Below are positions 1-47,408 of a DNA stretch of 47,408 bases, piece after piece. A program made the position numbers and the translations under genes. The stretch is from a virus. How positions within the stretch are numbered: position 1 is the stretch's first letter; each line of letters begins with the position of its first letter. The stretch lies in UHGV virus genome UHGV-1361589, one strand, 5' to 3'. Below the pieces are notes generated by a model. That model saw nothing but the letters and a program-made list of their open reading frames with translations. It did not search any database and was not told the origin of the DNA.

Positions 1-247
1 AAATGGATACGCTGGCGAGAAATCAGAAATTGATGTCGTTGCTGAAAAATTGCGCACAGCTGCGCAAAAAGGAAAGACAAATGTCACGGTGAAATGGCTT
101 TATGATTCACTAAAAAACGTTAGGCCATTCAAGGGCATACCGCATATTTACGACAGACTCAAGTCAAACGTTTTGCCGTCTCTTGAAGAAGATGGATATT
201 GCGTATTCCTCAATAATACTGTTTACCTGAATCCGAGGTTAAAATAA
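1..247 (+). CDS. hypothetical protein, 5'-truncated by the window edge (C-terminal fragment)
   Basis: Open frame runs in from position 2 with no stop until 247. The ORF track reports only from an internal Met at 50. Confidence 0.35.
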   Translation, partial: NGYAGEKSEIDVVAEKLRTAAQKGKTNVTVKWLYDSLKNVRPFKGIPHIYDRLKSNVLPSLEEDGYCVFLNNTVYLNPRLK

Positions 248-528
248 TGGCAACATTGCAACTTGCAGTAAAAGGTGAATATTTCGATGCGATGAAACGC
301 GGAGAAAAAAAAGAAGAGTATCGTCTGGTAAATGCATACTGGGGTAATCGCATTTTTAACCGCTGGTACGATACGCTGATTATCACTCGCGGCTATCCAC
401 GAAAAGATGACGATAGCCGCCGAATTGTAGTGCCGTATGACGGATTTGAAGTGAAGACCATTACCCATCCACACTTCGGTGCGGAGCCGGTAAAAGTGTT
501 TGCGATAAGAGTAAATATTAACGGATAA
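247..528 (+). CDS. DUF3850/ASCH-like (PUA-fold) small protein
   Basis: 93 aa. N-terminal pattern LQLAVKGEYFDAMKRGEKKEEYRL...LIITRGY resembles the ASCH/DUF3850 beta-barrel motif (EYFEAV..G.K..E.R). The start overlaps the upstream stop (ATAATGG). Confidence 0.4.
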   Translation: MATLQLAVKGEYFDAMKRGEKKEEYRLVNAYWGNRIFNRWYDTLIITRGYPRKDDDSRRIVVPYDGFEVKTITHPHFGAEPVKVFAIRVNING

Positions 529-530
529 CA

Positions 531-561
531 AAAAACCCTCCATCAGGAGGGTTTATTTTTT
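531..561. terminator. bidirectional rho-independent terminator
   Basis: AAAAACCCTCCATCAGGAGGGTTTATTTTTT, between convergent genes. Confidence 0.65.
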
Positions 562-1469
562 AGTGCTTCAAATAGCTCTTCTGGTCTATACAGCCTTTTT
601 CTGATGGCGACGCTGTGTCGAATATCATGACCATCATCAGTAATCAGTATCGGAAGACCTGCATTCTCGGCGGCGCATACCTCGTCGAAATTATTATTAA
701 TGATGCAACGCAGTTTAGCGCGCTGTTCATCGCTAACATTGCGCACAACTTCCCACATATTTTCCGAAGACCAGCAGCACCACACATGAGCACCGGTAAG
801 CCGATGCGCGCGCCATGCGTCAAAGTAATTGGATACAAGGTATGTCCACTCTGTTTTTTCACCAATCGGGGTCACCGCGCCTCGCGTAAGTCTTCCGCGA
901 GTGTACTCATGGCTAAATCCAGCGCGAAATGACACACTTTCATCGTCAGCAATGAATGCCACATTGCACGGCGACATGGTTACAGCCATATAGAGTGGGA
1001 TTGCCACCAGTTCACCGGTTTTACCGGTTATGGTGTAGCCGCCTGCTTTTTCCATGATGGCCGCCACTTCTTCTGGAGCAAGGCAGTCCGATGCACCATT
1101 GACTTTTGGCAACTGCTTTCTAATCGCCTCAAGTTTTTCGCGTGGGTGCATGTTCAGAAATCCGGCCAGTGCCTCCATTGACTCTGGAAACGTCATTCCT
1201 GACAGCTTCATTAGCCAGGTGATTCCGCTGCCGTTTCCGCACTGGTTGCAGATGGCGCCGCCGTCACCTTTGTAGTCCAGGTTATCATCGAATCGGAACC
1301 GGTCACGACCTCCGCAACTAGGGCATGGCTGATGTTTACCATTGAAAATTCTCATGTCGACATTAACTATCGACATGATGGCAGCCTGCCAGTTTCCTAC
1401 CATTAAAGGCTCTATATCCTTCCAGTCGTATCGCATAATTTCTTCCAGTTGACTATGATGTAGATTCAT
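543..1469 (-). CDS. DNA primase (phage/plasmid type with N-terminal zinc-binding motif)
   Basis: 308 aa. It carries a CPSCGGRDRFRFDD zinc-finger motif typical of P4-alpha/TraC-like primases and a second CNQCG motif. It lies on the minus strand opposite the flanking plus-strand replication genes. Confidence 0.6.
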   Translation of the reverse strand: MNLHHSQLEEIMRYDWKDIEPLMVGNWQAAIMSIVNVDMRIFNGKHQPCPSCGGRDRFRFDDNLDYKGDGGAICNQCGNGSGITWLMKLSGMTFPESMEALAGFLNMHPREKLEAIRKQLPKVNGASDCLAPEEVAAIMEKAGGYTITGKTGELVAIPLYMAVTMSPCNVAFIADDESVSFRAGFSHEYTRGRLTRGAVTPIGEKTEWTYLVSNYFDAWRAHRLTGAHVWCCWSSENMWEVVRNVSDEQRAKLRCIINNNFDEVCAAENAGLPILITDDGHDIRHSVAIRKRLYRPEELFEALKNKPS

Positions 1470-1531
1470 TGTAATTTACTAGCATGAAACGCGCAAGCGT
1501 TCTTGACATGAAACGCAACTGAGTTTAATAT
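1449..1531 (+). promoter_or_regulatory. tandem sigma70-like promoters (TTGACT-17-TAATTT and TTGACA-17-TAATAT) upstream of the HNH/helicase operon
   Basis: TTGACT at 1449-1454 with TAGATT in the spacer and TAATTT at 1472-1477. TTGACA at 1503-1508 and TAATAT at 1526-1531. Confidence 0.45.
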
Positions 1532-1543
1532 CGAGGGTAACAA

Positions 1544-1699
1544 ATGGCTATCACACTGAAAAAATGTAAAAACTGCGGGAGAGAGTTTCATGGCACATCA
1601 AGAGCTGAGTTCTGCTGTTCAGGGTGCAGGCTTAAATGCTTTAGAGAGAAAAAGAAAAACTCAATTCATAACTCAAAAGGAGATAATGGAATATCTTGA
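1544..1699 (+). CDS. small zinc-ribbon protein
   Basis: 51 aa ORF I translated by hand (MAITLKKCKNCGREFHGTSRAEFCCSGCRLKCF...), with a CxxC...CCxxC arrangement. It is below the ORF-track size cutoff and ends 14 nt after the likely HNH start. Confidence 0.3.
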   Translation: MAITLKKCKNCGREFHGTSRAEFCCSGCRLKCFREKKKNSIHNSKGDNGIS

Positions 1700-2159
1700 G
1701 TATGACCCTGAAACTGGTCTTTTTACCGCAATAAAATCACATGGAACGCTGTGGCGTTCTGGAAAGCTGGTGGGCCACAAGAATCAGGAAGGTTATATCA
1801 CGATAACTTTGCTAGGAAAGATTAGGAAAGCTCATAGACTTGCGTGGATTTATGTCTACGGAGAAGACATTGATGGTTATGAAATAGACCACGTAAATGG
1901 TGATAAATCAGACAATCGGATTTGCAATCTTAGGATTTCTAGTCATCAACAAAACATGTTCAACATGAAAAAGAAATCGACAAACAAATCTGGTGTAAAA
2001 GGCGTGCATTTCGACAAAAGGTGTAACAAATGGAGAGCGCAGACGTCAATAAACAGGAAGAGGGTTCACATTGGTTTGTTTAATACCATAGAAGCAGCAG
2101 AAAAGGCAGTTCGCGAATTCATGGTTGATAACCATAAAGAGTTTGTTAATTTAGGGTGA
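1686..2159 (+). CDS. HNH-AP2 homing endonuclease
   Basis: HNH_3 motif EIDHVNGDKSDNRICNLRISSHQQN, and a C-terminal AP2 domain (SGVKGVHFDKRCNKWRAQTSINRKRVHIGLFNTIEAAEKA). The likely true start is at MEYLEYDPETGLF (1686), preceded by an AAGGAG RBS. The ORF track starts earlier, at 1590. Confidence 0.8.
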   Translation: MEYLEYDPETGLFTAIKSHGTLWRSGKLVGHKNQEGYITITLLGKIRKAHRLAWIYVYGEDIDGYEIDHVNGDKSDNRICNLRISSHQQNMFNMKKKSTNKSGVKGVHFDKRCNKWRAQTSINRKRVHIGLFNTIEAAEKAVREFMVDNHKEFVNLG

Positions 2160-2163
2160 AATT

Positions 2164-4101
2164 ATGCACAAGATAGACAAAATGATTGCAGAACTTGATA
2201 TAGATAAACTGAAGCAATCAATAAAACCAGGACTTATCGAGCCATATGACTATCAATGGCTTGTTTATGCAAAATGCGCAGAAGTAATTCGTAATTTTGG
2301 CAAAGACCCTAAACCAAGCTACGTAACGGCATCAGTTTCATCAGGTAAGACAGTAATGATTTCCATGTTATGCAGTCGATTCCAGGATATGGGGTGGGAG
2401 GGACTGGTAATAGCTAGACAGTCTGAGATCATCGACCAGGATGCAAGTGAGCTTTGGAATTTTGGGGTTAAGAACTCACTTTATAGTGCATCGCTAGGCA
2501 GAAAGAGCACTGCTTACCCCATAATCTGCGCCACAGAGGGAACAATTATAAATGCTCTTTTTGACAAGAAAGATGAATCTGGTGAGGTTATTAAAAAATC
2601 AGACCTTTCAGATTACACGCCTAGATTTTGCCTGTGCGATGAGGGACACCAGGTTCCGTGGCATGACGTTGTAAGTGACAACCCAACAACTCAGTATGGA
2701 GTAATACTTACTGAGCTTAACAGGCGCTGCAAAGCAAAGTATGGACACGACATGATCACCATCGCTTTCACCGGAAGCCCTTTCCGTGGCACTGAGTCAA
2801 TGAAGGGTGCCTACTGGAAGCATGAAATAATAAACATTGACACAAAGTACATGGTAGATCGCGGATTCGTTGTGCCAACAATCTTTGGTCTTCATGATAT
2901 AGATGATTTACAGTATGACCTTTCTGATTTTCACGGATCAGATGTTGACGGAACTCAAGACTTTACCGCTGAGCAACTCAAGCAGATGCAGAAAGAAATA
3001 TTAGAACAGGGTACTCTCACGCAAAAAATAATGATGAAGGTCATGGAGCTTACGAAAGACCGCAATGGGGTATTGATTACATGCGCAGGAAAAAAGCATT
3101 GCTTAGAAGCTGCAAAATATTTACCAGATGGGAGTTATGCGATAGTAACTGAAGATATGGGCATGAAAGCTCGCCGGAAGGCTCTAAAAGATGCCTATAC
3201 CGGAAAAATAAAATACACATTCCAAATTGCGGCGTTAACAACAGGTGTAAACATACCTTTGTGGGATGTAAGTGTGATATTGCGAAAAATAATGTCACTT
3301 ACCCTTCTCGTCCAGCTTCTTGGTCGCGGGATGCGCTTGCTGAAGAAAGAGCAAATTGACGCCGGATATCATAAAGAAAACCACCTCGTGCTGGATTTTT
3401 CAGGAACAATGTTTGAGCTTGGTCAGCTCTACGAAGACCCCATCCTTGAGGAAGCAGAAGCGCAGCGCGCCAAGCGTAGCGGAGAGCAGGTTCCATGCCC
3501 TAAATGCCAGACGATGAACAGCCCATATGCACGGCGTTGCATCGGTAAAGACTCAACGTCTCCAGATGGACGATGCGAAGAGTTTTTCAGCTTCATTCGC
3601 TGTGGTTTCGACAAGCACGGAATCCGTATTTTTGATGATGGTTGCGGCACAAAGAACGACCCGACAGCTCGTTATTGCCGTCAATGCGATCACGTTTTGC
3701 GCGACCCTAACGCGGCGCTTAATGAGCGCGCTTATACCGATAAAGAATGGACAGATGTGCAAGATTTTAAAGTCGAGTTGACCAAAGACGCTGAGGGGGT
3801 TATTTATCGTTACCTGGTGGTAAAAGCTGATGGAAAGACCGGTTGGGCAAATGAGGTGTTTTATCCGTTCGGAGGCAAGCCAAAGCACCTGCGTGACATG
3901 TTTAAAATGAAGGCTCTGCTTCCGCACCTGGAAGATAAATCAATGATGAAGAAAATGATGGACTGCCATGATGCGAAGACTTTCATGCATTACGCCGGGT
4001 TAATCCGGGCACCTAAGCGCATCACGCATCGTTTTAACGATAAAGGCCGCGATATCATCCACCGCAAGGATTTCATTGGAGAACAAATTGAAGCAGCTTG
4101 A
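2164..4101 (+). CDS. SF2 DEAD/DEAH-box (DEGH) DNA helicase with C-terminal multi-zinc-ribbon region
   Basis: 645 aa. Walker A SSGKT and a DEGH box. The C-terminal approximately 120 aa carry four or more Cys clusters (CPKCQ..C, CEEF..C, CGTKND..C, CRQCDH). Confidence 0.65.
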   Translation: MHKIDKMIAELDIDKLKQSIKPGLIEPYDYQWLVYAKCAEVIRNFGKDPKPSYVTASVSSGKTVMISMLCSRFQDMGWEGLVIARQSEIIDQDASELWNFGVKNSLYSASLGRKSTAYPIICATEGTIINALFDKKDESGEVIKKSDLSDYTPRFCLCDEGHQVPWHDVVSDNPTTQYGVILTELNRRCKAKYGHDMITIAFTGSPFRGTESMKGAYWKHEIINIDTKYMVDRGFVVPTIFGLHDIDDLQYDLSDFHGSDVDGTQDFTAEQLKQMQKEILEQGTLTQKIMMKVMELTKDRNGVLITCAGKKHCLEAAKYLPDGSYAIVTEDMGMKARRKALKDAYTGKIKYTFQIAALTTGVNIPLWDVSVILRKIMSLTLLVQLLGRGMRLLKKEQIDAGYHKENHLVLDFSGTMFELGQLYEDPILEEAEAQRAKRSGEQVPCPKCQTMNSPYARRCIGKDSTSPDGRCEEFFSFIRCGFDKHGIRIFDDGCGTKNDPTARYCRQCDHVLRDPNAALNERAYTDKEWTDVQDFKVELTKDAEGVIYRYLVVKADGKTGWANEVFYPFGGKPKHLRDMFKMKALLPHLEDKSMMKKMMDCHDAKTFMHYAGLIRAPKRITHRFNDKGRDIIHRKDFIGEQIEAA

Positions 4102-4504
4102 TAGCGGGATATGGGTATTCGACAGTGGTTATCGTGGAGAATGCCCTAAAGAAGAGACTGACCAGATGGCCTATGGTCTTTGGATGCAATACCGATTCCC
4201 TGAAGTCCTGTGGTTTCATGTGCCTAACGAGACTGGAACAAAGAGCGGCCCTCAATTCGTCGAGAAACGCCGCAAGATGGGCGTCAGGAGCGGCGTAAGC
4301 GACAACGTGATACTAACCAACGGCATTAATCATAAATGCGGCCTGATTGAACTGAAGAGGCGCGACAAGACAAAATCAAAAGTATCGCCATCGCAGATTG
4401 ATGTTCTTGAGTGCGCCATTGCAGAGGGTCACTTTGGAGCCATTGCTTATGGTCTTGAGGAGATAAAAAGAGCGACGTTATTCTATTTTGGGCTTGATGA
4501 ATGA
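4076..4504 (+). CDS. VRR-NUC domain nuclease
   Basis: 142 aa. WFHVPNETGTKSGPQFVEKRRKMGVRSGVSDNVI matches the VRR-NUC core (hVPNGG...G..D). It overlaps the helicase 3' end by 26 nt. Confidence 0.55.
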   Translation: MENKLKQLDSGIWVFDSGYRGECPKEETDQMAYGLWMQYRFPEVLWFHVPNETGTKSGPQFVEKRRKMGVRSGVSDNVILTNGINHKCGLIELKRRDKTKSKVSPSQIDVLECAIAEGHFGAIAYGLEEIKRATLFYFGLDE

Positions 4505-4548
4505 CGTGGTTTGATGTAGATTGATTTAACAATAAAAAGAGGTGATGG

Positions 4549-5505
4549 ATGAAAGTTTATTTAAACAACGAACTCAGCAACGAGCAGTACCACGCTGACA
4601 CAGAGCACATCAACGGCTCTGGCCTGTGGAACATCTATGACCGCTGTCCGGCAGCGTGGCGCTACAAAGACGAAGAAGATGAGCAGTCAAAGGCTCTTGT
4701 CTTCGGCACAGGAAGCCATACAGCCCTGCTTGAGCCTGAGCGCTTCGAAGCAGAATATGCCCGCATGCCAGTTGTCGAAGATTTTCCAAAAGACAAAGAT
4801 GGCAATCGCACGGTGCTGGTAACTGCTTCCGACATGAACTCATGGGCGAAAGAGCGCGGCATTAAAGGCCTTTCAGGTAAGACTAAAGCCGAAGTGATTA
4901 AAATTATTCAGGCCACTGGCGAGACAGTGCAGATTTACGATGTTATCCGTGAAGAAGCAGAGAAGGCCGCTACTGGTAAATCAATGCTGGAAGGCAATGA
5001 TTATGACGCCATCATGCAGATGCGCGCTGTAATCCATGCAAACAGCTATTACAGCAGCCTGCTTTCTGGTGCTTATTCCGAGGTGTCAATTCTCGGTCAG
5101 TTGCTTGGCGAACCATCAAAGGTGCGCTTTGACTGCCTTACTCGCGGTGGCGACATCATCGACTACAAAACAGCAGTGAGCGCCAAGCCTGATGAGTTTT
5201 TCCGCCATGCAGCGCGGCTAGGGTACTTTATGAAGATGGCGATGCAACACGACATGTTTGTTGAGGCTTATGGGCATGCACCTCGCTCGGTAAATCTTCT
5301 GGTGCAGGAGAAGAAATCTCCATTCATCCCTGCGTTGATTCGTCTGACTGATGAACAGTTACGCATTGGTCGCATTCAGCTGCGCAGCGCGATGGAAATC
5401 TATAAGGCATGCAAAAAAGCCAATTCATGGCCTGGCTACTCAATGGGTAATCCGGTCATCGAAATGGAAACGCCGGAATGGTTCAAAAAACAATTTAATT
5501 TATAA
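4549..5505 (+). CDS. PD-(D/E)XK family exonuclease (RecB/Cas4-like; recombination exonuclease)
   Basis: 318 aa. It has a GDIIDYKT motif (D..D.K) and sits immediately upstream of the Sak4-like ATPase and SSB. Confidence 0.6.
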   Translation: MKVYLNNELSNEQYHADTEHINGSGLWNIYDRCPAAWRYKDEEDEQSKALVFGTGSHTALLEPERFEAEYARMPVVEDFPKDKDGNRTVLVTASDMNSWAKERGIKGLSGKTKAEVIKIIQATGETVQIYDVIREEAEKAATGKSMLEGNDYDAIMQMRAVIHANSYYSSLLSGAYSEVSILGQLLGEPSKVRFDCLTRGGDIIDYKTAVSAKPDEFFRHAARLGYFMKMAMQHDMFVEAYGHAPRSVNLLVQEKKSPFIPALIRLTDEQLRIGRIQLRSAMEIYKACKKANSWPGYSMGNPVIEMETPEWFKKQFNL

Positions 5506-5513
5506 CTAGTGAG

Positions 5514-6560
5514 GTGATGCAAATGGGTATTCTTAATATTAAACCAGCAGAGCGTTCAGGTTCTCGCATAGTGATTGGCATTTCAGGTCAGTCTGGTAGC
5601 GGCAAGACGCTTACGGCACTAAAGATGGCGCGAGGTATGGTCGATAAACCAGAAGAAATTGGATTTCTTGACTCTGAAAATGGTCGTGGCAGGCTTTATT
5701 CTGGAGAGCTTGACGGTCCATTTATGCACGCTGATTTGTATGCGCCATTTAGTCCAGCTCGTTACCGCCAGGCTATCGAGGAATTTCAGGAGGCAGGCGT
5801 TAAGGTTCTGGTTATTGATTCAGGATCGCACGAATGGGAAGGTGAAGGAGGATGCAATGATATTGCAGAGCAACCACTATTGCAGGGTAAGGCAATGGCA
5901 GACTGGAAGCGAGCCAAGTCTGAACATAAAAAATTCATGAGCGCTCTTTTGCAGAGCAATATGCATATCATCGTGTGTTTGCGAGCCAGAGAGAAAACGA
6001 GTTTTAAAAACCCCAAGAAACCTGAATCCCTCGGATTGCATGCTGTATGCGAAAAAGATTTTATGTTTGAAATGACAGTAAGCATGATGATGTATGATAA
6101 TGGAAAAATTCAGGAATTTACCAAGCTACCAGAAGAGTTGCGTCCAATCTTCTTTGATTCAGGCCGTGATAGTGTACACGAAGGATACTTAGGCGAGGCT
6201 CATGGGAGAGGTTTAATTAAATGGGTGGATTCAGGTGTCAAGGTCGACGAAGAGTTTGAGCACTGGCGCTCTAAACTTCAAATGACGGCGTCGAAAGGCG
6301 TTGCTGCGTTAACTGCCGAGGCAGTTAACTTGCCTGATTCAGTGAAAGCAAAAATTCGTGCAATCTGGCCTACATTGAAGGCATCAGCAGAAGAGTATGA
6401 GCGCATTGAATCATTCATTAATGATGAATCTCCAGCAGCTGTAACTATCACGCCGCAGGACGATTTCAACCCGGCAAAACTCCAGAAAGCAGATGCGCAC
6501 GCGTCATCTTCAAACGAAGAGAAGCCATCAACATCTCAACAGAACATCGAAAACTTTTAA
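5514..6560 (+). CDS. Sak4-like RecA-fold ATPase (AAA_24; ssDNA annealing/recombination)
   Basis: 348 aa. Walker A GISGQSGSGKT. Its position between an exonuclease and SSB is the typical phage recombination-module order. Confidence 0.6.
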   Translation: MMQMGILNIKPAERSGSRIVIGISGQSGSGKTLTALKMARGMVDKPEEIGFLDSENGRGRLYSGELDGPFMHADLYAPFSPARYRQAIEEFQEAGVKVLVIDSGSHEWEGEGGCNDIAEQPLLQGKAMADWKRAKSEHKKFMSALLQSNMHIIVCLRAREKTSFKNPKKPESLGLHAVCEKDFMFEMTVSMMMYDNGKIQEFTKLPEELRPIFFDSGRDSVHEGYLGEAHGRGLIKWVDSGVKVDEEFEHWRSKLQMTASKGVAALTAEAVNLPDSVKAKIRAIWPTLKASAEEYERIESFINDESPAAVTITPQDDFNPAKLQKADAHASSSNEEKPSTSQQNIENF

Positions 6561-6569
6561 GGGTAAATT

Positions 6570-7073
6570 ATGGCATCTCGCGGAATCAACAAAGTAATTA
6601 TTCTTGGCACTCTAGGCCAAGACCCGGAAGTTAAATATATGCCATCTGGCGGCGCTGTGTGCAATCTGTCTCTGGCAACATCAGAGCAGTGGAGCGATAA
6701 AGCAACAGGGGAAAAGAAAGAGCAGACAGAATGGCATCGCGTGGTTATCTTCGGAAAGCTGGCAGAGGTGGCTGGCGAATACCTGCGCAAAGGCTCTCAG
6801 GTATACATAGAGGGTAAATTACGCACTCGAAAATGGACAGATCAAAGCGGTGTTGAAAAATACACTACTGAAATCGTCTTGCAGCCGATGAACGGCGTTA
6901 TGCAAATGATTGGTGGTAAATCAAGTGATAATGGAAACCAACAATCACAGCAGCGACAACAATCAGGAAGCAATCAGCAATCAGGATGGGGTAAACCTCA
7001 GCAACCATCAAACACATCAAAACCACCGGTAAACGATCCGCCGATGGATTTTGGTGATGATATTCCGTTTTGA
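6570..7073 (+). CDS. ssb: single-stranded DNA-binding protein
   Basis: 167 aa. Canonical OB-fold N-terminus ([30 protein letters not shown]...), a Gln/Gly-rich linker and a DDIPF C-terminal tail. Confidence 0.9.
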
Positions 7074-7128
7074 TGTGGATTGTGATATCATTTAAGTTAA
7101 TAAAATTAATCGCGGGAGTATATGTAAA

Positions 7129-7272
7129 ATGCGGAATTTCAAGAAAGGTGATGAAATACCTAAAGATCTTGTCGAAGTTAGCGAAGGCTTTATAGCTAAG
7201 TTTGGATGTGATGTAGCTGTTATTGGCGCTGTCATCACATGCAAAACAGATGGGAGTGTTATACAGGTTTAA
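7129..7272 (+). CDS. hypothetical small protein
   Basis: 47 aa ORF translated by hand (MRNFKKGDEIPKDLVEV...). It follows an AT-rich spacer after ssb. Confidence 0.2.
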   Translation: MRNFKKGDEIPKDLVEVSEGFIAKFGCDVAVIGAVITCKTDGSVIQV

Positions 7273-7445
7273 TCAAAGAGCGGAAATTATTCTTTTCCTG
7301 ATGATTGGGCTATAAAGATCAAGGAGCATCAAATTATCGGTTGCGATAGCGGAATAAACTCAGGTATACATTGGACCTGCAAACCATGTAAGATGTAGCG
7401 GATTAGGATTTAAGGGTTGTATAGGTGGTATGTCGGAGGATATGC

Positions 7446-7586
7446 GATGTTTAAAGGTGTTACTTACTGGCATTTTATGGCGCTTCTATCAATTATAGTG
7501 CCTTTTTTACCAGCGAATTACCAAATGCTACAGCATGATTCGTATGTGATACTAACCGCCATATTCCTTACTAAAATATTAAAATA
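7446..7586 (+). CDS. small hydrophobic (membrane) protein
   Basis: 46 aa (MFKGVTYWHFMALLSIIVPFLPANY...). It ends at the bidirectional terminator. Confidence 0.25.
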
Positions 7587-7612
7587 AAGGGCCTTGCGGC
7601 CCTTTAATACTA
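7586..7612. terminator. bidirectional rho-independent terminator between the converging early (+) and tail-fibre (-) units
   Basis: AGGGCC-TTGC-GGCCCT stem with flanking A- and T-runs. Confidence 0.6.
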
Positions 7613-7789
7613 CTCACTTTTTAAAGTTAAATGCTTATTTATACCTTTTAGTGCCAGATGTGAGTTGAGTAGCGCTAAAGCGTCATCAAAACACTCTGGC
7701 ATATCACCTTCCCCCGAAACTAAATATTCTTCCGGCTCGTCCGACACCACTGAATACGTGCCGTCGGTATTATTTTTAATATAGAACAT
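7610..7789 (-). CDS. small acidic protein downstream of the tailspike (possible fibre assembly factor)
   Basis: About 59 aa ORF translated by hand (MFYIKNNTDGTYSVVSDEPEEYLVSGEGDMPECFDD...). It begins about 10 nt after the tailspike stop. Confidence 0.25.
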   Translation of the reverse strand: MFYIKNNTDGTYSVVSDEPEEYLVSGEGDMPECFDDALALLNSHLALKGINKHLTLKSE

Positions 7790-7799
7790 ACTTCGCTCC

Positions 7800-10277
7800 T
7801 TACAGATACCCGAATGAAGGATGGTTATCGGAGAACATCCATACAGGAAGTTTTACGTAGATAGTTCCGACAAAACCAGTAAACAAGAATCCGAGATATG
7901 AATACTGGCCTCCGGTTAACTGTACTGCAAGAGGCTTAGTACCCATATAATCGTTAGCGGTGATTGATATCGTGGAGTTAGCCAGAGAGGTAAGGATATT
8001 TTGCGCCGAACTCTGGTTAACGCCATACAAGTTTTCAGTGTCGGTAACTGCGCCTGTAGACAGGTTAGCTGATCGCGTAACGCTGGAGATCGCCCTCGCG
8101 ACGGCAGACACGTTAACGGCGCCGGTTGCAGCTGCCGCTTTTATGGAGCAAAAGCCGTGCGCATGCTGTGTATTACGTGCGGGGTATTGCGCAAGGCTAT
8201 GCAATAACTGCACCGTTTCACTAGCAGACGTTAACGTTATTTTAACCGGGATCAAGCCATCACTATCAGCGTCCCCCGCGCCACCGTATACGCACGTAGC
8301 GGACCCGGTCTTAATACACCAAAAATCCGTCAAACCTCGGGTTGTTGGGACGTTAGCGTTTTCTGTTCCTGAGAGTAACAACACGTTATTAATTTTGTAA
8401 CCATACTGACCGTCATAAGAAGGTAAGAATCTGTACGTCTGACCACTGTTAGGGTACTTAATACGAATTCTTGCCAGGTTAGCAGGGTTATATGATTTCC
8501 ACGCCGAATACGCGCCGTTAACATACGGAGCACGGCAGAAAATATCAACATTATCCATATCGAGAACGGTTCGAATTGTTGTCCCAAATACGATATCTCG
8601 AACACCACCATAAACATCACCGACACCAGTATTAGGATACCATTGAACCGCGTCAGTCATTTTTAGATTATTCTCGCCAGCAGTGGTTGTGCGGGTCGGA
8701 CAATTAAGCAGCTTACCGGCATTACCTTCCACGTGACCACCAGAAATAATAGTTTTCCCTAAGTTCTTCGGGCCGCAGAATACAACGTCACCACCGTTAT
8801 AATCGATGTTACAATCTTTGAGAGTGATAAAGTCCCCTCGATCATCTCTGGATAGAGCATGGCTAAAGTTATCAGCGATGAGGCATGAATCTACCAGCAT
8901 TCTTTCCCCGGAGTTAGCCCATTGAGCTGTCGACCCCGAGATAGCAGTCCTGGTGGCGATACCAATATTGTTGAACGTAAAATGGCAACCGCGAATCCAC
9001 GGGATATAGGTATCTACCGAGCCGAATCGAAGCCCCTCGGCGAAGCCAGATACACGCAAATCAAATACCCGCGCGCCGCTACAGTGGGCATAAGACCCGC
9101 TGGGATAGGTGACGTTACCTACCCGCAGACCGGGATAGGTGGTAAAGTTCAGATTGCTAAGCGTATTACCACCTTTCAGCAACGCCCCGTTAGCGTAAAT
9201 ACCGCCCTCATTGTGGCCTGCGTTAGCACCCGCGCCTGAACCCCAGCCGGGGCCGTTATTCAGGAACATCATGTTTTGCGTCAGCCCGGTAAACTCGTTT
9301 GACACGACTAACGCTGTTTCCGAGTTAAAGGCGGAGTAATCCAGAATAGCACCCTGTGGCAAATGTAATGCCAGGAAAGTGGGTATTTTTACTGCTGCCG
9401 TCATTGTAAAAGTGGTGACGCCATCCGCCCGCGGGTTTGCAGGGACAACTAATTTAGATCCAATACCGCCGGCAACAAAACCGCGGCTAATTACTTTAGA
9501 AACTTTATGGCTGATTATGAGGTTAAGACATTGCGCCAGGTTATTTAAAGAATCAGAATATCCTGCTAAAAATACGTTGGTTCCGTTACTAATATCTGCG
9601 TCCCACACTTCACCGCCGGGAGTCACGAAACGGCTGTAGCCATCATCAATTGCGTCAGATGGGGCTGGGTTGTGGGTCATGATCGCATTCAATAACGGTC
9701 CACCGGTTACAGCACGTGCAAGAATAACACTTCCACCGGAAATGGGAGGTTCTAACAGACGTAATGCCGCAACGGTGCTTACTTTCCCGATATAAGATAA
9801 GCCAGCAGGAGATGATAAGTCCTGTCTTAAATTTGCATCACCAACGCTTACCAGATGAGTAACATCAGTGGTCCACGACGCGCTATTAATTCCAGTGGTT
9901 GTATATGGTGGATTAGTGCCAGCATTTAAACGCCAGAACTCATTCTGATAACGAATTACTTGATTAATACCTGTTATTGTATATGGCCCGTCCTCATAGT
10001 CTCCTAAAAACTGATAACCAGAGTTTAAGAGAAATTGCTGAAATCTGTCTTCCTTATCTTCCTGTGACACCTCGAATTCAGACTCCCTTTGAGTCTGTGC
10101 GTCCTGAAACTGCTTATTCCTGCCGGTATTCGTCAGCCTCTGCACGCTGAATCGGTCGGTGTAGTAATCAGCGCTTCCGTTAACCTCTTCATCAATCTTT
10201 CCGGCGTTAAACTTCAGGTCGCGCGGATCTTCAGAAGGGATTGGCTTATTAGTTGGGGTAGTAGCCATTGGCTGCAA
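7800..10277 (-). CDS. tail fibre/tailspike with right-handed beta-helix (pectate-lyase-like, putative polysaccharide depolymerase)
   Basis: 825 aa. The central region has repetitive G/N-rich beta-helix rungs (NIDYNGGDVVFCGPKNLGKTIISGGHVEGNAG...). It is the last gene of the tail module. Confidence 0.55.
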   Translation of the reverse strand: MQPMATTPTNKPIPSEDPRDLKFNAGKIDEEVNGSADYYTDRFSVQRLTNTGRNKQFQDAQTQRESEFEVSQEDKEDRFQQFLLNSGYQFLGDYEDGPYTITGINQVIRYQNEFWRLNAGTNPPYTTTGINSASWTTDVTHLVSVGDANLRQDLSSPAGLSYIGKVSTVAALRLLEPPISGGSVILARAVTGGPLLNAIMTHNPAPSDAIDDGYSRFVTPGGEVWDADISNGTNVFLAGYSDSLNNLAQCLNLIISHKVSKVISRGFVAGGIGSKLVVPANPRADGVTTFTMTAAVKIPTFLALHLPQGAILDYSAFNSETALVVSNEFTGLTQNMMFLNNGPGWGSGAGANAGHNEGGIYANGALLKGGNTLSNLNFTTYPGLRVGNVTYPSGSYAHCSGARVFDLRVSGFAEGLRFGSVDTYIPWIRGCHFTFNNIGIATRTAISGSTAQWANSGERMLVDSCLIADNFSHALSRDDRGDFITLKDCNIDYNGGDVVFCGPKNLGKTIISGGHVEGNAGKLLNCPTRTTTAGENNLKMTDAVQWYPNTGVGDVYGGVRDIVFGTTIRTVLDMDNVDIFCRAPYVNGAYSAWKSYNPANLARIRIKYPNSGQTYRFLPSYDGQYGYKINNVLLLSGTENANVPTTRGLTDFWCIKTGSATCVYGGAGDADSDGLIPVKITLTSASETVQLLHSLAQYPARNTQHAHGFCSIKAAAATGAVNVSAVARAISSVTRSANLSTGAVTDTENLYGVNQSSAQNILTSLANSTISITANDYMGTKPLAVQLTGGQYSYLGFLFTGFVGTIYVKLPVWMFSDNHPSFGYL

Positions 10278-10306
10278 TCTCCATAATCATTAATTGCCCT
10301 ATTGTA

Positions 10307-12787
10307 TCATGCAACAGGGTTGGTGTAGGCGTACATGGCGTCATTGTACTCAGTTACTGTAAGAGATACCGTGCCATCTGTACCTGGAGTTTTCTGGCTG
10401 ACTGTCCATAAAGTTGAGTCAAGCTCAACCTCTGTTGAGATGGCATATCTTGATTCTGACTGAACATTAACACCATCAAAAATGTTTAACTCGAAGTCAG
10501 ATGGTAATGCGCACTCGAATGTATTCAGTCCAGTAACGGTACAAGCCAAACGCTCTGACACATTACCATTGGCGCCGGTGATAACCACAAACAGGCCGCT
10601 TCCAGCCGTGAGCTGCTCACTGGTGGTGAATGTGTTTCCAGACCTTGAGCGGATAACGCCTGTTTGCTGTACAGAATCATAAATATCGACAACAGAAATC
10701 ATATCGCCAACGTTCACCCACTCGCCATCAGCAAGCGCTTTTATCTCCATCCCTCGGCGTGAGTACATCAGGCGATTGCACTCAAGCATAGCCCGGTCTG
10801 TTGCCTGATACAGGTTTCGAACATATAGCATGTCGAATTTTTTCGGCTTAGTTGGCTCTCCTGGTTCGATACCAGATGTTCCAACTTTATAATAAACGTA
10901 ATCCTGTTTGTTGGTGTTTGGGTCTCGGTACTGAACGCTTACGCCATCATATGACCCCGGCAAAGTCATGTCATAAGAAATTTTGTAGCCATCGGCCTGC
11001 GTGTTTCTGGTATTGAACACAGTTTCAGGAGTTGATTTTTGCTCATCTCTTGAAAAAGATAAAACGCCATCATCCCAAAAAACCGTTACGCGAGCTGCAT
11101 CACATATGGTTTGAATTCTTTCACCGATCGATTTATCCTCATCGTCAAATGTGTAATCAAAATACCCAAGACGCTCATCAGGCAGCGCATCAGCTATTTC
11201 ATAGAGCCTTCCCACGTCAATGGTGCTTTCAGGCTGACCAGCAGTAATAAGCCAGTTATGCAGCACTGAATCTGCAAAACTTCTTGATGGCGTTAACGTA
11301 TAGTCTACTGTACCGGTTGTTCTGTTGTATCCAATAGTCCAGCGGGTAATCAGCGCATTATATTTTCGCTCAGTAACTGATGTGGGCTGAAGCGTGGCCT
11401 TCACTGTCACTTTAACAAGGGTGTCATCAGGATAAACCACATTCTCGCGGATGTTGATAGCGTGCGCCGCCTGCAACGTTACGCGGTTGCCAGAGTTTGA
11501 GTTGTTTGTCCTTTCAATGCTGATGGCATACTTAGCCAGCCCATAAGCAGGAGTTAATTTATACGTGCGATAATAGGTTTTTGTTGTCTGATTGAATGGG
11601 TTGTCAATACTATCTGCGACCTGCTCCTCAGTTCCGGGAATTGCGTCTCCATTATCATCAACCGCCCATACCTTGATCAGATAATCAGCCGTGCCACTGG
11701 TTGGCCCAAGCTCAGACTGAACGTGAACCCATACCTGCGTCGACTCCACGGCTCCAACATATGGGCCAACAACAAGCGCCTCATTATCCACAATCTGGAA
11801 ATAAGTATTGTTGATGGTTGCGCCGCTCAGGTTGCCAAGATTTGCGCCAGTCAGGTTATTGAATGTGAAATTATAAAAATACTGAATATCAGGAATGACG
11901 CCAGTTTCAGTCTCCTCAGCTGAAATGATGTTGCCACTAAGCTGGATGTTTTCAGTAACTGGCCCTGATGTAGAGTTGTAGGTGATATTTATTGTTAATG
12001 ACACAGAGTGCGGTAAAGATAACCCCATAAAGTAATCGAAATCAGTGTTTTTTGGTATGACCATTAACAACTGACCGCCAGCATAATCTCCACTGGTAAC
12101 AGATGTCGTGGTCGCTGTCTCTATCGGGGTGTCCTCTGACTCGTTCAGTCCTGGAACCTCCTGACCATCAAGTCCGTCGAACTGGTAAGGCTCAATGATT
12201 TGCCCGATCACATCACCTGGATTGTAGATGATATGAGTGGCGCCGGGCAGAGAACCAAGATTAGTTTCCGCATAGCGAACCGATGAAATGGTGTATTTCC
12301 CAAGGCCAAAGTTCATGAACTCAGTGACGTACTTAAGATCGTCAATGTATTCAAAAAGCGATTCCTGAATCAGGTCAGGGAATGCCCTTATCTGACCGAA
12401 GTTGTCAGGTCTTGCCTCTCCGTTTCGCGCAATATTGGTTTGCGATTTCAGGCTGTTATTGGGTGATTCAACCGTCGCTCCAGTGCTGGTTGATGGCGTT
12501 GATGCTTTTGGCAGCAGAAAAGAAAGAACCTTAGTTACAGGCTTGAGTATCGTGCTGATAAGGTCGCCAATGGCGCCGCGAGGCTGACAGTAAATGTTAA
12601 CAATATCGTTTTGCTTTAACGATATCGACAATTCATCATCAGGGCCAAAAATGCGGCCATTCAGCGCAATCCTGATATCAGATGGAAGGCCGGAATTCTC
12701 CAGCCATCTCCACAGATTAGTGCCAGCAGGAACATTGCCCGTCTCTTTTGGAACTCCTGGCATCTTCTGAATGTGAATAACCGGCAT
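10307..12787 (-). CDS. tail tip protein, lambda gpI-like N-terminus fused to gpJ-like central fibre
   Basis: 826 aa. The N-terminus ([26 protein letters not shown]) resembles the gpI ubiquitin-like tail assembly fold. The large C-terminal body follows the K-like gene, as in the lambda M-L-K-I-J order. Confidence 0.5.
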
Positions 12788-13142
12788 AAGTCAGGAACCT
12801 TAATTTTGTTGATAATTTTTCGAGTGTTTTAAGGCGGTCTGTCTTGACTGCCGTTTTCTCTCGCGCATGCAGTATTTTATCACGACCCCACCACAGCGCG
12901 ACATGTACCGGATAACTCCCGCGATAGGCAACCACCACATCGCCAATTTTTGGCCGACCGGTGTCTTTCCAGAATGAAACTTCTCCATTGAAACAAGTGA
13001 CAAAATCGCCGCCATTTGAATATGAGTCATCATGATGAACATTAACATTCATGCACAGGCGATAGAACAGCACCACCAGACCCCAGCAGTCTACCGCGTC
13101 AACGTGACAACACCTGTCGACGTATGGCTTGCCAAGCATCAT
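12717..13142 (-). CDS. tail assembly protein, NlpC/P60 family (lambda gpK-like)
   Basis: [22 protein letters not shown] matches the NlpC/P60 catalytic Cys region. The start is placed at MMLGKPY to avoid overlap with the L-like gene. Confidence 0.5.
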
Positions 13143-13155
13143 CCTCTCAAAATCG

Positions 13156-13626
13156 TCAAACGGTACGCAATCCAGGGAATTCTGTGATGTCATAAAGTTT
13201 TGCCACGTTGCCATTGATTGGGTTTTTTATGGAGATAGAGACAGTTACATCAGACTTATCAAGCGTCACATTGTTAACATAAAGCGTATATGGTTTTAAT
13301 GGTGTGTCTTTGTCAGTCTCGTCAAAACGCTGGTATAAAGCAGTGATAGGCTCAATACGTCCAGAGCCTGACCATAACTTTAAATATTGCTTAAAGTCAT
13401 TAGCCAGTCTTGCAAACTTCAGCGTGGCATTGATTACCGGCGTGTTTGATTGCTGACTTCTGGTCACGTCCATGCGCACTGGCTGGTAATTCTGACCACC
13501 AAGCACAACATCAGAAAACTCATTGCCAACAAGTCTGACATAACCAAATGAAGAGTGATAAAAGGTTATGGTGTCATACAGCTTCCAGTTTGGCCTTTTT
13601 GACTGGTATTCACGCAATGTTGGCAT
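13156..13626 (-). CDS. minor tail protein (lambda gpL-like)
   Basis: 156 aa, positioned between the M-like and K-like genes. Confidence 0.45.
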
Positions 13627-14096
13627 TATGGATACTCCGGCAAATCCCTGTTAACGACTTCATCGAGCCATGAATACCATCTCTCATCAAGCTCAACAAG
13701 CACATCATCAAACTCATCCATGGAGTTATTGAGGGTTCTACAGATGACATTTCCAGTCCATGTGACGATGCCGCCATTGATGCTTGTCTGCACGGGGTAA
13801 TCAGTAAAGTGCAAAGTCTGATTCTGTAATCCGCTGCCACCAAGATCGATATCCATCGTGAACCATTCATTGCACTTGTTGAGATAATTTGGGCTTCTCA
13901 ACCACTGCATAAATGCCCGCTCCTGCCTGAGCGTGAAAACCCACGTCAAACTCCATGTTACTGCAACATCGGTAGTTAACTTTTGAAATATTGGCGCCCC
14001 TACCGCAGGCTGATCGCTGCGGAATGGGGTTTGAGTCGTCATGTTCTTGCTGGCACGCTGCGCAAGCGGTAGCCATGATGGGTAAGCTATAGCCAT
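13626..14096 (-). CDS. minor tail protein (lambda gpM-like / distal tail protein)
   Basis: 156 aa, immediately downstream of the tape measure with an ATG/stop overlap. Confidence 0.4.
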
Positions 14097-17000
14097 TATT
14101 CTGTTGCCCTTCTGGTTGCAGTGGTGTTGCTGGTAATGGCCTGAGAAATAGGGCCGCCATTTTCTATGTCGGCAACGATAGTCTCAATTGTAACAGACCC
14201 GTCACCATTATCCGTTGCGGTTGATGTGGCTGTTGCTCCGCTGCTGTTATTGGTGACATTATTGTAAATAATGATACCACTGCCACCGCCGCTAAGGTCT
14301 TTGTTGCTGATAACCTTTCCGTTGTCGCCAGGTATCATGTACTGATTGCCATTGCTGGCTTGGAAGATTTCAGGTAGGTTGTTCTCGCCGACCTGATACA
14401 TTGAGCCAGCTTGAGCTGGACCACCATTTTTCAGCGCCCCCGCAACAGACATTGCTTGAGCCACGCCAACAGTTGAAACAATTCCGGCCTGAGCGGGGAT
14501 TGCGTTGGCTCCAGCCGTGGCAAGTGAGGTCATTGCCGCTGCCGGGGCCATAGCCGCTGCGATTATCTGAGCCTGAGTCGCTGCCATCGTTGAGGCTGCT
14601 GTCATTCCAACCTGCCCCATAATCACTGATTTAACCCACTCCACACCCATCTGAACGAATGAGTTAATCACAGCGTTCAACACAGTGCTGCCGATTGACT
14701 GTAGCGCCTCGCTAACAGACATTGAGCCAGTCAGAACACCAGTTAAGGCATTGCTTGCCGTTTGCCCAAAAGCATCAAATGCAGCAGCTGCTGCTTGCGT
14801 AGCCGCATTTTGCTGACTCCACTCCTGCCACATGGCATCAAGGCGCTGCTGGCGGTATTGCTCCTCAATAGCTGCTCTGGCCTGCTCAACCTCCGCTATC
14901 TTTTGCGGGTAAGCTACCGCGTAAGCATTGAGCGCTGCTAAATCTTTCTGATAATTTGTTTCAACGGCAAACATTGGTGATGTCTGCGATTTTAATGCAG
15001 CAAAGCCTTTTACAGCTTCGGCTCTTTTTTTCTCCGCCTCTGCCTGAGCCTTGAGCGCGTTGGCATTATCCCATGCCTTAGCCGCATATTGCCCGGCAAG
15101 GTTAATTTGCTCCTGAGTGGCTCCCTTGCCCAGTGATTGCTGAGCAACCAGTATTGACTGTTCGCGGCTAAGCTCTCTTGTGCTTTCAGCGGTAAGCAAT
15201 GACTTCTGGCGGAGTTCCTCAAGTTTATTGGCGATATTCTCCTGCTCTGTGGCTGCTTTTTGCGCCGCTGATTGCGCATCATTTTGCGCTTTACCCCTTG
15301 CTTTCTCGGCCTCATTTAAATCATATATCTGCCCTGCAAGTTCAGCAGCCCTTGCTATCTGATTGGGGTTATCAGTTACCTTTTGAGCCTCCAGCCGTGC
15401 TTTTGTTACCGCCCTTTGTCTTTCATCCTGTATTTTTAAAAGCTGATTCTGCTCCTCAAGGCTGAGAATCATCTTATCAGCTTCTTCTGTTGGTGGTGAC
15501 ACCTGCAAGGATTTTGGGTTGAAGTTTTGCCCGGCCTGATTCGCTCGGTTTATCTCATCGGCAGTCAGGCCAAATGCTCTTGCCACCGCTCCTTGCACTC
15601 TCTCAAGAGTCGACCCTTTCTCAATCAGGCTATCATGCACCCCCATTGAGGTAAGCATGTTGTTTGTTAGGGTTCTGCTTGCTTCTGATGCCGTGTCCTG
15701 AGTTCTTGCTAGTTTATCCTGAGCATCAGCTAAATCTCTTGATTTTTTATTTAATTCATTGAGCACCCTTTCCTGATCGGAAGCAAATTGAGACCCTTGA
15801 CCAAGAGATTCTGCCACCTCTTGCGCGGCAGGAGTGAAGCTGAGATACCTCTCACGAAGTGCATCAACTTCGCTTTGTAGATTTCTCACAACATCCTTTT
15901 GCGCCGAAATTGAAATATTGGCGTCAGCTATCACCCCCCTGAGTTGGGTATTGTTCATCGCCTTCATTGAGGCGTTAACTTTATCCAGGCCATCAGCAAA
16001 GCGGATTGCCTCTTCTCTGGCTTGCTGTGCTTTCTGCCAGAAGTAAAATATTGCCCCCGCCGCTAACATCGCCGCACCCGCTGGACCGCCTATCAATGAA
16101 AGCGCACCTCTGGCAAGGCCAATTCCTACTGATGCAGCACTTGCCGCTGATGCTGCTCTCGCTGATGCGGCAGCCTGTGCGTTTTCAGCCTGAGCAAGGG
16201 ATAGTGACGCGGCGCTCGCTCTTGATTTTGCTGCAACCAAAGCATCAAGCGCCAGCATCTCGGCTGCACTGCCTTTTGCTACGTTATATTCAGCCTGAGC
16301 AAGCGCCAGAGATGATAGTGCTGCCTCTTTATCAGCTAAAGCCTTCCTCTGTGCGGAGTTTGCAGCCACAAGTGCTGATTGTGCCTGCTGATTCTCGGCG
16401 ATCAATTGCTGTCTTGATGCGGCTATATCTGATATTTTCGCGGCAGTGGACATTGCCAGCGCGCCAACATAACGGCTCCCCATTACGCCAGCTACAATGG
16501 TTAGCGCCGTCCCGAGAGCCTGAATGTTTTCACTAGCCAGTATCACTGAGTCGCTAAAGATTTTTACGCCTGTTTTTACCGTTGCGTTTTCCCCAAAGAA
16601 TCTTGCAACGTTGTTCCCGGCTATCTCTAAGGACTGACTGATAGTAGAGGTTGTTTTGGCAAACTCCCTCCCAATACTGTCTCCCTGCGACAGGAGGCCA
16701 TTGACTATGACATCCGTTGTCAATTTGCCTTGGGCGGCCATATTTCTAAGCTCACCGATGCCAACCCCCAAAGAGTCGGCAAGAGCTATCATAAGCCGGT
16801 TGCCCTGCTCATTTACTGAGTTAAACTCATCTCCGCGAAGGGCGCCAGACGCCATGCCTTGTGCGAGCTGGATAATTGCGTTGCTTGCCTCTTCGGCTGA
16901 CGCGCCGGATACAACAAAACCCTGATTGATTATTGTTGTCAGCCTTGTCAGGTCTTCCACGCTTACACCGTAGCTTCTGGTAGACCTCTCAAGTCTGGCG

Positions 17001-17389
17001 TACAAGGTGGCCGTTGCGTCCAGTCCTGAGCGTGTTTTCTGCGCGATATCAAAAACACGATTAGTTACATCGGCAAGGGTTTCAAACGGCGGAACTGAAT
17101 CTCTGACGGCGTTAGAGAGTTTGTTACTCATATCCTGCCACGCCTGAGCATAGGCCCCGACCTGTTGCACGGAAAGCGCTGCAAGCAATCCCTTTGCGAC
17201 ACCAGTCAGGCTCGACATGGTTCCTTCCATTGAGCTTATAGAGCGCTCCGTCCTGTTTACACTGGCCTCGAGCCGCCCCATGTTCCCACTGAGGTCATTT
17301 AGCATCGACTCTATTTCACGACTGCCAGCCGCTAACTGAGATGTATCAATGCCAACCTCATAGACAATGCCGCCAACTTCTTCTGCCAT
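14096..17389 (-). CDS. tail tape measure protein
   Basis: 1097 aa. Ala/Gln-rich coiled-coil central region, hydrophobic Gly/Ala segments, and the canonical position downstream of the chaperone gene. Confidence 0.85.
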   Translation of the reverse strand: MAEEVGGIVYEVGIDTSQLAAGSREIESMLNDLSGNMGRLEASVNRTERSISSMEGTMSSLTGVAKGLLAALSVQQVGAYAQAWQDMSNKLSNAVRDSVPPFETLADVTNRVFDIAQKTRSGLDATATLYARLERSTRSYGVSVEDLTRLTTIINQGFVVSGASAEEASNAIIQLAQGMASGALRGDEFNSVNEQGNRLMIALADSLGVGIGELRNMAAQGKLTTDVIVNGLLSQGDSIGREFAKTTSTISQSLEIAGNNVARFFGENATVKTGVKIFSDSVILASENIQALGTALTIVAGVMGSRYVGALAMSTAAKISDIAASRQQLIAENQQAQSALVAANSAQRKALADKEAALSSLALAQAEYNVAKGSAAEMLALDALVAAKSRASAASLSLAQAENAQAAASARAASAASAASVGIGLARGALSLIGGPAGAAMLAAGAIFYFWQKAQQAREEAIRFADGLDKVNASMKAMNNTQLRGVIADANISISAQKDVVRNLQSEVDALRERYLSFTPAAQEVAESLGQGSQFASDQERVLNELNKKSRDLADAQDKLARTQDTASEASRTLTNNMLTSMGVHDSLIEKGSTLERVQGAVARAFGLTADEINRANQAGQNFNPKSLQVSPPTEEADKMILSLEEQNQLLKIQDERQRAVTKARLEAQKVTDNPNQIARAAELAGQIYDLNEAEKARGKAQNDAQSAAQKAATEQENIANKLEELRQKSLLTAESTRELSREQSILVAQQSLGKGATQEQINLAGQYAAKAWDNANALKAQAEAEKKRAEAVKGFAALKSQTSPMFAVETNYQKDLAALNAYAVAYPQKIAEVEQARAAIEEQYRQQRLDAMWQEWSQQNAATQAAAAAFDAFGQTASNALTGVLTGSMSVSEALQSIGSTVLNAVINSFVQMGVEWVKSVIMGQVGMTAASTMAATQAQIIAAAMAPAAAMTSLATAGANAIPAQAGIVSTVGVAQAMSVAGALKNGGPAQAGSMYQVGENNLPEIFQASNGNQYMIPGDNGKVISNKDLSGGGSGIIIYNNVTNNSSGATATSTATDNGDGSVTIETIVADIENGGPISQAITSNTTATRRATE

Positions 17390-18096
17390 TATTTTGCTCC
17401 TTTGCTTTTAGCGGCCTTTCTGGCGGCTTTCTCTTTCAGTTTCTGTTTATTGAGCTTAGCCCGTTCATAAGACGCATCATACTGCTCGCGCGTCATACCT
17501 TCCGGTTCCGGGTATTTTGATTTTATCATCTGCTGATACTCGGTCATGGTCAGGTCTTCTGCTTCCTCACGGGTGATTCCGAAATGGGTGCGAGCTGAGA
17601 TGATGTAATCCGACATTCTCAACTCACTGGTTGTGCGCTTTTGGTTTTCCGAGCGCTGAGGAACCTTGAGCGGAGACTTGCCGATGATGCCATGCTCCAT
17701 CAGGTTACGAGCAATAATAATAATGTCATTTACTGGCATTCTTCCGGTGACGTACTTTACACCACGTAGAGTTGGCTTCCATGACCCAATGAGCACCGAA
17801 ATATCATCATCGCAACAGGACTGCATGATGAGGCAGGCGGCGCTGAGCACTTTCTTGCCATAGGTAGGGCGTGACAGGATTTTTGCCACCTGAATCTGCG
17901 CGCCATACGGCATTGATTGAATAGCGCCGAGTATGGCTGCGTATTCATAGCCATTAAGCGTGGCGTACAGCTCGACAATCTCTTTCGGTGAGCCAAGCTC
18001 ATTCATCGCCGCAAATGATGGTTTGAAGAAAAAAGACTTGTCAGCCAGGGAGATGCGCATCTCTCCGATTTCTGTTAGCGGTGTGCGTTGTCTCAT
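17389..18096 (-). CDS. tail assembly chaperone
   Basis: 235 aa with a Lys-rich C-terminus, directly upstream of the tape measure (start/stop overlap). No separate G/GT frameshift pair was resolved by eye. Confidence 0.45.
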   Translation of the reverse strand: MRQRTPLTEIGEMRISLADKSFFFKPSFAAMNELGSPKEIVELYATLNGYEYAAILGAIQSMPYGAQIQVAKILSRPTYGKKVLSAACLIMQSCCDDDISVLIGSWKPTLRGVKYVTGRMPVNDIIIIARNLMEHGIIGKSPLKVPQRSENQKRTTSELRMSDYIISARTHFGITREEAEDLTMTEYQQMIKSKYPEPEGMTREQYDASYERAKLNKQKLKEKAARKAAKSKGAK

Positions 18097-18151
18097 GTCT
18101 AAATCCTGTTTTCATAATGACGTAATTATACCATTGACAGGGAGTGCAAGA

Positions 18152-18180
18152 CTGACGTAGATTGAAAGCATAAGGTGATT
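18152..18180 (+). promoter_or_regulatory. sigma70-like promoter (cTGACG-17-GTGATT) with TAGATTGA element
   Basis: CTGACGTAGATTGA at 18152-18165, upstream of the plus-strand cassette inside the tail module. Confidence 0.4.
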
Positions 18181-18193
18181 GAGGGTTTGACAT

Positions 18194-18322
18194 ATGAACG
18201 AGACTGATGCTGATTTGAGATTTTACATCGACCTTTACATCGATCAGGGTTACACCTATGAGGAGGCCCGCGTAAAGGCGATTTTGTTGCTGGCTAAGAT
18301 TGGCGTAGTGGTGGAGGATTAA
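18194..18322 (+). CDS. hypothetical small protein (tail-module moron cassette)
   Basis: 42 aa (MNETDADLRFYIDLYIDQGYTYEEARVKAILLLAKIGVVVED), translated by hand. Confidence 0.3.
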   Translation: MNETDADLRFYIDLYIDQGYTYEEARVKAILLLAKIGVVVED

Positions 18323-18324
18323 AA

Positions 18325-18477
18325 ATGCCAGTTAACAAAGACGACGAAGATGTGATATCTGCATATGCAGGTCAGCGCATCGACATAAACTATGCGATAG
18401 CAATTCACCTCAGGCGCGCTGAGTTTATTGCTAATCTGATTTTGTGGGGCATCAAGAACAAGACGAGGAAGGCGTGA
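18325..18477 (+). CDS. hypothetical small protein
   Basis: 50 aa (MPVNKDDEDVISAYAGQRIDINYAIAIHLRRAEF...). Confidence 0.3.
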   Translation: MPVNKDDEDVISAYAGQRIDINYAIAIHLRRAEFIANLILWGIKNKTRKA

Positions 18478-18818
18478 TGGATATTAAATCTGTATGTGAA
18501 GGTGATAGCACTCATTCCGATGGTGAATTTACATGCGTGAAAACATCATCTGGCGATGATAGCCGCTACGCCTGCGAGCAATATATCGATGCGCTTGTTA
18601 CTGTAGAGTTGGCTGCAAAACTGGCGATGATTGAAGGTCGTCAGATTAACAAATCAATCCGCGCGTGCTGGTCTGCAATCAGACCGAGAATTGATAATAA
18701 ATTAAACTGCCAGATATTTGACGGAATGGTCTCACAGTTTATGCCGCATGGCGCGCTGTGTATGCTGCGCCGACAGCTAGATAGGGCGATTAGTGAGGAA
18801 AGCGATGATGGCTCTTGA
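18477..18818 (+). CDS. hypothetical acidic protein
   Basis: 113 aa from MDIKSVCEGDSTHSDGEF.... The start overlaps the previous stop (TGATG). It is followed by a terminator. Confidence 0.4.
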   Translation: MDIKSVCEGDSTHSDGEFTCVKTSSGDDSRYACEQYIDALVTVELAAKLAMIEGRQINKSIRACWSAIRPRIDNKLNCQIFDGMVSQFMPHGALCMLRRQLDRAISEESDDGS

Positions 18819-18867
18819 CGATGATGATGCCACTTCAGGAATCCGCGCACCTTCACTGCTGAAAAAA

Positions 18868-18889
18868 TAAACCCCCTTTCGGGGGTTTT
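18868..18889. terminator. rho-independent terminator
   Basis: CCCCCTTTCGGGGG hairpin plus a T-run. Confidence 0.6.
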
Positions 18890-18891
18890 CT

Positions 18892-19647
18892 TTATGCGGT
18901 AACGGTAACAACACACTTGGTGGAGTCAACGTAATCAGGACTTGTTGCCGAATCCATCACGCGGCAGAAGTACGTACCAGCATCACCTGCGGCAGCAGTG
19001 GCCTTGGTGAACGTGTCGGTAGTAGCACCGCTGATCGGCGTGGTGCCTTTATACCATTGGTAGGTATAAGGCTCGACACCGCCAGCCGCAACTACCGGAC
19101 CAAGCGTCAGAGTGGCGTCAGTGGCAACGCTTTTGGTTGCACTGATATCAGTGGTCAGCGTCAAATCTTCGATGCTGGACACGTCAACGGTAGAGCCATC
19201 ATACGGCTTGAATTCAACTGAGCCGGTGATGATGTCGTTGGTGCCGCCATCGTAGCTCAGTGCGGTAATGTTGCAGTAAGCAACGACAACGGTATTACCG
19301 GTGGTCTGGCGAACCCACAGTGACGGCTGGCGACGAGCTTTTACTTCGGTGACAAAGTATCTGATGAGGTTATGCACGCCATACTCATCAGCCTTGTCAG
19401 CCTTGCGAACTTCAAAATCACCTGAAATGGTGAGGTCTGCCGTAGTGACCAGCGTTGCGACAAAGCCATCGCCATCATCAGCCTCTGAAGTGGTGGTGCT
19501 TGGGCTGAAGTCGACACCTTTTGAGGTCATGGGAGCAAAAAACTTCCAGTCTTCCCCTGCTGGCGCAGCATCCCAGCAGCCATCAGCCAGCTCAATGAGC
19601 GACCGGCGACCTGTGATGATGCCGTTATCATTTGCACAAATAGCCAT
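18892..19647 (-). CDS. major tail protein with C-terminal Ig-like domain
   Basis: 251 aa. The C-terminus (YTYQWYKGTTPISGATTDTFTKATAAAGDAGTYFCRV) is a classic Ig-like (Big_2/I-set) signature, as in lambda gpV-type tail tube proteins. Confidence 0.65.
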   Translation of the reverse strand: MAICANDNGIITGRRSLIELADGCWDAAPAGEDWKFFAPMTSKGVDFSPSTTTSEADDGDGFVATLVTTADLTISGDFEVRKADKADEYGVHNLIRYFVTEVKARRQPSLWVRQTTGNTVVVAYCNITALSYDGGTNDIITGSVEFKPYDGSTVDVSSIEDLTLTTDISATKSVATDATLTLGPVVAAGGVEPYTYQWYKGTTPISGATTDTFTKATAAAGDAGTYFCRVMDSATSPDYVDSTKCVVTVTA

Positions 19648-19738
19648 GTTTAGAATCCTCTGTGTTTAGCTAAACAATCGCATTATATCATGCTGACAGG
19701 CGTTGATTGGTGGTGTAGATTCGAACAAACAACACAAC

Positions 19739-19816
19739 GCACCATTAGCTCAGCAGGATAGTAGCAACGGACTTCTAATCCGTAGGTCACTGGTTCGAAT
19801 CCTGTCGCGGGAACCA
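19739..19816 (+). tRNA. tRNA-Arg(TCT)-like gene with encoded CCA; acceptor stem not complementary, possibly a pseudogene
   Basis: D-arm GCTC/AGCAGGATAG/TAGC, anticodon arm ACGGA-CTTCTAA-TCCGT (anticodon TCT), T-arm ACTGG-TTCGAAT-CCTGT, 3' end CGCGGGA-A-CCA. About 75% identical to E. coli argU when aligned by eye. Confidence 0.45.
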
Positions 19817-20200
19817 TCACTCACCAAAAACAACCCTCAGCAACAACTCATAAACCGGTCTCTGCTCTGTAGTGAGTGTTGGACGACCAAGCGGCGCCTG
19901 CAACTGAATCATGCCAATGCAACTATCAACTGGATGCTCTTTGATGTATGCGATGACATCAAGCGCTTTTGCTTTTGTCTCCTCGATGTTGTACTGACCC
20001 TGTTGGCCGACAACATAGAGCGAAAAATAGTAATCGCCGCCGAGCCCTTTGCTTACGTTCGTGCCGCCATTGGATTGCAGCACCATAAACCGGTCTGTGC
20101 CAACTTCGGTATCGTTCCAGAATTCGAGTTGAGAAGTCCACCCGTCATAAAGACCGGAATCGCTAAGGTACTGGTAAACAAGCTCAAGCATATCTCTCAT
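19817..20200 (-). CDS. tail terminator / tail completion protein (putative)
   Basis: 127 aa, immediately upstream of the major tail gene in the transcription order. Confidence 0.35.
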   Translation of the reverse strand: MRDMLELVYQYLSDSGLYDGWTSQLEFWNDTEVGTDRFMVLQSNGGTNVSKGLGGDYYFSLYVVGQQGQYNIEETKAKALDVIAYIKEHPVDSCIGMIQLQAPLGRPTLTTEQRPVYELLLRVVFGE

Positions 20201-20613
20201 TTTAGCGTCATCTCTTTTTTAATTACCTGATCGACAAGCTCGCGTGTGTTTTCGCCAGCCTTGAGAAGGAATTTAGGCTCGCCGCTCTTATCCCATACAT
20301 TTCCCTTTCCTTTAAGTCTCCCTGTGCGCGGCGTATTCGTGCCAAGCAGTTTACCTGGTGCATTGTGGACATACAGAGCATAATTAGCTGCATACCCAAT
20401 CTTGCCAGTTATGCGAGTGCCATTAACCTCAACAGTATCATACTGGCTGTTTATCAGCACCGATGTAGCTACTGGAGTCATGGAGGCCGATTCAGTCCTG
20501 ATGATGTAGTTGGCGGCTTTTATTGCTGATACCGCCTTCTCGCCAGTAATCTCGCCGACTATCTGCTGAGTGCGCTTAATAGCCTGCTGGATACCTCTCA
20601 TTTTGGCGGCCAT
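20197..20613 (-). CDS. neck protein, HK97 gp10-like
   Basis: 138 aa. N-terminus MAAKMRGIQQAIKRTQ resembles the HK97 gp10 tail-component family. Confidence 0.4.
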   Translation of the reverse strand: MAAKMRGIQQAIKRTQQIVGEITGEKAVSAIKAANYIIRTESASMTPVATSVLINSQYDTVEVNGTRITGKIGYAANYALYVHNAPGKLLGTNTPRTGRLKGKGNVWDKSGEPKFLLKAGENTRELVDQVIKKEMTLK

Positions 20614-20616
20614 ACA

Positions 20617-20961
20617 TTACCCCGTTACCAGCGCAAAATCAGGCAGGTCATTGCGGTCCAGCGTATTTCCGTAATTCACTACGTTTCTAATCTGGTCAGC
20701 TCCGGCGGCCAGCGGGTCAGCGCTTGTGATGGTGCCAAGCATGATGAAGTCGCCAACAGACGCATCCTGGTATTCAGTCCAGAATGTGTTTTTCTGTGCA
20801 ATCTCATTGCCAGCAGTGCCGGTAGTCAGATTCTTATCGAAGCCATAATCACACATGATGGACTCTGGGGCGGCGAATGTCGGTTTGCCATACTTATCTT
20901 TGCCAGTAAGCCGCCAGATTGTGCATGGCTGCGTATAGCTCCATCTCGCTATTGCTGACAT
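20617..20961 (-). CDS. head-tail adaptor / head closure protein (putative)
   Basis: 114 aa, positioned between the connector and neck genes. Confidence 0.35.
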   Translation of the reverse strand: MSAIARWSYTQPCTIWRLTGKDKYGKPTFAAPESIMCDYGFDKNLTTGTAGNEIAQKNTFWTEYQDASVGDFIMLGTITSADPLAAGADQIRNVVNYGNTLDRNDLPDFALVTG

Positions 20962-21079
20962 GGTGCGGCCTCAAGAGTATAAATCCAGCGCGGAACAGGA
21001 AGGCGCAGCAATACCAGAATAACCAGCAACGGCATGCACCATTTACGGATTGCGATATTTACAGTTAATGTTGACGTTT

Positions 21080-21472
21080 TCATTTGCACTTACTCCCGGT
21101 GACAACCCGAAACCACGGCTTTGCACTTCCATCAGGCTCTTCCACAAGGTCGCCTGTGCAGTCTGCCGTATCGAGTAGTTTCATCTGATTGTAAAGGGCC
21201 ATCCACGGCTTGCTGCCATAGCCAAATGACTGCGACGCACCAGATGGCGCCCGATGGCTGGTAATGTATCTCCCGGCCGTATTTGAGGCGATCAGGATAG
21301 ATGCCCATAGCAGAATTGCATCCTGCCTGCATGTATCTTCAGGGTAATTAAGCTCAAGGCACTCTGTGATGCTCGCCACCAGGCACAGGATGCCCGTTGC
21401 GTCCGCCGTGGTGATGGTTACGCCTCTTGACGCCATGGCGGCGACAAGTTCACTTTCTGTCGGTGCTGCCAT
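21080..21472 (-). CDS. head-tail connector protein (gp6-like)
   Basis: Start placed at MAAPTESELVAAMASRGVTITTADATGILCLVASITE..., a typical gp6-like connector N-terminus. The ORF track extends it to 21541. Confidence 0.45.
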   Translation of the reverse strand: MAAPTESELVAAMASRGVTITTADATGILCLVASITECLELNYPEDTCRQDAILLWASILIASNTAGRYITSHRAPSGASQSFGYGSKPWMALYNQMKLLDTADCTGDLVEEPDGSAKPWFRVVTGSKCK

Positions 21473-21737
21473 TCTTTTTGCTCTCCCGAATCTTCCACCA
21501 CATCTCAAAAAGGTTTTTTGCCACCAGTGACAGCGCGCCAAGTATAGAAGCTACCGCAGCCCACTCGGTAATCGAATGGGGGATCATTGAGGCAATGTAT
21601 GATTGCGCTACTGGCGTTTGCTCCGCCACCTTCAGGCCAAGGCCCGTACCAATGGACGTATAACCGGCTTTGTCGATTACCTGGCCGACAGTGCCACTAA
21701 TTATCTGGTTTGCGGCGTGCTGAAGCGCGTCTCTCAT
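21450..21737 (-). CDS. hypothetical protein with hydrophobic segment
   Basis: 95 aa, first gene of this minus-strand structural block. Confidence 0.3.
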   Translation of the reverse strand: MRDALQHAANQIISGTVGQVIDKAGYTSIGTGLGLKVAEQTPVAQSYIASMIPHSITEWAAVASILGALSLVAKNLFEMWWKIRESKKNGSTDRK

Positions 21738-21898
21738 TAATTATTCTCCGAATGATGAACTTCCAGCATCTGTACACCTGAACCAGCGAAAACGCTATGA
21801 CGATAACGCCGATTGCTATATCCAATTTCGCCGCCTTACGTTTTTCAGGACGGAACAGCGCGGGGTGAGTATTGTTGGTTTAATTTTATCATAAAGTG

Positions 21899-21927
21899 TT
21901 GACGTAGATTGAGGGTGTCGCTATAGT
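21899..21927 (+). promoter_or_regulatory. strong sigma70-like promoter TTGACG-17-TATAGT with TAGATTGA element
   Basis: TTGACGTAGATTGA at 21899-21912 and TATAGT at 21922-21927. Drives the plus-strand ParB/mini-clamp cassette. Confidence 0.55.
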
Positions 21928-21966
21928 GATGACGTAGAAACAACAATAAATGTTAGAGGTGATGAG

Positions 21967-22269
21967 ATGAAAGAATTCAAAGGTACGCCGGGGCCGTGGC
22001 GTATGGACCGGAACAATGTACACACCGGACAAATAGCAACAATCCATCATTGCATAGGAAATGATTGGGTTGAAATCTGGTCTCCAGATTGGCCAGACAC
22101 CGAACAGAAGCAAGAAGCTAACGCACGGCTCATCGCTGCCGCTCCGGAACTGCTGGAGTCGATGACCGTAACACTTGATGAAATCGGGCATTGGTTATCA
22201 CAACAGAAACCAGACCTTAAAGAAAAGATAGTTTCCGCAATCGCCAAAGCACTCGGAGAATCCCAATGA
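21967..22269 (+). CDS. hypothetical protein
   Basis: 100 aa (MKEFKGTPGPWRMDRNNVHTGQIATIHHCIGNDW...), first gene of the cassette. Confidence 0.4.
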   Translation: MKEFKGTPGPWRMDRNNVHTGQIATIHHCIGNDWVEIWSPDWPDTEQKQEANARLIAAAPELLESMTVTLDEIGHWLSQQKPDLKEKIVSAIAKALGESQ

Positions 22270-22382
22270 TACGCCACGAAATCAGAAAAGAAGACCTGAA
22301 GGCGTGGGATAAGTTCAAAATCAAGCTGGCATTAATCGTTATCGGATTCGCCATTTCCAGCGCAATCTGTTTATCAAAGTGA
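22266..22382 (+). CDS. small membrane protein
   Basis: 38 aa (MIRHEIRKEDLKAWDKFKIKLALIVIGFAISSAICLSK), translated by hand. Confidence 0.25.
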   Translation: MIRHEIRKEDLKAWDKFKIKLALIVIGFAISSAICLSK

Positions 22383-22389
22383 GGAAAAG

Positions 22390-23205
22390 ATGACATCTCT
22401 CGGAAAAATTTACTCAGACAAAGAAACTCGCGGCGGAATCGTAGTCAACAAAGGCTATCAGGTTCCTGTCGACCAGCTTTATCTTGAGCCAGGATACAAC
22501 ATCCGCGAAGCCGATGAGCAGCACGTTGAATACTTCGCGCAGTGCTGGGAATCAGGCCAGCCAATCCCGGCGTTAACTGTTATTCCTGATGCCGATGGAA
22601 AGTGCATCAAGATTCTTGATGGCCAGCATCGTTATCTTGGCGCACTGCGTGCCATTGAGCGCGGCGTGCCAATTGCGCGCATTGAGTGCAAAGACTTCAC
22701 CGGCGATGAGGCGGATAAAATCGCCTTCATGGTGTCTTCCAGTCAGGGAAAGCAGCTTGACCCGCTTGAGCGTGCAAAGGCTTATGTGCGCCTGAAAGGC
22801 TTCGGATGGACGAATGAAGAAATCGCCAAAAAGGTAGGCCGCTCAGTTTCTGATGTACAAATGCACCTGTCACTTGGTGACGTACCTGATGCCATCAAGC
22901 AGCGCATCAATGCAGGACAAATCAGCTATGCCAACGCCGTTGCAGTCGCACGTGAGCATGGCGATGATGCAGTTAACGTTATTGATGCTGCCGTTGAGGA
23001 AGCGAAAGCGCAGGGCAAGGATAAGGTGACGGCTAAAACGCTCAAGGCCAAAAAAGTTAAGCCGATTGACCGCCTGATTCAGTTGCTGAAAGAAGCAGAT
23101 CATATGGTTGTCGCTGAGGGTCATGTCGCACAGGAGACCGAGGAGTTTTTGCGTCTTCCTTCCGCTGAGTTGAGTGAAGTGCTGGCGATTCTGGAGAAGC
23201 TGTGA
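22390..23205 (+). CDS. ParB/Srx-superfamily protein with DGQHR motif and C-terminal HTH (DndB-like/ParB-like nuclease domain)
   Basis: 271 aa. ILDGQHRYLGALRA motif in the N-terminal ParB-like domain; HTH-like TNEEIAKKVGRSVSDVQMHL. Confidence 0.55.
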   Translation: MTSLGKIYSDKETRGGIVVNKGYQVPVDQLYLEPGYNIREADEQHVEYFAQCWESGQPIPALTVIPDADGKCIKILDGQHRYLGALRAIERGVPIARIECKDFTGDEADKIAFMVSSSQGKQLDPLERAKAYVRLKGFGWTNEEIAKKVGRSVSDVQMHLSLGDVPDAIKQRINAGQISYANAVAVAREHGDDAVNVIDAAVEEAKAQGKDKVTAKTLKAKKVKPIDRLIQLLKEADHMVVAEGHVAQETEEFLRLPSAELSEVLAILEKL

Positions 23206-23399
23206 TGATTACAATTGGCACTGTTGCAAAAAACATAAAAGAAGGCGATCACATCCTAATGCGAGACGGCGTGGCTCGCCAGGTGGAGAAAATTCACTAT
23301 CAGGAGGACATAATCGCATTTGAAATGAAGCGTTACGAAGAAAAAACAAGGCATTTCTTATTTTATGATGAATGCGCAAATGTGGTGGAGAGTTGGTAA
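23202..23399 (+). CDS. hypothetical protein
   Basis: 65 aa, overlapping start/stop codons with its neighbours. Confidence 0.35.
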   Translation: MMITIGTVAKNIKEGDHILMRDGVARQVEKIHYQEDIIAFEMKRYEEKTRHFLFYDECANVVESW

Positions 23400-23572
23400 T
23401 GAACCACGAACAGTTCATAGAGAAAAACCTGCGCGAAAAACTACCAGGTATCGACAACGCGGCCATAGAGGCCGCAATTACCCACTACAGGCGCAACCAG
23501 AGTGAAAAGAAGGGCAAGATTTTCGATGAATGCCTGAAGGTTGCAAAACAACACATGATAAAGGTGAAGTGA
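23399..23572 (+). CDS. hypothetical protein
   Basis: 57 aa from MNHEQFIEKNLREKLPGIDNAAIEAAITHYRRNQ.... Confidence 0.3.
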   Translation: MNHEQFIEKNLREKLPGIDNAAIEAAITHYRRNQSEKKGKIFDECLKVAKQHMIKVK

Positions 23573-24108
23573 TGAAATTAAAAATCAGCAAGTTAATTCT
23601 TGAAGGCGCGTTGATGTTCCAGGCCAAACAGGATGTTCGCTATTACCTGAATGGCATTTGCTTTATGCCTGATGGTCGCGTTGCCGCTACTGACAGTCAT
23701 CGCGCCATGATTGCCAGTAAGCATGAAAATAAATTGAAAGATAACGTTATCGTTTCTGTCAGCAAGTCGCCAACCAAGCGTTATGCGTATGCGCTCCTGG
23801 ACACTGAAACAAACATTGTCACCTACCATGACGAACATGAGGCGATGGTTGGTGCGGGAATTTGTTCTGAAATTGATGGCAATTACCCCGATATTGATCG
23901 CGTCATCCCGAAGCAGACCGCGCCAGCAGAACAGATTGGCTTCAATGCCAAATATCTTGCCGATGTTGAGAAACTGGCGAAGTTGTTTAACCCGAAATTT
24001 GAAGCGGTGCTATTTGAGTTGAATGGCAACACCAGCGCCGCCGTCGCAAACATCAGTGCGCCTACTGGCGAGACTGCAAAAGTTATCGTTATGCCAATGA
24101 GGATTTAG
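23572..24108 (+). CDS. truncated DnaN-like protein (beta sliding clamp domain II + abridged domain III; mini-clamp)
   Basis: 178 aa. [31 protein letters not shown] aligns with E. coli DnaN [48 protein letters not shown] aligns with DGRFPDYRRVLPKNP. The C-terminus [10 protein letters not shown] aligns with AAYVVMPMRL. DnaN domain I is absent. An AGGTGA RBS lies upstream. Confidence 0.6.
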   Translation: [178 protein letters not shown]

Positions 24109-24362
24109 TGATGAAAAAGAATGGCGTTTTTACTCAGAATGATGGCTCAAAAGTTGCCCGTCTTGGCGATGGTTACGTCGGCATTAAATTTGGCTCTTGC
24201 CATGGTGAAAAGTTAATAGCTATTGCGAATAGCACAAATCGAGGGGTGCCGGGAGATATAATTGATGAGGCTGATGAGGCTGAAATTTATATCACATTCA
24301 AAGACAACGCCTCAATTCAGCGGCTGATTGATGGCCTTGTTAGTCTTCGTGACCATAAGTGA
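24108..24362 (+). CDS. hypothetical protein
   Basis: 84 aa. ATG overlaps the stop of the DnaN-like gene (TGATG). Confidence 0.35.
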   Translation: MMKKNGVFTQNDGSKVARLGDGYVGIKFGSCHGEKLIAIANSTNRGVPGDIIDEADEAEIYITFKDNASIQRLIDGLVSLRDHK

Positions 24363-24372
24363 GGATTTAGTT

Positions 24373-24738
24373 ATGAACGAACAAGCACAAAAAATTCTGG
24401 AAGACCTGCTGAAGAAGGCCAGTAACGGCATTGATTCTGCGGTTTCATTTAGTCAGGCGCAGATTCCTGATGTCATTCAGCAACTTTTGATGTGGAACGC
24501 TGTATCTTCAGCAGGCATTCAAATAATTTGCTTAATAGCTATTATTGCATGTGTTTATCTAATGATTTTTGCATGGAATGAAGGTGATGATGGTGAAGCT
24601 GTTCTTGCTGTATTGTTCTTTACTGGCGTTGGCTCAATCGCCTGCATAGTTGTAATCTTTAACAATTTCGACTGGCTTAAAATCTTGCTTGCTCCAAAGC
24701 TCTACCTTATCGAATACGCGGCATCTCTAGTCAAGTAG
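24373..24738 (+). CDS. membrane protein (2 predicted TM helices)
   Basis: 121 aa from MNEQAQKILEDLLKK.... Two long hydrophobic stretches (IQIICLIAIIACVYLMIFAW, VLAVLFFTGVGSIACIVVIF). Last gene of the cassette. Confidence 0.4.
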   Translation: MNEQAQKILEDLLKKASNGIDSAVSFSQAQIPDVIQQLLMWNAVSSAGIQIICLIAIIACVYLMIFAWNEGDDGEAVLAVLFFTGVGSIACIVVIFNNFDWLKILLAPKLYLIEYAASLVK

Positions 24739-24740
24739 AG

Positions 24741-24766
24741 AAAAGCCCCTTTCGGGGCTTTTCTTT
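24741..24766. terminator. rho-independent terminator (bidirectional)
   Basis: AAAAGCCCCTTTCGGGGCTTTTCTTTT. Confidence 0.65.
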
Positions 24767-24768
24767 TA

Positions 24769-25599
24769 TCACGGAAGATAAGCGTCATCCTCAAACCATG
24801 AAACATAAGCATTGATATTTTGCGCCGCAGTATCCAGGGATGTGATGCGTAACAGATAGGTAGTATTAGGCGCCATGATGACCTGTTCACCGAGTTTTGC
24901 CTGTGAATTACCCTGCCCCTGGTTTGATGCGTTCCCTTCACTATACGTCGCAGCCACCGTCAGCTGGCCGATACTTGTAACCGTAGAGCCAGTAAGAAGC
25001 TGTGCCGTTGCAGTATGCGGCGCTATGTCATTTGGGTTATTAATCTCCGCAGCAGTGCCGCCAGTGGCTACAGCTCCACGGTAAATTGACGCTATGACAC
25101 CTTTACCGGTATATCCGATTATGCGCTGGTTAAACACAACCTGTTTTGAGCCGGTAATAAAAATGCTGTCAAGGTTAGCCCCGCCAGCGACGTCAGTCAC
25201 GCGACGTGATGCGGTGAATAACTTCCCCTGCTTGTTAGCAAGCTCCGAGTAGGGCTGCGCGACAACCTGACTTGATGGAACTGAGGTGTCAGCTCGCCAC
25301 ACCAGGACTTTCAGAGATGCAACGCCAGCAGGAAGCTGTGACTTGATCACCTTTAGTCGTAGCGCAACGCCATAATAATTATTATTGTTAACGTCGATCC
25401 AGAAATCACCAGATGCGAACGGGGATACCATTACTGAGATAGAGCCACTGGTTAATGGTGCGTGGCCGCCTGAAGAGTTTAATGGCACAATCTGCACCTG
25501 CAATGCAGTCCAGTCTGCTGACATGGTTTCACTAAGCGAAACCTCTCCGTCAGCCGGAGTTGTGTTTATTTCGTACCTGACAGCCATGATAACCCCCAA
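24769..25599 (-). CDS. putative structural protein (beta-rich, Thr/Ser/Gly-rich; head decoration or fibre-like)
   Basis: 276 aa, downstream of the major capsid gene with a terminator after it. No recognisable motif. Confidence 0.3.
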   Translation of the reverse strand: MGVIMAVRYEINTTPADGEVSLSETMSADWTALQVQIVPLNSSGGHAPLTSGSISVMVSPFASGDFWIDVNNNNYYGVALRLKVIKSQLPAGVASLKVLVWRADTSVPSSQVVAQPYSELANKQGKLFTASRRVTDVAGGANLDSIFITGSKQVVFNQRIIGYTGKGVIASIYRGAVATGGTAAEINNPNDIAPHTATAQLLTGSTVTSIGQLTVAATYSEGNASNQGQGNSQAKLGEQVIMAPNTTYLLRITSLDTAAQNINAYVSWFEDDAYLP

Positions 25600-25600
25600 T

Positions 25601-25630
25601 AAAAAACCCGCTTGTTTGCGGGTTTATTTT
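25601..25630. terminator. rho-independent terminator
   Basis: AAAAAACCCGCTTGTTTGCGGGTTTATTTT. Confidence 0.6.
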
Positions 25631-25823
25631 ACTTGGTTTTCTTTGCCTTTGGCTGCGATTTTTGCGGAGTTGCAACTTCCAGAACTTTCTCACTAACCGG
25701 GCGAAGTTTTGACTCAATGTGCGGAGTGGATTCGTCAATGATATCGCCAATATCAAGCTCACGCAGGCGACCATCTTTATCCTTGACGAAGATTCCGCTG
25801 GCGATTACTTCATATTTAGCCAT
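25629..25823 (-). CDS. hypothetical small protein
   Basis: 64 aa with a Lys-rich C-terminus, between the capsid gene and the 276-aa gene. Confidence 0.3.
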   Translation of the reverse strand: MAKYEVIASGIFVKDKDGRLRELDIGDIIDESTPHIESKLRPVSEKVLEVATPQKSQPKAKKTK

Positions 25824-25841
25824 GATAACCTCTGATAGTTT

Positions 25842-25869
25842 AAAGGGGTTATTCGCCCCTTTATTTTTT
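25842..25869 (-). terminator. rho-independent terminator following the major capsid gene
   Basis: GGGG-TTATTCG-CCCC hairpin plus a T-run on the minus strand, immediately after the MCP stop. Confidence 0.5.
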
Positions 25870-26956
25870 ACAGCGCGGTTTGCGTGCCGTAGCCGTTGAA
25901 AACCTTGCTTCGACCATTGAAATCCTTACGGATTTGCAGGCCCATAGCAGCCCAGGTCAGGAAGTTAAAGTTAGCGTGCGGCGTGGTACGCGGCTCTGCA
26001 TAGGTAGATACCGGCTGAGCGACGCGAGGGCGGATGTACAGCGCATTCTTCACATAGCCGACGAAATGGTTTCCGGTCAGCTTGAAGTTGGTGCCGATAG
26101 ACGCGATGCGGCCAACGTTGCCGGTCTTGCCGAATGCGAGGATATAATCCTCAATAGTGCCGCCTTTGAATCCTGCCGCGTCGGAGTACGGACGACTGAA
26201 GGAGCGACGCACAGACGGAGAAACCCACAGAGTAACCGGCTCGAACACGTTTTGCGTATCGAGAACCGCCTGGAAATCCTGGTTGAAGAACTCAACGATT
26301 TCATCAGGAGTTGCCGTTTGCAGGTCGATGTTCAGCGCGCCAGTGCCAGAGGTGCTCAGGTTAAGCTGCACGGTGTTCGGGTGGTTGGTGATGCCGTAAG
26401 CAGTATAAACGCCGTTCACGTTCAGGCTTGCATCGCCGACCAGCAGATAATCCGCCATGTCTGCGCGCAGGTTGAAGGTGGTGTTTTCCTGGTCATCAAT
26501 TAGCGGGTCGAAACCTTCAGATTGCATACCCAGCAGCTCACGCCACTCACGGCCATAACCGGTTTTGAAGATCGGGATTACATCGCCGCTGTAGGAGTAG
26601 CGGGTTTTATCCAGGTCTTCAGGCTCCTGCCCGGAGATGGTGCGCACAACCTTACCAGCATCGGATGCCATGCGGCTGATTGCCACGGTCTTACCGATGT
26701 TGATATTGGTCGCCAGCGTCATCAGGTCGGCCATCATGTCCATTCCGGACTCGTTGCGGAATACACGGGTGGTCACGTCGTCCACTTCGCGCCAGTAGTC
26801 TTTCGTTACCAGTGCGGTGGCATTTACGCCGTATTCTTTCGCCAGAGCGTTTTCACCATTGATGAAAACCTTGCGGTCAACGGTCAGATGGCGCCACTGC
26901 TCTCTAACCACCTGCGAGTTGGTGATCAGGCCTTTCGTAAAGATAATCTTTTCCAT
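25868..26956 (-). CDS. major capsid protein (HK97 fold)
   Basis: 362 aa. Its length, its position after the scaffold and decoration-like genes, and the terminator after it fit the MCP role. The sequence pattern is HK97-like. Confidence 0.7.
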   Translation of the reverse strand: MEKIIFTKGLITNSQVVREQWRHLTVDRKVFINGENALAKEYGVNATALVTKDYWREVDDVTTRVFRNESGMDMMADLMTLATNINIGKTVAISRMASDAGKVVRTISGQEPEDLDKTRYSYSGDVIPIFKTGYGREWRELLGMQSEGFDPLIDDQENTTFNLRADMADYLLVGDASLNVNGVYTAYGITNHPNTVQLNLSTSGTGALNIDLQTATPDEIVEFFNQDFQAVLDTQNVFEPVTLWVSPSVRRSFSRPYSDAAGFKGGTIEDYILAFGKTGNVGRIASIGTNFKLTGNHFVGYVKNALYIRPRVAQPVSTYAEPRTTPHANFNFLTWAAMGLQIRKDFNGRSKVFNGYGTQTAL

Positions 26957-26967
26957 TGTTCGGCTCC

Positions 26968-27432
26968 TTACGCCGCAGGCATTGCAGCATTGCCAGCACG
27001 ACGAACTGCAACGAGTTCAGCGCCATCAGATGCTACGGTGTAGTCTTCATACGCATAGAACAGGATTTTATCACCTGTGTCAGCCACTTTTAACGCGCCG
27101 GAGCCATCGCTTGCCAGCGGAGTACCTTTTACCAGCGCGGAGGATGCCGCAACCAGAGCGTGATACGTTACGCCAAATTCGCATTGTACTGCCATACCGG
27201 TAGCATTTGCCGGTACAGCTTCGCTCACGTCGCCGCCGCCAACATAGTTGTGTTGCAGGACGTAAGGAAAACCATGACCGCCAGCAGTCGCATGCGCGAT
27301 GATTTTGTCAGAGGAGTTGAAGTCGACCAGCGCGCCCGGTTGCAGAGCGACGTTCATCAGCCCTTCGCGCAACTGCGGGTCATTTTTGCGGGCCGGGCCG
27401 CCGATGATGGTGCCATAACGGATAGTAGCCAT
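26968..27432 (-). CDS. head decoration/scaffold-associated protein (putative)
   Basis: 154 aa, Gly/Ala-rich, between the protease/scaffold and the MCP. Confidence 0.35.
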
Positions 27433-28832
27433 TATTCAGGTGCCTCCATATCAAAATCTTCTTCGGCACGGTTCGGCTGGAACCCGCCGGAAATCGGAGC
27501 CGCTTTACTGGTGAGCGCATATGTTTCACGCAGTGCTTCGCCAGTCAGCGCATTAACAGCAGATTCCGGCAACTTCAGCTCGGCCATAATGGCGGCGCGC
27601 ATTGCGGTTTCTTCCTGTGCGGCATTGGCTTGCAGCTGGTCGCGCAGGGTTTTGTTTTGCGCCTCCACATCGGCCAGTTTCTGGTTGACTGCGGTCAACG
27701 ATTCCTGAACCGGTTTGAGGGCATCGGCTAATACAGCCTGTAATTCCTCGTTAGTCATTGAGATTTCCCCTTGAGTTGTTTTTACCGGTTCAAGCTCTGT
27801 CTTATAAACAGCCTTAACCCGTTCACCGACTAATTCTACCATATCCTCACGGACGATGTAGGACTGCATATAAATGGTGCCGTCAATCTCAACGCCAAAG
27901 TAATTATCATAAACGGCGACGATATAAGGCCATGAGTCGTCTGACATCTCGGCCTTGATGATATTGTGGAGCTGCGCGGTAATATCGGTGAATGACAATT
28001 GATTGCCAGTAAGGCGATTGATTGCACGCTGCCACCATTTGATTTTGTTTGCGCTTTCGTCTGGCATTGCCGATTCCTCAAGGTTAACTACAACGCGCTC
28101 AATGTCTTCTCCGTTAGCAGCAAATATACCGACACCATCAGCAGGGCCGCCAGCACCGGGAATACCAGGCGGAAGAATGGCGAGGTGGTCCCACTCCATA
28201 TTCCGGGCAATCCAGGAATATTTTTTACCCTTAGAAGTTCCTGATGCCTGCTCACGGTTGAGTAACAGGCCGGTAGATACCTGAACAGGTTCGGCATCGG
28301 CGCTGTTAACTTTTAGTCCATCAATGCGCGACAGCAATTCTTTACCTTTATCAGAGCGCTCAGCCACCACCTTATTAATATAAAGGTCTACCAGCACCTT
28401 ACTGCCGTCATGAGATGAGTTCTCAATCCATGCGCCAACGCCGAACTGATTGGCGGCTCGCGTCATGTTGGCCGACACGTATTTACCGTCAATCTTCGGG
28501 TGGTCATATGGCGCCGGTTTGCCATCAAGGCCGTGAAATGATTTTTTAATCTCCTCACCAGGGTACAGGCCGCCGTTCATGACAATATCATCCACCACCG
28601 GCACGACATTCTTGATGACATAGTGCGGTTCGCCATCAATTATTTTTTCACCGATGTTGCTGGCTGAGTTGATGGTGTACAGGATGTTAACCTGTAATTT
28701 ATTATTCATGTGCTTGAATGCCTCCACCTCAGCAAGGCGCTTTTTCGCCGCCTCTTCGGTGTCGTACTCGCCAAACTGGTGCGAGCCATCCTTAGATTTA
28801 ACGACCCACTTGTCGCCAATTTTGACAATCAT
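27432..28832 (-). CDS. prohead protease/scaffold protein (DUF2213-like N-terminal domain + C-terminal coiled-coil scaffold)
   Basis: 466 aa. The C-terminal approximately 120 aa are coiled coil ([45 protein letters not shown]). Position is upstream of the MCP. Confidence 0.5.
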
Positions 28833-29014
28833 GACCTTTCTCCGCGCTTACTTTATGCCCGGATTATAACACACCATAAATATGCACCACGAAACGGACG
28901 CAAGAAGGTAAAGCGGAGACGCGGTAAAAGCGAAAAGAGTAGCAAAGAATGATATCAGTATGATTGGCATGGCTGCTACCTCCTGAGTGCAAGGTAACAG
29001 CCACGAAAGAGAAT

Positions 29015-29359
29015 TCATTGAGGACTATTCTTATTTAACATTCCGCAGTTTACTTTTGCGCGGTTTACGGCATCCATGAATTTCCCGACAGGCATCGTTT
29101 TGCGGATTTCAGCCAGAATGGCGCCGTGTAACATTCTTTCTTCGCCGTAATAGAGCTTATCAAGTCGAGTGCGAACCAGCGCGCGGGTGCGTTTCATATG
29201 GTCTCGCGCTTTCATTGCCTTCTCTTTCCATACCTTGCCTGCATCATGATTACCGGCAAGCTGGCGCTCAATAGCCTCAATCTCAAAAGCAATCGTCATA
29301 TCAATGTCATCCAGCTCGCTGATTGTTGCTTCCATGATTTCGTTAAGTTGTAGTTTCAT
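29015..29359 (-). CDS. hypothetical protein
   Basis: 114 aa. Confidence 0.35.
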   Translation of the reverse strand: MKLQLNEIMEATISELDDIDMTIAFEIEAIERQLAGNHDAGKVWKEKAMKARDHMKRTRALVRTRLDKLYYGEERMLHGAILAEIRKTMPVGKFMDAVNRAKVNCGMLNKNSPQ

Positions 29360-29650
29360 TTACGACTCCACATCCAAATGTTTAACTTCGCCATCTTTGT
29401 ATAACCTCCATGGGATGCAAACGATGCATCCACCAATATTCATTTCAATGGAGTGCTCACCCTCTCTGAATGAATCTGCATGCCACTGACCAACCGTGTC
29501 GTCATGCCATGTAATTTTAATTAATGCGCTTTTTGGTTTGCTCACATTCACTTCCTCCACTATCCACCCCATCTCTCTGCGATTACTGGCCGTGCGTCCA
29601 CAATTGGTGACAAACAGCACGGTTCCTGATTTATGCTTTACTGCCCACAT
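29360..29650 (-). CDS. hypothetical protein
   Basis: 96 aa. Confidence 0.35.
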   Translation of the reverse strand: MWAVKHKSGTVLFVTNCGRTASNRREMGWIVEEVNVSKPKSALIKITWHDDTVGQWHADSFREGEHSIEMNIGGCIVCIPWRLYKDGEVKHLDVES

Positions 29651-30126
29651 GACTGGCGCGCCCCGGCAAGCAGCTTTTCAAACATCATCCTGTCACGACT
29701 CATGCCAAACGGGATAACCTCCTGCCAGTAATATTTCCATGCACCGCCTGGAAGCATTTCACGGTCAACCTGACCAATGCTTGCCAGATAGCGCATGCGC
29801 GCCTTGAGGATGGTGTAGTTGACGCCGACAGCCTCCGCTATCTGCTTGCTCTTGCGCCCTGGATTCGCCTCAAGATAGGTCTGAATTGCAAGGTCAAGCG
29901 CGGTATTATCGGGATTGAGGAAATACTTAAAGCAGCGCCGACCATGACTAATTGCTTCCTCTTTAATAATAAATCCCATACCCTCCAGCTCAATCAGATA
30001 GCCGGTAACGCTGGCACGGTTTGTCATGCCAGTCTGCTTGCGTATCATGGCATTGGTTGCGCCGCCGCAGCGCTCTATCACCGTTAGTATTTGCGTTTTA
30101 AAGTCCATTTGCGCGCTCCAGTGCAT
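29638..30126 (-). CDS. winged-helix DNA-binding protein (putative transcription regulator)
   Basis: 162 aa. Two wHTH-like segments (AMIRKQTGMTNRASVTGYLIELEGMGFI and SKQIAEAVGVNYTILKARMRYLASIGQV). Confidence 0.45.
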   Translation of the reverse strand: MHWSAQMDFKTQILTVIERCGGATNAMIRKQTGMTNRASVTGYLIELEGMGFIIKEEAISHGRRCFKYFLNPDNTALDLAIQTYLEANPGRKSKQIAEAVGVNYTILKARMRYLASIGQVDREMLPGGAWKYYWQEVIPFGMSRDRMMFEKLLAGARQSCGQ

Positions 30127-30346
30127 CCTGTTTGTAGTCGTCAGCGGTATAGAGGTGGCCGTTTCGGGTGTTCCATTTCTTTACGGCGTCATCCAGCAAT
30201 AGCCAGTAGTCAGTTCCATTACCACACTCTGCACAGGCAACGAAAAAATCGTCTCCCTGACTATCGCTGTAAGCATCATTGCTACCGCAAAAAGGACACT
30301 CCAGCAACCCTTCATCATTCATCATTGGTTTCATTTCGCCACCCAT
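30098..30346 (-). CDS. Lar-family zinc-ribbon protein (restriction alleviation-like)
   Basis: LLECPFCGS...VACAECGNG...AVKKWNTR matches the Lar family pattern CPFCG..(n)..CxxCG..AWN.R. Confidence 0.5.
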   Translation of the reverse strand: MGGEMKPMMNDEGLLECPFCGSNDAYSDSQGDDFFVACAECGNGTDYWLLLDDAVKKWNTRNGHLYTADDYKQDALERANGL

Positions 30347-30522
30347 TCACCAATATTGCTGAAATGCGGGCGCCCTTCTCGCCACTCGATAATTTCGCGG
30401 TTAACTTGCCGTTGCATACGGTTGCGAACCTCGCGCAATTCGCTTTCGACCCAAGCGCGAGTGCGGTCGAGTTCTTCCAGCTTGTTCAGCAACTCTTTTT
30501 CATACACCTGATCAGTAGTCAT
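30331..30522 (-). CDS. hypothetical coiled-coil protein
   Basis: 63 aa, translationally coupled to the Lar-like gene. Confidence 0.35.
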   Translation of the reverse strand: MTTDQVYEKELLNKLEELDRTRAWVESELREVRNRMQRQVNREIIEWREGRPHFSNIGEWVAK

Positions 30523-30605
30523 TTTTTCTCTCCATCAGCACTTTATAGTGAACGCCATAATATTTGAGTACCTGACTATGGTTATGCAGATACCCGTCAT
30601 CATCT

Positions 30606-30821
30606 TCAATCGGTAGTCTTACCACGATGTAAAACGCCCGGTAGAGTTCTGTCCATCCATGACAACATTTGCGCTTCCTCGGCTTCATGGGCGGCCTCCA
30701 TAGCAGCCAGGTCAATGCGCTGCTCGATAGATTTAATGATTGACTCTGGCACATTAAGCATTTGCAGAGTCTCCCGGCAATCGCGCTTATGAACCTCTGT
30801 CACCTCCTGCCACTTCTTCAT
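30606..30821 (-). CDS. hypothetical protein
   Basis: About 71 aa from MKKWQEVTEVHKRDCRETLQMLNVPES.... The ORF track extends it to 30929. Confidence 0.3.
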   Translation of the reverse strand: MKKWQEVTEVHKRDCRETLQMLNVPESIIKSIEQRIDLAAMEAAHEAEEAQMLSWMDRTLPGVLHRGKTTD

Positions 30822-30875
30822 TCCACACCACCTTTTATCATTATGGTACAATCTACAACACAGAGTATTGACTAA

Positions 30876-30905
30876 TTGACGTAGATTCGTCAAGATGATT
30901 TTCAC
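30876..30905 (+). promoter_or_regulatory. promoter-like element TTGACGTAGATTCG
   Basis: TTGACG at 30876-30881 with a second TTGACT 8 nt upstream. Drives the plus cassette 30918-32694. Confidence 0.4.
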
Positions 30906-30917
30906 AGGAGAGACGAG

Positions 30918-31118
30918 ATGGCGAGACAACGCAAAGAACCACTGGAAGTACTGACTGAGATTATCGCTAAGCGCCAGCCGTTAAGCCTGCGAGATGTCAG
31001 ATATTACGCGCACTGCTATGTAGCAATGCGTGAATGGAGCGCTGAAAAAATGTATTCGTTTGTGCGCGAACACTTCAGCGTGGATGAAAAAAACAAGGTT
31101 ACATTGAGAGGTGAGTGA
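30918..31118 (+). CDS. hypothetical protein
   Basis: 66 aa, preceded by an AGGAGAG RBS. Confidence 0.4.
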   Translation: MARQRKEPLEVLTEIIAKRQPLSLRDVRYYAHCYVAMREWSAEKMYSFVREHFSVDEKNKVTLRGE

Positions 31119-31669
31119 TGAAATACAAATATCTGAAGGGAAGCGCTGATTATTTTAACGGCCATGAAGATGCCGTCCTGGTTGTGAGGTCGGCAACCAG
31201 TGGAAAAATCTACTGGCTCAGCGCGGATTATGCAGGACGAGATAAGGATATCGAAAAGGCTGGTGATATTGTTGTCGCTCATCGTGAGCCAATCACCGAC
31301 GAGGATGATTTGAATGGATGCGCCAGTTCACCAGGATGCCGCGTGAAAGCTGGTGAATTGATAATGGACGGCAAGTGGCATGATGCCAACATTGGCGGCA
31401 GTGATGAAACAGAAGCCCTCATCACCGAGCGCGGCACTCGCTACGGGAAGTTCAAAGACGGTGCAGATATCATGCAATCACTGAAGGATACCATGCGCGA
31501 CGTTGACGGCTGGAATAACCTGACGGCGAGCCAGAAGGAGGCGCTAGACATGATTCAGCATAAAATTGGCCGCATCCTGAATGGCGACCCGACATACGAC
31601 GATAGCTGGAAAGACATTGCTGGCTATGCAACATTAATTGTTAATGAACTGAGTGGGGAGATAAAGTGA
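31115..31669 (+). CDS. hypothetical protein
   Basis: 184 aa. No confident motif. Confidence 0.4.
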   Translation: MMKYKYLKGSADYFNGHEDAVLVVRSATSGKIYWLSADYAGRDKDIEKAGDIVVAHREPITDEDDLNGCASSPGCRVKAGELIMDGKWHDANIGGSDETEALITERGTRYGKFKDGADIMQSLKDTMRDVDGWNNLTASQKEALDMIQHKIGRILNGDPTYDDSWKDIAGYATLIVNELSGEIK

Positions 31670-31902
31670 TGAAAGTTACCAATGCATGCGCGGATAATGC
31701 AGCGCAAGAATCAGGACACTTTGAGTGCAATGGGTTTGCCGCGCGATTAAAAGGCAAGCACCTGACTATTGAAGTGACTGGCGACAAAGTCAATGCTGCA
31801 TATGATTGCAGCCTGTTTACTCACGATGAGGTCGGGGTGATTATCAAGTGCATCCAGCACATCAACAAAAGCGTTAGCAAAGCGTCGATGGTGAAACTAT
31901 GA
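31666..31902 (+). CDS. hypothetical protein
   Basis: 78 aa, start/stop overlap. Confidence 0.35.
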   Translation: MMKVTNACADNAAQESGHFECNGFAARLKGKHLTIEVTGDKVNAAYDCSLFTHDEVGVIIKCIQHINKSVSKASMVKL

Positions 31903-32261
31903 AAAGACTCCTGAGAAACATCGCATGGGATATCTTCCTGACGTGGCCGCTGATTTACTTCGGCCTGTTTATGCAGAATGTGTATGCATACAATATGGCA
32001 ATGGCTTTTTTCTGGTTCATCAGCATTGGCGGCATCATTGTCGCTATCAGCACCATTGCATCTGGTGAGATGCTGAAGAAGGCGGTGGACAGATACAAAA
32101 AGCCGCTATGGATTCATCGCAAGTATCAGGCTGTAACCTCGTTTGGTGAAGTTGCGTTGATGTTTGCGTTAGGGTATTTCTGGCTTGGTGGGTTTTATGC
32201 CACCGCCGTTATTTTTATGATGGCGATGAAAGAAAAGGTAGCAGAGGAGGCTGGTAAATAA
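31899..32261 (+). CDS. membrane protein (3-4 TM)
   Basis: 120 aa with strongly hydrophobic segments (IFLTWPLIYFGLFM, MAFFWFISIGGIIVAISTIA, VALMFALGYFWLGGFYATAVIFMMAM). Confidence 0.4.
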   Translation: MKRLLRNIAWDIFLTWPLIYFGLFMQNVYAYNMAMAFFWFISIGGIIVAISTIASGEMLKKAVDRYKKPLWIHRKYQAVTSFGEVALMFALGYFWLGGFYATAVIFMMAMKEKVAEEAGK

Positions 32262-32482
32262 TGCCAATCAAAAATCCAACGCCCCGCATCGAAATCGACA
32301 TGGTAGAGTTACACGAACCTGCCCGGCGAGATTATCACGTACCGAGACTTGCAGAACCAGCAGCCTACATCATCACCAGCAATCGTGGGCGCCGCTATCT
32401 GGCGTTTGCTGGTAGTGTTGAGCATCAGAATGCGACCATGTTTGGCTATGAAATGAAACCACTCTATGAGGATTCAAAATGA
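32261..32482 (+). CDS. hypothetical protein
   Basis: 73 aa. Confidence 0.35.
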   Translation: MPIKNPTPRIEIDMVELHEPARRDYHVPRLAEPAAYIITSNRGRRYLAFAGSVEHQNATMFGYEMKPLYEDSK

Positions 32483-32694
32483 CAGTACAAGCAGCGAAAG
32501 ACCCTGGGAAAATCTGGCTACATCAGGAGATTATTGACGGACGCCTGCAAGTGGTGGACCAGGATGGGAGAATTGTTGGCGGCGTGGTGAAAACTGACAC
32601 CAGCACGCAATCGGGAGGAAAGATTGCCACCATGATTATTGAGGTTGAAATTGCCGCAAAACTCGATGGTGAAAATATCGGCTTCGTTGTTTAG
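32479..32694 (+). CDS. hypothetical protein
   Basis: 71 aa, followed by a terminator. Confidence 0.35.
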   Translation: MTVQAAKDPGKIWLHQEIIDGRLQVVDQDGRIVGGVVKTDTSTQSGGKIATMIIEVEIAAKLDGENIGFVV

Positions 32695-32711
32695 TCTTCT
32701 TTGAGCCAAAC

Positions 32712-32737
32712 AAAGCCCCTTTACGGGGCTTTTTTAT
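32712..32737. terminator. bidirectional rho-independent terminator
   Basis: AAAGCCCCTTTACGGGGCTTTTTT. Confidence 0.65.
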
Positions 32738-33215
32738 TGCGCAGGGAGTTATATTGCGCCTGACAAGTCAATCCGGCCTCTCTTGCTGAGTCAGCATATT
32801 CTGCCAGTTGTCTGTTTCTTTCGACAGATTTGCTGAGCACGTCGGCAAGCAAAACTCCGGTGTTTGAGGTTGGATTGCCAATGGACTCAGTGCGGGAATA
32901 ATCGACGAGCTGCTTTCTGATTGTGGCGAGTTGCTGCTGCAACCTGCCAGACTTAACAGCAGCAGCGGTAGCATCAGCGCGCGCGGCATCAATGCGGCCT
33001 TGCGCTTCCTGCTCGATGGTCTTTTTGTCTTGCTCATGTTGTTCGCTCGCCTCTTTGTCTTTGACCTTCTGCGCCTCCACGGCCGCCAGATATCCAGAGT
33101 TATATTTCTCCTTTCCGTAATTGACCCACTTTCCGTAGATAATCAGAGCCAGAAGCGCTACGCCGATAATGGCCGCAATAACTTTCCAGTTAGCCTTGAG
33201 GATTTGCAGAATCAT
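32721..33215 (-). CDS. i-spanin (Rz-like)
   Basis: 164 aa. N-terminal TM helix (VIAAIIGVALLALIIYG), a periplasmic coiled coil, and an embedded o-spanin frame. Confidence 0.6.
   Translation of the reverse strand: MILQILKANWKVIAAIIGVALLALIIYGKWVNYGKEKYNSGYLAAVEAQKVKDKEASEQHEQDKKTIEQEAQGRIDAARADATAAAVKSGRLQQQLATIRKQLVDYSRTESIGNPTSNTGVLLADVLSKSVERNRQLAEYADSAREAGLTCQAQYNSLRNKKAP
32768..32989 (-). CDS. o-spanin (Rz1-like lipoprotein), embedded in the i-spanin gene in another frame
   Basis: MPRALMLPLLLLSLAGCSS lipobox followed by a Pro/Ser-rich mature region, nested within the Rz-like gene. Confidence 0.5.
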   Translation of the reverse strand: MPRALMLPLLLLSLAGCSSNSPQSESSSSIIPALSPLAIQPQTPEFCLPTCSANLSKETDNWQNMLTQQERPD

Positions 33216-33435
33216 TTTTCAGCGCCTTAATCTCTTTCTTCATGCCGTGCATTTTTCCAAACAGCGAGGCAAGAAGGATGCTGTAGCTGATCGCTTTGAC
33301 CGCAATCGGCGGAATGGCAGACTTGAGGTCTTCAGGCATGAAAGCCCACACGTGAACCATAGCGTCAGGCCAGAGCTGAATCAACGAGCAGAATGACGCC
33401 CAAATGCCGATAAGCCAGTTACTGAGGCGCTTCAT
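33190..33435 (-). CDS. putative holin (2 TM)
   Basis: 81 aa with two hydrophobic helices and a charged C-terminus, between the endolysin and the spanins. Confidence 0.4.
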   Translation of the reverse strand: MKRLSNWLIGIWASFCSLIQLWPDAMVHVWAFMPEDLKSAIPPIAVKAISYSILLASLFGKMHGMKKEIKALKNDSANPQG

Positions 33436-33896
33436 GATACAGAGCCGCCAGCTGCCTTGTAGACAGCAATTAGTTTATCCATTTTGTGCTCATGCTGACC
33501 ATAGCCGGCGCCGGGCAAAGATGCCCAGCGAGAGCGGCATTTTGTGATTGCAGACTCAATGCGGCCAGCCTCAATATCATCAACAGCCTTGCATTCGCGG
33601 ATTAACTGAATTGCGATAGCATCCTGAGAGGCAGGAGAGAAATCAGGGAGTCTTAATTGTTTTTTGTAGGCATCGTAAAACTTAGACAGAATTTGATAGC
33701 GCCCGGCGCCAGTGGATTTGATGCCTAATTTGGGGAGGTTGACCAGCTTCCGTGGGTGGTCGGAATAGTCAGTGAACAACGAGCCACCAACAATCACATC
33801 GTAACCGTGATTTTTTGTTGGCTGCCGTCCGTTGTCAGTACCCTCACTAAAAGCAAGGGTATCCAGGAACGCCTTCATGTTCTTACTTATAGCCAT
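33432..33896 (-). CDS. endolysin, lambda R-like lytic transglycosylase
   Basis: MAISKNMKAFLDTLAFSEGTDNGRQPTKNHGYDVIVGG...DYSDHPRK...KSTGAGRYQ...WASLPGAGYGQHEHK is near-collinear with lambda R (…LAWSEGTDNGRQKTRNHGYDVIVGG…). The start is placed at the internal Met; the ORF track extends it to 34100. Confidence 0.8.
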   Translation of the reverse strand: MAISKNMKAFLDTLAFSEGTDNGRQPTKNHGYDVIVGGSLFTDYSDHPRKLVNLPKLGIKSTGAGRYQILSKFYDAYKKQLRLPDFSPASQDAIAIQLIRECKAVDDIEAGRIESAITKCRSRWASLPGAGYGQHEHKMDKLIAVYKAAGGSVS

Positions 33897-34131
33897 AATA
33901 ATAAACCTCTCTTTCGCGCTTTCTTCGCTGCCTGTCGCCATCATTAAGGCACCAAGCCATAAACTGACCCTGCGCGCACTGGAAGCATCCGGCATTGTGC
34001 TTTTTGAGGAGCGCAGACTTACTGAACGCATCAATACCAATTGAAGTTGCCAGGCTTGATAACGCATCAAGCTGGTTTTGAGTTGTGTGTGATTTAACAA
34101 TCAATGAGATATCAACAACCTCATCAATCAT
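33883..34131 (-). CDS. hypothetical protein upstream of the endolysin (non-membrane)
   Basis: About 82 aa from MIDEVVDISLIVKSH..., with an AAGGAA RBS. It overlaps the endolysin start by 14 nt. It is not hydrophobic, so it is not a canonical holin. Confidence 0.3.
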   Translation of the reverse strand: MIDEVVDISLIVKSHTTQNQLDALSSLATSIGIDAFSKSALLKKHNAGCFQCAQGQFMAWCLNDGDRQRRKREREVYYYGYK

Positions 34132-34201
34132 AAATTCCTTTCTGCCTAAATGAGAAAATTCCATGATTACCTCCGATGCAGATTATTTTATCATAATCCT
34201 A

Positions 34202-34236
34202 TTGACGTAGATTGAATCGTAGGCGATGATGTAGTT
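34202..34236 (+). promoter_or_regulatory. promoter TTGACGTAGATTGA ... GATGATGTAGTT
   Basis: -35 TTGACG at 34202-34207, TAGATTGA at 34208-34215, and a weak -10 GATGAT at 34225-34230. Drives the plus cassette 34259-35798. Confidence 0.45.
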
Positions 34237-34258
34237 ACACAAACACAGGGGATTCAAG

Positions 34259-34549
34259 ATGAAAAAATTTATCGCAGTGACAGTATTCGCAATGGCTTCA
34301 TTTGGCGCATCGGCTGGTGAAGTGTGCAACAAAGTTGGTGACGTTGGATTCGCCGCGGCAGATGCTCGTGATTCCGGCGTACCTCAGAGCATAGCAATGG
34401 CGGTAGCACAAAGCCCTGAGTACGGCGTGGATGCCAACAAGGTGCTTGGTGCAACAGTGAAGATGGCCTACTCAATGCCGAACAAGACACCAAAAGAAAT
34501 CAAGGCGATCACAATTGCGCTTTGCGTATCAAGCATGGGTGACTTGTGA
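34259..34549 (+). CDS. secreted/periplasmic small protein (SPase I signal peptide)
   Basis: 96 aa. MKKFIAVTVFAMASFGASA-GEV signal sequence. Confidence 0.45.
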   Translation: MKKFIAVTVFAMASFGASAGEVCNKVGDVGFAAADARDSGVPQSIAMAVAQSPEYGVDANKVLGATVKMAYSMPNKTPKEIKAITIALCVSSMGDL

Positions 34550-34675
34550 TGTGCCCGCGCCTGATGTTTAAGGCCCGCAATCGCTACGTTAAGCTGGTGA
34601 TGCGCGCATGGATGGGCATGCAGCATGGCTGAATGTGATGGGTGAACTGAAAAGAATTTATAACGGAGAGAAGAA

Positions 34676-35605
34676 ATGAAGCTGATTGATATTTTGGTTG
34701 AAGAACTGCCGAAGCTTGGGGGATGGCCGGAAGATGTGGAAGCTATCACGCAGGACTCGGACAGATCGATAAATAACTATAGAACTGCGGATGGCCTGGA
34801 AACCAACGAGTACGGAGCATGGAGGTACTCATTAGCATGGCAATGTTATCTGTTGTCTCATGACGATGTAAGTTTCCTGGCAGATGACTACACTACAGCT
34901 ATCATCACCCGCGAACAGTACGAAGCCGCGCTGGCTGCCAAAAATGACGGCTGGATTGAGTGGGGTGGCGGCGAATGCCCGGTTCCGTGCGGAACAGCGG
35001 TTGACGTCAAACACCGTTGCGGGGCGGTCAGCGAAAACCAGCAAGCGTGGCCGAAGCATCATAAAGAAAGCGACGTAATGGTTAATCCACTTTCTAATGC
35101 CGGGCAGGCATTTTGGCGGCATGAAAATTCAGTTATGGACATCATCGCCTACCGCCTACACAAGCCGACGAAATCAGAACAGGTACGCGCTGATGCATGG
35201 AATGCTTATGCTGGTATCACCGAATCTGATGCTGAATCAGACCTGAATGAGTGCATCGGCCAGGATGCTGCACCGGTTTGGGATGGTGCAGGCCTGCCTC
35301 CGGTTGGTTGTGAGTGTGAAGTGTCAGTAGATGGTGGTCGCTCATGGTGTACATACAGGGCTATAAATGAGAAGAATGGCGCGAGGCTAATTGAAATTGG
35401 CAACTTCACGGAAGAATTTCAAAATAATAACTGGATTTTCCGCCCCATCCGCTCGGAAGTCGACAAAAAGCGCGAAGCCGCACTTGATGCCATCTATGGT
35501 GCCATTGCGAGCGCAGAGAGAGCGTACAACCGATCTGATGAGGCTGACAAGGTTTATGAAGCCATCGCAGCCGGTAAAATCCCCGGCGTGAAGCTGGAGG
35601 ATTGA
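34676..35605 (+). CDS. hypothetical protein
   Basis: 309 aa, Trp/Cys-containing, acidic. No recognisable motif. Confidence 0.4.
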   Translation: MKLIDILVEELPKLGGWPEDVEAITQDSDRSINNYRTADGLETNEYGAWRYSLAWQCYLLSHDDVSFLADDYTTAIITREQYEAALAAKNDGWIEWGGGECPVPCGTAVDVKHRCGAVSENQQAWPKHHKESDVMVNPLSNAGQAFWRHENSVMDIIAYRLHKPTKSEQVRADAWNAYAGITESDAESDLNECIGQDAAPVWDGAGLPPVGCECEVSVDGGRSWCTYRAINEKNGARLIEIGNFTEEFQNNNWIFRPIRSEVDKKREAALDAIYGAIASAERAYNRSDEADKVYEAIAAGKIPGVKLED

Positions 35606-35606
35606 T

Positions 35607-35798
35607 ATGATTTATCTGGTTTTGCTGTATGTTTTTATTGGCTGCGTGATTGATTTACCAGGGCTTTCCATGAGCGTGAAAGATTTAATCAAATCAATTG
35701 ATGGATTATATCGTGCGCTATTGGTTTTTATTATTATGCTCCTTTCGAGCCTTGCGTGGCCATATTGCGTTTTAAAGGCAGTTACAAGAAAAAGATAA
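35607..35798 (+). CDS. small membrane protein (2 TM)
   Basis: 63 aa (MIYLVLLYVFIGCVIDLPG...LLVFIIMLLSSLAWPYCVL), followed by a terminator. Confidence 0.35.
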   Translation: MIYLVLLYVFIGCVIDLPGLSMSVKDLIKSIDGLYRALLVFIIMLLSSLAWPYCVLKAVTRKR

Positions 35799-35803
35799 GC
35801 AGA

Positions 35804-35827
35804 AGCCGCCATCAGGTGGCTTTCTTG
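35804..35827. terminator. rho-independent terminator
   Basis: GCCGCCATCAGGTGGC hairpin plus a T-run. Confidence 0.45.
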
Positions 35828-36759
35828 TGTGCATCCTGCCAAGCCTCACGCTGCTTATCGAGTCTTTCCTGCGTTTTTTCAAGTATCACAGGCTTGCCAT
35901 CCATTACCAATGCTGGAGTCTGCGCGCAGTGACAATTCCTGCGGTTTGCTCCTTCGCTGTAGAACTCATCAATCTCTTCCGGGGTGTAATACTTCCCATG
36001 ACGCGCGGCATGAGTGGCACGGGTCGTCTTCATTAGCGCCGACTGCCAGAGCATGATGGTTTCAATGCCAAGCGTCTCGCGTGCCTCAATCACTTCCTTG
36101 CGATTTGACTCACGCAGTACGCCAGTTATCTCGGTCTGCGCGATAGAACGTGCGTAACTATGAGATACGTCGGCGCGCTTGACGATATCGTCTTCAATGT
36201 CACGAGGGTTGGCACCGCGGGCAATGCCCTCCATTACAACCGATGCAACCTGCTGCCTGGTGTAGTCACTCAGCCCAGACCAGTCTGAGTACCCCTGAGT
36301 GTACGCCAGTTGCAGACGGTTAAGGTATGGCTCGCTATACAGGATGGCTGCCATAGGTCGCTGTTCAGCGTAGAGACTTGACAGGCTTGACAGTTCTGAG
36401 TTTGCTTTTTGAGTTCCGGCGGCCCATGCGTCGCCAATATGAATATTGGCCCACATCTGCCCATGGTCGAATGTATCGCCCTCAAGCAAAAACTGGTCAA
36501 GCAGGCGTTGCAGTTCATCCATGAACGACGCAGCACGCGAGGCGCTGAAATCATAATAATAATTACCACTTGATTCAGCATTCCTTTCGCTTACTGGAAT
36601 GCTGCGGAACAGCTCAAGAAGAGCCGCGCGAATGCGTTTGTATCTGGAGGCGATATCCTTATCCATCTTATTAAGCCGTGGCGCTGATCCTAACGGGTCA
36701 GTCAGGCTTTGCGACACCCTTGGCTGTGGCAGGCGGGCGTTAAGTCTGAGGATTTTCAT
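35812..36759 (-). CDS. head morphogenesis protein (Mu gpF / SPP1 gp7 family minor head protein)
   Basis: 315 aa. Conserved Mu-F-like core (...NRLQLAYTQGY..., HAARHGKYYTPEE, ANRRNCHCAQ), downstream of the portal. Confidence 0.6.
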   Translation of the reverse strand: MKILRLNARLPQPRVSQSLTDPLGSAPRLNKMDKDIASRYKRIRAALLELFRSIPVSERNAESSGNYYYDFSASRAASFMDELQRLLDQFLLEGDTFDHGQMWANIHIGDAWAAGTQKANSELSSLSSLYAEQRPMAAILYSEPYLNRLQLAYTQGYSDWSGLSDYTRQQVASVVMEGIARGANPRDIEDDIVKRADVSHSYARSIAQTEITGVLRESNRKEVIEARETLGIETIMLWQSALMKTTRATHAARHGKYYTPEEIDEFYSEGANRRNCHCAQTPALVMDGKPVILEKTQERLDKQREAWQDAHKKAT

Positions 36760-37663
36760 TTCACTCTTCCTCCATGCTTTAAAACCAATTCGGCCGCCTC
36801 ATGGGTTGATATATTGAAAAATTCTCTCGACCCATCAAATCCGGTTAACCCTGCATTTTTATGTTTTATTTCTTTGTGTATCATTGATTCAGCCTTTCTC
36901 GCGTCAGCCCATGATGGGAATGAGTACTCAGCAACCACAGCGACAGTTTTCCCTGCTGATTTTGATATGCTTTTCATTCTTCTTTCAGTGTTGTTGCTTA
37001 CACCTATCTTGCACGCCCCATCCATTTCAGCCACATATACACTTGCAGGTTTAAACCCATAAGCTGTGCATTTATTGCAACCGGACCCCCACAAGTGCGA
37101 GTTAGGTGTCTGATAGAAATCGCCATGGATATGACACGTAATACACACTTTTATTGAACTTTTCATGTAATTAACTTTCTCGTATGAGTATCTTCTTCCG
37201 TGAATTGCTCTTGCTTTTGTTATGAATGAGGCTTTATTATCGCTGAACTTTTCAGACAGGAGCTCAAGTTTGCATGATGGACAGCCATTTCCTGATAGAT
37301 GGTTTGCCGGTTGTTGTGAAAAGTCACCATGCTTTTGACATGTTACCAACACCTTCCTGTGATTTCCTGAGTATATGCACTTGTCATATGAGTATTTATC
37401 ACCATGAACCATTTTAGCTTTAGAGATAAATTCATCATTTGATGTCATTAACTTTCTTGCCCGAACATCTCTGGCGCAAAGTTCGCAGCCGTAACCAGCA
37501 AGATGGCATTCCGCTTTTTGAGTAAAATCGCCATGTTTTTTGCAGGTTATCGTTACTTGTTTTTTCGTTCCAGAAAACACAGACTTATCATAAATGTATT
37601 TATCGCCATGTTTTTGCCTGGCGCGAGAAATGAAGTCTTCCGTGGTGAGTCTTTTTGCCATGA
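36756..37663 (-). CDS. T5orf172/GIY-YIG-like domain endonuclease with three tandem N-terminal zinc-ribbon repeats (putative homing endonuclease)
   Basis: Three repeats of about 60 aa (..HGDKYxYDK..YxG...KV.ITC.KHGDF.Q.P..HL.G.GC..C). C-terminal VYVAEMDGACKIGVSNNTERRMKSI... is a T5orf172-type motif. The start is placed at MAKRL with a GAGG RBS. It is inserted between the portal and head morphogenesis genes. Confidence 0.5.
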
Positions 37664-37755
37664 TTAACCTCGTAGTAGGTTCGTAGACTGAGGATGCAGC
37701 AGGATGTCTACGTTCATCTTTTCGGGCGCCCCCTAGCTGCACATTTATTATATCA

Positions 37756-39150
37756 TCACTCCTCTTGTGATGGGTCATCCTCACTCATGCCGCCTGGTAA
37801 TTTTATTGGATCAAGGCCAAGGAATGAGCGAATTTCATCTGCCGTCAGGATTGGGTCCAAACCTGCATTCGCAGCGCTCTGCGCAGCTTGCGCCAGCTTG
37901 ACAATCAATTCTGCCTTGTCGTTCTGCGTAGGCTCCAGCAAGTCATTCCACTTGCAGTAATATCCGGCCTCTGGCGCTTTGTCGATGATGCCGAATTTAA
38001 TTAAACGCTCGACGAACACAGAAATAAGATAATCGAGCCACCCGTCACGACGCTGCATTGCCATCATGGCAAGTGACTGCTCATCATTTGCGGACGCAAG
38101 TACGCCGCTGCGACTACCGAGCAATGAGTTAAGAGGAATATTTACGGATGAAGCAAATTGGCTGGCCGCTACGTACATGAACGGTTCAGGGTCGTTCATG
38201 GTTACTGACAGCACATCCACATCATTGCCAAACCCAAACATCGCAGCGTCAATCCCGCTATTTATTCTTTCTATATCTTCATTAAGGATATCTGGCAGCT
38301 CCTCTACCGTAACGGCCATTTGCTGCGCAAGGGATTGCACAGATACATTATCTTTGTTGAAGGATATAGATAATTGACGTGATGAGTTTTTGAGAAGCCC
38401 TTCCGCTGAACTTCCGGTAATTTTGGCGCAGTCTATTAAAGCGTTAAATCCAGCTCGAAGCAGAGGAATGCCAGAGAATATGCTCCCATCGAAACTACCC
38501 TCTGCGAGAGTAATAATGCGGTCAGGGTGGATTTTAACCGATCGCTTTGGCTTACCATCGTTATCAAAATCATCAACGGCGCTTTCCTGGTACTCGAACA
38601 TCAAAGGCTGTCCGTAGTCCTCCTTTGACTCGTCATTTTGCCACTGAGAAACGCGCAACTGCTCCTCCCAGCATGGGATTAGCCTGACGATTGCCGCATC
38701 TTTAATTCTGCCTGTTTTGGTCACATTAACAGGATCACTCCATTGGCCGCCATCATTTATCTGAAGCAGCAAGCCTGAGTAGCGGTTGATTAGGTTGCGC
38801 TTATCAGCATCTTTGATAAATGGAGCTGACTTCTTGAGGATTTTGTTTACCGAAACTTCCCATTTGGATGTTGCCTCGTCATCAGCATTGTGCTCAAGAA
38901 CGGTGGGCATACCTTGCCACGACTTATTGAGCACAAGGTTAACCGCCGCTGTAGCTAACGGATATCGCTCGTAGGCAAAGCGGAAATCTGCTGCTGTAAT
39001 CTCCTGGCTGTAACCACACTCCGACCAAAGCCTGTCGTGCTTTTGGTCAAGGTTCTTCCCGCCAAACTCCCGACGCTGCCGCTCGATGAGCCTGTTATTG
39101 TTCGCCACTCGCTGCTGAATATAGGCGTTTACCGCCTCTAACTTTGACAT
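37756..39150 (-). CDS. portal protein
   Basis: 464 aa, acidic C-terminus, position between the packaging and head genes. Confidence 0.6.
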
Positions 39151-39161
39151 TTCGTCACCAT

Positions 39162-39190
39162 AAAAAATCCCATCGCATGGATGGGATTAT
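39162..39190. terminator. hairpin/terminator upstream of the portal gene
   Basis: AATCCCATCGCATGGATGGGATT inverted repeat. Confidence 0.4.
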
Positions 39191-39213
39191 AGCATGACTG
39201 GCATAAGCGGAAG

Positions 39214-39558
39214 TTAGTCAAAGAACGGCTTATTGGGGGTTGGCTCCTCTTCCTTGATGGTATATTTATGATAATCATCATCACCATTTTCACGGTGCGA
39301 TAGATTTCCTACGCCGTTGGTTACAAACATTCCTTTTGGTAAGTATTCTCGCGTAAAAACATTGTGCCACTTACCGTATTCAGTATCACGTCCATCACTG
39401 TACTTCACCGGCCCACATGCGCTACACAGCCTCATGCCTTTTCTTTCTGGAGCATATGACCAGTCGAATAATTTCTCGAAAAGTCCATGAAAACCCTGAG
39501 ATGATAGCGCAGTATTCTCGACACACCCGCAGTTTTCACATTGAAATAAACTCATCAC
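39214..39558 (-). CDS. zinc-ribbon protein
   Basis: 114 aa. CENCGC...CSACG motifs. Confidence 0.4.
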   Translation of the reverse strand: MMSLFQCENCGCVENTALSSQGFHGLFEKLFDWSYAPERKGMRLCSACGPVKYSDGRDTEYGKWHNVFTREYLPKGMFVTNGVGNLSHRENGDDDYHKYTIKEEEPTPNKPFFD

Positions 39559-39564
39559 TTCACC

Positions 39565-39765
39565 TCAATCAACTCTACCAAGAAACAACGCGCCAACCAT
39601 AGACGCAACCAGCATGAACACCGCAATGCGCAGCACGCCGATATTCATGATATCGCTCAGCATAGGTGGCTCCCACTTAATGAACCAGCAGACCGGGAAG
39701 GCCAGCGCAAGGCATGCCATATACACCGCAAAGAGATATAACCACGCTAAAAGAAATCGCTTCAT
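39565..39765 (-). CDS. small membrane protein
   Basis: 66 aa, two hydrophobic helices. Confidence 0.35.
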   Translation of the reverse strand: MKRFLLAWLYLFAVYMACLALAFPVCWFIKWEPPMLSDIMNIGVLRIAVFMLVASMVGALFLGRVD

Positions 39766-39986
39766 TTATTCACCTCATCATCAACAAGCGACCGGAACCA
39801 TGCGGGATATGACTTCGCGCCGAGTTTATGGTCCACATTCTGAATGTAACGTGCAGCATCATCCAGCTTGTCGGAAAGATAATAAAGCGACTTTCTTTCG
39901 CCAAGAAGCATGGTAGCGAATACCAGCATCACAATCAGGTGCGGGTTGATGATGCAGAACAGGATTGTTTTGACGGCTTTCATCAC
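39762..39986 (-). CDS. small membrane protein
   Basis: 74 aa, N-terminal TM. Confidence 0.35.
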   Translation of the reverse strand: MMKAVKTILFCIINPHLIVMLVFATMLLGERKSLYYLSDKLDDAARYIQNVDHKLGAKSYPAWFRSLVDDEVNK

Positions 39987-40147
39987 TCAATCTCCTCGCC
40001 ATCAACCCAGCGTTGCAGGACTTCGATAAGCTGCGCGGCCTGCTGCTGGTCGATGCATAAAGATTTACTGCCTTGCCAAATGAGCCCATCAAGGCTATCA
40101 AATGCGGTCAATTTAATCGGCTCTTGGTATTCACCTTCAATAATCAT
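39980..40147 (-). CDS. hypothetical small acidic protein
   Basis: 55 aa ORF translated by hand (MIIEGEYQEPIKLTAFDSLDGLIWQGSKSLCIDQQQAAQLIEVLQRWVDGEEIE). Confidence 0.25.
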
Positions 40148-40304
40148 AAATCACCTCAATCATCAATTTTTACAGATGAAGTCACAAGCACAGCAACAAA
40201 AAGAAACCAGCCCCATCCCTCTTTATTGTTGTATGCCAGCCACGCAGCCGCACAAATGGCAAATATTGTTGGTAACTTCACCATAATCATAAACGCGATA
40301 TCCC

Positions 40305-40544
40305 TCATAAATCACCACCCTCATCGTTATTTAACTCAACATTCCGAAAGAAATCATTAATCGTCTTCAGGCCGCTGTATCCACGGCGCCGCTGCAACTC
40401 ACTCAGCACTTCATCATACATGCGCAGCAGAATGGCCTCATCCACATCATACCTTTCGCACAGCGCCTCATCAGACACGCCAGCTCTTGCGAGTGAGTAT
40501 ATTTTTTCCTTCTGCTCCCACGAAAAAGATGAGTATGCCTTCAT
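40305..40544 (-). CDS. small HTH-like protein
   Basis: 79 aa. SLARAGVSDEALCERYDVDEAIL resembles a helix-turn-helix. First gene after the divergent promoter region. Confidence 0.35.
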   Translation of the reverse strand: MKAYSSFSWEQKEKIYSLARAGVSDEALCERYDVDEAILLRMYDEVLSELQRRRGYSGLKTINDFFRNVELNNDEGGDL

Positions 40545-40577
40545 GATGCCCCGGTGATGTAGTTATGTCAATGCGCC

Positions 40578-40606
40578 TTGACGTATATTCTAGCATGGCG
40601 TAGATT
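40578..40606 (+). promoter_or_regulatory. sigma70-like promoter TTGACG-17-TAGATT
   Basis: TTGACG at 40578-40583 and TAGATT at 40601-40606, with start codon at 40633. Confidence 0.5.
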
Positions 40607-40632
40607 AAATTGAAACCTCTCGGAGAAATCTT

Positions 40633-40923
40633 ATGAAATGTGTCATTTTTGAGCTTGATGGTGTGCTGCGCGATGCGGAAGGAAATGCTATTGCTGGTAA
40701 CGTGGCACTGGTTAAGTCACTCTACTCTGCCGGGCATGATGTGCTTATCATGAGGGCAAAGTATGCGTATGAGTGGCTGCATGCTAACGATATTTTCTAT
40801 GATGACATTATGGCGTCACATCAGCAGATTGACGCTGACAGAGTGGTAATGGCGGTCGTGTCTGATGATGTTATTTATGCCGCCATGCGGAATGCAGGGA
40901 TTCATTGCTGGCTTTACAAATAA
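40633..40923 (+). CDS. HAD-like motif small protein
   Basis: 96 aa. N-terminus MKCVIFELDGVL matches HAD motif I (hhhhDxDGxL), but the protein is too short for a full HAD hydrolase. Confidence 0.35.
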   Translation: MKCVIFELDGVLRDAEGNAIAGNVALVKSLYSAGHDVLIMRAKYAYEWLHANDIFYDDIMASHQQIDADRVVMAVVSDDVIYAAMRNAGIHCWLYK

Positions 40924-40936
40924 TTTATTATAAATA

Positions 40937-40965
40937 TTGACGTGGATTCATGGTTGATGTAGATT
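40937..40965 (+). promoter_or_regulatory. sigma70-like promoter TTGACG-17-TAGATT
   Basis: TTGACG at 40937-40942 and TAGATT at 40960-40965. Confidence 0.5.
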
Positions 40966-40999
40966 TTACTCATCAAGTTGATTCGCGGAGATAGTAAAG

Positions 41000-41155
41000 A
41001 TGAAAGACATCCAATTTAGCGCAAAAAAGAATAAGTTTGGACGAATAATGTTTTATGTAATGGAGGACAGGAAACACTTGTATGAATTCAACACCATAGA
41101 ATCAGCGATGGCTTGCGTTATCGAACTAGGCAAAAGATCTCAGAATGCATTATGA
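41000..41155 (+). CDS. hypothetical small protein
   Basis: 51 aa (MKDIQFSAKKNKFGRIMFYVMEDRKHLYEF...), followed by a terminator. Confidence 0.3.
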   Translation: MKDIQFSAKKNKFGRIMFYVMEDRKHLYEFNTIESAMACVIELGKRSQNAL

Positions 41156-41159
41156 ATAG

Positions 41160-41186
41160 AAGCCCTCCAGCGAGGGCTTTTTCTTA
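41160..41186. terminator. bidirectional rho-independent terminator
   Basis: AGCCCTCCAGCGAGGGCTTTTTCTT. Confidence 0.6.
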
Positions 41187-42608
41187 TCTCCTGCTCCTCC
41201 TAATCCATCCAGAGCCACGCTGTACGATGTGATCGCCAAGGCCATAGCGCAAACTATCTGTGGCGTGGTTGTGCTTGTCGATGATATCAGGAAGTATATT
41301 TCCCGTGAGCTTGTCCACTTTGTAGCTGTAAAGAGTAAACTCCTCAATGACAGTCTTACATCTTTCGTGAACAAAAATCCTGTCACAACCCCTGAGCCAT
41401 GTGATTCCGTCCTCAATGCTGCCCGGCCACTTTGCGCACGGATGGATATCAAATCCTGAGCGCTTTATATGGCTTATTGTTTCTGGCCTTGCGCAGTCAC
41501 CATACCATCTGTATTTTTCTGAACCCGGGAATGCCAGTCGCATAGCTTCTGGCGTATCAGTTATCTCAAGACCAACCTTTGCAAAGTCGCGGTAGATATA
41601 CAGGTTTCTTCTTCCGCCGCCCAAATCCTCGACATAAGATTCAGTTGCTGCCGTAGCATCCTGTGAGAAACCAAAGTCAATACCATAGTAAGGCCCGCCC
41701 CAATCTGGCGACGGCTCAAAGTCAAGAGTCTGCCATTTACCCCCAAGCACAGCTTCATCTGAACGCCGGTTGAATAACCCCTCATAAACCCACAGATAGC
41801 GGTCATAATCAACCGCCTTCATCTGGTTCATGTGCTGTTTAAGTTCCTCGGTAAACCAGGGGTTATGGATGTAGTTAACGTTCACAACGACAATATCATC
41901 ATCCTGATATATCCCATCAACCATCTTATCCACATACGGCTCAACAAAGTTTGTCCACGTGGGATCGGTTTCCCGATTGGGGTTAAAAACAATAATAATT
42001 TCAGAGCCAGAGGCGCGAACTGTAGGGATGAGTGTATCCCATGACACCTGACTAATGTTCTCCGACTCCTCGCAGAACACATCGGTAAGCCCAGCCATCC
42101 CTTTAATGGCCGTGATGTTGCGCCACATGCCCCGGAATACGAACTTTGACCGCGTGCCGTGGTGGGTTATCTCGCCATCGACGCACCGGTATTCCTGAGC
42201 GTGTCCCTTCCTGTTAATTTCATCGACCAGTTCGGCGTAGCTGGACTCCTTGATTGAGTTCTGAATTTCCCGGAAGCAGCCAACCCTGCAATTTCTGAAT
42301 CTTGCCTTTTCGATAAGATAGGAAACGACGTTAGCCGTTTTGCCGCTGCCCCTTCCGCCATAGAAGACCTTAAACCGGCGCGGATAAAGCAAAAGCTCCA
42401 TGCGTTCAGGGATTAGTATTGTTGGCTCTTCAGTTGTCTCTGATACGCCATCCTGAGTCATTTTAAGTCGCTTGATAACATTTGGCGTGCCATCATCAAG
42501 CAGCTTATTAACAATTCCGAAAACAGCAGAATCAGGTTTCTCTACAGCGTTTCCTATTGCTTCTTCGAGTTTATCAATAGCTACAGCAGAAAGTCTCTTC
42601 CTAGCCAT
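41184..42608 (-). CDS. terL: terminase large subunit
   Basis: 474 aa. N-terminal ATPase (VFYGGRGSGKT Walker A; CFREIQ) and a C-terminal nuclease-like region. Confidence 0.75.
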   Translation of the reverse strand: MARKRLSAVAIDKLEEAIGNAVEKPDSAVFGIVNKLLDDGTPNVIKRLKMTQDGVSETTEEPTILIPERMELLLYPRRFKVFYGGRGSGKTANVVSYLIEKARFRNCRVGCFREIQNSIKESSYAELVDEINRKGHAQEYRCVDGEITHHGTRSKFVFRGMWRNITAIKGMAGLTDVFCEESENISQVSWDTLIPTVRASGSEIIIVFNPNRETDPTWTNFVEPYVDKMVDGIYQDDDIVVVNVNYIHNPWFTEELKQHMNQMKAVDYDRYLWVYEGLFNRRSDEAVLGGKWQTLDFEPSPDWGGPYYGIDFGFSQDATAATESYVEDLGGGRRNLYIYRDFAKVGLEITDTPEAMRLAFPGSEKYRWYGDCARPETISHIKRSGFDIHPCAKWPGSIEDGITWLRGCDRIFVHERCKTVIEEFTLYSYKVDKLTGNILPDIIDKHNHATDSLRYGLGDHIVQRGSGWIRRSRR

Positions 42609-43116
42609 GGTTGTGGAACTCCTTATGCCACTTCTCTCTGGCCTCTCTCACTTTTTTCTCAGCTGCCTCTATAGTTGAGAATCTACCAAGATTTACAGCC
42701 TTTCCGTCAATCTTTGTTCTAGCCATCCATAAGTTTCTTGTCTTATCCCAACTAACGCCTTTCACTCCAGATGTATTCTTTGAGTTAAGGTTTTGATTAT
42801 AATTATTTTGACGTTGAGTTGCCTGGCGAAGATTGCAAAACCTGTTATCCAAAGTGTCTGTATTGATATGGTCAATCTGATCGTCAGGCCACTCGCCAGT
42901 CATGTACAGCCATGCCAGTCTATGCGCTCTATACCACTTCCGTCCAAAGTGGATATACAGATATGGCCTTTTACTACCAATGGATCCACACCATTTTATT
43001 GTTCCAGCTTTAGCACCAACTTTTGCAGGACCTTGCTTGTGCGGATTCCTCCAGGTGAATTCACCTGATTCGTGGTCGTAATTAATAATAAATTTAAGTT
43101 CGCTTTGAGTAATCAT
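42601..43116 (-). CDS. HNH-AP2 homing endonuclease
   Basis: HNH motif DQIDHINTDTLDNRFCNLRQATQRQN. AP2 domain SGVKGVSWDKTRNLWMARTKIDGKAVNLGRFSTIEAAEKKVREA. Start placed at MITQSELKFIINYDHESGEF with an AAAGGA RBS. Its 3' end overlaps the terL start by 8 nt. Confidence 0.75.
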   Translation of the reverse strand: MITQSELKFIINYDHESGEFTWRNPHKQGPAKVGAKAGTIKWCGSIGSKRPYLYIHFGRKWYRAHRLAWLYMTGEWPDDQIDHINTDTLDNRFCNLRQATQRQNNYNQNLNSKNTSGVKGVSWDKTRNLWMARTKIDGKAVNLGRFSTIEAAEKKVREAREKWHKEFHNHG

Positions 43117-43208
43117 TTTGATTCCTTTGTCACGGCTGTCATGAATGGATGCGGAAGGCGATGACAAGTCGCTTTTCACCTGGCCGGGCTATCCGCATAC
43201 TTATTATA

Positions 43209-43631
43209 TCACTGCGACTGCTGTTGTTCTAATAGCTTCTCCAGTCGCTCAAGGCGTTCCGCAAGCTCTGTTACTTCCGCGACATCAAGGCCGGTCTTAA
43301 TAACCTCGGCAAACATCTTACCGATGTCGGCCGGGATAATGCCAGATGCAATGCCGCGAATGACTGCGTCAATCTTCTCGACCGGGGTTCCGTCATCCGG
43401 GAAATCAACCTCAAACACAGGGGCCACGGGCTTTGGTAGGGGGCTAAATCGCACGATAAGCTCTTTCATCATTGCTGTGTCGCGTTGATTAATAGCCATA
43501 TCAACGATAGTGTCGTAAAGCGTCTCCTCGGTAAACCCTTTTCGCTCTAGCGCCTCAATAAGCAGCTTGCGTTTGTCTTTTCCGCGCTTATTTGGTGGTT
43601 GATTTTCGCTACTGAATAGTTTTTTAGCCAT
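43209..43631 (-). CDS. terS: terminase small subunit
   Basis: 140 aa. Basic N-terminus (NQPPNKRGKDKRK) with an HTH-like segment and a C-terminal coiled coil (LERLEKLLEQQQ). Position upstream of terL. Confidence 0.5.
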   Translation of the reverse strand: MAKKLFSSENQPPNKRGKDKRKLLIEALERKGFTEETLYDTIVDMAINQRDTAMMKELIVRFSPLPKPVAPVFEVDFPDDGTPVEKIDAVIRGIASGIIPADIGKMFAEVIKTGLDVAEVTELAERLERLEKLLEQQQSQ

Positions 43632-43708
43632 AGATAAAACCTATCAATATTTCGCTATTTTTCCGTTATTCGATATTGTATCAGATTCTACACCATGTCG
43701 CATGAGCC

Positions 43709-43735
43709 AAAAAAAGAACCCGCCGAAGCGGGTTA
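43709..43735. terminator. rho-independent terminator upstream of terS
   Basis: AACCCGCCGAAGCGGGTT hairpin with flanking A- and T-runs. Confidence 0.5.
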
Positions 43736-43930
43736 AAGGGTGGTGGGTGATGATTGATGAGATGATTGTACATCAGTTTTCGCATAACACCAAACATTAC
43801 AGTTATTGCTTTGAACGTGAACCACCTCAATCGCATCAGGGAAGGCTTTGGCGATTGCTGTTATAAAGTGGTCAACGCCTTCAATCTGCGCAGCCTTCCA
43901 CACCTCCTGCTTTGATTTTTGCGGCATCAC
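43733..43930 (-). CDS. hypothetical small protein
   Basis: 65 aa. Confidence 0.3.
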   Translation of the reverse strand: MMPQKSKQEVWKAAQIEGVDHFITAIAKAFPDAIEVVHVQSNNCNVWCYAKTDVQSSHQSSPTTL

Positions 43931-44190
43931 TGATACCTCGTCGTCGAGTACATATGGCGAAGCATGCTGTTATGCTCAACCACCAGCATCATGCTGCCAA
44001 CCTGAATGACGGAATGATGCTTTCCGGTCTCCTCATAAAGAAAATCAGCCTCTTCGCATGCTGCCTGAATGTCGCTCCACAGCATGATTCACCTCACGAT
44101 AAAGTAGACGGCTAATGCAGCAGCAATCCAGAATGCCAGCAGTGATACGGCAATCAGTCTGCGGATGATGTAGGGTTTCATTTTTCATCC

Positions 44191-44541
44191 TCATGTGGGG
44201 CGGCAGGCGCTTTCTTCGGCGTCCAGCTCAGCAATAATTTCATCGTCCATTATGCTAATCGCCTGGCGAACATCCTCCGGTACTACCGGCGCTGGCTGCG
44301 GGGCGGTACGTCGAGCGTACCTAAAACCGGCTCGGAAGGCGTCCGAAAGCTGGCTGTGACCGTCAACCTTCAGGCGATGAAGCTGTAGCGCGGCATTAAG
44401 CTCATCGTCGGTTACAGCCACCGGCTCGCTGTCCATTGCGGCCAGCGCCATGCGGGCTAGATAAGATGCCTCACCGCACTGCACGTGATCGGTTTCAATA
44501 ATTTCGAGTAACTGCTCTCTGGTTATGGTTGATTTGGTCAT
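44191..44541 (-). CDS. hypothetical protein
   Basis: 116 aa. Confidence 0.35.
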   Translation of the reverse strand: MTKSTITREQLLEIIETDHVQCGEASYLARMALAAMDSEPVAVTDDELNAALQLHRLKVDGHSQLSDAFRAGFRYARRTAPQPAPVVPEDVRQAISIMDDEIIAELDAEESACRPT

Positions 44542-44834
44542 GGTTGACTCCAGTTATCCTCGATAGCCACACCTAAACGGTGCAGCCAGTCGGCAAGTTT
44601 GAGCATCGACTCGCGGTCGCTAAGGCCTTCCGGGAAGTCGCTCAGCGTAATAGTCGGATTGAAACGACCGAAGCTATCGCGCTCTATCGTCAAATGCTGC
44701 TCCAGAACGGTTTGCTGGGCTTTGCTGTTATGCCGCACCAAGTAAACGGACCTGGAGTCTTTGGCTTTAGGGTCGTAGCGATACTCAGTCAGTATCATCT
44801 GGCTTCTGCTGCGATCGGCTCCTCTCCACATCAC
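44538..44834 (-). CDS. hypothetical protein
   Basis: 98 aa. Confidence 0.35.
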   Translation of the reverse strand: MMWRGADRSRSQMILTEYRYDPKAKDSRSVYLVRHNSKAQQTVLEQHLTIERDSFGRFNPTITLSDFPEGLSDRESMLKLADWLHRLGVAIEDNWSQP

Positions 44835-45148
44835 TCAGCCTCCACCTTGATGCCCGCGGCATGAGCCGCCAGGCATTTATTGAACCCGTCGTTGTTATTA
44901 GCCAGCCCAAGATTCCAGCCAGCAGTTAAGCCAGCTCTGTAGGCGCTCTCCTGCAAGTTTTCTACAGTGACGGCGCGGGACTCCAGTTCTTCAACTCGCT
45001 GACTCAACTTCGCGCACTCCTCAAAGTTGCTGATAGCCTTTCGTTCCCACTCAGCAGACTGCTCGCGAAGGTGTCCGTTGGCACGCTGCGCCTTCACCGC
45101 GCCCATTTCATGCTCAAGTTGAGTGCGCGTGTAGATTGCTTTGGTCAT
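44831..45148 (-). CDS. hypothetical coiled-coil protein
   Basis: 105 aa. Confidence 0.35.
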   Translation of the reverse strand: MTKAIYTRTQLEHEMGAVKAQRANGHLREQSAEWERKAISNFEECAKLSQRVEELESRAVTVENLQESAYRAGLTAGWNLGLANNNDGFNKCLAAHAAGIKVEAE

Positions 45149-45360
45149 TTCTGCACCTCAAATAATCCATGAAGGCCATCAAGTCTACATTGAAAGATTG
45201 CCTCACCGTCGTCGCTTATGATTTCAAAACCGATGTCGCCGCGGATGTTGCCAAATTTTCCGTTATCACCGTCACCTGCGCTAACTTCATAGTTTTTACC
45301 CTTGGTAAGGTATTTGTGTTGCTTTGCGTCAACGCACTTCAGCACATCGCCTCTTTTCAT
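45145..45360 (-). CDS. hypothetical small protein (first gene of the minus-strand unit)
   Basis: 71 aa. Confidence 0.35.
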   Translation of the reverse strand: MKRGDVLKCVDAKQHKYLTKGKNYEVSAGDGDNGKFGNIRGDIGFEIISDDGEAIFQCRLDGLHGLFEVQK

Positions 45361-45384
45361 TCCTCATCACCTCTTTGTTGTTGG

Positions 45385-45423
45385 TGTGGTAACTATACGA
45401 TGGCGCTCAATCTACGTCAATAT
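45385..45423 (-). promoter_or_regulatory. strong sigma70-like promoter TTGACG-17-TATAGT on the minus strand
   Basis: Reverse complement reads ATTGACGTAGATTGAGCGCCATCGTATAGT, upstream of the gene starting at 45360. Confidence 0.55.
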
Positions 45424-45469
45424 GATGCTGAAAATAAATCCGCCTGGGGTAAAATTTACCCCTGTGGGT

Positions 45470-45780
45470 AAGGTGCTGGGGCAGGTTAATTGCCCCAGAT
45501 TTTTCTCGGTAAGTTAATGTTAATATTGTAATTTAACAATTTAGGGGCAGCAGGGTATGTTTTCACTCATATCCCCTTATATATAACCAATATAATTCAT
45601 TTGTTAATTTATTGTTAAAATAAAATCTATAATATGAATAATAATATACCCAATTAACCCAACTACTACTATTATTATTATATTACATACACTTATAGAG
45701 AAAAAATTTGGGGCAACCAGGGTGCCCCAGCGCTGCCCCAGATGCCCCTAATACGCCGCGTTGAGTGGTGTTGATTTTTG
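45470..45780. repeat. AT-rich intergenic region with two GGGGCA/TGCCCC hairpins and about 7 iteron-like copies (putative origin/pac region/divergent promoter hub)
   Basis: CTGGGGCA-GGTTAAT-TGCCCCAG hairpin at about 45475-45497. TGGGGCA-ACCAGGG-TGCCCCA at about 45716-45736. Inverted GGGGCAGC (45542) and GCTGCCCC (45739). They flank an AT-rich core of about 200 bp with ATAATA and ACTACTACTATTATTATTAT repeats. Confidence 0.5.
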
Positions 45781-45828
45781 GGGAGTTTGGTGGTATGTTT
45801 TAGGGAACAAAAGACGCGGGGGTTTGAT

Positions 45829-46101
45829 ATGAGTAACCATGGAATTTTATTAAAGCGAAAAATGAATGATAAAGGACGTGGAGCAAGGTGGGTTGCTTCA
45901 CCAAAATCAACGACTGGATACTATGGTGTTGATTTTCACAAGGCATCAAAAAAGTTCCGCGCCAGAGTGATGGTTTTGAAGAAAAGATATGATTTGGGAA
46001 TGTTCGATACGGCAGAAGAGGCAAACGCAGCCGTTCTTAAAGCTAAGCAGTGGCTATCAGAAAACCCACACGAATCATTTGCAACCGAGTATGAGGTTTA
46101 A
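45829..46101 (+). CDS. stand-alone AP2-domain DNA-binding protein
   Basis: Start placed at MSNHGILL. TTGYYGVDFHKASKKFRARVMVLKKRYDLGMFDTAEEANAAVLKAK is an AP2/ERF-type domain. No HNH motif. Confidence 0.5.
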   Translation: MSNHGILLKRKMNDKGRGARWVASPKSTTGYYGVDFHKASKKFRARVMVLKKRYDLGMFDTAEEANAAVLKAKQWLSENPHESFATEYEV

Positions 46102-47408
46102 ATGATTACAGCACAGGAAATCTTCAACCAGGCAAGAGAAGCGCACACCTCTGCGGCGCGCGTAGCCATTCATCATGGCATGACACCAAGCCATAACATG
46201 TGGCCGGAAATTAAGGAAGGGCAGGAGAAGGATGTAACATACTCAGAGATAGAGCTTACCAGCGACAACAGGAAAGACCTGATAACGCGCTACTCAGTTG
46301 CAGCAGCGAGGGCTGTGCAATTCCCAGTTAGCACGTCATTCATGCACCTGCTTGGCTGCGTAGCCAGTGCCATGACGCGAAATTTTAGCGTTGAATACTA
46401 CGGTTCTGAATTGCCTGTTTCCTTGTATGTGGTGACGTCGCAGCCTCCATCAGCTGGCAAGACAGCTATCAACTCAATGCACATGAACCCGATAAAAATT
46501 GAGTATGATAACCTGTCAAAAAAGATGGAGAAGGAAATTGTAAAGATAAACATTCGCATTGAAGATCTGATGAAGGCTTACAAGGAAGCGACGAATCAGA
46601 ACGCGAAGGCCATCATTGGAGATGACATTGCTAAAGAGAAGGAAAAGCTGGAAAATCTTTACACCATCACCTACCCGTTAACCGATGCAACACCAGAAGC
46701 GGTGCAGCACCAGGCAATTCATGAGGGTGGTTTTTTCAACCTGATAAGTGATGAGGCAAGCGTTTTAAATACCTGTCTTGGCCTTTCGTATGGCAAGGAT
46801 GGAGGAAAGTCTAACGCCGAAGTTATCCTTAAAGGCTGGGACGGCGGATTTGTTGGCTCAGCTCGCGTTGGTCGTGGTGTTTCATCTGGCTATGTGCTTG
46901 GTAACATAAGCGTCATTGCACAGGATGAAAGTATTGATGCCATTCTTTCTGCTGGCGACAGGGGTAATGGATTGTCTGAGCGATTCCTTATGCTTCGTGA
47001 GCAGTCGATGCTTGGTTATCGTGAGCACTGGGATGTTGAAAATGATTGCCCGGTAAGCAAACCAATGCCGCAAGAATTAAAAGCTGAATATGCCAGATTT
47101 GTGCATAACCTTGTGGCTTCTGAGAAGGTTGTTTTCTCTCTCGCTAAAGAATCTCAGCGCATGATTGGACTTTTGCGAAACCAGTGGGAAAAGAATTTTC
47201 TTCCCGGTGGCAAATGGGATCACGTTTTGCTTCGTGGCGCCATGGGTAAGGCTGATAAACAGATAATCAGGCTTTCGGCAATATTCCATGCCGCTGAAAA
47301 CTGGTGCGATGGAGGTCGTCGCTCAAAAATTATTGGTGAGGAGCATATAAGCCGCGCCATAAGCGTTTATGATGCACTAACAAAAACATTTACCGATGCC
47401 GTTGAGTC
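46102..47408 (+). CDS. P-loop NTPase (putative replication ATPase/helicase, DUF3987-like), 3'-truncated by the window edge
   Basis: Hand-translated open frame of 435 codons with no stop. Walker A SQPPSAGKTA and Walker B-like FFNLISDEAS. It is not in the ORF track, presumably because it lacks a stop codon. Confidence 0.45.
   Translation, partial: MITAQEIFNQAREAHTSAARVAIHHGMTPSHNMWPEIKEGQEKDVTYSEIELTSDNRKDLITRYSVAAARAVQFPVSTSFMHLLGCVASAMTRNFSVEYYGSELPVSLYVVTSQPPSAGKTAINSMHMNPIKIEYDNLSKKMEKEIVKINIRIEDLMKAYKEATNQNAKAIIGDDIAKEKEKLENLYTITYPLTDATPEAVQHQAIHEGGFFNLISDEASVLNTCLGLSYGKDGGKSNAEVILKGWDGGFVGSARVGRGVSSGYVLGNISVIAQDESIDAILSAGDRGNGLSERFLMLREQSMLGYREHWDVENDCPVSKPMPQELKAEYARFVHNLVASEKVVFSLAKESQRMIGLLRNQWEKNFLPGGKWDHVLLRGAMGKADKQIIRLSAIFHAAENWCDGGRRSKIIGEEHISRAISVYDALTKTFTDAVE

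Follow-up and report, generated by a model that had tools for sequence, protein, structure and literature searches.

An accessory plus-strand operon with an orphan ParB-like gene and a beta-clamp fragment in the late gene block of a Webervirus-like phage

The beta* product of E. coli consists of domains II-III of the DnaN beta clamp and originates from an internal start. Late transcription of phage T4 is gp45-dependent, and Staphylococcus phages have clamp inhibitors. The C protein of phage Mu enlists the beta clamp for late transcription (PMC12867686). Within the ParB family, KorB is a CTP-dependent repressor acting on many RK2 promoters, whereas for mobile-element orphan ParBs in general Box III is typically divergent and the NTP preference unpredictable (PMC12704722). 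Fusions of the ParB fold with methyltransferases are frequent in phages and an anti-defence role has been suggested for them (PMC12704722). HerB/YfjB, an orphan ParB from the leading region of the F plasmid, reprograms host transcription on entry (PMC13370423).

The locus compared here with these systems lies in UHGV-1361589, a window of 47,408 nt which is the genome of a Webervirus-like Drexlerviridae phage, a Klebsiella T1-like virus. Eight plus-strand ORFs spanning 21967-24738 are flanked by minus-strand late genes, and each of the eight is preceded by a Shine-Dalgarno-like sequence. The position between neck and capsid genes, proposed in the initial annotation together with the eight genes, was borne out by the annotation of close relatives, in which neck/tail-completion genes flank one end of the cassette, and the major capsid gene together with genes of 276 and 64 aa flanks the opposite end. 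Neighbouring cassette genes mostly abut or overlap with the junctions ATGA, GTGA, TAATG and TGATG, as would be expected of one operon. The GC content of the cassette, 0.42-0.49, was somewhat lower than that of the flanking genes, 0.50-0.56.

The first gene, g1 (21967-22269; plus strand, as all cassette genes), encodes 100 aa of phrog_1273 and occupies variable slot A, where many alleles and replacements are found in relatives. The 38-aa product of g2 (22266-22382), kept in Webervirus-like relatives, has a single C-terminal hydrophobic segment, and the 121-aa product of g8 (24373-24738; phrog_3054), rare among relatives, has two; the initial annotation had listed two membrane proteins. Variable slot B is filled by g4 (23202-23399; 65 aa), and in relatives it is empty or contains small genes or N6/N4 or C5 DNA methyltransferases. 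The stop codon of g5 (23399-23572; 57 aa, phrog_4439) overlaps the start of the mini-clamp gene (TGATG), and g7 (24108-24362; 84 aa) represents variable slot C. Based on PHROG alignments, Shine-Dalgarno positions and lengths in relatives, the start codons of g5, the mini-clamp gene and g8 were re-placed downstream, from 23372, 23530 and 24328 in the longest ORFs to 23399, 23572 and 24373, respectively.

The sigma-70-type promoter TTGACG-17-TATAGT (21899-21927, plus strand), already recognised initially, matches 10 of the 12 consensus positions. Its -35 hexamer sits within the 11-mer TGACGTAGATT. The following leader (21929-21966, plus strand) is a CA-rich 5'UTR with a Shine-Dalgarno sequence (AGAGGTGATGAG) and a second copy of TGACGTAGA near +1, the two 11-mer copies of the promoter region being 30 bp apart. 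The -35, the -10 and the leader were kept in 36/36 related loci with a variable spacer, a pattern which amounts to a phylogenetic footprint. The leader was near-identical (0-3 changes) across Webervirus-like and Tempevirinae-like relatives despite their differing first gene. The 11-mer TGAYGTAGATT was present in 16 copies at ≤1 mismatch, compared with 1.56 expected and a maximum of 5 in 100 shuffles. Twelve of the 16 copies were intergenic and located a short distance upstream of non-late units, including the helicase operon (1456), the exonuclease VIII operon (4512) and the cassette. By sequence, the promoters of the cassette, the helicase operon and the exonuclease/recombinase/SSB operon form one class.

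At the distal end, a 13-bp hairpin of -20.9 kcal/mol (~24737-24766) separates the cassette from the convergent 276-aa gene. The folding of 24730-24780 resulted in a z of -4.6, none of 200 shuffles was equally stable, and UUUUAU is situated 3' of the hairpin; the strong terminator of the initial annotation is thereby upheld. A simple terminator scan did not list it. The A-tract 5' and the T-tract 3' of the hairpin suggest that the terminator is probably bidirectional.

The ParB-like gene (22390-23205, plus strand) encodes 271 aa. Residues 76-88 read LDGQHRYLGALRA, with DGQHR at residues 77-81 (nt 22618-22632). On account of this motif the protein had been described as a DndB/DUF262-type member of the ParB/Srx superfamily. 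Its size, its fold and the letters of the motif were corroborated, but the DndB/DUF262-type identity was ruled out by profile scores and by ParB/Noc/KorB-like sequence and fold. The score with TIGR03187 (DGQHR domain) was 18.4 bits, below the cut-off of 58.85. No DndB, DUF262 or ParBc match was obtained with Pfam at E ≤ 0.1, and nothing was matched by PADLOC. In contrast, HTH_ParB and KorB of Pfam scored 43.4 bits (cut-off 22.6) and 27.9 bits (cut-off 22.3), respectively; TIGR00180 reached 39.9 bits, below its cut-off of 58.45. With the whole protein, phmmer retrieved Spo0J/ParB (1vz0) at 2e-11 and also Noc and KorB, with 6t1f and 7ol9 among the matches. For the AF2 model (pLDDT 84), the best Foldseek matches were 6t1f (ParB-parS) and 8qa9 (KorB-KorA-DNA), at E ~1e-9 and TMt up to 0.76.

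The N-terminal ParB/Srx fold is followed by a central HTH_ParB/KorB domain (122-203), which had been placed C-terminally in the initial annotation, and by a C-terminal alpha-beta-beta-alpha domain (225-271). DGQHRY aligns where GERRYR stands in Spo0J/ParB, Noc and KorB. The GxxR residues G78 and R81 are invariant in the family. Box III is degenerate and only one of the three GERRxR arginines remains, so that the protein may bind nucleotide weakly or not at all. A ParA-binding motif was absent from the protein and ParA from a fully annotated relative, and the search for a DNA target revealed no parS and no KorB operator. A single parS-like palindrome was rejected as the target, being missing from Tempevirinae-type relatives with the same protein. 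By sequence and predicted structure, the protein is an orphan ParB of the ParB/Noc/KorB clade.

The mini-clamp gene (23572-24108, plus strand) encodes a beta-clamp fragment of 178 aa, the best sequence matches of which were enterobacterial beta clamps. The fragment comprises DnaN domain II minus its second helix and the C-terminal half of domain III, and aligns to residues 136-295 and 313-366 of E. coli beta. It lacks domain I, residues ~251-312 and the second helix of domain II, and I272/L273 of the beta interface fall inside the deleted segment. With these parts gone, the mini-clamp has no canonical dimer interface. The AF2 model (pLDDT 96.6, pTM 0.91) matched E. coli beta in Foldseek with E = 6e-8 and TMq 0.66, and the TIGR00663 score of 43.9 bits was below the cut-off of 137.65. 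Of the 18 residues of the clamp-binding pocket (list from PMC11139829), 14 are identical, and the pocket residues were the best-conserved columns among 61 family members with a mean identity of 29%. This conservation indicates constraint and says nothing on which ligand is bound. No clamp-binding motif stood out in the scanned cassette proteins.

The family is widespread: at E ≤ 1e-10 it comprised 145 cluster representatives, of which almost all measure 170-210 aa. Most of the other phages examined carry the gene in the replication module, where it is accompanied by helicase, primase, SSB, DNA polymerase or methyltransferase genes; in Xanthomonas phage PhiXhv-5 it adjoins the DNA polymerase gene. 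A DNA polymerase gene was absent from a fully annotated relative of the present phage.

Relatives were compared over 38 cassettes, many of which are non-independent loci of one metagenome. A constant backbone of promoter, leader, ParB-like gene and g5 was found, with variation in the three slots. The ParB-like gene was full length in 37 and the g5 homologue present in all 38 cassettes. The clamp gene was detected in 26 and absent from 12, and one cassette had the clamp without ParB, thus joint action of both genes is not required. A DNA methyltransferase was encoded immediately 3' of the ParB gene in 7 of the 38. Among the contents of the slots were methyltransferases, a pseudogenised clamp, a second ParB paralogue and small genes of more than 30 kinds. 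Two viable natural isolates have lost the ParB gene, which is thus dispensable; VLCpiS13b/c and VLCpiS13a/d are siblings that differ in having this gene. T1 has neither the cassette nor homologues of its genes, and with the variable content and the lost ParB genes this supports an accessory nature of the cassette, a point for which the initial annotation had suggested a comparison with related T1-like genomes. The cassette is accessory at the family level and is a separate transcription unit, not a set of structural genes. In most other phage lineages examined, ParB and clamp occur independently, but Serratia phage Eta (neighbouring genes, in the SSB-helicase interval) and Burkholderia phage AH2 each encode the two in a single operon.

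We tentatively favour, with slightly less than even confidence, a DNA-metabolism accessory operon driven by host RNA polymerase, which lies antisense in the late head-tail block of Webervirus/Tempevirinae-type Drexlerviridae. The gene layout, its conservation, the families of the products and the kept pocket are shown above; we infer when the operon is expressed, what its products bind, on which DNA they act and what they do in the cell as follows. The host RNA polymerase would transcribe the self-contained operon from the near-consensus promoter, and accessory genes would be swapped by recombination in the three slots, while promoter, leader, orphan ParB and g5 stay fixed as its backbone. Owing to the promoter class common to the helicase and exonuclease/recombinase/SSB operons, the cassette is probably co-expressed with DNA-metabolism genes. 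The ParB-like protein would most likely dimerise via its C-terminal domain and bind DNA via the ParB-type HTH, with the GxxR nucleotide pocket probably working as a switch. It may be a regulator or clamp on DNA, comparable to KorB, Noc or HerB, and would be neither a partition protein nor DndB-like. The mini-clamp, for which a canonical beta ring is ruled out, retains the hydrophobic pocket for clamp-binding motifs and would most likely dock clients of the host clamp, for instance Pol III alpha, delta, Hda, repair polymerases or MutS/L; phage proteins with a clamp-binding motif could be its alternative partners. In a phage apparently without its own DNA polymerase, it might serve as a decoy or adaptor at the replication fork.

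The recognisable products point to DNA replication or regulation rather than to the anti-defence role proposed initially. In that reading, the protein with the DGQHR motif would imitate DndB/DpdB-type proteins or oppose them, or would work in another way against immunity based on phosphorothioate, deazaguanine or restriction. The literal motif is present, the ParB gene is dispensable, the locus is an accessory hot spot with methyltransferases, a classic anti-restriction device, right after ParB in the seven relatives, and the ParB-fold/methyltransferase fusions offer a parallel. However, the protein has no profile-level membership in the DGQHR, DndB or DUF262 families and is ParB/Noc/KorB-like in sequence, fold and HTH; its gene is near-universal across two subfamilies, whereas typical anti-defence genes are patchy; and nothing in the window ties the cassette to Dnd, Ssp or Dpd. 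We consider this role quite improbable. The observation of the initial annotation was thus confirmed and its interpretation partly supported: the alternative which it had named, action on the replisome, fits the conserved pocket of the mini-clamp and the replication-module location in most phages examined. It is also somewhat unlikely that the locus is a recombination hot spot gathering unrelated morons with a common promoter but no common function. The variable slots and their diverse content, the lower GC and the independence of ParB and clamp elsewhere are in accordance with such an origin; the invariance of the promoter/leader/ParB/g5 backbone over two subfamilies and the shared operons of Eta and AH2 argue against it.

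The ParB-like protein could also be a KorB-like global repressor of the TGAYGTAGATT promoters, its own included, and drive the early-to-late switch, following the precedent of RK2 KorB (PMC12704722). The 11-mer is about 10-fold enriched, marks non-late promoters, is often paired so that it overlaps the -35 and the -10 or +1, as with the two copies at the cassette, and is not enriched in T1, which has no ParB-like protein; T1 is, however, too distant to serve as a meaningful motif control. The 11-mer is non-palindromic, unlike the inverted repeats bound by ParB/KorB/Noc dimers, and can be read as a -35 hexamer (TTGACG) with a -10-like hexamer (TAGATT), so that copies 17 bp apart make an ordinary sigma-70 promoter. 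With isolates lacking ParB viable and the MarR-family regulator of relatives an equally good candidate, such a repressor is improbable. A genuine sliding clamp or processivity factor, forming a ring from, e.g., four 1.5-domain protomers, would be consistent with the beta-clamp fold, the database label 'DNA polymerase III beta subunit' and the adjacent polymerase gene of PhiXhv-5. It is very doubtful, as the protein has lost domain I, one channel-lining helix and the half of domain III (the first) that holds the I272/L273 interface, conservation is centred on the peptide pocket and not on the rest of the sequence, and most phages carrying the mini-clamp, including the present one as judged from the annotated relative, have no polymerase. 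Partition of a plasmid-prophage state is extremely unlikely. It is suggested by the label 'ParB-like partition protein', and an immunity repressor could still be encoded, the annotated relative having a MarR-family regulator and many unannotated proteins; against it are the lack of ParA, ParA-binding motif and parS, the lack of an annotated integrase in the same relative, and the viable isolates with the gene deleted.

In comparison with the described systems, KorB has the same architecture of N-terminal ParB fold, HTH and C-terminal dimerisation domain as the phage protein, in line with the Pfam KorB score above the cut-off and the match to 8qa9. KorB, a CTP-dependent clamp and global repressor, is likewise encoded by a mobile element and takes no part in the segregation of that element. 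The phage, in contrast, is lytic, has no KorB operator and no identified KorA-like partner, and its protein has DGQHR in Box II instead of a GERR-type sequence and a degenerate Box III. HerB resembles the phage protein as an orphan ParB-like protein with an NTP pocket and HTH, encoded under its own promoter on an incoming mobile element with SSB, methylase and anti-restriction genes nearby; the homologue of Serratia phage Eta follows SSB. Their relationship is not close (BLASTP E = 0.087, 20% identity, HTH only), and HerB, of 652 aa compared with 271 aa, has two extra domains and binds CTPgammaS. Chromosomal ParB/Spo0J and Noc are the best matches in sequence and fold and have the identical domain order, but ParA, a ParA-binding motif and a parS/NBS site are all lacking in the phage, and a single GERRxR arginine is left. 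With DndB, DGQHR-domain and DUF262 (GmrSD N-terminal) proteins, the ParB/Srx superfamily and a similar D-G-Q-H/Q-R string in the P-motif are in common; profile-level similarity is lacking, and the domains are arranged differently, the phage protein carrying an HTH of the ParB type with neither a nuclease nor a Dnd context.

The mini-clamp has the fold and the protein-binding pocket of the DnaN beta clamp, but with 178 aa compared with 366 aa it has no canonical dimer interface, and it is half a domain shorter than E. coli beta*. Mu C, T4 gp45 and the Staphylococcus inhibitors are precedents of phages targeting the interface between the clamp and its clients. These systems use or block the host ring, whereas the present phage encodes a copy of the pocket.

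All eight plus-strand ORFs of the cassette (21967-24738) were present in the order g1, g2, ParB-like gene (271 aa), g4, g5, mini-clamp gene, g7 and g8. Each was preceded by a Shine-Dalgarno-like sequence, and the genes were tightly packed with overlapping stop/start junctions. Three starts were shifted on the basis of PHROG alignments, the gene lengths of relatives and the Shine-Dalgarno positions: g5 to 23399 (57 aa), the mini-clamp gene to 23572 (178 aa) and g8 to 24373 (121 aa). The promoter TTGACG-17-TATAGT was found at 21899-21927. At 36 related loci, the -35 and -10 hexamers and the 35-nt leader were kept while the sequence between the hexamers varied, and this conservation extended to a more distant Tempevirinae-like group with diverged flanking sequence. 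Constant hexamers around a changing spacer are the mark left by a functional promoter. The terminator consisted of a hairpin of 13 bp with a folding energy of -20.9 kcal/mol (z = -4.6, with no shuffle equally stable) followed by a U-run, with convergent genes on either side; the hairpin was revealed by folding and was not listed by the simple terminator scan. The inverted repeat TATTGTTG...CAACAATA around the promoter was rejected as a site, as it corresponds to the CA-rich leaders of two divergent transcripts with variable spacing. No known RNA families were detected in the cassette. According to the annotation of relatives, the cassette is flanked by neck and tail-completion genes on one side and by the genes of a 276-aa unknown, a 64-aa protein and the major capsid protein on the other. 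The layout described in the initial annotation was confirmed overall, with a single correction: the HTH of the ParB-like protein, which had been placed at the C-terminus, is central and is followed by a separate small C-terminal domain.

By megablast, the window belongs with the Klebsiella Webervirus-type Drexlerviridae; a 24-kb query was about 93% identical to phages DP01 and KlebP_265, the aligned part being more than 80% of its length. With the cassette region as a query, 199 phage records were matched, each with a coverage of 78% or less, so both the locus and its variability are visible in public genomes. In phage T1, the capsid and head-tail genes are contiguous on one strand without a cassette, and the tblastn search of T1 with the cassette proteins resulted in zero matches. 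The comparison was extended to annotated relatives and to 38 IMG/VR loci obtained via the flanking 276-aa gene, many of which share one sample and are not independent. In all the relatives compared, the gap between the flanking genes was 1.9-4.0 kb and followed a fixed plan. The promoter and leader come first. They are followed by slot A, occupied by alleles of the g1 family or by other small genes, by g2, which only the Weberviruses have, and by the ParB-like gene (full length in 37/38). Then come slot B, g5 (38/38), the mini-clamp gene (26/38, one copy being split by a frameshift or stop) and slot C with g7, g8 or other genes. Slot B was empty or contained g4, other small genes of unknown function, or a DNA methyltransferase of the N6/N4 or C5 type; such methyltransferases were detected by Pfam in 7 of the 38 relatives. 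Two cultured Weberviruses carry deletions which remove most of the ParB-like gene: in VLCpiS13a, g1, g2 and ParB residues 1-224 are lost, and in VLCpiS13d the deletion begins at ParB residue 25 and reaches into the 276-aa gene. With the cassette missing in T1, the slot content varying among the 38 loci and the ParB-like gene deleted in two cultured isolates, the proposed accessory status of the cassette was borne out. The locus is a conserved scaffold with exchangeable cargo, and it is not needed for plaque formation.

Further variants were observed at individual loci. In Klebsiella phage VLCpiS13d, the 276-aa gene near the capsid gene is cut to a 63-aa remnant (L045, 5056-5247) and the isolate is viable, so this presumed member of the structural module is dispensable too. 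In L012 (IMGVR_UViG_3300045988_072291), a second, divergent ParB-like paralogue of 238 aa is located directly upstream of the regular one (616-1332 of the cassette segment); it has GKAR in place of GQHR and scored 54.8 bits against the family profile. The clamp gene of L027 (IMGVR_UViG_3300045988_016905) is divided into 80-aa and 98-aa ORFs which together span the entire profile, and it may be either a pseudogene or a sequencing error.

The -35 hexamer of the cassette promoter lies within the 11-mer TGAYGTAGATT. At one mismatch or less, this 11-mer occurs 16 times in the window compared with 1.56 expected copies (about 10-fold enrichment; the maximum in 100 shuffles was 5), and no such enrichment was detected in phage T1. 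The sites include 1456, 4512, 18153, 19711, 21900, 30877, 34203, 40579/40596, 40938/40955 and 45409 (minus strand). Twelve of the 16 copies are intergenic and are located shortly upstream of non-late transcription units, and the other four, with one mismatch, lie in coding sequences or at their 3' end. Among the units preceded by the 11-mer are the operons of the helicase (1456) and of exonuclease VIII/recombinase/SSB (4512), four more units of small genes and, within the tail genes, a second insert on the plus strand. The copies are often paired at 17-30 bp, and copies 17 bp apart set TTGACG and TAGATT at sigma-70 spacing, so that the 11-mer reads as a -35 hexamer fused with a -10-like hexamer. 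By this distribution, the cassette shares its regulatory class with the DNA-metabolism genes, which is the one line of evidence on when it may be expressed.

The second plus-strand insert (18134-18890) lies amid the tail genes of the minus strand and is bordered by the tape-measure-side gene and by the major tail gene. Its promoter, TTGACA-17-TAGATT, is of the same class, and the relatives have other small genes or an HNH endonuclease at this position. A tRNA remnant was detected at 19746-19805 on the plus strand (Rfam tRNA, 36.3 bits, model positions 8-63 only). ARAGORN found no tRNA anywhere in the window, and at the site of the remnant the relatives have between one and three tRNA genes that are intact (Ser, Arg, Met, Gly).

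For the ParB-like protein, the Pfam scores of HTH_ParB (PF17762, 43.4 bits, cut-off 22.6) and KorB (27.9 bits) both exceeded their cut-offs, and ParBc, DndB and DUF262 were absent at E <= 0.1. The NCBIfam models parB_part (TIGR00180, 39.9 bits, cut-off 58.45) and Noc (34.4 bits) remained under theirs. In a phmmer search of PDB sequences, residues 41-193 aligned with Thermus Spo0J (E = 2e-11), with further matches to Caulobacter and Myxococcus ParB, Noc and KorB. According to this search and to an alignment of 29 homologues, four canonical ParBs among them, DGQHRYLGA stands where canonical ParBs have GERRYRAA. G78 and R81, the GxxR of the P-motif (Box II), are invariant across the 29 family members, while the two other GERRxR arginines are lost and ENxQR of Box III (ENxQRxD) is replaced by SSSQGK. 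The AF2 model (pLDDT 84) resulted in 6t1f (ParB-parS), 8qa9 (KorB-KorA-DNA) and Noc as the best fold matches, with sulfiredoxin and SerK-type folds trailing far behind. Homologues with 28-50% identity were found in unrelated phages, and 823 plasmids matched the protein, with about 34-49% identity among the matches listed. In Serratia phage Eta, Xanthomonas phage FoX5 and Burkholderia phage AH2, the homologue sits in an early or replication region.

The motif of the protein had initially been read as the DndB/DUF262-type variant, and an action against systems such as Dnd or Dpd was proposed as one possibility. In favour of an assignment of the protein to this type is the literal motif DGQ(H/Q)R at residues 77-81, where the family alternates between DGQHR and DGHHR. 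Every profile test of it failed: TIGR03187, the DGQHR domain, reached 18.4 bits over 46 residues only (cut-off 58.85), the PADLOC models of Dnd, Dpd and Ssp resulted in zero matches at E <= 1, and no DUF262-type structure was among the PDB matches of the model or of the profile, the latter being biased towards canonical ParBs as it includes four of them. The genomic association failed as well, since no dnd, dpd, ssp or nuclease genes were detected in the cassette or in the 38 relatives. The assignment and the anti-Dnd/Dpd role come down to a five-letter motif and were not upheld. A general anti-restriction flavour of this hot spot, as judged from the slot B methyltransferases, is possible.

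Candidate DNA sites of the ParB-like protein were searched for in the window. The parS sequence TGTTTCACGTGAAACA had no matches at up to three mismatches, and no KorB operators were found beyond chance. All perfect palindromes in the window were enumerated. The 17-bp palindrome within the ParB-like gene (22605-22621) was discarded, as it is within chance expectation. The perfect 14-bp palindrome TGTTTAGCTAAACA (19663-19676) has parS-like half-sites and outer bases and is exactly conserved in 23 Webervirus-like loci. It was rejected as a ParB-like site as well, being absent in Tempevirinae-type relatives with an 81%-identical ParB-like protein and kept in the ParB-deleted phages. It lies between the extended -10-like sequence TGATATAAT and the Shine-Dalgarno sequence of the minus-strand major tail gene, and is a possible operator of a late promoter. 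The longest non-terminator palindrome in the window, the perfect 10-2-10 repeat GTTAACTGCCGAGGCAGTTAAC, is located at 6308-6329 in the ORF 5514-6560, which belongs to the recombination/SSB operon.

The mini-clamp aligned to residues 136-295 of E. coli beta and, at its C-terminus, to residues 313-366, ending with VMPMRI vs VMPMRL in E. coli beta. The E. coli reference sequence was validated by its length and by 20 named residues, which agreed with PMC11139829 and with the alignment coordinates. According to the secondary structure and the alignment, the mini-clamp consists of domain II, from which the second helix is missing, joined straight to the second half of domain III. Domain I is absent, as are residues ~251-312, which include the dimer-interface residues I272 and L273. 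The search of 1.84 billion cluster representatives resulted in 145 relatives at E <= 1e-10, nearly all of them 170-210 aa. The mini-clamp thus represents a family of its own and not a broken gene. The AF2 model, determined with 61 of the 145 relatives in the input alignment, had a pLDDT of 96.6 and a pTM of 0.91. It matched E. coli beta in Foldseek (E = 6e-8, probability 1.00, TMq 0.66, ~258 alignment columns) and phage proteins of ~180-210 aa in BFVD (TMq up to 0.90). The TIGR00663 score was 43.9 bits vs a cut-off of 137.65.

Of the 18 residues listed for the clamp-binding-motif pocket (PMC11139829), 14 are identical in the mini-clamp (R152, L155, T172, H175, R176, P242, R246, V247, N320, Y323, M362, P363, M364 and R365), one is conservatively changed (V360I) and three differ (G174S, L177A and V344T). 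The best conserved columns in the 61 homologues are those of the pocket together with D150, Y154 and G157, compared with the mean column identity of 29%. It follows directly that selection acts on the pocket and that the parts which form the ring have been lost; what the pocket binds is inferred. A regular-expression scan of the cassette proteins for clamp-binding motifs gave only two weak, non-terminal matches. The label 'RusA-like Holliday junction resolvase' (PHROG 3007/RefSeq) was rejected because the Pfam, NCBIfam, PDB and fold matches were all solely to DnaN. It has entered many RefSeq phage records via PHROG 3007, e.g. NC_071151 and NC_021563, and appears to be a propagated misannotation.

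In the survey of 13 annotated contexts, eleven lineages outside Drexlerviridae were covered for the clamp gene. The neighbourhoods were SSB, ParB-like, clamp and helicase genes in Serratia phage Eta; primase, methylase, clamp and Dcm in IME_EC2; primase, dUTPase, N6-methyltransferase and clamp in C130_2; helicase, nuclease and clamp in ST22 and LIET2; clamp, an ASCH-like protein, Dam and SSB in Vibrio phages R20L and X29; and helicase, clamp and DNA polymerase in PhiXhv-5. In Burkholderia phage AH2, fetched via its ParB-like gene, a clamp fragment is encoded in one early operon with the ParB-like gene. The clamp fragment is usually a replication-module gene, often next to methyltransferases. 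ParB-like and clamp genes were found together in three independent lineages and apart in most. A cassette-like placement in the head-gene block, as a lone opposite-strand insert, is repeated in two unrelated phage groups, i.e. in Shigella phage EP23 (L047, 4998-6356), where the fragment is beside an Nmad5 (nucleotide-modification-associated) protein, and in Burkholderia phage Bcep43 (L048, 4998-5579).

The anatomy of the cassette is far more secure than the mechanisms which may be proposed for it. The cassette would be a DNA-metabolism accessory operon, driven by the host RNAP and located at a recombination hot spot of the structural region. Its constant member, an orphan ParB, is probably a regulator or clamp that is bound to DNA and gated by NTP, of the KorB/Noc/HerB type. 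Its frequent passenger, the pocket-only beta-clamp fragment, would most plausibly be a decoy or adaptor that docks clients of the host clamp in a phage with no polymerase of its own. T1-like phages use the host polymerase for replication, and no DNA polymerase gene was detected in one annotated relative. We hold this composite explanation tentatively, giving it slightly less than an even chance. A bolder proposal combines the orphan ParB and the clamp fragment into a two-piece substitute for a sliding clamp which would dispense with the host clamp loader. The ParB-like dimer would enclose the phage DNA as an NTP-gated clamp, and the pocket-only fragment, possibly bridged by g5, would offer a docking site for clamp-binding motifs on that DNA, so that host Pol III or repair/recombination enzymes might be recruited to the phage DNA or diverted from it. 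This proposal is considered very improbable. In its weaker version, the clamp fragment alone would soak up the clients of the host clamp as a soluble sponge.

Hundreds of phage genomes already carry annotations of both genes, which are in part wrong, and phage orphan ParBs have already been surveyed. In the literature, no Drexlerviridae transcriptome, clamp-fragment study or Webervirus ParB function was found. The client pocket of the beta clamp is an antibiotic target, and a widespread pocket-only protein of ~180 aa is a concrete candidate for the means by which phages exploit or block the replisome hub of bacteria. The ParB-like protein would add a compact lytic-phage example to the orphan ParB NTP switches of mobile elements, a class that is growing, with natural deletion variants for comparison. 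Two RefSeq/PHROG labels of these genes are misleading, namely 'partition protein' and 'RusA-like Holliday junction resolvase', and the former has been taken as a sign of lysogeny in phage-therapy candidates.

Compared with the beta sliding clamp, the mini-clamp has kept the clamp fold and the clamp-binding-motif pocket (subsites I and II), but with 178 aa vs ~366 aa it lacks the three-domain architecture of the head-to-tail dimeric ring. The ParB-like protein shares the N-terminal fold, the GxxR of Box II and the ParB-type HTH with the canonical partition ParBs of ParABS systems, whereas the full GERRxRA, Box III, parS and a TIGR00180 score above the cut-off are absent. The same applies to ParA, which was not annotated in one fully annotated relative, and to the ParA-binding motif [LFI]G[KR]G[LFI], with zero regular-expression matches in the protein. 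A precedent for the function is HerB/YfjB from the F leading region, a ParB-like clamp that is expressed early, binds the chromosome and reprograms host transcription (PMC13370423); on direct comparison, it was rejected as a close homologue. Orphan ParBs are frequent on mobile elements and phages and have the canonical domain order, Box III is in many cases missing or divergent, and their preference for CTP, ATP or GTP is unpredictable from sequence (PMC12704722). As in the orphan regulators KorB, Noc and HerB, the order of the N-terminal ParB fold, HTH and C-terminal dimerisation domain was found on a mobile element with no ParA system (definition in PMC12704722), and the ParB-like protein appears to fit this class.

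Follow-up and report, generated by a model that had tools for sequence, protein, structure and literature searches.

The analysed window (the whole stretch of 47,408 nucleotides) carries a gene whose 178-residue product we identify, from its sequence and predicted fold, as a phage-encoded derivative of the beta clamp, i.e., a stand-alone module of about 20 kDa that comes from the proteobacterial beta sliding clamp (DnaN). As read from the segments that it lacks, this mini-clamp cannot form the canonical ring. It is probably a pocket-bearing module for clamp-binding motifs, those of host proteins in particular, and we propose that it docks such proteins; of the possible uses, an adaptor for the host Pol III or clamp loader is the one that we favour. 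Our confidence in this reading as a whole is about even.

Organization of the mini-clamp gene cluster

The window is a Klebsiella siphovirus genome, complete and circularly permuted, in which the ORF of a DUF3987 helicase spans both window ends. Its genome relatives are vB_Kpn_ZC2, Tbat1_6 and pIS4-A, with 93-94% nucleotide identity over 20-28 kb. The ORF called in the first-pass annotation, which was made from the letters alone, was recovered with the same ends and the same 178-aa product. The gene and its surroundings comprise the following features.

21899..21927, + strand: sigma-70-like promoter match TTGACG-17-TATAGT (10/12), preceding the mini-clamp gene cluster; consensus match only
21967..22269, + strand: first ORF of the cluster, 100 aa, phrog_1273, function unknown
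22390..23205, + strand: ParB/KorB-like DNA-binding protein, 271 aa (phrog_1033, E=9e-87; Pfam HTH_ParB and KorB)
23399..23572, + strand: small ORF directly upstream of the mini-clamp, 57 aa from an internal ATG, phrog_4439, function unknown
23561..23566, + strand: Shine-Dalgarno AAGGTG, 5 nt 5' of the mini-clamp ATG, read from the sequence
23572..24108, + strand: mini beta-clamp CDS, 178 aa, from ATG 23572 to stop TAG 24106-24108; corresponds to DnaN domain II and the second half of domain III
24108..24362, + strand: small ORF, 84 aa, no family match; its start overlaps the mini-clamp stop codon

The stop codon of the phrog_4439 ORF (TGA, 23570-23572) overlaps the start codon of the mini-clamp as TGATG, which indicates translational coupling to the upstream ORF. 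Because of this overlap and the Shine-Dalgarno sequence, the 178-aa start is preferred over an in-frame ATG at 23530 that would give 192 aa. Together with the overlap at the downstream start, the arrangement places the mini-clamp in a translationally coupled + strand cluster, in the order phrog_1273 ORF, ParB/KorB-like gene, two small ORFs, mini-clamp and two further ORFs. Parts of this order are conserved: the phrog_1273 ORF is also found upstream of the ParB-like gene in relatives, and the phrog_4439 ORF (cluster 21 in the neighbourhood comparison described below) was found at 18 loci. Sigma-70-like sites are no more numerous in the region than expected from shuffled sequence, so that the match at 21899-21927 is weak evidence for a promoter.

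The cluster is flanked by structural genes of opposite orientation; the mini-clamp of this phage thus lies amid structural genes, apart from the replication genes. The replication and recombination genes of the genome comprise a primase, the DUF3987 helicase, an SF2 helicase, an exonuclease, a Sak4-like protein and an SSB. Among the larger ORFs, none was recognised as a DNA polymerase, in agreement with the initial description of a phage that encodes a primase and helicases without a polymerase.

Homology to DnaN and predicted fold

A phmmer search of the PDB retrieved enterobacterial beta clamps (E=9.6e-12 to 5e-11), with residues 7-160 of the query aligned to DnaN 136-295 and residues 120-178 also aligned to DnaN 315-366. 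Matches to curated families stay below the cut-offs: TIGR00663 (dnaN) was matched at E=1.7e-11 with 43.7 bits, against a curated cut-off of 137.65, and PF02767 (DNA_pol3_beta_2, 20.5 bits) and PF02768 (DNA_pol3_beta_3, 16.4 bits) both fall short of the gathering score of 27. These two DnaN domains are the sole Pfam domains of the mini-clamp, and no match to domain I was obtained in Pfam. A family profile built from 86 aligned and diverse relatives, whose identity to the window protein is 26-49%, gave a far stronger result. Aligned with E. coli DnaN by hhalign, it spans DnaN 137-366 with a probability of 99.4% (E=3.9e-21), and against PDB clamps it reaches E=1e-24. The alignment from the start of domain II to the C-terminus, which had been put forward at first sight, is therefore not a product of chance. 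The three motifs on which it was based are also present, i.e., a segment ending in ATDSHR (residues 19-44), the segment at residues 102-114 and the terminal VIVMPMRI (171-178).

We then examined the fold. An AlphaFold2 monomer model, computed with the 86-relative alignment, has a pLDDT of 96.8 and a pTM of 0.91 and shows the clamp fold, as the first-pass annotation had anticipated. The top PDB matches, by sequence as well as by fold, are all sliding clamps; the PDB holds no solved structure of a short member of the family.

Segments kept and lost relative to the bacterial clamp

The profile alignment divides the protein into two parts. Residues 8-116 correspond to DnaN 137-252 (domain II and the connector), and residues 118-178 correspond to DnaN 313-366, i.e., the second beta-alpha-beta-beta-beta motif of domain III. 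Absent from the mini-clamp are domain I and, by hhalign, DnaN ~253-312, which is the first beta-alpha-beta-beta-beta motif of domain III. The original proposal that domain I and about half of domain III are missing is thereby refined, since a domain II element is lost as well: residues 64-72 form no helix in the model (DSSP), and the second domain II helix of DnaN (~197-207) is a loop here. Most relatives have a conserved G..P loop in place of this helix, and a few have helix-like sequence. At 178 aa and without domain I, the mini-clamp is not a three-domain chain of ~366 aa.

By the established clamp fold, the retained unit is an eight-stranded sheet across the domain II/III boundary with two flanking helices and an extra four-stranded sheet, and carries the peptide cleft. 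In structural terms the D-edge of domain II is continuous, as one beta-sheet, with the strand that ends domain III, and the two helices, the connector and the 148-154 loop complete the unit, which is precisely the cleft for clamp-binding motifs (QLxLF-type peptides). The deleted DnaN ~253-312 includes I272/L273, and the substitutions I272A/L273A render beta monomeric (PMC11139829). Both partners of the head-to-tail dimer interface, the domain I edge and the I272/L273 segment of domain III, thus fall in deleted regions. With domain I, the first half of domain III and one channel-lining helix all lost, a canonical beta2 ring cannot close.

The clamp-binding pocket is retained

A review assigns R152, L155, T172, G174, H175, R176, L177, P242, R246, V247, V360 and M362 to pocket subsite I, and H175, N320, Y323, V344, M362, P363, M364 and R365 to subsite II (PMC11139829). 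The pocket elements were located in the mini-clamp as follows.

23632..23655, + strand: residues 21-28, DVRYYLNG (= DnaN 150-157); DNA and TLS-polymerase contact loop 2 (D150), pocket residues R152 and L155
23689..23706, + strand: residues 40-45, TDSHRA (= DnaN T172-L177; subsite I, H175); S42 in place of G174, A45 in place of L177
23875..23913, + strand: residues 102-114 (= DnaN 238-250); domain II/III connector with P242, R246 and V247
23935..23955, + strand: residues 122-128, IGFNAKY (= DnaN 317-323); subsite II residues N320 and Y323, start of the retained domain III helix
24085..24105, + strand: residues 172-178, IVMPMRI (= DnaN V360-L366); C-terminal strand, pocket wall (M362, P363, M364, R365)

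The retention of the pocket, suggested by the first reading, holds at the level of single residues: 14 of the 18 pocket residues are identical to those of E. coli DnaN, V360 is replaced by I, and the remaining differences are G174S, L177A and V344T. Pocket columns are also the best conserved of the family. Among the 86 relatives the mean frequency of the top residue is 0.73 in pocket columns and 0.38 elsewhere (Mann-Whitney p=4e-7), a contrast that is partly one of ascertainment, since the pocket is also best conserved in true DnaN and the homologues were gathered by similarity. Ten of the 13 most conserved columns belong to the pocket (P242, R152, G174, M362, P363, H175, Y323, L155, T172 and R365). 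In the numbering of the mini-clamp, D21, R23, Y25 and L26 are each at least 90% conserved, P106 is 99% conserved, and M174 and P175 are each 97% conserved. The positions of D150 (94%) and P363 (97%) deserve mention, as both residues are needed for E. coli viability, and the D150 loop contacts template DNA as well as Pols II, IV and V (PMC4045847). The rim positions R176, L177, V360 and M364 vary within the family, and the window protein has S at the near-invariant G174 position; ligand specificity may therefore differ from that of host beta.

Family distribution and annotation

The protein matches PHROG 3007 over its full length (E=8.2e-59; residues 1-178 on profile positions 1-186 of 190). 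From the members of this family the window protein is not materially different, except for the G-to-S change at the G174 equivalent. By tblastn, 280 phage records carry the gene, with Salmonella, Escherichia, Vibrio, Klebsiella and others as hosts; the closest is Klebsiella phage vB_Kpn_ZC2, with 96% identity. In these records the gene is annotated as RusA-like resolvase, as DNA polymerase III beta subunit or clamp, or as hypothetical. Named members, i.e., Burkholderia phage AH2 gp20 (209 aa) and the proteins of Shigella phage EP23, Salmonella phage LPST10 and Klebsiella phage IME207, are all entered as 'DNA polymerase III beta subunit'. The architecture had been thought undescribed, and this part of the first-pass annotation does not stand: homology to DnaN is already known through GenBank product names and through genome announcements that name such homologues (PMC5084854, PMC5578832, PMC3483164). 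The literature searched held no functional study of the family and no paper on its truncated architecture, on the selective retention of the cleft or on the function of its members.

To describe the family beyond phage records, an exhaustive HMMER scan was run on 1.84 billion cluster representatives from metagenomes. At least 145 clusters (50% identity) were found at E<=1e-10, and 129 of the 150 best clusters have lengths of 165-215 aa (median 185). The long proteins P0195 and P0230 (9-12 matched stretches) had the appearance of multi-copy fusions and were rejected as WD40-repeat false positives (CFSPDG...SGS). Given these false positives, the 1857 clusters at E<=1e-3 are an inflated count, and we rely on the 145 at E<=1e-10. 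BFVD likewise holds many viral models that resemble the mini-clamp in size and fold. A family that is large, length-conserved and phage-borne indicates a selected stand-alone form and not a broken gene or a one-off truncation. Origin from plasmids was considered and rejected: there are only 22 plasmid records, about half of them true dnaN, and the two that were inspected are prophage-like insertions. A profile search of genome contigs listed matches to true dnaN of Betaproteobacteria, with no useful prophage loci among them.

PHROG 3007 itself is labelled RusA-like Holliday junction resolvase, and the label is repeated in many RefSeq phage records, which is what speaks for such an activity. 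The mini-clamp has no RusA match in Pfam at E<=10 and has a clamp fold, and the label is thus unsupported; as far as sequence and fold tell, the resolvase is refuted. A decayed remnant is hard to reconcile with an intact, length-conserved and widespread family and with a gene that is translationally coupled in an operon. We regard remnant and resolvase as extremely unlikely.

Genomic context across relatives

Neighbourhoods were compared at 85 loci, i.e., 80 IMG/VR loci (searched with a 33-sequence subset of the alignment), four phage records and the window. A ParB/KorB-like gene lies upstream of the mini-clamp in 41 of the 85, which comprise this lineage and Jersey-like Salmonella and E. coli phages, and the space between the two genes is occupied by variable small ORFs or by insertions of homing-endonuclease size. 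In two of these 41 loci the order is ParB-like gene, mini-clamp and SF2 helicase, the helicase being a distant homologue of that of the window (E=2e-31); in 7 loci the mini-clamp has, no more than five genes away, an SF2 helicase of the type found in the window.

Another 31 loci are lambdoid prophages (44-49% identity). Their genes run in the order of a cI-like repressor, cro, a cII-like gene, the mini-clamp, an O-like initiator and a DnaB-like helicase, and in 21 of the 31 the initiator follows the mini-clamp immediately. None of the 31 has a ParB-like gene, which rules out a universal partnership with ParB. In other phages the mini-clamp is found within replication or recombination modules, where the neighbours are a VRR nuclease and a helicase (LIET2), a primase-polymerase (Pseudoalteromonas C7) or an SSB and Dam (Vibrio R20L). 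No universal phage neighbour was present among the 85 loci compared, which suggests that the ligand comes from the host. Restriction of the family to phages that lack a polymerase was also ruled out, since Dhillonvirus 'rolling' and Burkholderia phage AH2 carry both genes; the lack of a polymerase described for this phage is accordingly not a rule of the family.

Clamp-binding motifs (Q-hydrophobic-x-hydrophobic-hydrophobic, pentamer and hexamer forms) were searched in all window ORFs, with scattered internal matches only and none convincing. In the replication proteins of phage 'rolling', including its polymerase, the matches were again scattered and internal; in neither phage did one lie at the terminus of a replication protein. 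A PADLOC search for defence or counter-defence functions returned 0 families at E<=1.

Comparison with known systems

Compared with bacterial DnaN (E. coli and Klebsiella; PDB 1MMI, 6AMQ), the mini-clamp is phage-borne and shorter (178 against 366 aa). Domain I, the second domain II helix and the first half of domain III, with the dimer interface, are missing from it; it scores below the Pfam and TIGRFAM curated cut-offs and does not allow a canonical ring. The nearest described thing is E. coli beta*, reportedly a UV-inducible product of ~26 kDa from an internal dnaN start that consists of domains II and III and is said to form a trimer able to act as a clamp. The mini-clamp resembles beta* in that the N-terminal part of beta is missing, the chain starts close to the beginning of domain II, and the pocket is preserved. 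Beta*, however, has a full domain III and hence both edges for a PCNA-like ring, whereas the mini-clamp is without half of domain III and one domain II helix and forms a separate gene family.

Full-length beta clamps of phages, such as Burkholderia phage KL1 gp28 (386 aa, encoded beside a DNA polymerase), are likewise phage-borne DnaN homologues, but they have three domains, presumably form rings and are usually paired with a phage polymerase. The herpesvirus processivity factors UL42, UL44, BMRF1 and PF-8 have no sequence relationship to the mini-clamp; they are eukaryotic-virus proteins with two full PCNA-like domains and established direct DNA binding. Use of the clamp's peptide pocket beyond replication, in late transcription, is known from phage Mu MuC and T4 gp33/gp55 (PMC12867686). 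Those proteins use an intact ring (host beta or gp45), whereas here the phage encodes the pocket module alone.

Proposed role and alternatives

With the strongest constraint on the cleft and the ring-closing parts gone, the most economical reading is that of a motif-binding pocket module that does not form a ring. The mini-clamp would be made from a sigma-70-type operon alongside the ParB/KorB-like protein and would act, whether monomeric or as a small oligomer, as a soluble receptor to which clamp-binding motifs dock. Its near-identity to the host pocket, together with the lack of a universal phage partner, points to host ligands; candidate partners are Pol III alpha/epsilon, clamp-loader delta, Hda, Pol II/IV/V, MutS/MutL and RecB. 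The analysis shows the homology, the fold, the segments kept and lost, the selective conservation of the pocket and the genomic context, whereas peptide binding, host targets and the adaptor role are inferred. As an adaptor, the mini-clamp would bring host Pol III and clamp-loader assemblies to forks established by the phage initiator, helicase and primase. The recurrent place of the gene at the head of replication modules favours such recruitment to phage forks, as does the missing polymerase of this phage. Several observations count against it. A strong competitor for Pol III motifs could be harmful to a phage that depends on Pol III, relatives occur in phages that encode a polymerase, and the gene is here apart from the replication genes. 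The proteins of its own phage and the 'rolling' polymerase also provide no convincing clamp-binding motif.

The conservation of the pocket, on which the adaptor is based, would also serve for a decoy or sponge that titrates hostile or competing clamp clients and recruits nothing to phage DNA; examples of such targets are RecBCD after Chi, MutS/MutL in anti-recombination, Hda and the translesion polymerases. This is a possibility to be taken into account, albeit an unlikely one. It is consistent with the functional clamp-binding motif of RecB (QVEMEF; PMC13254535), with the phage's own recombination module (exonuclease, Sak4-like annealase and SSB), a possible target of antagonism by mismatch repair or RecBCD, and again with the lack of a universal phage partner. 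A decoy would, however, also compete for the Pol III alpha/epsilon/delta motifs that the phage needs; placement by initiator and helicase genes in the lambdoid prophages fits a replication role better, and the PADLOC search revealed no defence-related family. The mini-clamp might instead poison the host clamp by capping or intercalating beta, so that ring closure or loading is blocked, for example if the free edge strand of its domain II paired with the opened edge of domain III in beta. A long edge strand (residues 92-101, = DnaN ~229-236) is indeed unpaired in the monomer model, and mutant beta protomers can heterodimerise in vivo (PMC4045847). Nevertheless, poisoning is very unlikely: domain I and the I272/L273 segment of the natural interface are absent, the edge strand lies outside the conserved columns, and the phage itself needs a working host clamp. 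With both halves of the interface deleted, heterodimerisation with host beta through the normal interface, one of the roles first suggested for the protein, is disfavoured as well.

A different class of readings keeps the mini-clamp on DNA. It could be a true sliding clamp of new stoichiometry, i.e., a ring or C-clamp that acts as processivity factor and would be built from four protomers of 1.5 domains each or from a dimer that pairs the two orphan domain III halves. We consider this improbable: the two elements that close the canonical ring have been deleted, and of the three channel helices to be expected one is absent. The model of the monomer is already complete by itself and very confident, and no fused multi-copy protein was found once the WD40 repeats had been recognised. 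In a broader form that we hold to be more doubtful still, the mini-clamp would be a subunit of a new DNA-tracking platform. This would be either a ring, tetrameric or of D2 type, in which 4 x 1.5 = 6 domain equivalents come together, or a dimeric C-clamp with its two orphan half-domains paired, or else a two-part device in which the ParB/KorB-like protein would supply the DNA clamp and the mini-clamp the docking pocket.

Significance

The cleft of the beta clamp is a hub that organises polymerases, the clamp loader, Hda, mismatch repair and RecBCD, and it is an antibiotic target. A large and conserved phage family in which the clamp has been reduced to little beyond this cleft suggests that phages manipulate the clamp-client network directly, a strategy not described in the literature searched. 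At the level of annotation, the analysis corrects the designation 'RusA-like resolvase' that has been propagated through RefSeq phage genomes. If the mini-clamp were part of a DNA-tracking platform, host Pol III or another motif-bearing enzyme would be put onto phage DNA without the host beta ring. As a decoy, it would offer a natural and genetically encoded means of inhibiting clamp-client interactions, as well as a soluble 20-kDa scaffold for the study and screening of pocket ligands. If it recruits Pol III, as we favour, it would explain how the host replicase is captured by phages that lack a polymerase and have non-DnaB helicases.

Annotation and extent of the mini-clamp family

The phage protein family that includes the mini-clamp, PHROG 3007, carries the label 'RusA-like Holliday junction resolvase'. 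This label is unsupported: the fold is that of a sliding clamp, and the protein shows no similarity to RusA. Many RefSeq phage annotations have inherited the label (e.g., NC_071151.1, 21341-21874), whereas the GenBank versions of these genomes read 'DNA polymerase III beta subunit'. Two matches in the representative-cluster protein library, P0195 (1004 aa) and P0230 (1146 aa), scored E~1e-13 against the mini-clamp and were rejected as relatives. Both are WD40-repeat proteins, and their score arises from 9-12 repeats of CFSPDG..(A/L)SGS, similar to [14 protein letters not shown]. Because such matches are repeat-driven false positives, the count of mini-clamp family members at low stringency is inflated.

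A serine in the clamp pocket

The position of the pocket residue G174 of E. coli DnaN is occupied in the mini-clamp by S42 (codon AGT, 23695-23697). Among the 120 closest homologue clusters, glycine is found at this position in all 112 that could be scored, and it is likewise present in 97% of the 86 diverse relatives (26-49% identical to the window protein). In the E. coli allele dnaN159, G174A is one of the two substitutions and has a mild effect on the cleft (PMC4045847). S42 may reflect natural variation, adaptation or an error in sequencing.

The ParB/KorB-like gene and the interval before the mini-clamp

Upstream of the mini-clamp lies the following gene:

22390-23205, +, ParB/KorB-like protein with HTH_ParB and KorB domains

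In partition ParB proteins the CTP-binding motif is of the GERR type; the N-terminal domain of the ParB/KorB-like protein has DGQHRY where this motif would stand. The gene is constantly paired with the mini-clamp in the window's lineage, and the phage is lytic. The interval between the two genes is short and is an insertion hot-spot in related phages, where it holds extra ORFs of 127-449 aa (clusters 65, 72 and 113), none of which the window has. Such insertions were seen at ten loci (L007, L008, L010, L014, L022, L032, L035, L036, L041 and L042) and probably represent homing endonucleases or mobile genes of another kind.

Helicases and endonuclease-like genes

Elsewhere in the genome, three features were noted:

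46102-47408 joined to 2-244, +, DUF3987 (D5/P4-type) helicase ORF, 518 aa, spanning the window ends and missed by the ORF listing
1590-2159, +, HNH endonuclease gene, with the primase gene on one side and the SF2 helicase gene on the other
36756-37784, -, protein with a T5orf172/MUG113 domain and a treble-clef zinc finger, overlapping the end of the portal gene

The HNH and T5orf172/MUG113-domain genes both look homing endonuclease-like. In vB_Kpn_ZC2, the SF2 helicase is annotated in two pieces as a 'similar to DNA helicase' feature. The ORF downstream of the mini-clamp at two lambdoid prophage loci (L071 and L072) is a DnaB-like helicase of 797 aa; at the remaining lambdoid loci the helicase has about 470 aa. 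Past its Walker A region, the 797-aa form carries a large insertion that, judged by eye, appears intein-like. Since the DUF3987 helicase ORF crosses the window ends, the window represents a whole, circularly permuted phage genome.

Follow-up and report, generated by a model that had tools for sequence, protein, structure and literature searches.

A candidate replication origin of phased repeats and an AT-rich core beside an MCM-like helicase gene in a siphophage genome

Origins that combine iterons with AT-rich DNA are of a familiar kind. In the P4 ori, short repeats lie near an AT-rich stretch, initiation is independent of DnaA, and DNA is synthesized by the host polymerase; the repeats are bound by the C-terminal winged-helix domain of the P4 α protein, a fused primase-helicase of a superfamily other than that of the helicase considered here, and P4 also needs a second site, crr. 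In the SaPI ori, two sets of repeats flank an AT-rich region that adjoins the helicase-initiator gene, and the repeat sequence is specific to the Rep allele. The lambda ori, which lies inside the O gene, has four O-bound repeats and an AT-rich region, uses host DnaB via P, and is part of a replicon module exchanged as a unit among relatives. The SV40/polyomavirus core origin has dyad-symmetric sites next to an AT tract within 64 bp; with large T antigen and MCM the helicase itself is the origin binder and assembles head to head, and MCM unwinds 3′ to 5′. Clusters of short repeats around a central region are also characteristic of the pac sites of SPP1 and P1, which lie within or beside the terminase genes and serve as binding sites for TerS. 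Proteins of the DUF3987 family have been proposed to be replicative helicases (Kazlauskas et al.), and helicase activity has been demonstrated for one family member, with unwinding in the 5′ to 3′ direction (PMC11724360).

The window analyzed in this study, a stretch of viral DNA of 47,408 bp, is a complete, circularly permuted siphophage genome whose nearest relatives are the Klebsiella phages RCIP0103, RCIP0071, and KlebP_265. The sequence is opened inside the helicase gene, with codons 1–435 at 46102–47408 and the last 81 residues at 2–244. A non-coding gap at 45361–45828 (469 bp) is tightly packed with the divergent promoters P_L and P_R, two 21-bp palindromes, further GGGG[C/A/T]A motifs 10–12 bp apart, and an AT core between them. 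The block region is 96–99% identical to that of the Klebsiella phages RCIP0103, RCIP0071, KlebP_265, and DP01 and ∼70–75% identical to that of Salmonella, Shigella, and Escherichia phages such as Vi II-E1, DS8, IME207, and Akira. With a little more confidence than doubt, we read the block at 45445–45749 as the replication origin of the phage, of the repeat-plus-AT-core kind and specific to the MCM-like helicase, which is its likeliest binder. The features of the locus are the following.

1–244, + strand: C-terminal 81 residues of the helicase, the candidate repeat-binding domain; the translation of 2–244 matches the C terminus of the RCIP0071 helicase.
543–1469, − strand: DNA primase, which belongs to the replication module of the helicase and has a primase-helicase-type zinc ribbon (Zn_Ribbon_Prim by Pfam in the orthologue of RCIP0071).
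45392–45420, − strand: P_L, predicted sigma-70-type promoter of the leftward operon (small genes, terS, terL), with TTGACG at 45420–45415, a spacing of 17 bp, and TATAGT at 45397–45392, from a promoter scan.
45445–45498, no strand: left repeat cluster, with TGGGGTA at 45445 (+), TTACCCC at 45456 (−), TGGGTAA at 45465 (+), and the left palindrome.
45476–45498, no strand: left palindrome or hairpin 1, CTGGGGCA-GGTTAAT-TGCCCCAG, with a DNA fold of −9.0 kcal/mol (z −3.7).
45499–45569, no strand: left AT arm, with a T-run at 45499–45504, GGGGCAGC at 45544–45551, and GGGTAT at 45553–45558.
45570–45586, no strand: part with the conserved box ATCCCCTTATA (45571–45581), which borders the core and is a reverse-oriented copy of the motif.
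45600–45699, no strand: AT core, the presumed unwinding element, with CTATAATATGAATAATAATAT at 45627–45647, ACCCAATTAACCCAA at 45648–45662, TTATATTACATA at 45678–45689, and trinucleotide repeats.
45708–45749, no strand: right repeat cluster, comprising the right palindrome, TGCCCCAG at 45734, and TGCCCC at 45743, spaced 11 and 9 bp from start to start.
45708–45730, no strand: right palindrome, TTGGGGCA-N7-TGCCCCAG, with the inner hairpin 2, TGGGGCA-ACCAGGG-TGCCCCA, at 45709–45729 (−8.1 kcal/mol).
45771–45799, + strand: P_R, putative sigma-70-type promoter of the rightward replication operon, with TTGATT at 45771–45776, a spacing of 17 bp, and TATGTT at 45794–45799, read from the sequence.
45829–46101, + strand: small gene of 90 amino acids with an AP2 domain (Pfam AP2 1.2e-5, below the curated cut-off; the PHROG match is to AP2 parts of HNH endonucleases).
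46102–47408, + strand: DUF3987 replicative helicase, N-terminal 435 codons plus 2 nt; the gene continues at 1–244.

The two palindromes have a 21-bp consensus, TGGGG[C/A]A-N7-T[G/T]CCCCA. The AT-rich block and the clustering of the repeats were confirmed and greatly exceed chance expectation: of the seven TGGGGCA sites that the 47.4-kb window contains, five lie within 264 bp, and 9 of the 36 GGGG[ACT]A sites in the genome lie within 316 bp, as compared with ∼0.24 expected by proportion. No second repeat cluster was found elsewhere in the window. An earlier note on this DNA had described two hairpins built from the motif, and both are present, the first at 45476–45498, essentially as given (about 45475–45497), and the second at 45709–45729, about 7 bp away from its reported location (45716–45736). 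The additional copies that it listed, GGGGCAGC at 45544–45551 and TGCCCC at 45734–45739 and 45743–45748, were also found, as were the direct trinucleotide repeats, AATAATAATA at 45637–45646 and ACTACTACTATTATTATTAT at 45662–45681. It overlooked degenerate copies of the motif at 45445, 45456, 45465, 45553, 45571, and 45648–45662, a third palindrome at 45446–45462, and the orientation of the T-run of each hairpin, which faces into the AT block. Several short copies at regular spacing, as expected of an iteron-type origin, are seen in the cluster, here at 9–12 bp, and the two 21-bp palindromes are present in addition. The arrangement as a whole has dyad symmetry in which most motifs on each side face the core and the innermost copy of each palindrome faces away from it. 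In phage Vi II-E1 the counterparts of the left-cluster motifs are GTGGGGTA, GTGGGGCA, and GTGGGGCA, 20 and 12 bp apart, and on the right side two more downstream motifs are kept in relatives at similar spacing with degenerate sequence, for example TTAACCCA and TTACCCC.

The DNA between the hairpins (45499–45708) is 77.6% AT, with a maximum of 82.6% over the 121 bp at 45580–45700; the figure of more than 85% in the earlier note was too high. The most AT-rich 200 bp of the window is 78.5% AT versus 68% for the runner-up, and the 100 bp of lowest duplex stability in the genome, from 45589 on, have −99.7 kcal/mol, 5 S.D. below the genome mean of −139.3 (S.D. 7.5). The AT core therefore has the low helical stability that is expected in an iteron-type origin. 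A search of the core gave no open reading frame longer than 26 amino acids, and none of 20 or more lies within it. Two TATAAT hexamers face each other within it, at 45628–45633 on the + strand and at 45682–45677 on the − strand. Between 45361 and 45830 there is no exact DnaA box (TTWTNCACA), no GATC, and no exact IHF site, a composition that fits an initiator specified by the phage; DnaA boxes and clustered GATC sites would be expected of an oriC-like origin dependent on DnaA. GC skew turns at the block and is uninformative for an origin because gene orientation switches at the same place. The block has no match in E. coli genomes.

A set of 27 loci that carry the same helicase (86–100% identity) was assembled from IMG/VR and GenBank and yielded 23 intergenic regions of different sequence. 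None of the 23 lacks either palindrome, which take the form TGGGG[C/A]A, 6–7 nt, and T[G/T]CCCCA; the architecture of repeats plus an easily melted AT core is kept in every relative examined. The AT core, the best conserved part, is as conserved as the helicase gene, with mean identities of 88.5% (45600–45663) and 89% (45678–45699) versus 84.5% for the helicase coding DNA. Outside the core the mean identity is 46% in the P_R region and 58% in the left AT arm, the most poorly conserved part of the block by mean pairwise identity and the site of an insertion/deletion of 9–10 bp. In the region of the box ATCCCCTTATA, pairwise identity averages 87%, and 10 of 18 columns do not vary. Of the 23 variants, 22 have the 21-mer CTATAATATGAATAATAATAT unchanged, and in IMG/VR this 21-mer is limited to the phage family of the window; the + strand TATAAT of the core is invariant in 23/23 and the facing − strand copy nearly so. 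From this + strand hexamer to the center of the right palindrome the distance is 91.5 bp in every variant. The centers of the two palindromes are separated by 231–232 bp in 15 variants and by 222–222.5 bp in the other 8, a difference of one helical turn. Helical phase is thus kept over more than 200 bp, suggesting that proteins bound at the two palindromes act together.

Both hairpins of the window are followed by a T-run on the strand that reads inward, and a scan calls them terminator-like. They could accordingly be taken for intrinsic terminators, or for RNA stem-loops, that protect the AT block from incoming transcription or form the end of a small RNA, although no gene is transcribed toward either of them, as the flanking operons diverge. 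A GC-rich stem and a T-run are present, but the structures do not lie at the end of a transcription unit, and the T-runs are poorly conserved: that of the left palindrome is missing in 8 of the 23 variants, and variants of the Salmonella group have a weak A-run before the right palindrome. At the variable fifth stem position, pairing is as frequent as expected by chance on the left (14/23 observed versus 13.8 expected) and more frequent on the right (19/23 versus 11.6), a covariation result that suits a hairpin and a palindromic binding site alike. Some single motif copies are not part of any hairpin, and a scan of 45200–46000 against Rfam 15 at a permissive threshold gave no significant match (best score 27 bits versus a gathering score of 60, E = 0.25). 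This reading is very unlikely and the least probable of those considered, and a role as intrinsic terminators was rejected on account of the unconserved T-runs and the diverging operons. The unconserved T-runs, the chance-level pairing on the left, and the single motifs outside the stems favor protein-binding sites in duplex DNA over terminators or RNA stems, so that the palindromes are probably duplex binding sites, and the word hairpin probably puts the emphasis in the wrong place.

A protein bound at such sites might act on transcription, on replication, or on both. The flanks of the block carry two predicted promoters. P_L corresponds to the leftward promoter of the earlier note, which was recovered as TTGACG/TATAGT at 45420–45392; its −35 hexamer and 17-bp spacing are retained in the Klebsiella and Salmonella groups. 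At the position of P_R, a −35/−10 pair with a spacing of 16–17 bp is present in the variants inspected, regardless of which gene comes next. The outermost repeats are centered near −62 of both promoters. In the promoter scan, seven promoter-like sites were found versus 2.6 expected. The main rival to an origin is a purely transcriptional role, in which a regulator would loop the DNA and control P_L, P_R, and promoters in the core, with replication starting elsewhere. Palindromes of 21 bp are typical for dimeric regulators; the constant helical phase at 232 or 222 bp, the placement of the outermost repeats relative to two conserved promoters, the facing TATAAT hexamers of the core, and the excess of promoter-like sites all suit such a hub. 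However, no regulator gene follows the repeat type, the helicase being the only protein found to switch with it, and the neighbors of the helicase are variable, or are deleted in the viable mutant seszw_280L; moreover, the core is the least stable duplex of the genome and adjoins the replication module. We consider an exclusively transcriptional role unlikely, while giving it more weight than any other rival. Control of transcription is also compatible with an origin, because initiators commonly regulate their own promoters, and the block probably influences P_L and P_R as well.

The helicase encoded downstream matches Pfam DUF3987 (PF13148, 2.3e-35) and phrog_2373, annotated as “DNA helicase” (1e-194). 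Its AlphaFold model has a pLDDT of 89, and all 50 of the 50 fold matches listed from the PDB are MCM proteins; the best has E = 6e-5 and a TM score of ∼0.35, so that the likeness to MCM is remote and spread over several domains. A sequence search of the PDB with the helicase gave no match. Residues 442–512 of the full model have secondary structure elements in the order H-E-H-H-E-E, which is winged-helix-like; the C-terminal domain modeled alone from its single sequence had a pLDDT of 54 and was left out of the fold comparison. The Pfam match, the AAA+ MCM-like fold, and the winged-helix-like C terminus together place the protein among the DUF3987/MCM-like (superfamily 6) helicases. It is 86–100% identical in all phages with GGGG repeats, and a search of plasmids returned one match, which was uninformative. 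In KlebP_265, a primase and two helicases have been reported without a DNA or RNA polymerase.

The earlier note had placed AP2 and ATPase genes to the right of the block. Both are there, the “P-loop ATPase” being the DUF3987 helicase that starts at 46102. It had also named the AP2 protein as a possible binder of the repeats, a proposal that did not hold: among phages with these repeats, the slot between the block and the helicase can hold, instead of the AP2 gene, one or the other of two small genes unrelated to it. The occupation of one slot by three unrelated genes disfavors AP2 as the binder, and as a candidate it was rejected on the ground that replacement of the gene leaves the repeats unchanged. 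On comparison of these loci, the AP2 gene is an occupant of a variable slot rather than a conserved partner of the block. The Vi II-E1 record carries a “pseudogene” flag; the open reading frame is intact in the IMG/VR copy, and the flag was left unused with regard to AP2 as a binder.

Which protein goes with the repeats can be judged from phages that combine helicase and terminase differently. The window has TerS type A, the DUF3987 helicase, and GGGG repeats. KlebP_265 has TerS type B (53% identical), a DUF3987 helicase that is 99% identical, a block of 96.8% identity, and a TerL of 60% identity; by eye, the divergence of its TerS from that of the window is concentrated in the N-terminal part, and the C-terminal half is closer. 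The Salmonella phage LPST10 has TerS type A (88% identical to that of the window) with an unrelated helicase and TTATC[C/A] repeats, and Seszw_1 has TerS type B (96% identical to that of KlebP_265) with the same unrelated helicase as LPST10 and TTATCC repeats. The helicase of LPST10 and Seszw_1 lies in the same position as the DUF3987 helicase and compares with it at E = 1.2 in BLASTP, with no match to Pfam DUF3987. The window and Seszw_1 share a TerL of 90% and a primase of 60% identity; the primase is homologous across the switch and hence does not switch with the repeat type. The intergenic sequence common to the window and LPST10/Seszw_1 is limited to P_L and a short piece of the core, TACATATACTTAG; as this piece is found beside either helicase, it is independent of the helicase type. 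Loci that carry the core 21-mer and include terS show the GGGG-type block in combination with at least four types of TerS. Of the genes tested, the adjacent replicative helicase is the only one whose type these combinations tie to that of the repeats (TerS, TerL, the primase, and the AP2 gene are not so tied). Repeats linked to the initiator gene and specific to the initiator type are expected in an iteron-type origin, and this is the pattern seen, with the reservation that the block is only 350 bp upstream of the helicase and linkage confounds the comparison; joint replacement of neighboring repeats and helicase could reflect linkage alone instead of functional coupling. In seszw_280L, the smallest viable seszw mutant, the equivalent block is kept and genes on both sides of it are deleted; because the seszw deletions were aimed at genes, retention of the block is weak evidence.

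The same combinations bear on packaging. The repeats around a central region resemble the pac sites of SPP1 and P1, and on this reading TerS would bind the repeats on either side, with the first headful cut falling within the AT core or close to it. STGO-35-1 has been reported as a pac-type headful phage, with no position given, and the GenBank records of several relatives start or break within the AT core. The repeats of a pac site should change with the small terminase. Here they do not: at least four TerS types go with the block, and the TerS type of the window goes with other repeats in LPST10. terS, at 43.2–43.7 kb, is 1.7 kb away, and PhageTerm detected no termini in KlebP_265. Physical ends in the AT core were considered and rejected. 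The core holds the start points of the Akira, KpV2811, ZC2, ZCKP8, ZCKp20p, and Taid records, at positions that differ between records; that of KpV2811 lacks ∼40 bp, and that of ZC2 has an end overlap of 17 bp; the differing positions, together with the gap and the overlap, are read as assembly breaks in low-complexity AT DNA or as a choice of start point. The earlier note had left the choice between an origin and a pac site, or both, open. The architecture, the conservation, and the helicase-linked repeats speak for the origin, and the independence of the repeats from TerS speaks against pac, which we regard as quite improbable.

That the pac reading keeps some weight is due to the T1-like phages, in which the pac site has been placed in the equivalent intergenic region (PMC7718038). 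The T1 record begins, at the head of a terminal repeat of 2.8 kb, in the equivalent divergent region ∼170 bp from the AT block. Like that of the window, the T1-like divergent region lies between the helicase operon and a small-gene operon that leads to terS; it is unlike the window in its repeat sequences and in having the T1 pac end placed there. In T1, JeanPiccard, and TLS, oppositely oriented repeats surround an AT block, which contains (AAT)n in JeanPiccard and TLS, and the repeats differ from the GGGG type: CGATTAACAC, GGTATACAC, and CGTGAAC. The helicases of T1 and JeanPiccard are ∼36–38% identical to that of the window; TLS was left out of this comparison. Pectobacterium phage Taid, with a helicase of 50% identity, has a GTGGGG...CCCCAC palindrome followed by two phased CCCAC motifs in the same layout. 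According to the genome papers on TLS and SU57, an origin was not found in these phages.

We therefore return to the origin as the preferred reading, for which a mechanism can be outlined. An initiator encoded by the phage would bind both palindromes of 21 bp together with the GGGG[C/A/T]A repeats that flank the core in helical phase. The best candidate for this initiator is the DUF3987 MCM-like helicase encoded 350 bp downstream, which we infer would bind through its C-terminal winged-helix domain. With 22 (or 21) helical turns between them, the two bound complexes would share one face of the DNA and would jointly open, or load onto, the AT core at 45600–45699; the separate phage primase would then prime synthesis, and host DNA polymerase III would copy the DNA. 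A more specific proposal is that the DUF3987 helicase is itself the origin-recognition protein, its winged helix reading the phased palindromes and two facing rings assembling across the core without a loader; this is offered tentatively, and we lean toward doubting it. Counting against an origin in general, a conserved core with facing TATAAT hexamers resembles promoters or a specific protein site more than a plain unwinding element, and the same facts also fit operator or activator sites for the helicase operon.

If the block functions as proposed, it provides a concrete candidate origin for a large set of siphophages of Klebsiella, Salmonella, and Escherichia now under development for therapy and genome engineering. 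Origin annotation is absent from the GenBank records examined for this phage group, and the papers examined on relatives describe no origin. Projects to minimize or reboot such genomes should retain the 300-bp block as a cis-acting element. The comparisons also indicate that a replication module, made up of repeats and helicase, and a packaging module are exchanged independently in this phage group. The main interest lies in the MCM-like helicase and in the extension to the T1-like phages, where the layout points to a matching candidate element. The locus may offer a simple bacterial system for the question of how an MCM-like helicase finds and opens duplex DNA; were the helicase the origin-recognition protein, it would be a bacterial-virus counterpart of the double-hexamer origins of MCM and large T antigen. 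With other repeats, the same design would then identify the origin in coliphage T1 and in many phages related to it; the T1-like genome papers examined report none.

Set beside the described systems, the block resembles the SPP1 and P1 pac sites in its clusters of short repeats around a central region; those sites are tied to the terminase genes and to TerS, whereas the repeats of the window assort independently of TerS. With the lambda ori it shares repeats next to an AT-rich region and exchange of the replicon module as a unit among relatives, but the lambda element is inside O and depends on host DnaB, and that of the window is intergenic and served by a helicase and primase of the phage. 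The likeness to P4 extends from the short repeats near an AT-rich stretch to features proposed for the window, namely independence of DnaA, synthesis by the host polymerase, and binding of the repeats by a C-terminal winged-helix domain. Unlike P4, the window has its primase in a separate gene, its helicase is MCM-like (DUF3987), and a second repeat cluster is absent. In the SaPI ori, as here, two repeat sets flank an AT-rich region that adjoins a helicase gene, whose product is the initiator in SaPI and the candidate initiator in the window, and the repeat sequence goes with the type of helicase; the helicase family, the host, and the repeat sequences differ, and each side in the window carries a palindrome plus phased single sites. 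The block, at ∼300 bp, is considerably longer than the 64-bp SV40 core origin, and a double hexamer is for the window a conjecture, but the two have in common dyad-symmetric sites next to an AT tract, and the helicase of the window is, by its fold, like the MCM proteins that with large T antigen bind the origin themselves.

The distance between the two 21-bp palindromes of the putative replication origin falls into two classes, 231-232 bp versus 222-222.5 bp, a difference of exactly one helical turn. The length varies only by a 9-10-bp insertion or deletion within the AT arm between the left palindrome and the AT core (45499-45569; compared with the relatives' loci L007, L010, L014, L015, L018, L022, L027, and L030), and the right half of the interval is constant in length. 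Three further elements were located in this region.

Elements of the putative origin block
45446-45462: third small palindrome, GGGGTAA-AAT-TTACCCC, just inside the leftward promoter P_L
45628-45633 (+) and 45682-45677 (-): facing TATAAT hexamers within the AT core, separated by ~50 bp
45684-45697: motif (A/T)TACATA(T/C)ACTTA(G/T), immediately to the left of the right repeat cluster (L064, ~32360-32375 (-); L066, ~4685-4700)

The third palindrome is made up of the T-variant of the repeat, and its sequence is palindromic in the Klebsiella group only. The plus strand TATAAT is invariant in the 23 variants of the intergenic region, and its minus strand partner lies within a nearly invariant block. 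The facing pair could represent convergent promoters, with the origin activated via transcription or a primer RNA, or merely a conserved protein site. The motif to its right is common to phages with the DUF3987 helicase and to those with TTATCC repeats and an unrelated helicase; it is thus not tied to helicase type, and could serve as a promoter element or as a site for a host factor.

The AT core also contains the start or end of six deposited GenBank genomes of relatives: MT682064 (KpV2811), OP481875 (ZC2), MZ440881 (ZCKP8), OP373729 (ZCKp20p), MK599416 (Akira), and PQ008975 (Taid). The KpV2811 record lacks ~40 bp of the core, and the ZC2 record has a 17-bp end overlap. These breaks probably reflect assembly breakage in low-complexity AT DNA, and therefore the six records may be slightly incomplete there. 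The window itself is a whole circularly permuted genome whose opening point splits the helicase gene (46102-47408 and 1-244), so that the C-terminal 81 residues are encoded at 2-244 on the plus strand.

The rightward operon begins with a swappable cassette gene (45829-46101 in the window; 2262-2501 in L007; 2268-2501 in L016), the slot being occupied by (i) an AP2 protein of ~90 residues, (ii) a ~75-residue protein starting (V)YLDKYGKKNAALS, or (iii) a ~70-residue protein bearing the motif VRD-V-MKVDE. Of the viable seszw mutants with reduced genomes, seszw_280L is the smallest; it retains both the helicase and the equivalent intergenic block (L065 28358-29039, equal to L064 32191-32870) and has lost the small genes flanking that block as well as the two genes after the helicase.

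The packaging genes comprise the following.

Packaging module of the window
41184-42608: terL
42601-43179 (-): HNH endonuclease that carries a DNA-binding AP2 domain, between terS and terL
43209-43631: terS

This module is mosaic: at least four TerS types occur among phages sharing the same putative origin block, and TerL identity to the window is 60% in KlebP_265 and 90% in Seszw_1. Between the window and KlebP_265, the N-terminal part of TerS appears to hold most of the differences, and the C-terminal half is conserved. The endonuclease gene is a typical homing-endonuclease insertion; the small gene at 45829-46101, which encodes only an AP2 domain, is a separate gene.

An equivalent AT block region was located in the T1-like phages.

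Equivalent regions in T1-like phages
T1 (L039): 48675-48836 and 1-538
JeanPiccard (L035): 286-992
TLS (L067): 49708-49902 and 1-588

Published T1-like genome papers report neither an origin nor repeats in this divergent region, which also contains the pac end. The AT block, with (AAT)n present in JeanPiccard and TLS, lies there between oppositely oriented repeats (CGATTAACAC, GGTATACAC, and CGTGAAC).
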